A stretch of DNA of 47,411 bases from Bigelowiella natans CCMP2755 (taxonomy: Eukaryota > Protista > Cercozoa): positions 1 to 47,411 of the forward strand of contig ADNK01002130.1 in the NCBI GenBank assembly GCA_000320545.1, in the 5' to 3' direction. Position 1 is the stretch's first letter. Each line of letters begins with the position of its first letter. The position numbers and the translations under genes were made by a program. Below the pieces are notes generated by a model. It was not told the origin of the DNA, did not search any database, and saw only the letters and a list, made by a program, of their open reading frames with translations. Of this stretch, positions 1-47,411 are shown one piece after another.

Positions 1-493
1 AGAAGTATCATCTTCTGATCTACAGCGGAGATACTGATGCGTGCGTGCCATTTGTCGGCACCGAGACCTGGACTCGAGAGCTCGGTTTCGAGGTGAAGGA
101 TGGGTGGAAGCCTTGGCTTGCTCAACACATGACACGACCAGGGTACGATGATCTATAAGCTGATTTCCATATTTCCTACTTCTGAGTATTTTGCTTTCGC
201 GCTGCTTCATTGTTTCGCATGTTCGCGTTTTCGAAATTCCCCACCCTCCCCCCCCCCCCTATCTCGTGCCTGGGTCTTGCTCCGTGCGTGCTGTCGCTGA
301 TTTTGGTCTATTCTTTTCTTGCGAACTTTTGGTACGTAGAGTGCAGCGGGCCGGCTACCGCATCAAATACGAGACGCCTCAGGGCGGCCAGTTCACGTTT
401 GCGACAGTGCAAGGTGCTGGCCACATGGTGCCGACTTACAAGCCGCACTTCGCCCTCACCATGCTGCAAAACTTCCTCAGCGGGGAGTTCTAA
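1..493 (+). CDS. Serine carboxypeptidase (peptidase S10, SCPL-type), 3' part. Exons <1-142 and 340-493
   Basis: The spliced translation reads KYHLLIYSGDTDACVPFVGTETWTRELGFEVKDGWKPWL...G|VQRAGYRIKYETPQGGQFTFATVQGAGHMVPTYKP...*. It contains the S10 catalytic Asp motif (IYSGDxD) and His motif (FATVxGAGHMVP). The GT-AG intron at 143-339 keeps the frame. Confidence 0.93.
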
Positions 494-1494
494 TTGTAGT
501 AGCGAGTCACAGGTCTAGAGATCCACGTTGCGCGCGTTACCTAGGCTGGTTTCCTATGCCGTCGTCGCACAATCACGATGCATGAAGCTCCTCTCTAGTT
601 GTCTCTAGGTCTGCTAGTTATGCTGCTGCAAGCTGTGCTGTGTTTGGAACTGTTATTCAAGTAATAACCCTGTGGACATTCGTGCTGCGCAGAAATATTC
701 CTGTAGGTATACGGTGAACGCCGTTTTTGTTTCCAATATCTGCTACATAGATGCCATCGCCTAGCAAAAGGCATGTTGCACGTCTATGCGCTGCTATGAT
801 GCGTATGCCAGTTGCATTCCATCTAAATGTTACATCATTTCAGTATCCACAAATGACAGGCATGACTACGCTAGTACGCATCGCACGATAGCTCATTCGC
901 ATCATCGTATCATTGTGGCTTGTGCTAGCCTGCATTAACTGGCATAATAATAAGTCTTATCTGTGTGCGTTTTTCAATGTTAGCGTGTGCTACGCATTCA
1001 CACCTATCTTGCTACTTGGCTGTAGTTCGTGTTTTCTGGGTCTCCATGTTTAGCCGCTCTGCCCATGGCTACATTAGCTACGACCATTGAAAATAGTGCA
1101 ATAATTTCATTGCACCCGTTTCATATGTAGTATATTCTAGATATTAGGATGGTCATTAATTAGTGATTTAACACATTTTATTCACTCATTATTGCACCCG
1201 TCTCATATATGGGCCATAATCACATCGCGCTTACAATCAGTGGCTGTCATCATTTGCTAGTTTGGTCGTGTCTCATACGTTTCATGTACGAACGTGGTCG
1301 CAGCATTCTCAACATATGCCAGTGATTTTCGCTTTGATGAATTAAAATAAGACAATCAATGGAGTATAAATTAATAATGATGCTTATGGGTGTCCAGCCA
1401 CCACGCACTTGCAAACATGAGCTGTGATAGGGAAAGCATGCGAAAAATACTCGTTGAATCAGAGTAGGCTTCGGTTCTTCCGATGACCCCCCAC

Positions 1495-1893
1495 TTAGCT
1501 TTGGAACAGAAATCGAAGATCCTCTTCTGTCAGCTGAGTGAGCGAGCTGGCTTTGGCGTCGATGGTGCCGGAGAACACAAGCTCTTTCTTTTGCTGGAGC
1601 TCCAGCATCCTGTCTTCGATGGTGTCCTCGGTGATGAAACGGACAGCTTGCACCTGCACGAAGAACCAAACGCCGCCGACAGGTTCTGTCAGATACACAC
1701 ACGCGCACACACACACACACACACACCTACACACACGTAGCCACCACCGCCCACTCTCTTCGGCTGCTTCGCTCATGCTACCTCTCGCGTCTGCCCGATG
1801 CGATGAGCTCGTTGGATGGCCTGCATCTCCACCGCGGGGTTCCACCAGGGGTCCAGGAGGAACACGTGGGAGGCCTATTGATGAAGGAGGGGG

Positions 1894-1954
<61 letters not shown>

Positions 1955-2062
1955 GGTAGCATTGTCACGAGAGAAAAAGCATGTTATGTCATCGTCATCT
2001 CATCACCATCATCACCTTAAAACCTAATCGCAGTTTTACTATCTTCGCGTTGAGGCAAACGT

Positions 2063-2104
<42 letters not shown>

Positions 2105-2780
2105 AAACCGCACTGCACACACGGCTTACTTCTTGCAAGTTGAGCCCCTCTCCGCCTGCTTTGAGCGACATGAGTATCGCTGCCACGGAAGAGTCCCCCC
2201 TAAAAGCCGCCAAGACGCTGACCCTCTGCTTCACGGACAAGCTACCCGAGAGCTTTACCGTCTTCAGACCCAACTGATGAGCAGCAAAACGGTGAATAAG
2301 AGGAGGAGGAAGAGATTGATTTGGATGCAACAGGGTATGGCGACAGACGATCAAAACTTGTTGTCCTCGTCATTGTTATCATCATCATCATTGTCATCAT
2401 CATCATCATTCCCGATTTCGTGTGCTCTCGTCACCTTATTGAGTCGCCATTCTACAATATCAAGCATTCCAGTGTATTGGGAAAATATGATAGCCTGATT
2501 GTAGCAGAGCAGCAACAACAGTAGGAGGAGGAAGAGAGGAGGAAGGATATGAGGGAGATGCTGAAAGAATGATTAAATGTATGAAGTACCATCAACCGAA
2601 GGGAGGGAGAGAGAGAGAGAAAGAGAGAGAGCGAATCGGAATTGTATCTTTAGAATCATTCAACATCTGTATAGGAGAATGCACATAAGCACTCTCATCA
2701 TTATAATTATTATCATAATTATCATTCTCATCCTCCTCCTCCTCCTCATCATCATCCCATCCTGTAGAACCATAGTTCCA

Positions 2781-2815
<35 letters not shown>

Positions 2816-2903
2816 CCACACGATCTATCGGCAACGCTTCACCTTGTGTTGGTTTGAAGCCTCTCGAATTTCCCGGATGTGTCGCATCAATGCATCGACC
2901 TGT

Positions 2904-2936
<33 letters not shown>

Positions 2937-3390
2937 GCTGAGAGTGCAGCTCAGATTCTTTTAACTCCCTCTCCCCCAATAAGTTATCGGCTCCATGAGA
3001 CATCTTCATCAAGGCGATAGCCTGCTGTTTTTACCTTCTTACGCATCCTCATATTTGTAATCAATTACATATCATTTATGTCTCCTATTAAAACGTTTAC
3101 GTGCTGCATTTGTAGCGGCACACGTACCTTCGAGCTGCTAGCAAACTCCTCCACTTTAACGCGATTCATCAGATTCTGGCGGCCAATGGCTATTTGCTTC
3201 CCTCCGCCTGCACTCCGGATGATCTACAGTATGCATTTTAGAGGAACATAAGAGGAAGAGGCAAGTGAAGAGAAGGAAGAAATGCCTTCTGATGTGAAAC
3301 TGCACCATCATACAGAATAACCTACGACGATGAGGACACCTCTTCTCCCCACCCCCTTAACTCTCTGTGTGTCTCTCCATCTTACTGCGC

Positions 3391-3429
<39 letters not shown>

Positions 3430-4222
3430 CCTCCCTCCCTTCCCCATCATTCGCTTCGATTCGTTTCAATGGCGACAGTTAGGCCCAACGAAAGCAAAGC
3501 GACCCCCCACCTTCTTGATGGGGGCGCGGCATATCGGACACGCCTTTTTGCCGCCCGCGCCTCCCTTGATTTTCTTCGCACATTCCATGCACGTGTACAT
3601 GTGCCCGCAGTCCATCAGCAACGCATCCATCGGCCTCTCGAGGCATAGAATGCAAGCCCTTTCCTCCACATCGCCCTTGCCATCATGACCACCTGTTGGG
3701 ATAGGAAAAGGGGGGGGGGGGGGGGTACGTAACATCACTTCAGGTGGAAGGAAGAGCGTGGTACGCGCAGGCGAGTGGGCGGTGTGTAGGAAGCAAAGAA
3801 TGAGTTATTTGTTATCACTTCGGCATCTTGAGCTTTCTGAAATCGATTGTGATCGTGAATGCGTCGTAGCACACAGGGCAGCTTAGATAGCCGGCGTCCT
3901 AACATCGCAGATGGGAGGGGGGGGGGGGGGGATGAATACGTTTCGTCATCGCATGCACTTCGACCGTATTGTCCAGGAAGATATGGGACGGAAGGGGCGG
4001 CAAACAACAATTTATTAACTCAGCGAGTACTTTTCCCACCATCACTACCCTACCCCCTCGATACTGACCTCCTTGAGTTTTCTCTGCGTGTACTCATGCA
4101 CGCACTTCCGGTGGAATGTGTGTCGGCAGGCGGACCCCACCACGTCTTTGGGCTTGATATCCTATGGGGGCAAAGTATACGTCAAGATGATATGTGCGCG
4201 TGTGTATGTGGTTCTGCATCAG

Positions 4223-4256
<34 letters not shown>

Positions 4257-4838
4257 GTTATCATCACCACTGCACGCAATATGTGCATGGTGTGCGTGCG
4301 TTTGCTGGATACATTTATGCACGCGCAACCACCCACCTCCCTGCAGATGCCGCACACGTCCGCCAGCCCCCTCGACCTCGTCGGAATGGCCGCAGGCTTG
4401 TTGCCTCGGCCATCCGATTTGGAGGAGCTGTTCTCGCTACCACCCGAAGCAGGAGCGGCACGAGCCCCATGAATCACAAGATACGGGTGGTCTACGGCCT
4501 GCGCGACGAAAGAGCAAATGTTAGTTAGTAGAGGAGGAAGCGGGTGCTTTCCCATAACACCGTCTCGTCAATGCGACAACAACGACGACGACGACGGTTA
4601 CGACTGCTACCTGTCTCAAGCGGGAGAGAAGATCAAAGATATGGGCGTAGTTGTGGAGCAGGGTGCCCTTGTCAACGTACGTATCGAACTTGGATCGAGA
4701 CTTTGTGGGGGGGGAGGGGGGGGGAGGAGGAGGAGCAACAGGAAGAAAAGGAAGAAAAGAAAGAAAAGAAAGAAAGAGAGAAGAATATTGGAACAAGACC
4801 AACTTAATTATCGCCAATATGCAATAGAATCCTCCTTT

Positions 4839-4892
<54 letters not shown>

Positions 4893-6241
4893 CTTTCTCT
4901 CTCGCTTCCCACACAAAACGTGTATTCGCTCTCTCGCAGCCCTGCTCCCGCCCCTCTTTCTTTCTTCAACTCCAACACATCTCTCCTAGACAGAGGCAGT
5001 AGCGCACCTGCCGATAAATGCAGTCATAAAAGTCCCTTTCACGCTCGTCCAAGCTGAGCTTCTCGACTTTGACTTTTAGTGGCGGCAGCTATAGACGGAA
5101 ACGTACAGGCAGGCAGGGAGGGGGAGGAGGATGAGAAGGAGGAGGGAGCAACGCATCATATATCGACAAATAACTATGCTGAAATAGAGCAGAACTGTGT
5201 CGAACAGAAAGCGCTCAGAAGCCCAGAAACAAACCTTCACGTCCTTAGCGCGCTCTTGCTTTGTGCGGCGCAGCATGATCCTATCGAGCACCTGGTAAAA
5301 GCAGCAGCTCGGTTAACATTTAGAACAATGAACTCATGAGTATTTCCGGCCTCGCCGCGCTTGTCGGTCGCGCCATGGCAGAGTGAAAGGGCAAACAACC
5401 TCATTTTTTAAAGTCATCAGCGCCTTGCGGCCATCCCCTGTGTAGCCATAGCGCTTGATAGGGTTGATGACCATCTTATTGAAGTACGAGTAGTGGCTCA
5501 TCGGGGGGTGCTGAGCGGGCGGAAAGGGCAAGAGGGAGAGAGGGCGCAGGCAAACAATGGAAAAAAGGGCAAGAGGAAGCTGCGAGTCAGAAGCGAGAAA
5601 AAGAAGTGAAGCAGACGGACTACCAGAGAACATTTAGTTGGCATGTGCTAATGGTCATCTTTTGTCGTCGTTGTCGTCGTTGTGGTTTATTTTCCCTTGC
5701 TTCTTACATTGCAAGTCGTGCAGCTCCGTTGCATGCGACCGAAATTCCACCGCTCAGAAACGCATTCGCAGCCCTAGGATTAGAGGGGGGGAGGGAGGGA
5801 GGGAGGGAGAGAGAGAAGAGAGACGCGAAGAAGCAGCACAGCACAGCACAGCACAGCACAAAGATATTCAAACGCGATGATGCGACATATGCTACACGCT
5901 CATTGCCCCCCCCTACGCATAGGTAGAAGAAACGGCTGGTCGAGTGATCGTGGTTTCAGAGGAGAGAACACGTTCATATAGAGACAAACAATATACCCAC
6001 AAATCTACGCATTCCTACTCTCCTTAACCGAAACCCCACCACCTTCTTAGCGCAGAAGTACTGAGAGAATTTATCCATTTTCAAGAAGCGGACGAGCGAG
6101 TATAACTCCCCCACGCGATTCTGTAGGGGCGTGCCCTGGAGGGAGGGGGAGAAGGGAGGAAGAGACCGGAGGAAGAGAAGAGAAAAATGTAAGTTTGCTG
6201 TTTTTTGTGTTGGTTTGATGCGCGTGTGCGTACATGTGCGT

Positions 6242-6275
<34 letters not shown>

Positions 6276-6794
6276 CATGCCCTTCTTCCAAATAGTAGTA
6301 CCGTGACACACCACTTAGTCTTGCTGTGAAGAGCATACACTGATTTAGCAGTGTTGTTTGTCCTCGCCTAACGGGGGAATGAAGGAAGGGGTGAAAGAAG
6401 AAGGAGGAGGAGGAGAAAAGATTACTCATACTTTGGCCTCTCTACCATTTTTATTCAGCCCCATCTCCCCCCATCTCTCCCCTTCCGCGTAACCGTGAAG
6501 GCTATTGATCCTAAGCGAAATTGCTGCTTAAATTGGCTCTACTGGGTTGGCACGACTTTCAATGCAAACGGCGACAAGCTACTCACACTCTTATCATATT
6601 CGCAGTAGAAATGCTTCGAAACCCTTCTCCGCCACAACAAATACACGAAGGAAGGAAGTCAGCCAACCTTAATCTTGTGCGCCTCGTCCAAGATTATTCG
6701 ACCCCACAACACCAGATGGAGAGCGGAACCCCTGGCCGCAGTAGTAGTAGTAGCAGTTGCAGTAGTCGTTCAGAATTATAAAAATACATATATT

Positions 6795-6828
<34 letters not shown>

Positions 6829-9800
6829 ACCCGAGAGATATCCCCTCGTCGTGGCACCAGCCGATATCACCCTCCTTAACATTCTTCTTGAAACGGCGTT
6901 TCGTCTTCCCTCTTCTACCTCGGCCCGCCCCTGCTGAGTCCTCGCCACTATCACTATCATCATCATCTTCGTTGTCATCAACGTCCTTGCCGTTCTTTCT
7001 CTTCTTCTTTTTCTTGATCGTCCTCTTCTTTCTTGTTTCCTTGCTCTGCTTCCTCGTGCCGGAGTTAGCCGCTTTTGATCCTGTTTGGGAAATAATGATA
7101 TTGGTGAGAATAATGATAATAAAAATGGAAATAATAATTGGAATGATTTAGATACAGTCAGAAAGATTGCATTGGTGCAAATCGAAGCCCTTTCACTGCG
7201 ACACGCATCGAGAACAAGCATGATCGTTATCGGTCCTCTCCAACAATGATTTGATTTGTGATGAATTTTGGACATCGTTATGCGTCATATCTCTATTACC
7301 ACCTCTTTTAGCCTTCTTGCCTGTGTTGGGTGGGGTATAGTTCTCCTCCTCTTCCTGCTCATAATCATCACCATCGTCGTCGTCGTCGTCGTCGTCCTGT
7401 CCGTCCGCTCCCTCTTCTTCATCGTCATCCTCATCCTCCTCCTCCTCCTCATTCACAACAAAGTCGGGATCCTTATCCTCGTCATCGACATCACGCCTCT
7501 CCCCCTTCTCTGCTTTTCCAGCAGCTTCGTCCTCATTCTCGCTGGAGTCATCAACGTAGGACACTACCCCCCTCGACGTTCGTGGGCTCCTTCGTAATAA
7601 TAAAGAGGGTGGGCACGGCATAGGCAGGGAAAGGGGCTCCTCTTCTTCCTTGTTCTCTGCCTCATCAAGCTCCTTCTGCTTCTGCTTCTTCTTCTGTCCT
7701 TTCTTCAGTCCCCCCCCTAGACTTCGCAATCGGCGAGCGGCCCTCTTCCTGGGTTTCGGCGACTCTTCCTCTCTTTCCCCCTTTTCGGCTCCTCCCCCTC
7801 TCTGCTCCTTTTTGACAATCCCATCTGCTGCGGCAGGGGAACCACCAGCACCATCATTGCGTTTTCCCTGCCTCCCTGCTTGTTCTTGGTCATCGTCGGA
7901 GCTGCTCCCAAATATTTCTTCCAGAGGGGGTATATCAGTTAGGGTCCCCTCCTTTAAATCACATGATGCCTGTTTGGTGCGTCGAGTAGGTGTGTTTTCG
8001 AGCGGGCCCTTTGCCACCTCATCGGCGTCTTCATCGCTCGTGGGAACAGATGTTTTCGGAGTCTTCTTGCGACTACTATTTGTCGTCCTAGCCGATCTTC
8101 TGGTCACAGAAGGAGAGGCTTTGGAGGAGGAGGAGGAGGAGGAGGAGGAAGCGTTTGATCGTTTCTTTCCGGAGGGAGCCGAAGATTTTGTACGCTTCAC
8201 CCGTTTCGCACTACGCGGTGTTGTTGAAGCCTTCTTATTTCTGCTCCTCCTCCGTTTCTCAATACTTTTCAGAATCTCCGCCTGGGCGGTGGGGGAGTAG
8301 TCCTCCTCGTCGTCCTCACACGCCATAAGCTGGAGCGACATCGCAAGTTCAGCGTCCCTCCGAGTCTTTTCGTCCATACCCTTGTTATCCTCCACGAAAT
8401 CCTCTGCGTCGAAGCTATCGTCTTGCGATGATTTTGATTGAGCAGCTTTCTTTCTTGGGGTGCTTTTGTTCGAGCCTCGCCGTTTCTTAGTAACCTTGGT
8501 TTCTTTCTTGCTCTTCTGAGACTTTCTCGAGCTGCTTGTCCTGCCCTTCTTGACCCGCTTCGTCGATTTCCCACCGACCTCATTGCCCCCCTGCTCTTCG
8601 CCGTCACTGTCACCGGCCTCCTCGATCTTTTTTTTGGGTCGTCCTCGTCTCTTGTTGGCCCTGCCTGTCTTCTTCTCGTTCACTTCCTCGTCGGCATCTT
8701 TTAAGCTTCCCTTCGTCGCAGATCGTCCCCGTCGCTTCTTCGGTGGCGGTTTCTTTACAACATTTTCCTTCTCTTCTTCTTCTTCTTCTTCTTCTTCTTC
8801 TTCGTCATCGTCCTCGGAAGGTATCTTTCTCTTCTTCGCGTTCTTTCCCTTAGATCTTCCCCGTCGTTTTGTCAGCGGTGCTGATTTTTTCATGCCTGTT
8901 GCTTCTTGATCATCATCATCATCGTCATCGTTCTCCTCATTATCATCGTCCACTCGATCATCATTGTTCTCCTTTTCCTCCTCTTCGTTCTCCTCTTCAG
9001 TGCCGTCCTTTCCTTCTCGTGGCTCCTGGCTGCGGGGAGCCTTCTCAAACCATGGTATTGGATCCCGATTTGCCTGGGATATAATTTCAGGAAAGAACGG
9101 TATCAAATTGCAACCCATCATTATTATTTGCAGCGGCTATACCTGCGACATGATTTCTCGGTATATATTTGAAGGGGTCGGGACGTTGGTGCCAATCCGA
9201 AGCGTCTTCATAGCTTTTTTCAGCGCCTTTTTGGTCATCTTTCAATAGAAATTGCAATAAATGTCACGTCAGTGCATAGGACGACAGGGAGTGAGCTTAG
9301 GCTAACAATTCTCACACCTTTCGAGGGTTTCTTTTCTCAGTTTTCGCCTGCTTCGCAGTTCTCTTTGCATTTGGTCCGCAAAAGTAGTAGTTGTGCGACT
9401 TCAGCGTTCTCGGCAAAAACTGGAATATTTGCAAATACACCATTGGCAAAAAAGACATCATTTTGGATCATGATGATATCGGCCAGCTAAGATTGGGTGT
9501 TACCTTTCTTCCGCAGTACTTGCAAGCCACCTATGTGTTTTGAAGAGGATAGCAATAAGTGACATTTTTGATGAAAAGCCTCGGTCTCAGAAACGCAACT
9601 TAGAGACAGCTATGAGATATAGTTAATGTTAGGGAAACAACCTTGTGTTGATCGAGAATCCTTCGGAACTCATACTCGAGAACACTGTATGTCGTGAGGA
9701 CCTGGTGATGTAAATCACAGAAAAAGACAAGATTGTTTACGAGAAGAGAAAATGTATCATTAGGGTTAGGTTGATCAACAAACAGCCACCCTAACTTGGT

Positions 9801-10856
9801 CAATAACATGCCCAATCTTTGAATAAATTGGGATCCTCACTCGCAAGCAATGCTCGAAACAAAATCTGTGTAGTACCACGTCAAATTGCATCAAGAAGTC
9901 CACGTCCACCAAGTGCCTTTTGGCGTAGAATACAAACACGGAAAGTGCATTCTCCGTCGTACGTGATCTGATTTCTTCTTCCCATTGCATCATGGCGGAT
10001 GTTGGACAAACTATCAGAGTTGGCCCGGAATTAGATTTTCTTTCCAGCTTTCCGCGTGGTTTTTGTGCAACGATCAACGATATCATCTGCAAAGTCTTCC
10101 CCATTCCCATTTCATCAGCAAGAATGCCTCCCTGCAGCAAAATTAACAAATAAAGTTGATATAGCTCCAGATTTGCGAGAAAACAACGTCGGCACCTTAA
10201 TGGGCGAGGATTCTTGCTCGATCATCCAGCCTAGGCCCTCTTTTTGGTACGGCAGCATCTCGATTTTGAGCTGAGACGTGGCAGGCACGCATGCATGTTA
10301 GTTTCCGGATTATCTTGCTCCCGCTTCCAAATTCGTGTACTAATTGGACAAAATTTCGAAAATGAATGCGGTCGACAAACCTCTTTAGGTTGCTTGGCAG
10401 GTTTGAGTTCCTTCTTCGCCATGAATTTAGGGTCCTCGGGATCTACAGGCTACATATTCGAAATACATTCGTTCAGCACTGGCTTATGTCGGGTCTGAAT
10501 TTGCAAGCAAACCTTTAGATGTTCGGGGACTTCTGTCTTGAGGACTTCTTTTCGTACCTGTTGCAGCATTAAATGTCAAATGAGAGAATGACTCAAACAT
10601 CCGGTCCGTCATAAACCTCCTCTTGTTCGCTTTTAGTTAGTGAGTCCAGTCCGTAGATGTGCTTATCAACGTCACAACTCGATGGATCTTCCAGACGAAC
10701 GCATCTTAGGTGCTGCCAAGATGAAATCCAGCCGTGGGTGCCGCCTCTCCATTTGATTGGCGCCCCAACTCGAAGCTCACCTTTGGGAATCGACTCGCCG
10801 CACTTCCTACATTTTGCTCGCCCACTCTTGCTGTATTCTACCATCAATAGATGCAT
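1495..10856 (-). CDS. RAD16: RAD16-like SNF2-family ATPase / RING ubiquitin ligase, multi-exon. Carries an N-terminal PARP-type zinc finger, a C2HC finger insert, a ~650-aa charged low-complexity insert and two RING fingers. The start could alternatively be ATG 10931 or 10844
   Basis: Exons in order: [26 protein letters not shown] (motif I), [32 protein letters not shown] (motif II), [55 protein letters not shown] (characteristic of Rad16), RING fingers, [83 protein letters not shown]...[12 protein letters not shown]. Confidence 0.93.
3529..3654 (-). other. Second RING finger (C3HC4, IAP/MDM2-like) within the RAD16-like gene
   Basis: [29 protein letters not shown]...CPICRAPI. It lies downstream of the first RING (CGIC...CRHTFHRKC...CPVC, ~3869-4354). 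Confidence 0.85.
6870..9075 (-). other. Large D/E/K/R/S-rich low-complexity coding insert inside the RAD16-like ATPase lobe 1, with AT-hook-like and NLS-like motifs
   Basis: The open frame at 7193-9121 (642 aa) has poly-E/D and poly-S runs and KRRGRPKKK / KRRGRS motifs. It is flanked by helicase motif Ib (VLTTYS) and motif II (DEAH) exons. Confidence 0.8.
10617..10856 (-). other. PARP-type zinc finger (zf-PARP) exon at the N-terminus of the RAD16-like gene
   Basis: [26 protein letters not shown]...WQHLRC matches the zf-PARP consensus (EYAKSxRxxCxxCxxxIxKxxLR...WxHxxC). It splices in frame to [15 protein letters not shown] and onward into the ATPase. Confidence 0.92.
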
Positions 10857-10909
10857 CTTAGAGGGATCCTCCCTTGGTAGAAGAGGTCTCCAGTGCCCAT
10901 CAGCGACGG

Positions 10910-11381
10910 TCAACAGGCAATTGTGCGGCATCCTCGCTCAGGCCTCGTAATGTTCTCGAGCACGACGTTCACGGGATCAAAAGGGGCACGAAGTGTCTGT
11001 CAGAATAGAGAAGTTTTAGATGACGCAGTACGAAAAAGGCCTACATTTTACTTTTTTCGTAAAGTCAGGAAGACCTTCTACGTGTGCTGCGCGACGGGCT
11101 GGTGACCATAAGTTCACTTTGTTGTCGTACTCTTGTAAATCCATGTGGATTTGAGGATAACTGACGCACATTTGGGGTAAAACGTGATCGTTCTCCTCAT
11201 TGAATGAAACGCGTCGCTTACTCGCGATAAGTGCTCGTCGCACCTGGGGTTCGGCCATCTCAATCTCCTCTTTCACACAAACGTTTTCCCGCCAAATTAT
11301 GGTAGCTTTGACTCCCGATGTGTCATGGAAAGAAGCTGACGGGACTGGGTCGCTCGTTTGTGTGTCGAAGTCACAAATCAT
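10910..11381 (-). CDS. Possible small two-exon ORF (~140 aa) directly upstream of the RAD16-like gene, or its unresolved 5' extension
   Basis: ORF MICDFD...KRRVSFNEE...LPDFTKK ends at a GT donor. It joins a CAG acceptor near 10996 in phase 0 to give TLRAPFDPVNVVLENITRPERGCRTIAC*. No recognisable domain. Confidence 0.3.
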
Positions 11382-11521
11382 CAATATCTATTTTAGATAT
11401 TTATGGGATAATATTTGTCCTAAATCTTTCTCTATCCCACTGCGCCAAGAGCGCTGGACTTCTCCTTGCCCTAGCCCGTGATCGTATATCCGAGCGGTGC
11501 GAGCTCGTCTGGGGGTTACTG
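11382..11521. promoter_or_regulatory. Putative short bidirectional promoter between the RAD16-like locus (-) and RecQ (+)
   Basis: The genes diverge across a short AT-rich gap (11385-11430). Inferred from position only. Confidence 0.4.
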
Positions 11522-14500
11522 ATGCCCCTTCGTCGCCGGGGTTCAGTACTATGTGCTACCAACAGAAGTGCTTCCAGTGGCACCAATGAAGAGAGGCAGA
11601 TCACTAGACCCTGCCTCTACATAACATTGGTGTTGCTTTCTCTATCGCTAATTGCAATCCTTGTGCCGGCGGCGGCCTCCAGATGGTCAAGACACAGCCT
11701 CCTGGTTCTTTTAACATGCGCTCATACTCATATTGCTGCTGCACGCTTAATCCTAAATGCCCCTTATCCCCCTCCACGAGCAGGGCCCGTGCATCTCGCT
11801 GATCCACCGTTCTTCGGCTCTCCGAAGCGGAACAGAGATGGATGCTCGCCTGCACGATGCTAAACAGATGAGGAATCGAGGCGACGCGCTGGCTGCTTCA
11901 CGATTCCTCGCTCCCTGTGGCAGTAGTGGTGGGCATGGATGCCATCGGCGGTACACGTTTACAAGAGCCGGCATCAGCTGCGGCGGCGGAGGCAGCAGGA
12001 GCATTCTTGGAGGACGGCGCGGACGGGTGCTGTCTGGTGGCGCAGAACGCGGCGGGATACCTCCAGGGGCGAAGCGGATCGTGACGAACGATTTCGATGG
12101 GTAGGGACAAGCAAACGAATAAGCTGAGTACGATTCATTGAAAAAACACAGATGGGAGAAGGAGACGATGTACTTCTCGACCGATGAAGAATAATGTAAG
12201 ATGGGATCGATCAGCGGCCTGAAGACTATCAGATTACGCACTAAGCGTATCGGCGGTTATTCCCATTGCCCAGTTCAAACGAATATTAAATAACACCAGC
12301 TTTCATTAGAATGGTGCAATATTGTAGTTCCGCAATGACTAAACTATCATTTTGCAGCAACGATGAAGAAGACGAGGAGGATGTAGCTTTGCGTAAATCG
12401 CAGCTTGGTATCAATGTCTTCATAATAGCCCTGAATTAAGTATTGAGATGTATACTGGGAATTTTTCATATCTTGAGATTGGACGGTGAGTTTTGTCCTA
12501 CGTGATAGCTATCGCTATTGCCGGGAGGGGAAACGGGTTTCTTGCAGCCGTCGTGATATCCTCCGCACGACAATCATGCATACGCTTCTCCTCCTTTATT
12601 CAATATGGTCTTCTCCAGAGACTCGTCTGCGCCAACTTATCAAACGGAACACTAAATTGATCGCCGATCTAGAAGAAAAAACGGTGATGCAGCAATGCTA
12701 TCGAGACCAAGATGTTAAGAAGGAAGAGGAAGGGGCGGGGGAGGAGGAGAGGGAGATAGGCTAAATCCACGCAGCATTTTTCTTCACACAGTTTGACCTC
12801 ATTATTAACGTTCTCGCTGCGATGATTCACTGTCGTACCCAGATAGGGGAGGGTGCGTCGCAGGAGGCTATGGACATGGTCAAGCACTTGAAAAAGATGA
12901 ATGAAAATTCCAGGGTACTTTAGAATGAGAGATAGAGAGAGGGGGGGGAGGGTGTAGGGAAGGTGTCTCATAATTCAATTGATATTTAAAAAAAGAAATA
13001 TGTTGTTTGCTAAGGATCTGTTCCACGTGGACTCCGACAAAATCCTGGGGGAAGATGATTATAAGGTATTTACCACCCTTCTTTCTTCTTTTTCCCCTTT
13101 ATCTGTCTCCACCCCCCCCTCCCCCCCTCCCACCGTCTCTGTGCACGTGCTACAATGCGTTCATACAAAAGCGATTTTTGATTTCTATTTCTCCACAGCT
13201 GCTATACCTCGTTTGTACATATGTTATCAATTCTGTAATTGTTTCCTTGGAGTTCATCTTATTTCACATTCTTGCACGTAAACAGGCCATCGAAGCAAGG
13301 GCGTGGCATATCATTGAAGCAATTGTGAGGAAATTCATCGTAGATTGTTTTGGTGTCGGTGGTTGTGTGAGGGGGGAAGGAATGATATACACCACAAATA
13401 TATTTTGATGTATTTCGAGTTATTTCCGCTCTGACCTTCCTTCATCTCCTTCGTCGTTTGCGTCCTCTACACAGAGCTTCACCTCTTTCCCCTCTTTCTT
13501 CTTCTATTCTTTCTTTGAGTTGTTATTTAACTTCTCCTCTCACCCATCGCCTCTCCTCTGCTGCGTCTCCTCCCGCTCCTCCCTAAACTCTGCCTCCCCC
13601 CCACCCCCTCGACTTAGAATAAGACGATGCCGGCAGATTATGGAAAGCCGGAGGCAACTTCGATCCCTGAGAGTGTAAAAGTGGACGCAGAAGAAGCAGG
13701 TGCTGAGAGAAAGAGGAGAAAAGAGGAATTCGTGGATTAGCTCTGTTGTCATATTAGGCAAAGCGCACACAAGCGATTCTAAATCCCCTCCCACCCTTCA
13801 GATAAGATGATGGCGGTTGCAAGAGAGTCGCTGCAGTCGGAATTTGGCCATGGCATGTTCAGGGTATTTTCAACTTCTCGCCCATTGGAGGCCTCTCTGA
13901 ATAACAACAAAACAAACGAAACAGGATATACTAATTACATATTGCAAGTGATGGCGGCTAACATGCACCTCATTCCTTCATTTGCTGCAGCTGCTGCTGC
14001 TACATTGTTTGTTTGTTTGTTTATATGTTGTGGTGGGGTTGCGTCATTCCGTGCTTATCGTGACCTTCGTGACACCATCATCACCATCACCATCATCATC
14101 ATCATTATTGTGCACATTGATTCTCGCATAGGATGGGCAAGAGGCCGTTTTAAGAGACCTGTTTCGGTGAGAAGATAACGGTTTCTCTTATCGCCAGACC
14201 TGCTACATTCATACAGCGCCGTGTTGTCATGATCATTATTATTAGTGGTATAGAAGTAGTAGAGGGAGAGAAAGAGCAGGAGGAGCGATGACAATAATGC
14301 TTCTAATACCGCACAATATACAGCGGAGAAGACGTTCTTGGTATCCTTCCCACAGGTCCTTTCTTTCCTACACCCCACCTGTACAAATCTGCTCTCAGCG
14401 GCGCAGATGTTTTGTCGCATCTCCCTGAGAGAATAGGCACACTCACACTCACACCTACAAATATCGCTCCGCTCACACACGTTCATATCAAACGACAGGG

Positions 14501-14924
14501 GGGGGGAAGTCGCTGCTGTATCAGGTTACTGCTTTGCATAGAAATAACAGCTTCCTCCTCTTCCTCATGCAGTGAGTTTCTTCTGCCTACTTTTCGAGGA
14601 GTCGAGCTGTGGTAGTAGGTTTATTATATACATGGGGTTGTTATCGTCGTCACCAAATCAAACTCACTTCGTATCACTATTTGCAGCTGCCATCGTTGAT
14701 ATTTCCACACTTAACGATCGTCGTGTCTCCGCTCATCTCCTTGATGAAAGATCAGGTTGGTTCGTGGGGCATGTAATGCAGTGGTGCGTTGTCTTTGCCC
14801 TTGCGTGAGATGATGATGACGATGATGATGACGACGATGATGATGATGCGGCGCAAGGCTCCTGTGCACCTGTGTCTATGATGATTCCAAGAAAACGGAC
14901 TAGAGCAGTCACTTGCACACACAT

Positions 14925-14982
<58 letters not shown>

Positions 14983-15257
14983 GGGGGGAGAGAAAGAGAT
15001 GTATAACTCAATAGGTGGACCACTTCGTCCGGGAGGGCGCAGCTGTAGCCCTGCACAGTAAGAGAAGCCATCCGACCTTTTTGCTAATAGTTAAACAATC
15101 GCAACGTATCTATGCACTGGTGATGGTGGAGAGGAGGAGGAGGAAGAGGAGGAGGAGGAGGAGGAGGGAGGGGGGGGGGATTAACATCATAGTGACGATG
15201 CATGATATTCCCTACATATAGGAGGGGTGGGGAGGGGGTCAACAACATTCCCACACA

Positions 15258-15293
<36 letters not shown>

Positions 15294-15804
15294 CGCACAT
15301 ACGCATATCCCCTCCGGATGGAGAGCAATGTTGCTTGGGTGAATATATTGCAGGTGGGTTAGACCATCTAGATACGAAGGCAGTGCTCAATCAGGTCGTC
15401 TGCTTATCCTCTGCTTGTGACATTGCCCCATCCCAAGTTAAAACGGCATTGGAATGAGCTGCTGTCTCCTTAGATACGCCAGAAGGACGAGAAACTCAAG
15501 CTGCTATTTGTAAGATCAATCGTCCTTGTTAATATAATGCGCGCGCACGCACGCACACACACACACACACACTCACTCACTTTGCGCACACGTATGTATA
15601 TGCATCATATCAAATACAAACTAAATTCACGCACGCATAAACCATTACATGTGTAATCCGCCAAACGTCGTCTTGTTGGCTTCTTCGTGCGTGGTTCTCG
15701 GTTATTTACCACCATTTGGACGAATGCACCCACCACAGGTCTCCCCAGAGCGCTTTACCAACGAGAGGTTTGCTTGGCACTTCATATGCAGAGAAAACAC
15801 GCTT

Positions 15805-15882
<78 letters not shown>

Positions 15883-16217
15883 GGGGGGGGGGGTAGATAA
15901 AGTGAGGAGATATTAATGTATGCATGAGTCTAACCTTCAAAGAAACAGAACTCAGGTCTTTTTTAATTACTTTGTTGTAATATCAACAAAGGTTTCAAAA
16001 CCTCATCCGCACGATTCCAATCTCTCTTTTTGCCGTGGACGAGGTATGATGATAAAAGCGTGGGAGGGAGGGGAAGGGGGGGGGGGAGAGAAAGAGAAAT
16101 AAGGAGAGATCCTGCGAACGAGGGGTCGTAGCCCAATACCGCCCTTCAATTCTGTTTTATCTCCTGAGTTTAAGGGCAAGTATTAAGATAGGAGGAGGTT
16201 GGGAACCGCAAGAAAGG

Positions 16218-16254
<37 letters not shown>

Positions 16255-16410
16255 TGATCTCGTTGTCCTTGTCGTAATTCGTCTTTGCATCTTCCTCACC
16301 CCCCTCCATCGCCAGGCTCACTGCATCTCTGAATGGGGGCATGCGTTTCGCCCGGATTACTTGAAGCTGCCGGTGATAATCCATTCCTAGTCTTCTCAAA
16401 ATAATTGTGT

Positions 16411-16443
<33 letters not shown>

Positions 16444-16794
16444 GAGTCGTTGTGGTTGGCAGCTTCTCTAGTTTTTAAATCAAGCTAAAGCCACAACGAG
16501 TGGTGTCGCAATTGCCGTAAGGGTGCTTCGTCGGAGAAGAAGAAGCTGATGATGATAATGATGGTGAAGAAGAGAATGTTGTTTATTTATTTATTTATTG
16601 AGCACAGCAAGTGCATTTATGGAGGAATGAAACAATACACAGCGGACGATCCACGATTTGAGGCGGGGAGTATCACGAGAGATGAAGACATTACTTCTTA
16701 CAGCAACGTGCTCTCAGAAGGTGAGCATCGTCGCCATTACCTTATATATATATATAGTATTAGTATATACATATTGCTAACAACGCACGCACGC

Positions 16795-16836
<42 letters not shown>

Positions 16837-17460
16837 AATGCGCGCGCGCATTTTCCAGAGACTCCTTCTCCCTTACTGTACTTTTCCGTTTCGTGGGAAG
16901 CTCCCTCGCGAAACAGCAACACCTCCATCTTTTCCCTTCTGCTGCTGGTCTCCTCCGCATGCACATCGTACAATGTATCTGCGTCAGGTTGAGCAAGATC
17001 TGAGGAGTAAGTTCGGTCTCCACAGCGTCCATCGCACGTCATTTTACCGGTTGTGTTGGCCGTGTTGTTAGTCTGCTGCAAGCCTGCTGCCTTTTGTCCC
17101 TGAACACTCGCATCGTATAAATATATATACTTTATCTGTGAGAGCTGTCGAGAGTCAAAGGATTTTTTAAAGAACAAACAAATGTTAGATTCAAATGCAC
17201 AGAAGGCCCTTAACTAATCACATAATGCTATATTCGCATAATACTATATTTGCGTGAGGATCATTCTTTCCCTAGCACGGGGGGGGGTTTCGATAAAAAT
17301 TCATGTATAAGTGTACTATTTTTCTCCGGATTTTCTCACCGCTCTATCTCCACTATACACAGCCCGAACTTGCATATAAACGTGTCCTATTTGAGCGACC
17401 GCGTGGAATTGCCCCCTGACATAGCGAAGCGCCTCCCAGATGAGGAGCCACAGCGGTACT

Positions 17461-17495
<35 letters not shown>

Positions 17496-18372
17496 ATCTC
17501 TTTCCATCCCTTCTTTCCTTCACGAATGCACGCATAATAGGCTGGGTGCAACGGACATGGACGTGGAGTTTCATCCAACTCAGAAGGAGGTGCCACTAGA
17601 TGATGAGTATGCCTGCATGCAAGGACTAATTAGGACAGAATCTGCAATGTTGTGCAGTATGTTCCTTCTCCCCCTCCTCCTCCTCGCCTTCTTCTACACT
17701 ATCACACAATTCTTTCCCTCGCTCATGTTTTGTCCTTGCCATCTCATCTCCCTTGCAGCAACCGCAGAGTCGCGAGCAGAAATTGGCCGGATATCTGGCA
17801 CGGTGATCGACACACGTGCAGCTGCCAAACTCTCCCCCCACCCCCACCCCCACCCTCGCATTACTAAATCCATACCACCACACACGAATTATAACATCGA
17901 TAACTGCGTTTTTTTAAATTCCTTCATGTTATTTATTGACAAACGTCCTCGAATCAGCCCTGGGAGCCTCCCTGCCATTGTGTACACAACAAAGCAAAAA
18001 TCAGCAATGGCTTTGGCCCAGACGCTCCAAAAGGTGATCGATCGATCACGGCAGCAGAACCACTAGCAGCAGCAGCAGCAGCACTAATTAGCTGTTCTGC
18101 AAAGAGTCCCAAATGCTATACTCTATATTAACTATAGATCTCATGATAGCAATCTTCTGGTTCCAAATGTGAAATTTCCTCCCTCTCTTTCCTTGCTTTT
18201 CCACATCAGGCTATGGGTGAGAACTACGACATTCGTCCCTATCACGCAGGCCTGCCATCGGTTTGTTATGATCCCTTACCTTGCTGCTGGTTGCTGCGGA
18301 CGCCTTCTCTCTTTCTCTTTCTCTTTCTCCTTCTCTCGTCTGCGGTTATGGATTGCTATGCCTGGCTAAAAT

Positions 18373-18408
<36 letters not shown>

Positions 18409-19430
18409 ACTCTCTTCAGGAAGTAAGGCAGGGCGTACAGGACTCGTTTTCCAACGGGGTAACACCCATGTATAACAAGAATACACAATTCTTGTCACCC
18501 CCAACTCTCTCAGAATTGGATGGAGGAAGCTATTCCCCCCCCCCCTCTCCTCTAGATCTCCCTATCCACTGTTTTCCCCGTCCGGACTGTGATCGGTTTC
18601 CTCCCTCTATTCTCTTTGTCAGACACTGGATGTCGTTGTGGCGACGATTGCCTTTGGGATGGTAACATATTTGGCGTAGAAGAACGAGACCAAGCCTACG
18701 CATCAATCCAATCACAACAGCACAACGCCACCATTATCACCCTCATCGCTTTGTCGCCATCATCACCACTCTCCCTCCCTCCCTCCCTTCCCCTCTTTCT
18801 TCCTACCTCTCTTAATTCTCTCAGGGTATCAACAAAGCAGATGTCCGCACCGTCATTCACTACAACATGCCTCGCTCCCTCGAAGGTAGTTGACTGTCGC
18901 AGCAGCGGGCTATTTAGCAGCTATTGCCTTTATTCCGGGGCGCTGGTGACGGGTTTTCGAAAGCTATGAGAATGGAACTACCTTCAGCTCGATACGAATC
19001 CATAACTGGCTTATTCCCTGCTGTGTGCTCTCCCAGGATATGTTCAGGAAATCGGACGTGCCGGTCGCGACGGAGACGACTCCTCGTGTGTGGTTGGGCC
19101 TCTCTAACAACACACTGCCGCCAAAAGGAAAAAAAAAAAAAGAGAGCAGACGGAAAGAAATAAGAACGACGATGATGATGTTCCGATGAGGAGACCGATG
19201 CAACCTAAAGTAGCAACCCCTCTTTGTGCTTTTCGTAAACTGTTCTCAGACGCTTTTCTCGACACGGGATGTGCGGATGCTGAAGAACTACGTGTACGAT
19301 TTGAGAGTTGCCGAACGGGGGGGAGCGAATGGGCGTCTTTAGACAGAAGCATGCATGGGGAACGCTGGCAGGAACTCACGAATGGCGACAGCAACAACAT
19401 GAGGAAACTGCTGCTACTATTAACTACTAT

Positions 19431-19463
<33 letters not shown>

Positions 19464-19694
19464 GATTGCTATGATGACCAGGTACGGAGAGGAGCCGATA
19501 CGAGAGGATGTCGAGGTCGGGGCTATATCGGCACACCGCTTTTATTATATTAGTGTATATGTATATTATAAACTATGTTCAGGAAGAACAATACGGATTT
19601 ATGTTAGCGTAGTAGTATCTCTCCGCGCTATGTAGCTGCAGCAGTAGTAGTAGTAGTAGTGGTAGTAGGGAAACGCCCGTGAACATGTACACAA

Positions 19695-19725
<31 letters not shown>

Positions 19726-20356
19726 TACACACATAGAATGACACATGCTCCTACTCATTCCTTTCTTCCCTATCCAGCAACTGCTCAAGCACATATTTGG
19801 CTACGAGGCGGTCTTCGAGGTCTCAAAGGTGGTGTATCTTCATAGAAGTAGTAGGCTTTTTGCTCTCCTCCCCACTTCTCTTCCAAAATGATCTCGAAAG
19901 CAGCACAATTCCCACTCGGAAGAGAGGCGGGGGGGGAGAGCAGCTAAGGAAGAAGAGATGATGATGATTGCGTGTGGTTTTGGCAGGAGCAGAGCGTCAT
20001 CGTGCAGCTGAATCTTTACAAGTTGTCAAGAGACCTCGATATGCCTCAGGTATGTATGTGCTTGCATGCGTGGGCGGGAAGGCGTTTGTATTTTTCGCTG
20101 TAGCTCGCCCTGTTTTAACCATGAACTCTTGTTTTAATCGTCGGCAGTATCCGTTCCTATTTATATATGTATGCGCACACATATGTCATTGTGCTTTTAC
20201 TTTTGGGTAGAGTTTGCTCCTACGATTGCTGGCGTACCTTGGAGAGCTGAAGTGGAAGTAAACCATATAACCGTCCGTGCGCGCTCATTCAGTGTGGGCT
20301 GTGTGCAAAGAATCGTAGTATGTGTGCGACGGTCGATTATGGTACATAAGTGTCTG

Positions 20357-20397
<41 letters not shown>

Positions 20398-20512
20398 ATT
20401 TGACAAATAGGCTCCTGCACGAGATCACACCGATGTACATGCAGTACCAGTGGTATGTTAGAATCTCTAGGATATCTAATATGCACCGTGCATAATTGTG
20501 CTGATCATTCGC

Positions 20513-20566
<54 letters not shown>

Positions 20567-20963
20567 TCCTGCCCCATCCCTCTCCCCCCCCCCCCCTTCC
20601 CGCTTACCGTTCATATACGTATAACTTTGATTGTTCGTCAGGGAGACTGTGAGCGAGATCCCTTCGGCAGCGCAAGGGATGGACGTGAAGGCGTATGAAT
20701 GGGTAGCCCTACGACTTGCTTTTCACGTCCCAGCCCCTTCAATCCCACCCATTCTCCTTGTTTCTCTCCACCGATGTTCTCTTTCTACTATCTTGCATCT
20801 AACATCCTCACCACCAGCCAACACTTCATCTCACCTCTCACGCACTCACGCACTCACGCACTCACGGCCAACCATATGAGCGTATGTCGTTGTGTGCGGA
20901 ATATTTCCTTGAATTATTTGTCACGCTGGGCGCATCCTTGTGGCCCAGAAATCATAACCCTCC

Positions 20964-21003
<40 letters not shown>

Positions 21004-21174
21004 TTGAAAAGTGCGTGGGATCCTTCATCGTCATTTTTTGCTGTAATTGCTAGGTGATGGAGAATGCGGTCCGGAAACGTAAGCTCACGCATCTTAGTCT
21101 CGAAAAGCCTGATATGGTAGTCTCGTCTAGATTGTAAAACAAAATTGACCTAGCGATTGTAAGGAGTGGCCAAT

Positions 21175-21213
<39 letters not shown>

Positions 21214-21766
21214 ATATATATATATATATATATATATTGATTTATATATATTATATATATTTACATATATACATAAAGATTTAATTTATAACTTTTTAAA
21301 CGTTTAGAATGAGATGGAACGAGCGATGGGCGAGAGAGTTAACAGGTAGGTGGTTGCGCCTTGCTGTGCCCATTTTTAGCGGTTCTAACCTCCTCCATCA
21401 TCCTGCCCCCATCCCATCAAGTGTTTGAAAAAGTCGGAATGCTGCCAGCCTATAATACAACGATTTCTTTGACAGATTGCTGAGCGACTGGGCTGCCGTA
21501 GGCTACATAAAGAACATAAAGGTACCTGCTGGAGTATGCAACATCGATGATGTTTGATAATGCCGGGTGATGTGGTTGACTCGACCATCATCATTGTTAT
21601 CATCATCGTCGTCGTCATCATCATCGCCATCATCATCTTTATCAACTATCTGAAGGTATCACAGCTGAGAAATCGCTTTCAAATCCTGGGGCGCAAGAAC
21701 TTCCCAGCAGACGACGAACTCGTGGATTCGCTCACGAACTTTGCGAACGACTTCGTCCACAGAGAG

Positions 21767-21802
<36 letters not shown>

Positions 21803-22466
21803 AGAGTAGTAGTAGTAGCAGCAGTATGGGGGTGGGAAGGGGCGGGGCTGGGAGTATAGCACAAAATTCCTTTAGAAGAGTTCATAAAATAAAAATACGC
21901 GTGGAGACCATCCTCTACTCTGTCATTTCGAAACGGTGGATGATATTGGTTCCTGATTTTTATCGCACCTTTTTCTGGCTACATCAGATCGCTCGTGTGG
22001 AGGAGACTGGGTACACGATGCTGCATAGCCAGCACTGCTGCTATTTTAACTTGAGATGGATTTCTGATGTTGTACTCCCCGTAAATTCCCGTATTTTTTG
22101 CAGATGGCTCCTGTCTCAGAGATTTCCTCCGAGGAAAATACAAGTACGACAATGCCTTTTCCCGCCTTTATAAGAAGACATCCTAAACAAGCCTCTCTGC
22201 TCCACTGTTCTGTGCATCATCCATCTCCCATCGATATCCGCGCAAAAATCTTTGGCTCTTCATTGATGGCATATTCCTGTTATTCTCTGGTTGGCATTTG
22301 CAGGCTTTTCTGGCCGAGCGTTTTGGACTTGGGGCTGGTATTATTCAACAATGATTCCTCGCATCCGTCTTCGCTCTTGTTGCAATAATCGGGGAGCTTG
22401 GAAATAGGGATCGATGTTTCAAAGACTCTGTTTGTTTGGCTATAGATATGCCTTTCTTATTCTCGA

Positions 22467-22506
<40 letters not shown>

Positions 22507-22515
22507 ACACACACT

Positions 22516-22546
<31 letters not shown>

Positions 22547-22574
22547 ACAGACACACAGACACACATATAATATA

Positions 22575-22605
<31 letters not shown>

Positions 22606-23401
22606 TGAATATATACAAATATTATTTATAATTGTTTATCTATTTCACTAAATTTGTACCTATCATGCCATCTGGACAACAGAAACGGAGATGGCTGAGG
22701 ACATCTTCGATCTCTTAGAAGCAAACCACACACTAGTAAGCTACGGTGTCACTTTCAGCCGTCTCCTTTTACCTAGAACCCCTTCCCCCGAGCACACGGA
22801 CCGTGCGTGAAAGTTTCCGAGTTGTTGATGCTGTTGTGTTTTGGACGAAAAATGCTGCCGGGCCTGTTCTTCCTCTCTCATATATGTTCTATTCACGAAA
22901 GCCCTTCGTTTCGGAGCTGCCTCCTGATCTTCCCGCGGTTGTAAATAGGTCAGACTTAACCATTTTGACTTGTCTCATACAAACACCAATTCGAGCGATA
23001 CGTTCTCATGTCTTTGTTGCGGCGTATAGTGGTCTCCCGGCGGGCTTGCTCGAAAATGGGGGTACGCACAAATGTCAAAATCCATGATTCCATAATGAGA
23101 ATACAGAGAGATTTCGTCTCAAATTCGTTCAAAAAAATTAGCTTCGTAGAGGGGTTTTAATCCCCTTCTGCGAGAGTCCAACATGTCAAGAAGTTGAAGG
23201 CGTGATGGAAATGAAGATAGGAGGAGACAGAAGATATGAAAAACAAAGAATGTGCATTATTAATTCTCGTAACGAAAGGCCCCCGGTTGGCGGCTAAGTT
23301 TTTGGTCGGAATGGCATCCCCCAAGATTGTTGGACTGAGGCTTACAAATGATGAGCTGTTCGGGTTGTCATGATAAATTACACACACACACGCACACACA
23401 C

Positions 23402-23443
<42 letters not shown>

Positions 23444-23953
23444 GAGCGTTTATGCGTTATGTCTACATTAATGTACATCATGAAGACGCGACTGCAGTGA
23501 TAAGAAAACGAAGTTTTCCTCATCACCATCATCATAAGACAGTGATAAGCGCGTTGTGCTTGCTGTTGTCCGTTTTAGGTACTGCGATGACGTAGACTTC
23601 AAAGTGCTTCTGGCGGAAATTGAGAAACTGTTAGCATGATTTTAAATACTCGCGATGATCACAATTTGTGCCCCATACTGATGAACGCACACACATGTGC
23701 ATGCATCAGCATACATGTACATATATGCACCATAGATCTAAATCCGTGTCTATATTTTTCAGGGTGAACACGGAGAAGCCGCCCGAAGATGATGACGATA
23801 GCGTAGTGGCTCATTAACTATTCCTAAGATTTCCATCGGTCCAAGAAACGACATGATTATGGTATTCTTCAGGTGCATGGATCGGACTTGGATCCTGAGA
23901 CGGGTTTACCGATGGACATCAAAGCTATGGAACGTCTTGAAGAAGAAGACTAA
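11522..23953 (+). CDS. RECQ: RecQ-family 3'-5' DNA helicase with a RECQL4-like C-terminal region, split into many short exons. The 5' end is uncertain and may carry a signal/bipartite leader
   Basis: Spliced exons give FGHGMFRDGQEAVL...GEDVLGILPTGGGKSLLYQLP (motif 0/I), IVVSPLISLMKDQV (Ia), [29 protein letters not shown] (II plus aromatic loop), LLTATC (III), SFYRPNL, AIVYT (IV), YHAGL, [43 protein letters not shown] (V/VI). These are followed by LSRDLDMPQSLLLRLLAYL and PRLAAKFLVGMASPK...LFG, and a stop at 23951-23953. Confidence 0.93.
15805..15893. repeat. Compound intronic microsatellite (CA)n(GA)n plus poly-G. Representative of dozens of (CA)n, (GA)n, (TA)n, (CAT)n, (AAC)n and (AGT)n tracts in introns across the window
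   Basis: Read directly. Similar tracts at ~1895, 2780, 3395, 4840, 6790, 16220, 20360, 21175, 22470, 31680, 38370 and 39940. Confidence 0.95.
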
Positions 23954-23978
23954 CGATCGTGGTGTTTACACGTGCGTA

Positions 23979-24916
23979 GTCAAATGCATCACCTTCTGCA
24001 AATGAATGCCAACGCCAAGCGGTGCAGGAACATGTTGTTGCAATTTGGGCAGATGATGAGAACGCTGTGTGCATGCAGATGATGGACAAATTGGTTTGGC
24101 CTGCTTCTGAAAACTGAAATCACACGTGTGAAGAACAATTCGTGTGTCAGTGTGCGCACCTGGCGGCTAGCTGGGCAGGCAGATGTTGGAGCATGGTGTC
24201 TGTCCAAGCTCATGTCAGCATTGTCAATTCTGCATTGATTTGAGACAATCGACGCTTCGGAAAATGTCAGTGCTGGCGACACACGCTAGACACGTCTTGA
24301 TGCATTGAAGTCGAAGCAACAATCAGTTTCGCACCTTGCTGTTCTGGGCAAGTCTAGAAGTGTGCAAAATTGGAGCAAGTGTGATGGACACAGTGATGTC
24401 ACACACGTGGCACGTGTGTCACATTGCACGTCCATCACAAGCAGCGACGTGCAAAACGGCGAGTGCACCAAGTCGTTGAACGCAACGCAGCGTGCTGGTT
24501 TTCTCACTTGCCAAAACGAACGATTCACCACGCCAGCACGCCGCCAGCACGCTGCATGGCACGTCCAAACATTCAGACGTCGTGCCACGCCAGCACGTCG
24601 CACGCAACAGTGTTCGCACAACCACGAAGTCAAACGTCCAGGTTTCGCACGTCCTGCGCAACCCCTGCGCATGGGTCATCCATGTCTTTGTTTTTTTTGG
24701 CCATGCAACAACACCAACACACAGCATCGTTTCGGGAAGGTTGCATCGTTCCAATGAATGAACAATGAACAAAGCGTTGATCAAAAACTAAATGCGCCAG
24801 AACCACATGGGAGACAGGCATTTGCACACAGCAGAGCCTCAACAACACTCGTTCCATTTCCACAGTCAAGATTCACAAAAAGATTGCGTTCCCTGAATGG
24901 GAAACTGAAATCGACA
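23979..24916. other. TpA-depleted intergenic island 1
   Basis: Manual count finds only 4 TA in 938 bp (CTAG at 24167, 24286, 24354; CTAA at 24788). TG/CA-rich, CpG retained. Confidence 0.92.
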
Positions 24917-25347
24917 TAATTTCCATGTCGCGATCTAGGAATCGCGTCCATTCACGTGCCTTTTCAACTTCCACAAATCCAGTCCCTCGGGCCATTTTGT
25001 GACGTTGCCATTCGAAAGCGAGCTCCCCCATCACTTGTGTCTACTAGGTCTACTCTGTTGAGCGCGATGTGTAGATCGTTTTGGTTCTAAAATGCATGTG
25101 ACCCGTGTGCCCATGTGTGGATATGGAAACCAAAAGTTGAGATGCGCCCAATGAGCGAGCATCGTTTTAGCTGCGGAAGAATTACATTATCATGTTTCAT
25201 CGTCATTCATTGATACCGAAATGATGTTGGTTTTTGTTCACATTCAACATTGCAGATAGCAACCCAATGAAAAATTATCAAAAATCGGAAATTGCGAGCG
25301 AAATTAGTGACATCTTCTTCTCTTAGATTCTAGTCACCTACAACGAA

Positions 25348-26523
25348 ATGGTCTGGACGTTCGAGGCGGCTACTCAGGGCTTGTACAATGCGGTATCAGA
25401 TGGATTCTATGTCGGTGTAAGCGGGGGCGCTGCTATGATGGCTCAGGTTGTGCATTGTCTAATCACTACACATGTTCAAATTGAACGAATGGTGGCGAAG
25501 AAACATAAATTACGATATGAAATCTTTGCTGAATCGCCATCATCCTTCTACGAAACATACATACTGATACCCACTTAGGTGACTACCTTCATGTGGTTAC
25601 ACACAGTAATGAAATATCAGTATCGATTTGGAACAAGCATAACAGAAACTTTCGCTGCATTGTGGAAGGACGGAGGTTTCTTACGCTTTTATCGGGGCTA
25701 TGGCATGGCAATCGTCAATGCACCGATTAGCCGAGCAGGAAGCACAGCCGCCAACAAGGCCGCTCTAACATTCCTAGATCACATGATTGCATCTTCGGAG
25801 AAAGAGAATCAGCATAAAGGCAATGATAGCATTCGACTTCCAATGTGGGTCACGACTGTCTTTTCAGCTTCCATTGCATCTGTAGGAAAAATATTCCTCA
25901 CTCCCTTCGATATGGTTCAGACATCTTTACAGGTGGGAAGAAAGGGTGCACACTCTGACATAATGGGGAAAATCCGTCGTGACGGAATATTTGTCCTCTG
26001 GCATGGCAGCGCAGCCATTTATCTCTCGTCCATTGTGTCCAACTTCTCCTGGTTTTGTGTTTACAATACGCTTAGCCATCGATGGGAATTGCCCCCATTG
26101 ACCCCACGCCACAGTAATGCTAATAGTCATAGCAGTAGGGATCCCAATCTATCTGAGAATAGCAGCTACGACAGGGATCCCATGAATGCTGATGATGATT
26201 TCGAAAACCACGGAGAGATTGGAAAGAGAAGGGTTCATCACGTGCTTATTCGCGATGCTACCATTGGTATTTGTGCATCGTTCACTGCGGACATTGCGAC
26301 CAATTCGCTCAAGGTTCTAAAAACACACAGACAGACTACACCAAATAGCATCGGTTACACAACAGCCTTTTTTGACATCACGCGCACGGATGGATTCATC
26401 GGACCCTTTACCAGAGGACTCAAAGTGAGGATATTTGTTAATGGCTGTCAAGGGGCCTTTTTCACAATGATATGGAATGGGCTGCAGAGAAGACTCCTTC
26501 CATTAGATAACCAAAATCAATAA
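25348..26523 (+). CDS. Mitochondrial carrier family (SLC25-like) protein. Exons ~25348-25446 and 25579-26523; the start may lie slightly upstream
   Basis: SGGAAMMAQ|VTTFMWLHTVMKYQYRFGT...LWKDGGFLRFYRG, LTPFDMVQTSLQV...DGIFVLWHG and TNSLKVLKTHRQT...DGFIGPFTRGLKVRI form three degenerate carrier repeats related to Px(D/E)xx(K/R) and (D/E)GxxxxxRG. Confidence 0.88.
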
Positions 26524-26748
26524 TTCAAGGGTTGGGCATCATGTTTGAGTGCACAGCAGCGATGAAAAGTGCTGAATAAACCAGAAATGAACTCGAAACA
26601 TTGTGCATGCTACCTGCTCATGCTCATCACTCATCACACGTCTAGTGTTGTTGCAACGTCATTGCAATCGCATGTGGAATCGTGTTAGTCCTCATAGTCA
26701 CGCGTGCAGAACACACTCTAGAGTGTGTAGCACAGTGTCACTAGTGTA

Positions 26749-27682
26749 GCAAGTTCACACAAAGCAATGCAAATCTGAAAATGTGCAACAAATTGAGTGA
26801 GAGCAGATGTGTGCATGTGTGCATGTGTGTGTGTCATTGCATGCAGCTGGCATGTGCGTGTGTGTGGGCACTGTGTTGCAAGCAGCGCACACAGCGTGGA
26901 TGATGGCTGTGGCATGAATGGGCATGGCCATGATCAAATGAGTGCATTCTGGCTGTCACAGTGCAAACCTCACTGACTCTGGTGCTCACGCACAGCTGCC
27001 TCGTCGTTGACAGTTTTGACGGATCAATTGGTGTTCCGCCATGATGTGATCATTGCCACTCTGCCTAGCTCTGGCACTGCTAGACTGCCCGTGAAACAAT
27101 GGAATTTTGTGTGCAGGCAGTTTTGACTCTCATCGACATTTCATGTTTGACAACAATGTTGATTTTCCCTTTTCAATCTCCTTCAGTGAGTCCATCACAA
27201 GGCTCTCACTTCTGGACGGAGAGGTTTGCGAGTTGCACAGCTGACAAGTGCTTTGGCTCACACCAGCAGAACGCACATTGCCACCCTGTTGTCCTTCAAA
27301 GGAGAGGAAAGTGACTGCACATTCTCCCTGCTCTTCTTGCAAGGAATCATCTGATTTTGATGCTTGCGCAGAAGTGATCATCAGCAGGCACCGCTAGACC
27401 GGTTCAGAGGTGTGTGCCACACAGCACACGTGATGCAAATTCTGCACAACGCTGCGTGTGCAGGATGAACAATGAACAATGAACAATGAACAATGATGAT
27501 GAACCAAATTTCCAAAACGTTGCAAGACACTTGCAGTGTGCGAGACGCAGTGCCTCGAACTAGCTTCAGTGAGGACCAACTGGTGAACCAGCAGGGTGAC
27601 GAACGTCATTGCTTCTTTGAAGTCGATCAGAGCAGCGACGAACAATCGGCGGTTTGATCAGTGCGACAATCGATGACAGTCT
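26749..27682. other. TpA-depleted intergenic island 2
   Basis: Manual count finds only 4 TA in 934 bp, all in CTAG (27065, 27080, 27394, 27560). Confidence 0.93.
27465..27496 (+). repeat. (ATGAACA)4.5 heptamer tandem repeat; two copies of the same unit at 24758-24771
   Basis: Read directly from the sequence. Confidence 0.85.
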
Positions 27683-27816
27683 TAATGATCTGAAATGAAG
27701 CGTGAGTCTTGTACGTCCTGCGACATTTAATTGTCAGCTTCAAAGGTCGAAAACAAAGGGGATTTTTGCGATTTTGCGCTCAAATTTGAACATATTCAAA
27801 TTTTGCTCCCTGCCCC

Positions 27817-29703
27817 ATGGCCAACCTCCCTCTGAAAGGAGTGTTCCCTCTCGTGATCCTCTTTCTCTATGGGCCACGGGAACATGCCATTTCTCATGGC
27901 GAAAACCGGGGATGGGGAGGCATTTTGATGGCGCATTCTGCTCGGGTTGTGAGGAGGGCAATCATTAATCAGACAGCCCTCGAGCACACAATCAGGGCCT
28001 ATCGTGTTGAGTCGCCGTTCTCAAAGGTGACCAAATTCTTCAACGGTGAAACTGGATGGGCCTGTTGTCGACCTTGTGTAACAGAGCATTATCCACAAGT
28101 CGATGACATGTTTGGGACGAGTGAAGCCTACGGAGATGCAGTTGGCACAGTGCCTTTGATAATGAGAATGCAAGATCAGTTAGAGCAGGTAATAGTAGAA
28201 ATGCTGCTGCCGTTCGGTGGATGTATGTGATTGTTTCTATCAAGTTGCACTTCAGTAGAAAACAGGATTCCGCTTCGAATATTTGTCTACTTTCCTGAAA
28301 GCCATGTGTACGTATCTACAGAGGAACACGCCCAGGGCCATCTTCAAGCGAAAATTGGCAGAGATTCGGGAACTAGTAGAAAAGGAGCTAGAACGAAACA
28401 GAACGGCGTCTGCGTCAAAATCCTCGAGCGGAAGTAAAAGCTCAAAATCTGGGAATTCCAAAAACAAAGGATCTTCACCAAAGAAAGGAGTGACCGTCGA
28501 CGAGCGTGGAATGGCATATCAGCCTGAAGAATGGGGTTCGTTGCATTAAATTTCAGTTTTTAGTGTCGAACAACAATTGCACCATCACATCTCACGTTCA
28601 GCAGATGGCCTCCTTTCTTCTCAAATCATAGTTGTTCTTCGTGCTTATTATAAAACTGCTACCAACATCGATAGGTAACAAAGAAAACAAATGCTGCCCC
28701 GTATGTCCGCAAGAAATGGTAGCTGCGATCGAGATATCGTCCGAATATACCACGTGGTCATCCCAGAGGGAAGAAAACGAGGAGGGGGGGGAGGATATAT
28801 CAATCGGAGGGAAGCCAAAGTCATCTTCCAAAAAAAAATCGAATTCAAAGTCATCTTCTTCAAAAAAATCGAGTTCTAAGTCCTCATCCTCCTCGAAAGC
28901 AAGCTCAAAGTCAAAGTCCTCATCCTCCTCGAAATTGGCGTCAAGCAGCAGCTCGCCAGGTCCTTTAGCGGGTCTCTCTGCTGCCGTTAAAAATCGGATC
29001 AAAGCTGAGAATTATGGTGAAAGAAACCGATATTTGAACGTCCCGATGACATCGCTAGATATGCCTCCTTGCTGCCGCTTCTGCGACGCTCCCTATTCAA
29101 AGGTAGTAAAAAGCATAAGCAACCATATCAATTTTTCTGAGAAGAATTTCCGGCACATTTGAAAATAGAAGGAGACACAGGGAAAGGGGGGAGGGGGCTG
29201 CTGATGCTGATGATGTTGTGTTGGCTTTAGCTGGCAACGTCTTGATACCTCGCCTTTTGTGCTGTTTATTCGGTACTCAGAAACGGTACGCAGATGTCGT
29301 GTCGCTACCCTATCAGAAGTATCACTACACAGGGGACGGAAAGACGTTCGGCTTTAGAGGACCGACTGTACCCCACATGCAACGAGACTATAGACCAGTG
29401 ATATTTGCTGAAACTGAGTCGGTATCCTCCTCCTCCTCCTCCGCCTCAGCTTTGTCATCGAGTACGAGTGAAGAGAATATGAACTCTCAGAAGATTTCTC
29501 AGGCTTCATCGCAGTCTGAGGCGAAGGGCAGCCAGGGAGTGTTCCCCATTAAAGGCTACAGCCCTGCGAAGCCAGCTCCGCAGTGTTGTCAGGATTGCAC
29601 GGTGCCTCCAGAGACCGGAGAAAACTCTATACTTAAATGGGACAACCTACAGGCTGGCTTCGAAGTACCTCAAGAGGCTTTCAAACCAATATATGTCCAT
29701 TAG
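27817..29703 (+). CDS. Hypothetical, probably secreted protein with four CCxxC motifs and Ser/Lys-rich linkers (about 4 exons)
   Basis: The N-terminus is hydrophobic (LKGVFPLVILFLYG). In-frame splices link ORFs 27817, 28283, 28632 and 29218. Motifs are CCRPC, CCPVC, CCRFC and CCQDC; stop at 29701-29703. Confidence 0.7.
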
Positions 29704-29771
29704 AATTTCTCGCATACTAACATGCGAAGATTATTTTTGGCGCTGCTATCTCCTGTTATTTGTGCTCTGTG

Positions 29772-29803
<32 letters not shown>

Positions 29804-30516
29804 GCCAATCATGAGAGCGTGATGCATTGAGTCATAAACTGTAATCAGAAGTTGCTATTGTGTGCATAAGAATGTAAATTTCTTGCGTATACATGTTTGC
29901 ATCCATTCGTCACTGCATGCAGCACGCACGCTCTTGCTTTGTCATGTTTCACAGGCTCATAGAGATTGCGCAGTTTTCGCATGCACATTGAACATATATA
30001 AATATTTCATCAACCTGCGAATACATTCTGCGTTTTCACAATGCAGGCCTTTGGTGTATGTGTACGTACGCTGTATATTAGTGTAGGTAAAAAACGCATC
30101 TCTAGTAGCAATATATTACCAGGCCATATCTAGATTATGCAAACGACAGCTTTAGCTTAGCTACGTCAGCGCACCACGACAAAGCCACTACTCCTACACC
30201 ATTCCGCATATATTATACACTCCCATAGCATACTTCTCACAATATTATAAGTTGACTCCGCTGTGCTGTTTCCATTGTCAACCCCATCATTTTAAGTAAC
30301 ACGCATCATGCATGCGCTCTTCGTTCATCGCGCGCACATTTCTCATCTGTCGCCGTCACTGAGGAACTTCGCTACGCCAGGGAACATCCTTTCCGGTGAA
30401 ATCGGCACGTATGGTATCTCTAAGACATCTTTGCAACCCTTGAAAACACAGAAAGCAGGTGGCGAGCAATAATACATATGCTGATCAGGATCGTAATGCA
30501 GTTTGTAAAAGGGCTT

Positions 30517-30796
30517 CTACTCCCCCGCTTTGCCCATCTCTCTTAACACCAGCCTCAACCTCGGCCCTTCATTGCATTTGAAAATTGCTACCTTATCGTG
30601 TGCTCGAAGAGCCTTCCGTAGCCTAGATCGAGCAGCCTCCTCCTCTGTACATTTCGAGGCGTGGTGTTTCGGTGATGGCGGCGACGATTTGCCCGCGAGG
30701 GGGGGTTCGAAATCAAGGATGGCCATCATTGCATGCAGCACGCCAGTCTGAGCAGGAAAAGCAAGTGAGCTGATATTATTATACATATTTACATTT

Positions 30797-30834
<38 letters not shown>

Positions 30835-31673
30835 TATATAATATGCATTATATCCCGACACAGTGATGCAGTAGCTTCGCTATCATGCATTGATCGAGAG
30901 GAAGGAGGAGGGGGAGGAGGAGTCCTTACCTTAAGACGCTTGTCGAAGTCTTGGTTATTTGTCATCATCGACGGATTTGCGTTAACCTTCACAAACAACA
31001 GATGATAAGAACACAGGTATTGATAGAATAGCAGCCGGCGGAGGAGGAGGAGGAAGAGCAGGAGGAAGAATAGAATGAGGGTGCGGAGAGCAGCAGTGGC
31101 AGTAACACCTCAAGCAAGTGAGGCCGTCCTTGCTGATCGAGGAGAAAGTCGAAGCCTAGGAGCTGGTAAAGTCCCCACTCGTGTGGGCTTGCAACGGATG
31201 TTTTCCTTTCCCCCTCATGCGTGCCCCTCCTCTCCGTCTTCTCGCCACCGACGCGGCTACCATCGCCGGCCATCGTAGCGGCAGCACCCGAGCGAGTTCT
31301 CCCTTGAAATGAGGCGGAGGCTGAGGAGGACGATGAGAATGCAGCACCTCCTTCCGAAGTGTCGATCATCCTACCTGTGCAGATTTTAGTTGCGGATGCC
31401 GCTCGCTTCTGCTTCCCCTCCCCCCCCTGTTTATCTCTCTCCTTTCTCCTCGGGACTCTGTAGAGGCCTCGGAGCAAACGGGAGACATCCTGATTGTAAC
31501 GTGCAAACGAGGAAGAAGGGGGGGGAGAGGTTGCTGCCTCAGGCATCGCTCGCACAGCGTTTGGCGTTGACGTTTGTTGCGGTGCAACGAATGAATACGG
31601 GGCACCGCCAGCAGCCGATGTAGGTAGCAGCAGTAGGACTAGTAAATACAAGAAAGCTCGTGTGCACACGTAG

Positions 31674-31731
<58 letters not shown>

Positions 31732-33087
31732 CGTGTGTACATAATGTGTGTATGCGTTGGTATCTCCTCACCTTCTCAACGACGCGTGGAGGGGGGTCTA
31801 CTCCATGTTTGAGCGTAGCCCAGCCTTTAGCTGGAGGGTGGTGATGACTAGCATAGCTGCTCGTCGTACTAGTTGCTGACTTGCCAACAGGTTTATCTCC
31901 ATCTTCTCCTTCGTTCTCAATGTGCGGAGCATCAACGCTGTAAAGATCGATTTCTATCTCTTCCTTTTTCTTCTTCTTCTTCTTCCTCTTCACCTTCGTC
32001 CTGCCAGTAGGCTCTTTGGCGCGACACTTCTGCTCTGATGGTGTAGTAGCTTCCGCTCCCTCCCCCCCCTCCCCCTTCTCAGATTTCTTGGAGTTTGTTT
32101 CTGCTGCTCCTGCTGGAGATGGCGCTGCTATACGGCTTAGCCACCACTTGTGCTTCCCGGTGGTAGCACCTTTAAGACAACATCAAATGCACGTCATCCA
32201 TCATCATTCCTCTCTGTTGTCGTAACACCTAAATATCCGACCTTTGGCCCTGCAGATGCGGAAAAGCCTCCCATCGAATGCAATCTATGAGGGGGGAGGA
32301 GGGAGGAGGAAGGAGGGGGAGGAGGAGGAAGAAGAGGGGAAGGAAGCAGAAATCAACTCGCACACACTGAATTGATATAATTGATGCTGCTTTTGTTTAC
32401 CTTTTCATATTTAGGCGCCCCCCCCCTTTTTCCGTTTTGCCAGAATTCCCCATCGACGGCATCGGACCCCTTTTGAATGTCCAGTGGAGGGAGAGGCGGT
32501 TGTCGTTTGATGATAGTGAAGATGAGCAGGTGTGGTTGGCAAGGGTGAGTGATACGAGACATAGGCGGCGATGACAAAAGCAGCAGCAGCAGCAGCAACA
32601 ACAACAACAACACATCAAAATTAGCGTGCTTAATACAGGTAGATTTGTGGAGTTTATTTACAGAGTAGTGGTAGTAGCAGTGATAGTAATAATTAGTACT
32701 AATAGTACTAATAGTGGTAATACCGCTCCAACGACCCACACCGTCGGTGCAAAGCGCTCATCAATCACTTTGCCAGTGTATGGGTTTCGCCGAGGTTCTT
32801 CTTGTTGTTGTTGCTGCTGCTGCTGCTGTCGTTGTAACACTCCGCCTCCCCCTTTTTCTTCCATCATCGCGCCTCCTTTAAAATCATCGTTGGCGCCCAC
32901 GTGAGTAGGGTAGATGATAGTGTGCGGGGGAGGCGGAATAGGCCTCTTTGCTTCCTCGAGTGCCTCCGAGAACGCCTTCTTCAAGCGAGGCTGGAGTGCC
33001 AGGAGCGTCTTTGCAACCATTTCGTCTACACGCCTCCAGAATGTTTGCTCTGTAAGCTGGGAGGAGTACCTAGAGGCGAACAAGGTT

Positions 33088-33119
<32 letters not shown>

Positions 33120-35491
33120 CGTGTTATTTTTCTTCGTCGTTTATCTTCTAATCTAATACGACACTGTTGGGGGAGGAGCTGGCTTGCATACCCTTGCTCT
33201 CGAAGCTGCTGAATGACGACCGATATCAGCCTTTTGTTGGCGTGAGGGTCTAATTCAACACCTCCAACAGCTGCTTCCTGTGAGGATGGAGATGACGACG
33301 AAACGATGATTACATGAAGTGATAGTGGTGGTAGTGGCACTAGGAGTAGTACTCGAGGTGGTAAGATGCGCCGGGATAATGTTACGGTCTTTGACATCAT
33401 CATCATCATCATCATCATCAACTTCATCATCATTTCCGCAACATAACTACGACACACACTGCATCGTTGGCAATTGTCGCCGCTGCCAGTGCCTGACGCG
33501 CCTGCTTACTTTGGTTTGTTTCTGAGCGTTATCTCCCGCCTCTGTTGTTTTCTTTTTAAGATTATCATGGCAACACAAGCAACAACGCCAGTGAATATTA
33601 ATCTAGATGCAAAAGAAGTGCTTCGCTTGCACTAAGCTGATGGTCGACAAAGGGCCAACTACCTTCTTTTCTTTTCCTTGCACGAATTTGTCGCTCATCT
33701 TGTTCAACGCATAGTTGGTGAGGTGGGAGCAAATCTGAGCATATGTATATGTTTAAATATGTGCTTGTGTGCGTTGTGTGGGCGCGTGTGTTTGTGAAAA
33801 TAAAGACCAGTATAACGCTACGATTTTAGGATTTTTTCAAGGATCATCACAGTTGTGATACAATTACGTTCGCGAGGTTCTCCGGTGCTGGCGCGCTGTA
33901 CTTCTCGACACAGACCCTAAGGAAGGAGGGGGGGGGGAGAGGGAGGAGGGAGAGGAGGAGGAAGCGAGAAGGAATAGAACGAAACAGATCAGCATGCCGC
34001 ACCAAAACTCAGCGAGCAAATCATTGGCCAAACGCTTCGAACGATAACATTCGATTTTGATTTGCCGTGTTGTTGTTGCTGTTGTTGTTGTCATTGTTGT
34101 TAGAGTCCTTCTTACCGCCCCATGCCTTCATGCAGCACATATGCCAGGAGAGGGTCAAGGCGACGGAGAACGACGTAGAGCCGACAGTCAAACTTGTACC
34201 CGTCCAAAAGCGCTGGCGCGGCAATGTACTCCTGCGCCATCTTGACGACGTACGTGCATGAAGAGGAGGCATTGGGTTATGTCAGTGAAAACTCAATCGA
34301 AACGCAGGGCTTAATAAATCCAAAAAGCAAGAGTCGAACCAATGATCCGTATCCTCGCATCTTCGCCAACCAGTTTTTCTTCTCAGCAAGCTTGCCCTAG
34401 GGGAGGGAGGGAGAGGACAGTAAGAATATGATGCAATGTTATATATAAAAACACCCGCGCGCGCGCACGGCCCTGCGAACCTCCGCCATGGCTTCATCCA
34501 CCTGCCCCCAGTTTTGCACCAGCTGTATTCTGACGACGGGGGGTGAATTAAGTGAGGAGGAGGAGGGGGGAGAGACGTTACTTTCATGACAATGGCTAGT
34601 GGGCAGAAGAGTAATGATGAAGATGGTGATGATGATGATGATGATTGATGGCAATCATATATAATATTGAGTGTTTTGTTTATTATCAAGCGACCCTCCG
34701 CCGCAGCTGCCTTTTAGAGGTTTAAGTATGTAGGTAGGAAGCTTGGAAGGCTTGGGACTAGAGGAGGAGGAGGAGGAGGAGGAGGAGGAAGAATCTGCTG
34801 CCGCTGCCGCTGCCGCTGCTTCTGCCCCCATTTGATTTTTCAACTCTTCAAACTCCTTCGGATCCATCAGATTCCAGCTGTGTTTGGGAGGGGGGAGGGT
34901 GTTTGGCGAAGAAAATGAGGGAAAATCCACCGCCCATCAACGTGAACATGAGATTGCTTATTTGAGGGAATAACGTGAGATGTGTGTGTACCCCCTTGGT
35001 AAGAAGTCAAATTCACCAGGAAATTGGTCTCGGACCCGATCAAACTGAACGCTTATATTGCCCTGTTGTTATTGTTGTTGTTGTTCATCAGATGTTAGTA
35101 AACGCGCTATACATTAACGTTCTAAAACGCGCAGAAGCACCCTTGCAAATACAAAATACGATACCACACAACTCGTACCGACTCTGTGTATGATGGATTA
35201 TTGGTGCCGTGTCTGTCGTTGTTTGTAATGAATTCGTCACAATGCTTGGACCTTATCCACAGCCTCTCGCATGCCAGGAAAATGATTCGTGATAGTCAAA
35301 TATCCAACGCCTGATGACGGATCCGCTCCTCCTCCTTTCCCGAAGATGGCTCGAAATGCAACGGGTGCCTCCGCTTCCCCGGTCAATAGTACCACAGAAA
35401 CGAAGTCGACGTCTTCGAACCCGCAGCTTGTATTAAGGAGCACACACGCACGCACGCACCATATATATTCTAAATATGTCTATGAGTGGAA

Positions 35492-35528
<37 letters not shown>

Positions 35529-36014
35529 GATTTTCTCTATACCGAGCCTTAGCCGCCTCGGCGACATCTCGAAGGTCGCGACGGAATTTCGCTACACGCT
35601 CCCGCTGAATGAGCCCGGTACCGTATGAGCGCCAATATCTCATCTGCAACGAACGAGTGAACGAGTCGTGTAGTAGAAACAATCGTTAGGAAAGAAGGCT
35701 GTCAATCGTCACACTGGTAACGGGGGAAACCTGTGTGCGTCTATGCAACACCTCACATGCTGACACGGTCTGAAAGCGCCCAAGCGAATATGATCGGACT
35801 GTCATGTTAGAACAGGGTGGTAGACAACCAGGTGTCAAATTATGATGACGATGTGTCAATTGAGAAAGAACGCGTATGTTTAACACTACTCGCAACTAAT
35901 GGTGGGAATAAATTTGATCGTTTTACAGTGCCGATGCGGTTTGCCTTTCCTTGGGCAGTCCTCGACGCGAAATCCCAGGGCACTTCGCCCGCCATTGAGC
36001 ACCACCACTGGCAT
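30517..36014 (-). CDS. TTLL11: Tubulin-tyrosine-ligase-like polyglutamylase, TTLL11-like, multi-exon (start uncertain)
   Basis: NHFPGMREAVDK, FPGEFDFLPRSW, YILKPLKGSCG, QEYIAAPALLDGYKFDCRLYV, EGMGRVCVEKY, SHLTNYALNK, YQLLGFDFLLDQQGRPHLLEVNANPSM. The EVNANPSM form is the one found in TTLL11. Confidence 0.88.
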
Positions 36015-36333
36015 GGAGCCTGGCCGCTCTAACTAGCCATCAGTCGACGATGCATGAACGGTACGACCAGGGAAATATTCGCATTAAGTGATTTTTTTTA
36101 GATGTTTTCCGATTAAAATGTAATCCAAAATAGTTTGGATAACGTGAGGCTCCGGTTTCCAGCCTGGACTCCAGTGTTGGACACAAAACTGCCCTAGGTT
36201 TGACTGAGGAGCTGAGCTTTTGACCAAACGCAAAGAAGAGAAGGCCTCGGTAGGGGGATCAATTAGGAAATCAGCAGTTTGTCTGTTGTCGCACCAGATG
36301 TTTACTCTTCAATGTTTGCAACTTGCAACGTTA

Positions 36334-36987
36334 GTCTTGCAACATTTTGGAAACGCAGCAGTGGAATGCTTGTTTTCCACGAGGTCCTTGCACGTGAACG
36401 ATGAAAACAACGATGATCAATGCCTGCATGAATGAATTGGGAACATGCCACTCTGTGAAATCCTTGCTGAGCATGTGTGTGCAATGTGCAATGTGCTGGT
36501 GTGGCAGCTGCAGCAATGCCATCTCCAAACCCAATTGCTCCAAACCTGGCCACCTGCACTCGATCCGTCCTTTTCCCGTGTTTGCTTGTGAGGTGCTCAG
36601 CTCGCATTGCTAGATTGCCATTGCAATGATGATCACACTTGAACAACAATTCCAGAGCTAGAGAGTTCTAGAGTTGTGCGTTCAAGTCCATTCCAGCATT
36701 GCACGTGACTGTTGAAAATTGAACGCGTTGAACATTGAAATTTCGGCACCGCTCACACAGCACAACAATGTCATCACAAAAGGATGATTTTTTCGTCCTG
36801 ATGATTTCACAGCCTCTCACCATAGCCACGTCTGATTCCGAATGCAGATGTCCATTGTTTCGATCCGGTTGCAAGAGCATGAGAGCATGCAAAACTGCAA
36901 AACAACAAGACAACTCTCGCGGATCTGGCTAGCTGGCGCTGCAGCAAGTGCACTCGACGGAACGTGGCATTCTAGCATTGCTTGAAA
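36334..36987. other. TpA-depleted intergenic island 3
   Basis: Manual count finds 6 TA in 654 bp: CTAG at 36610, 36658, 36668, 36929 and 36972, plus ATAG at 36822. Confidence 0.9.
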
Positions 36988-37304
36988 TATTTCGCGCGTG
37001 TGTTTGCAAATGTTCATCTACTTAGACACATATAAATGGCCTACCTAGCCATCTCAGTCTCCATCCCAGCTTGCATTCTCAACAACCTTTTGTTGGCTAC
37101 ACCAATTTCAAGCTTAGCAGAGCAGCTGTCAAGCTAGGTGCTCCATGCACACACGGCACGACCCTACATGGGGAATGCAACAAGAATGCACAATCGAATT
37201 TGATGCTGCGAGCTAGCGAGGCAACACATCTTGAGTACGAGTACATCGTAGCATCAGAGTGTACTAGGTTAATGCACGCATGTGCATAATCATCACAATG
37301 ACGC

Positions 37305-38364
37305 TTACTGCTCCCCATATTGCTGCTGCAAACGCATCCATTTGGGTACTTTCTTCTTCGGCTTGCTTCTGCGTGCTCCTTTTGCCTTCGGATCAGGTCC
37401 CACGAGATCGTTAATTGCCTTCTGAATCTCCGCTTCATTTATAGGCTTAGGAACAGGTTCCGCAACCAGAACGGCCTCTCTCAACGCGTTGACATCTTCC
37501 TTTAATACGCTACTGCTGTTGGCTGCGCCTTTCACAAAGCAATTGACGGTGGCAGCAGGAACGAGCCCCATCTCGTCTAGAGTTTTCATCCGATCTCTTG
37601 TAAACTTAATCTCTATAGTGGGGGGGATACGGAGGGAGAGGCCAGCTGCGTATCGTGGGTCTTTGAGAGATTTAATAATCATCTCAAACACTTGCAGTAC
37701 GCGCTCATCTGGGTGGAAGTAGGCCTGCAGCACCGTTCCTTCAGGACGGAGCACCACACGGATGATAGTCCGGTCGTATCTACGTGATAGGTGGATTGCA
37801 GCATATTTCATGATGTAAATATTTCATTAGTTTCATGGAGAAATGAAGAAAATACACTTTGGAATGACACTCTGCAGCAACAGCGGATACAACAACAACA
37901 ACAACAACAGGAGAAAGGGCAGGATTTGTATGCTTCTTTTCGCAGACTATAGCATGCATGCATAGTCGAAATCGTGGTGGCTGATGATATTAATGTGCAC
38001 GTGGAGAGGTTTGCCTGCGCTTCAGCTTCTGCCTCTCCAGGATCTTCCCTTCCAGTGCCTTTCGAAGTTTAGCCTACAAGAAGATAGGAGGAGAGCAAGA
38101 ACAAGGAGAAGGGAGGGAGAGTAAAAAACGATTCACAATCACGATGTGGCCGTGAAAGGAGACACGGGAGAAAGCTGCGCTTACGTAAGTAATAGGAACT
38201 GCTAACTCAATGGCTGTTCTTATTTGTTCTTATTTTTATGGTGCTATTGTAGAGCACCTCACGGAAGGACTCTGACACAAGTTGTGCATCACTCTTTGTC
38301 TTGGCCTGTGGCAGCATCGCTAGGCTCCTCTCGTCTACCTTATCTCCATTGAAAACCTGCATGC

Positions 38365-38420
<56 letters not shown>

Positions 38421-39636
38421 CGCGCGCGCGCGCATCCATCCACAGAAACATTCATCAACGGTTCCGGACGAGGTCTCTCATACGTCGCGAAAAGGGAAAC
38501 ATTAACTCCAGTTGTTGCTTTTTGTTAGCTATATTTAGCCTCTCCCCACTAAAGCAAATGTATTCTCGGGGCATAACCCTAAATTTGCGCTGCTCCGTTG
38601 TGAGGAGGGGAACTTCGGGCTCGATTTCTTTATAGATTCTAGCGAGCATCGTCAGAGCACGACTTGTCTTCCTGTCCAACTCCTTCTCGGCAGGCAGCAC
38701 AAGGAACCCCTGCTCATTGTTACAAATTGCTTCTTCTCAAATGCACTTTCATGGTTGTGGTCATCATCATCGAGAAATTATAGGTTCGGCTTAAGATTTG
38801 TTCATACATTACAAGTGATTGTTTTGAGATAATGCGATGCCAGTTTTTACTCATCCCCCCCCCCCCCCCCCTCTTCCCCTCCCATCACCTTCTGTGTAGC
38901 AGGCTCCTCGAAGCCCAAGAAGGCTAGGTAGTCAAGGGCACCAGGCTTTGACACAACCTGTTATCATCATCATCATCATCATTGTAATCATCGTCTTTAT
39001 TCCCATCTCACGCTCAAAAATAATACTAGCGGCAATTCTTGTATTTTCCCCATTTACTTCCTCGTCCATACATCGCACCGGTAGCTACCAAGCAGTAAAG
39101 CAACAATAGCAGTACAAAGAGAGGGAGGCTGCATTGTTGTTTATCATCATCATCATCATCTTCTTCTTCTTCTTCTTCTTCTCACTTTCTTTTGTATCGC
39201 TGCGCTCGACAGTTTCAGCTTCCGGAACTGCGGTTTCTTCGGCCGCTCCTAAGGCGTTACACACACAATTTGAAGGGACAATCAACGATGATCGATCGAA
39301 AGCGACTTGGCACAATATTGGCTGCTTAAAGCAAATCATTCATGGTTTCTTCGTCGCTATTATTCGTGTCTCTTAACTTGGCTCATCAACTACGAAACCT
39401 GTAATTTTTGCGTGATCTTCTGCAGTAGGACGATGGTACGCAAGCACGCCTTAGCGTCTGCGCCACAATGGGCCCGCAACTTCTCCATCGCTCGCCGCAC
39501 ATCGGATACGTTGTACTCAGGCTGCATGATGTCCGTTCTAAGATTAATCGTCGGTGAGGAAGAAGAAGAAGAAGAAGAAGAAGAAGAAGAAGAGGAGGGG
39601 GAGCGGCAATATATGTGAAAATAAGAAATTACAAAC

Positions 39637-39676
<40 letters not shown>

Positions 39677-39935
39677 CGACGATGGCAAAGAAGAGCCGGC
39701 TCATCAACATTATGGTCTCAATGGCATAGCAGGATAGAAGAGGGGGGAGGATGGAAAACGAAGAGATGACACTGCTAAAGCACACAGCCCACCTCGCGCG
39801 TTCCGCCTTGTTCTCCTCCCCTCCTCCTCCTCCTCCCTTTTCTTCTTTGTTCTTCTCCCAGTCGAATGAAAGCTCTTCCATCTCGTGCTTATTACGCTCC
39901 AGCAGGTTCTGTTGCGCGTACCAAAACAAACACGC

Positions 39936-40005
<70 letters not shown>

Positions 40006-42521
40006 TCATCTTCCCTCCTCCTCCTACTTACCGTTTGTTCCTGGAGCTTCTGCTGTTTCTTCTCATCCTCCTTCTTCTTCTTCTCTGCATCTTTCTCGGC
40101 CTCCCAGTCGAATTTCTCAGGCTCGTTATCGAGAATCATTGACACAGGTTCCTTTCCGTTCACTAGGAGGGGGGGGGAGGGGGGGGGGGGGGGAATACGC
40201 ATCTGAATCGAGAAGCAAGACGACTCTCCCCTTTCACCTCTGCTGCTTTCGATTGTGATACGGCGGCCTCTCTTTCTTCCGGATCTCAGAAGAAAAGCTA
40301 GCATGATGGTGAAGTGTCACTTCTACCAATTTCTACGGAAACGGCTGGTAACACTAATACTACTGCAATAACTACCACTACTATCTACTGCTGCCGTTGC
40401 TGCCAAAGCGTCAATACCCACCTTGCTCCTGTTCCATATCTCCCGCCCCTTCTTCCTGCGACTCCGACTTCGCTGTGGAGGAGGGAGTGGAGGGCGGCAT
40501 TGAAGAAGAAGGTGAAGAGGAAGCCAAAAGCAGCTCCTCCTTGAGGATATTCATAGCCTGACAAGCAGCGATAAAACGGATGTTAGTTTCCGCCAGATTG
40601 TCTTTGAATGGCGAGTGAAAATCTTTCGCGTTTCGGGACGAGTGGTGTTTGATTCGTGCATGATGATAATGATGATGATAGTCATTTTTCTGTGTTGGAA
40701 TAAGTGAAAAATGTATGCAGGCAATGAGTGTGATTCCCCTTCATTTGAGCAATTACGCGCCCCCTTTCCCATTCCATTAACCGGTCGCTACTATGTAGCG
40801 TTGGCTCCCCCCACCTCGTTGAGAAATTCCTTATCTTCCCTATCGTCTGGGAGGACCTGTGGTGCGTGGTGCGCGTTTGTGTGTGTTTGTGTTTGTGTAC
40901 GCCAATGAATACAACGATATTGATAGATCAATGTCCTCTCTTACAAAACAATTTCATACTACACTACACTATACTATGCTGGTACTACATGATACACGCC
41001 ATCAGTCTTTCTCGATTTGAGAAATCCTAGAGCCCCCAGGACGCTGTTGGCCGATTTTTCGTACTTTCCCAACACAGAGTGGAGCTTCCTCGATGACAGC
41101 TTCAACGACCTAAACTTCTCGTTCTTATTCTGACAAGAACGCACCAAGAGGAGGGGAGAGGAAAGTGCGATCATTATCATTATTTCACGCCGCAAAGCAA
41201 TGGTAAAACAGCAGGACCAGCATCACCAGGGAGCCTACCGTAAGGATTTTGTGCACAATGAATCGTACGCACTGCATCGACGCCACGAGCTCATCGGATC
41301 CTTTGGCCTCCTTCTTCAACTGCTCGAACGCTTTGATGACATTTGATATCTGCAACGGCTCCTTCCGTTTCTCTGTCGCAGCGCGCATCATGGCGGTCGC
41401 AATGTCGCCTGCTGATATCGCGGCGTTCTTGTCCGTTTTCGAGTCGTCGTCGCCAACAACAGTTGGCAAGTTGGCTTCCTCCTCCTTACTAATTGACTTT
41501 TGTGAAGGCTCCTCGATAAGCATGTTTGCTTCTTCTGATGAAGAGGCCTTTTGGGGCTTCTTCATTCCCGCGGATTTGGGCGCTACGCCAGACGATACAG
41601 CCTTCTTCTCCTTGGACACCGACGGCGTTTCTGCCTTTGTTTTCTTGGTTTGGAATAGCAGGCTGGAAGTGGAAAGGGTAATACCCGCGGCCTCCTTTAA
41701 TGTAACTCGTAATAGAGCGGAGCCCTGCACTCCTAGCGTACCTAAAGACGTGGAGCTGAGAACCTTTGCTTCGAAGTTCCTGAGGAGGGTGTTCCAATAT
41801 CACCAGGGTGTCAGTGAGCGACGACGGAGACATCGAATCGCTATCATTCGAACGTGTGTTGCAAATATAGAGAACACAGGTAGCAACGTCATACCTTCGA
41901 GTGGCCGCCATCGTAACGACCGGGGCGAGATAGTTCCCATTCTCAGCCTCCCGGCCCAGAATGTTTGTACCATGCTCAGCATCAAGGGCAAGAAGGATAT
42001 CGTATAAAGTGTGAGTGGGGGGGAACACGCCTTGTACCCTTTTCCGGTCTGGCGTCTGGACGGCAACTCTAACAGGCTTTCGGCTTACGCTACCCTTTGG
42101 TTTTGGCACGAGATCCAAAGAGGCATTGTTATCAACCTTCCCCAAGCGAAACGGCGTGTTAAGTGACACAAAGCCGTGGTTCCGATGCTTCAGGGCGTAA
42201 TCCTTGGGGCTCAGCCTAGAGAACACCATTTTCTTACGAATGACGTTGAGAATACAACCTTCGGCACAAATATGTAAACGTTTTACATGCTTAACCCGCC
42301 CTAGCCCCACCCTTCGCCTAGCCCCACCCTTCGAAAGATAGGAATCGCGCCAACGAACGCACGGCGTCAGCAGCGGTCGACGGAGAAGGAAGGAGGAGTA
42401 GCTAGAAAGATAGTCACCGCTTTTGAGTGCAAAACTTAGAGAGCGCCTCCATAAGGGTTTGATTTGGGGAAATCGTGACCCGCGTTGACAAACCCTTGTA
42501 GCGAATGGAGACGTTGGGCAT
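37305..42521 (-). CDS. ASPSCR1: TUG/ASPSCR1 (UBXN9)-like p97/Cdc48 adaptor with N-terminal UBL domains, two PUB-like domains and a C-terminal UBX domain, multi-exon
   Basis: The N-terminus RVTISPNQTLMEALSKFC...DYALKH...SLNTPFRLGKVDNNASLDLV...VRVAVQTPDRKRVQGVFPPTHTLYDILL resembles TUG UBL1/UBL2. PUB-like segments are NKNEKFRSLKLS...VLGALGF and KPGALDYLAFLGF. The UBX domain is RYDRTIIRVVL...VLQAYFHPDE...GLVPAATV, and the C-terminus is KKVPKWMRL. Confidence 0.82.
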
Positions 42522-42869
42522 GGTTGTTGTGTACAACGGTGCCGACGGGAGGGAAGGGGGAGGAAGAGAATATTCGTGGATAATACGAAGTCGAGGAAAC
42601 CAAATCCATTTCTTTCTTTGCGACATGTATCAAATTGATGTCTCTCAAATAATATCCCCATTTTGTTTTCGCTAGATAAAAGTTCTTACATTTCGTTGTC
42701 GCCACAAAAAAAGGACAGCAAATTATATAGATTTGCATATCGAAGAAATACGTTTACATTTTGAGCATACGACTTGGATTTTCCGAGGTTTTCATTTATC
42801 GTGTCAGATCCAAGCACCCGCCTCCAACAGCTAAAGAGAACCCGTGCTTTGCATCAGCTGCTCGCTCGA
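42522..42869. promoter_or_regulatory. Putative bidirectional promoter between the TUG-like gene (-) and the small acylated-protein gene (+)
   Basis: Divergent ATGs are ~350 bp apart with an AT-rich core. Inferred from position only. Confidence 0.4.
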
Positions 42870-44127
42870 ATGGGAGCCTCCCAGGGCCAGCAGATAGCCT
42901 TCGAGCCAGACGTCCGGTACGTTCAGTCTTCATCTAGCTCGCTATTCCAGTGCTGCAATCTCTGTCGCAGGGATGACACGCTGGCGAAGAGTCCCATCAT
43001 AATTTCGCATTCGGAGTCTCCGGGCCTCTCGCCAGGGAAAATAGGTGCTCTGCTTTTTTCTGCCTCCTCGTTCAGGATAAGTCAACGGGATCGATCATAA
43101 TCGTCCGTATATACCCCCCCGTCACTTACTATGATCCCCATCGTGGGAGATGAATACTTTGCTTTCTTTTTTTTTGGTTGGCACCACCGCTAACACATGG
43201 TTTTTTTCGGAAGTAGGCGCCCGGGGTTCGATCCAAGCCTTCGAAGGGAGATTAATCATTGCCGGCCCAACACACCTCCCCGTCCAAGGAGGTGGCATTA
43301 GCGCTGATATAAACGAGGTGGAGGCCCTTGGAAGGAATATCGATCCAGACTTTGTAGATTTGGGAAGAGAGCCGTATCCGACAGTGGAGGTAGTTGTTTC
43401 TGATCAGTAGAATGTAACAAATCCATCGCCCCTCAATCTAATGGTTACGTTTTCCTTCAAATCACTATGCCGATGATATGTATCTTGCGTGTGATTATAT
43501 CGATGCTCAGCCTGTGGAAAGGGAGACGCGGATGAGAATGTAAAGCCCAGGAGAGTGTGAAATGTGATTCGGTGTTGTCTACATAAACCACCCTCATCAC
43601 GAGAAGAAACAACATGGAGAAACTTTACTGAATTACTCTGAAATTCCAATCATCATCATATTTAGGTACCTTGAGGCGTTGGAAGACGAGAGCGCGGATT
43701 CCAAATTGCGGCCAGGAAGAATAAGTAGTGGCCCGATTCGAGGACTACCAAGGGTGGAGCACGCGCGCGCGCGCACACACACACACACACACACTACCTC
43801 TTCAAATTTAGACGATCAGTCATCCGTCATTGTGTTTATGATGGCACCACTACCACAGCCCGAAAAAGATGTGCTGAGTGCTAAAGATGTCGCGAGAATA
43901 TTCAGGTGGTTTGATGTCGGCAAGTGGTTGCTGCGGGAATGAGTTGACTCCTCTTTCTTACTTCTTTCGCAATTTCTCACATCGCTCACCGAAGTCTAGT
44001 TAGGGAATCTCTTTACTTTTGAAAATGGGCCGATTTATTCTAAAAACCCCCTCGCATCAAATTAGGGATCCGGGTGGCGGAGGAGGGAGAACAGCAGCAG
44101 CGACTTCGTCAGCGTTTACAAGCTTAG
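42870..44127 (+). CDS. Hypothetical small multi-exon protein with a possible N-myristoylation/palmitoylation signal (MGASQG...QCCNLC)
   Basis: Phase-consistent exons at ~42870-43044, 43217-43389, 43511-43539, 43666-43753, 43859-43919 (GC donor) and 44066-44127. No recognised domain. Confidence 0.55.
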
Positions 44128-45170
44128 ACCCCTTAGGTTGACTCCCTCCTACCTTCATTTCATACTATTTGTGCATTGTATATTAAGTATTGCTTACTGC
44201 CGTAAAGAGACATAATGACAAAAGGTTACGTTGAAGCAAGTACATTTCCTTGTCTATTCTCTTTCGTCGGCCCTTGCTAATATCTTCCTCATCAGCTCGG
44301 AATCCACGAAGAAGAGGAGGACGAGATGGGACTGCTTCTCGTAAAGATCAAAAGAACAATTATAATAACCCAAAAACCTCCACCTCTACTAGTAGTGATG
44401 AGGGCATTACGGAACGATGGCAGTGATAGATAAGATGTATGCATTCGCTAGTTCGTGCAACTTGGGTACTATCTCATAAACTATAATTGAGATGCATGCA
44501 TGAGCTATGACAAAATCTTAACATATAAGCAAACAAGTTCTGGCTGGCGTAACAAATACACATCCAATAAGTACATGTACGCTACCACGCTAGCAGCACG
44601 GCTGTATAACTCTATGCCAAAAAAAAGTACTCACACATGCGCAGTTTCGCCTGTTGTACATGTAGCTATAGCTAGCTAGGTGCGAGTCGGCGAAAAACGT
44701 CTATGTATATTGACTAATGATATGAGCAACACCTGCAAAATATGAATAGAGCTATGTAAAGGCGACGCTTGCCGCGATGCGATCGAGCACAACATATCTA
44801 GCTAGATGTGGCATGCACACATTGTAATGCTACCGATTGCAAGGCTGATGTGAAAGGCAGCGAGGGCGCGTGCACCAGGTATAGGCATGCCGCAAAAAAG
44901 AATTACCGTGAACCAAATCGTACTTTTGATAATATTCGGTACACGCATAAGGTTATTTTTAAGACTGAATAATGATGCACCTATCACTCCCTACCAACTC
45001 CATCCGATCACCATGAAAAAATCACATCTGAGAAATGTTAGGTGCCTTGACCATCATCAGCCGGCACACACCGCGTTGTATATGTAAAAATGATTGTGTA
45101 TATGCTAATGGTTTTAACTAATATCAGGTTATTTCTATCACGCCGCCATCCGCCCAAACAAGACTTGGGT

Positions 45171-47135
45171 TTAAGAAATGGCGCAGCGGTTGCCTTTGCG
45201 GTTTTTCTGCTTCTTTTTTGACTTGGCGAGCTTACTGATGTCGGGTCGCCACCCCGTTCTCACCTCCACTGCATGAAGGACAGCCTAATGATGGCAAATG
45301 GTGATAATAATAATAATAACGACGACGACGACGACAAAAAATGGAGAAGATGACGTCGAGAACGCGGAATATTATGTGTTTGAGTTTTTCCTATTTCGCT
45401 TCCAGCGCAAAAACGTAAGGGTTGATGCTACCTTGATCACCATGTCTTCTGGCTCCACACCTTCGGGCAGCTCGCTAAGAATATAATAAAAACATTATTT
45501 TAAAAATATATGATAATGACACGATGTTTGGGCCATTGCTTCATCCTTTTCACCGCAACGACGACGACGATGACGCTAGTAATAACATTAAAGGTGATAG
45601 TTGGAGTGTGCAGAAGCAACCACCATCAATCGATTTTATTCCCAATTATTGGGGCAGCAGCATGCATATTCACGTACCCTTCAGGCCTCTCCCCTAGCAT
45701 GGACTCGATCGCTGAATTGAGCGACTCTATAATATCTCCAACCTAGTGTTACGATAACGATGACGATGATAATGATGAAGGCAACACGGGGGAGGGCGTA
45801 TTCTGAACCACGCGACGGACTTTGTTCGTGGCGTTGCCAAGTTGCATAGTTGGTCATCGGATGCATGCATGGAGAGGAACGCGAGAGGGGGGAGGGAGGG
45901 AGGGAGGGAGGGAGGGAGAGCGAGAGAGAGAGGGAGAGAGAGGGAGAGCGAGAGGGAGAGAGAGAGGAGTAGTTTTGAAAGGCGTCGTTGTTGCGCTTAG
46001 TCTACCTCTGCAATCGTCAGGCCTCGTGCACTCAATAGCCGCTTCTCAACTAGCGCCGCGCTTGCCCCGGCTAGGTTTTTTGTTATCTTCGCCATCAACT
46101 GAGCGGGGCGATGAGAAAGAATACACAAACAACCAAAAAAAAAAAAAGATCAAGGAGGCGGCCTGCAGCTACCAAGCAACTACCACGCGATGGAATATCA
46201 GCGGATGCTGCATGCAGCAGCACACAGAAGATGAGGGAGAGAAGGGCATGTCACCACTACGAAATCACAGTCGATCTAGAGCGATGGAGAAGAAACGCTC
46301 CCTCTGTAAACGATACAATGTAATAGCCGCGTACCTCGATCGTTGTCATATGATCATGTGACACAAGCTTTCGTATCGCGCGGTCGATATGGTCCTTCAG
46401 CGTCGGAACCTTTGCGCATTTCACACAGGCGATGGTTAAAAAAAATAGGCAGAGGCGGCAACAAGCAGCAGTAGGGAAAGTGGTAGGCAAGAAATGGAAT
46501 CGAGTTATCGCGTCGCCGTCATTTCGACTTGATGTTGCGGGCTGCTGTGCTTCCTACCTCGGGCGAGTAGAACCGCACCCTTCTCTGCGTCTTACTCTCA
46601 TCAAGAAACATGAATCGTAGCTGAGCAGGGCTCTGGAGAAGGGGGGAGGGGGAGGAGGAAGAGGAGGAGGAGAAGGGGGATCCATAAGCGATAAGGGCTT
46701 TTAGCAGGAGGAGGAGGCAGGGGCAGGGGGAGGAGAAGTAGTAAACTCACAACAAAAGCGACGAAATGCCAAAAGAGTAGTGCTCAAGAAAGGAAAAGCG
46801 ATTTGGTTCAGGAAAGGTTATTGTGATTGCTGCTAGCGATCGCACGACGTCGCAAGTAGTACCGCCATGTGGAAGGAGAGGAGCTCCGCGAACGTGATTG
46901 CGTATAGCGTTATCCCCTGTTGTTGTTTCGACAAGGAGAGCAGCAGTGAAATGATGATAATGTGGATGATGGTGGAGGGAAAAGGAAACGCTTTTAGGCT
47001 AGGACGACAAAGTAAATTGGTAACAAAAATACAAATGGATCAAAGCATTTTCATGAAGAAAATGAACGATAGCAACACAGTGATGGATGATAGTGGTGAG
47101 ACGAACGAAAAATAATTAGGTAAAGTAGTTTTTTT

Positions 47136-47166
<31 letters not shown>

Positions 47167-47411
47167 TGCTCTCTTTCCCTCTTTCCGTAATCGTTGCATG
47201 ACAATTGTCGTTGTTGTTGTTCTAGTGATTGTTGCATTACAGAGTAGGGGCGGAATACTAAGATGCCGCGCTTCGGATGCAGACCCAGCACCTATAAGGG
47301 AAAACCGCACACAGGAAGTATTATGATTCCGCACTCGAAGAACAGCACCACCGCGTAAGTGAATAGATAGAAGCACTGGATTTTGCTCGGCGATTATCTA
47401 GCGCTGACGCT
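45171..47411 (-). CDS. 3' part of an unidentified multi-exon protein ending in a polybasic tract plus CAAX box
   Basis: Exons include HPLIFHRVVVAW, VGDIIESLNSAIESMLGERPEG and ELPEGVEPEDMVIK. The last exon is AVLHAVEVRTGWRPDISKLAKSKKKQKNRKGNRCAIS*. The gene probably continues beyond the window end. Confidence 0.65.

What the first reader, a model, noticed from the sequence alone, without database searches (positions are those of the whole stretch)
23979..36987. Candidate 'reverse-RIP' system: regional TpA to TpG/CpA hypermutation of intergenic DNA
Seen: three separate intergenic islands (23979-24916, 26749-27682, 36334-36987; 2526 bp in total) contain only 14 TpA by manual count. About 150 would be expected at roughly equal base composition. 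The islands are rich in TG/CA and keep plenty of CpG, while neighbouring introns carry long perfect (TA)n tracts. Established: fungal RIP converts CpA to TpA and so enriches TA, and 5mC deamination depletes CpG, so neither fits. Inference: a targeted process converts A to G in TA on both strands (seen as TA to TG and TA to CA) to near saturation in bounded domains. Candidates are a DNA adenine deaminase (TadA-family enzymes favour a 5' T/U), deamination of a modified adenine, or a mutagenic thymine modification. I do not recognise this as a named, characterised pathway.
Basis: partly seen in the sequence, partly recalled or inferred. Interest (0 to 1): 0.93.

Follow-up and report, generated by a model that had tools for sequence, protein, structure and literature searches.

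The report
TpA-erased islands beside algal LINE ends
Three stretches between genes of the alga Bigelowiella natans have had nearly every TA turned into TG or CA by a genome-defence mutator already reported in a 2026 preprint; here each stretch is anchored on a scrap of retrotransposon, one only 25 bases long, and runs about 0.7 kb off one side into single-copy DNA.

Summary
Confirmed: 14 TpA in 2,526 bp against about 134 expected (P~1e-39). Twelve lie in CTAG. An independent DNA run matches the unique parts of islands 1-2 exactly.

The genome is Bigelowiella natans.

Not in the preprint's main text:
(1) Each island has a LINE 3'-end fragment at one edge (97, 133 and 25 bp). The TA-free zone lies on its 3' side in single-copy DNA: median ~750 bp versus ~75 bp, 36 of 39 loci.
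(2) Direction is polarised in the LINE parts: conserved ORF2 tyrosines became Cys/His.
(3) A 5' C or 3' G slows the process; CTAG escapes almost entirely.
(4) LINE 5' ends face a promoter-like GCGACA motif, and a spliced antisense RNA enters island 1.
(5) No Argonaute was found.

This scan found the process, CTAG sparing and one-sided spread earlier on other contigs. The enzyme and targeting step remain inferred.

The parts
23978..24916 (.). Island 1, TA-free core. About 760 bp of single-copy DNA on the 3' side of a LINE-A fragment; begins ~25 bp after the stop codon of the upstream + gene and includes its 3' UTR (RNA to ~24088)
24757..24853 (-). 5'-truncated 3' end of non-LTR retrotransposon (LINE) family A with (TTGTTCA)n tail; possible 8-bp target-site duplication at 24746-24753 and 24849-24856
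   Evidence: 61 further genomic matches; longer copies carry the ORF2 C-terminus, 36-39% identical to the RVT_1 protein P0012; TSD
24917..25121 (.). Graded 5'-side edge of island 1: apart from one ATAA at 24917, only CTA/TAG-context TA survive
24926..24931 (-). GCGACA/TGTCGC promoter-like motif at the LINE-5' boundary of island 1
24798..25448 (-). Spliced antisense RNA (intron 25171-25337, GT..AG on the minus strand) running from the 5' region of the carrier gene into the LINE-A fragment in the LINE's sense direction
   Evidence: run X15 contig 2 (RNA status of the run is the tool's guess, but the contig is spliced)
25347..26523 (+). Mitochondrial carrier gene (Bigna1/140086, aug1.54_g14794), intron about 25449-25573; normal TA content; separates islands 1 and 2
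26578..26748 (.). Graded far edge of island 2: only CTA/TAG-context TA survive
26749..27682 (.). Island 2, TA-free core; about 720 bp of single-copy DNA on the 3' side of a LINE-B fragment
27465..27597 (-). 5'-truncated 3' end of LINE family B with (TTGTTCA)n tail
   Evidence: 75 further genomic matches
27663..27725 (+). Two GCGACA motifs (27663, 27720) between the LINE-B 5' end and the next ORF start at 27817 (+)
36287..36292 (-). GCGACA/TGTCGC motif at the LINE-5' boundary of island 3; a minus-strand gene probably starts ~36010-36085 (inferred from reading frame only)
36334..36358 (+). 25-bp fragment of the LINE-B 3' end (24/25 identical to copies L024 and L027; 22/22 to L036), lying exactly at the left edge of island 3 with its 3' side facing the island
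   Evidence: E 8e-6 to 3e-5 against the fetched loci; missed by the genome DNA search
36334..36987 (.). Island 3, TA-free core; otherwise single-copy; graded edge to ~37235, near the stop (37305) of a minus-strand ORF

Best explanation
The islands are end-state scars of the B. natans TpA hypermutator, a host genome-defence process that converts T:A to C:G at TpA on either strand (TA>TG or TA>CA).

Shown: (a) the process exists in this species (published mutation-accumulation lines); (b) LINE sequences here lost TA by this route; (c) each island in the window has a LINE 3'-end fragment at one edge, and the TA-free zone extends ~0.6-0.9 kb into single-copy DNA on the LINE's 3' side only; (d) loss depends on the neighbouring bases: no flanking 5' C or 3' G is fast, one is slower, and CTAG is nearly immune.

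Inferred: the LINE fragment nucleates the domain (~0.85). The one-sidedness most likely arises because the fragment sits beside a host promoter whose divergent transcript reads through it in the LINE-sense direction, and the mutator acts along that transcribed path until it fades at ~0.7 kb (~0.5; the rival is a promoter barrier). The chemistry is most likely adenine deamination, A>I>G, by a TadA/ADAT-fold enzyme reading both neighbouring base pairs (~0.6).
For: Species: genome 91.4 Mb in 3,736 contigs; the carrier protein is 99% identical to P0002, which clusters with Bigna1/140086; a LINE ORF is 100% identical to Bigna1/146792.

Preprint: 231 de novo mutations in two viral regions, all but one AT>GC and reported to fall on TpA; TpA-poor coding sequences are enriched for reverse transcriptase.

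Polarity: all 6 positions where the intact outgroup ORF2 P0012 has Tyr read Cys (TGC x3), His (CAC x2) or Arg (CGT) in copy L019. At Tyr974, copies show TAC, TGC, TGT and CAT. A TA-intact relative L055 has 3 TA in 104 bp, and all 3 are TG or CA in L019. TG<>CA swaps dominate double transitions between diverged copies (12 of 20, 11 of 14).

Rate: among young family-A copies the transition rate at TpA is 0.21 versus 0.0015-0.008 elsewhere.

Strand symmetry in flanks: TG 1857, CA 1872.

Asymmetry: median 748 versus 73 bp, 36/39 loci, Wilcoxon P=9e-9. Bounded lengths cluster (mean 638 bp, CV 0.36, not exponential, P=7e-4).

Context: survival in 36.7 kb of unique island DNA is 0.04-0.11 (no C/G flank), 0.13 (one) and 0.98 (CTAG). 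The TAG/CTA context makes up 23 of 225 published de novo events versus ~52 expected (hand count, background from my loci).

Promoter geometry: GCGACA 33 versus 8.7 expected within 300 bp beyond LINE 5' ends (P=3e-10). Spliced antisense RNA enters island 1, and raw RNA reads on the LINE fragments are about 95% one orientation, LINE-sense if the neighbouring gene's reads calibrate the library.
Against: The single-copy flanks could not be polarised against an orthologous empty site. Only one informative site was found, TA>CA at 26540 versus an orthologous 3' UTR; the metagenome scan found no ortholog. No new mutation was seen in run X5, as expected at saturation. In the window each island also ends near a gene's 3' end and beside a promoter, so transcription-driven polarity and a barrier cannot be separated. 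A splice-motif test of neighbouring gene orientation in the other loci was uninformative. No Piwi domain was found, so a standard small-RNA guide is not available. The 39 loci were selected by similarity to the window's copies.
Confidence: 0.8

Rival explanations
1. Same mutator, but the one-sidedness is a barrier effect. A silent chromatin domain spreads both ways from the LINE fragment, is stopped within ~100 bp by the adjacent promoter, and runs on the other side up to the next gene. LINEs merely insert, or survive, with their 5' end towards promoters.
For: GCGACA lies within 300 bp of the 5' end in 22 of 35 loci. All three window islands fill the gap between a gene's 3' end and the next promoter. 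Partial depletion does extend 50-300 bp on the 5' side.
Against: The clustering of 3' flank lengths near 0.6-0.9 kb suggests an intrinsic reach rather than the distance to the next gene. The asymmetry persists in loci without the exact motif.
Confidence: 0.35
2. The islands came first, as old, unrecognisably decayed transposon or viral DNA, and LINE ends later inserted at their promoter-side edge.
For: Some islands hold several LINE scraps. Old insertions would have lost detectable similarity.
Against: Flanks of 98-99% identical young copies are unrelated to each other and unique. No ORF2 similarity in the window. Island 1 includes an expressed 3' UTR. The island edge coincides with a 25-bp scrap in island 3. 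TA loss fades with distance from the tail.
Confidence: 0.12
3. The lesion is on thymine, not adenine: a modified T at TpA (for example 5-hydroxymethyluracil) mispairs with G and gives T>C.
For: TpA is its own reverse complement, so T>C and A>G cannot be told apart from sequence. From my own knowledge, 5hmU in a dinoflagellate was reported to prefer TpA and TpC.
Against: No Tet_JBP match in the genome (inconclusive, since no control genome matched either). TpC is not depleted (observed/expected 1.0).
Confidence: 0.25
4. Assembly artefact, intrinsically TA-poor repeats, or 3' transduction.
For: The family-A source element was already TA-purged when its young copies spread; only two TA sites, both CTA, vary among them.
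Against: Independent contigs match with 0 differences. Most island DNA is single-copy. Target-site-duplication-like repeats abut the tail in W1, L008, L010 and L015.
Confidence: 0.03

Closest known systems
TpA hypermutation of Bigelowiella natans (Mettrop et al., bioRxiv 10.64898/2026.01.13.699255)
   Same: Same species, same change (TpA>TpG/CpA on both strands), same long-term footprint, association with transposon and viral DNA, same candidate chemistry (ADAT2-like Bn78255).
   Different: The preprint treats 25-186 kb viral regions, coding sequences and clusters of at least three 1-kb windows. Its main text has no occurrence of CTAG, context, flank or spread. Sub-kilobase islands, one-sided spread into host single-copy DNA, a 25-bp nucleating scrap and the context hierarchy are not described there.
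Fungal repeat-induced point mutation (RIP) and RIP leakage
   Same: Dinucleotide-specific, strand-symmetric, near-saturating transitions at repeats that leak into neighbouring single-copy DNA (papers using the term: PMC3105345, PMC9453070, not read in full).
   Different: Opposite direction (RIP is C>T at CpA and creates TpA). From my own knowledge RIP needs hundreds of bp of duplication and the sexual cycle, and leakage is not known to be polar. Here it was measured in clonal lines and on a single-copy virus.
Piwi-guided co-transcriptional silencing in Drosophila (Sienski et al. 2012, PMC3504300)
   Same: A domain nucleated by a transposon insertion that spreads asymmetrically downstream with transcription.
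   Different: That is a histone mark over 10-15 kb, not mutation, and it needs Piwi. No Piwi domain was found here.
TadA/ADAT2, ADAR and AID/APOBEC deaminases
   Same: A>I>G chemistry with a 5' T/U preference; hypermutation as defence.
   Different: No natural eukaryotic enzyme is shown to do regional A>G on chromosomal DNA in this alga. Six MafB19/TadA-like loci and one ADAT1/ADAR-like locus exist but are untested.

Membership tests
B. natans TpA hypermutation (Mettrop 2026) | Genome is B. natans | tested here: met
B. natans TpA hypermutation (Mettrop 2026) | TpA depleted with CpA+TpG enriched (Rho TpA <=0.43, Rho CpA+TpG >=1.52) | tested here: met
   TA observed/expected 0.07-0.13; TG and CA 1.7-1.9
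B. natans TpA hypermutation (Mettrop 2026) | Direction TA>TG/CA, both strands | tested here: met
   LINE parts. Flanks: strand symmetry only
B. natans TpA hypermutation (Mettrop 2026) | Targets foreign or transposon DNA | tested here: met
   LINE 3' ends at all three islands; most mutated bases are nevertheless host single-copy DNA
B. natans TpA hypermutation (Mettrop 2026) | Raised de novo mutation rate at these loci today | not testable with these tools
   Saturated; one DNA run shows 0 differences
Fungal RIP | C>T at CpA, TpA enriched | tested here: not met
   TpA depleted, CpA enriched
Fungal RIP | Leakage into adjacent single-copy DNA | tested here: met
   but one-sided
5mC deamination | CpG strongly depleted as the source of TG/CA | tested here: not met
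   CpG observed/expected 0.74-0.79; outgroup codons are Tyr (TAY), not CG-containing
Argonaute/Piwi-guided transposon silencing | Piwi-domain protein in the genome | tested here: inconclusive
   0 candidates while the controls matched. The intron-rich draft assembly prevents a firm absence. An RdRP gene is present
TadA/ADAT DNA adenine deaminase | Deaminase-fold gene present | tested here: met
   6 PF14437 loci, 1 PF02137 locus; such genes are universal, so this is weak
TadA/ADAT DNA adenine deaminase | Activity on DNA at TpA; deoxyinosine in target DNA | not testable with these tools
   needs biochemistry
TET/JBP thymine oxidation | Tet_JBP gene | tested here: inconclusive
   no match, and no control genome matched either

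The most novel reading that the evidence does not exclude
An Argonaute-independent, transcription-coupled DNA adenine-editing defence. As little as ~25 bp of LINE 3'-end sequence in a promoter-divergent transcript recruits an enzyme that rewrites TpA on both strands for ~0.7 kb downstream into host DNA, reads both flanking base pairs (CTAG spared), and operates in more than one chlorarachniophyte-like lineage.
Probability: 0.3. Interest if true: 0.85.

Novelty: already known. Interest (0 to 1): 0.48.

Why it matters
The mutator itself is published as a preprint, but its enzyme and targeting are open questions. These islands narrow both. The substrate rule (5' C and 3' G disfavoured; CTAG spared but GTAC not, so it is not duplex stability) is a fingerprint against which candidate deaminases can be assayed. 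The one-sided ~0.7-kb reach from scraps as short as 25 bp points to a sequence-triggered, directional step and gives a simple reporter design. The process also rewrites host intergenic DNA and 3' UTRs, not only foreign DNA. A natural enzyme that edits A in chromosomal DNA would interest the base-editing field.

Tried and rejected
The metagenome scan for an orthologous carrier locus found none. The only ortholog (L049, a transcript) aligns just ~40 bp into the 3' UTR. Splice-motif strand scoring could not call neighbouring gene orientation. Pfam missed the degraded LINE ORFs; identity came from the phmmer search. The TA-poor stretches at 1496-1694, 7621-7913 and 8491-9055 are coding or simple-repeat sequence without a LINE scrap and were rejected as islands. 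RIP, CpG decay, 3' transduction and assembly error were rejected as set out under rivals. A paper on giant viruses of B. natans has no CTAG methylation motif. No paper was found on the GCGACA motif or on B. natans Argonaute.
Full report
OBSERVATION. The three islands hold 4, 4 and 6 TpA, against 57, 60 and 45 expected from composition, with TG and CA at 1.7-1.9 times expectation and CpG at 0.74. Against the rest of the window 134 are expected (P=7e-40). Twelve of the 14 survivors are in CTAG, and the other two are CTAA and ATAG. Contigs of a public DNA run match 23449-24781 and 24798-27493 without a difference at single-copy depth (the run is flagged as a possible source of the assembly).

ORGANISM AND PRIOR WORK. 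The carrier gene between islands 1 and 2 is 99% identical to a protein that clusters with Bigna1/140086 of Bigelowiella natans, and a LINE frame from this genome equals Bigna1/146792. A paper search returned Mettrop et al., bioRxiv 10.64898/2026.01.13.699255. In mutation-accumulation lines, two integrated viral regions mutate about 1000 times faster than the rest of the genome, almost only A>G or T>C at TpA. TpA-poor coding sequences are enriched for reverse transcriptase and DDE domains. An ADAT2 homologue is proposed. The main text does not contain the words CTAG, context, flank or spread.

ANATOMY. Island 1 ends in a 97-bp repeat (24757-24853) and island 2 in a 133-bp repeat (27465-27597), each with dozens of genomic matches. 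Longer copies carry the C-terminal part of a LINE ORF2, 36-39% identical to an intact 1,118-aa RVT_1 protein, P0012. The repeats are therefore 5'-truncated LINE 3' ends on the minus strand with a (TTGTTCA)n tail. The remaining 700-800 bp of each island are unique in the genome. Island 3 gave no hit in the genome search, but a short-word comparison shows that its first 25 bases (36334-36358) are a piece of the family-B 3' end on the plus strand, with its 3' side facing the island. In all three cases the order is: 3' end of a gene, unique TA-free DNA, LINE tail, LINE 5' end, promoter-like motif, next gene pointing away (the gene left of island 3 is inferred from reading frame only).

ONE-SIDED SPREAD. 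Across 39 oriented loci the TA-free zone runs a median 748 bp beyond the tail and 73 bp beyond the 5' end (36 of 39, P=9e-9). Survival of unprotected TA rises with distance on the tail side: 0.05, 0.11, 0.24, 0.50 and 0.91 in successive 200-bp bins, while on the 5' side it is 0.53 by 50-100 bp. Bounded flank lengths cluster (mean 638 bp, CV 0.36). Flanks of 98-99% identical copies are unrelated to each other, and several insertions show duplication-like repeats directly at the tail, so this is not 3' transduction. TG and CA are gained equally (1857 versus 1872), so it is not a single-strand event.

DIRECTION. Where the intact outgroup has tyrosine, copy L019 has TGC, TGC, CAC, TGC, CAC and CGT; three of these columns are 70-86% Tyr among 146 outgroup proteins. 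At one Tyr, copies show TAC, TGC, TGT and CAT. A TA-normal relative differs from L019 by TA>TG twice and TA>CA once, at all three of its TA sites in 104 bp. Among 19 young family-A copies, only two TA sites remained in the source, both CTA, and they account for 10 of 19 transitions, about 100 times the background per base (some variants may be shared by descent). For the unique flanks, direction is inferred from the same context pattern and from GC of 51% against 44.8% intergenic in the preprint. Only one site could be polarised directly (TA>CA at 26540).

CONTEXT RULE. In 36.7 kb of unique island DNA, survival relative to background is 0.04-0.11 with no C before or G after, 0.13 with one, and 0.98 for CTAG. 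GTAC, of equal GC content, is not spared (0.11). GCTAG and TCTAG survive better than ACTAG and CCTAG. My hand count of the published mutation list gives 23 of 225 events in TAG/CTA, against about 52 expected from my background. CTAG is not absolutely immune: family-B columns show CTAG, CTGG and CCAG side by side. It is about 2.3-fold above background in tail-side flanks, which TA loss alone does not explain.

TARGETING CLUES. GCGACA/TGTCGC is the most enriched hexamer within 300 bp beyond LINE 5' ends (33 versus 8.7). In the window it also lies 24-36 bp before the three longest open frames, so it is probably a promoter element (inference). A spliced minus-strand RNA runs from the 5' region of the carrier gene into the LINE-A fragment, RNA contigs cover parts of islands 1 and 2, and raw RNA reads on the LINE fragments are about 95% one orientation. 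The genome has an RdRP gene, six TadA/MafB19-like loci and one ADAT1/ADAR-like locus, but no Piwi-domain candidate and no Tet_JBP match (inconclusive).

MECHANISM. Shown: TA>TG/CA on both strands, context dependence, and a one-sided domain tied to LINE 3' ends. Inferred: nucleation by the fragment (~0.85); polarity from divergent read-through transcription (~0.5) rather than a promoter barrier (~0.35); adenine deamination (~0.6) rather than a thymine lesion (~0.25). Simple arithmetic on the preprint's numbers (about 210 events, about 6,000 TpA, 3,132 generations) gives roughly 1e-5 per site per generation, fast enough to saturate a flank well within the age implied by 1% divergence between copies.

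BEYOND THIS GENOME. Two environmental LINE fragments show the footprint: L053 (TA observed/expected 0.33; 15 of 16 survivors in CTA/TAG; no match in this assembly) and L054 (0.04). A transcriptome contig 85% identical to family A is TA-free, with 12 TG/CA swaps. The source organisms are not named by the tools.

COMPARISON AND VERDICT. It works like RIP in reverse, with leakage, but fails RIP's defining C>T test. It is an instance of the published B. natans process. Earlier reports of this scan on other contigs reached the same reading, including CTAG sparing and one-sided spread; I had found the preprint and the asymmetry before reading them. The GCGACA boundary motif appeared in none of them. 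Novelty: already known, with useful unpublished detail.

Noticed in passing
window 24926, 27663, 27720, 36287, 9145, 32021, 42697: TGCGACA/TGTCGCA motif with AT-rich flanks, 4-fold enriched beside LINE 5' ends and 24-36 bp before the three longest ORFs: probable undescribed B. natans promoter element.
   Followed up: partly
whole genome G000: No Piwi-domain candidate although an RdRP gene is present on contig C1073: possible Argonaute loss.
   Followed up: partly
L004, L008, L015, L016, L017, L019; G000:C1194:9992-11770: Family-A copies 98-99% identical derive from an already TA-purged, nearly tyrosine-free source, and a 654-aa ORF2 frame is still open. A purged element may still have been mobilised. 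Stops in ORF2 copies are mostly TGA (9 TGA, 2 TAG, 0 TAA).
   Followed up: partly
L053, L054 (ENA metagenome contigs): LINE fragments from unnamed organisms with the same TpA loss; L053 keeps TA almost only in CTA/TAG.
   Followed up: partly
preprint Table S2: A>G at TAG (4) and T>C at CTA (19) should be equal by strand symmetry but are not; four T>C rows list ATG or ATT contexts that are not TpA. Unexplained.
   Followed up: no
tail-side flanks, 200-800 bp from the LINE tail: CTAG is about 2.3-fold above background, mostly as GCTAGC and GCTAGA; it may be a sink fed by C>T at CCAG/CTGG.
   Followed up: partly
L020:1598-1927 and L011:307-636: A 330-bp LTR-like segment, 100% identical in two loci and TA-rich, sits directly against TA-free islands (in L020 it interrupts a LINE end and leads into a gag-like frame): recent insertions not yet mutated.
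   Followed up: no
window 25347-26523 and 24798-25448: The carrier gene starts ~230 bp upstream of the listed ORF (intron ~25449-25573) and overlaps a spliced antisense RNA.
   Followed up: partly
L055 (GCA_039817665.1): A eukaryotic LINE 86% identical to family A over 104 bp sits in an assembly labelled as a Bacteroidota MAG, probably contamination.
   Followed up: no
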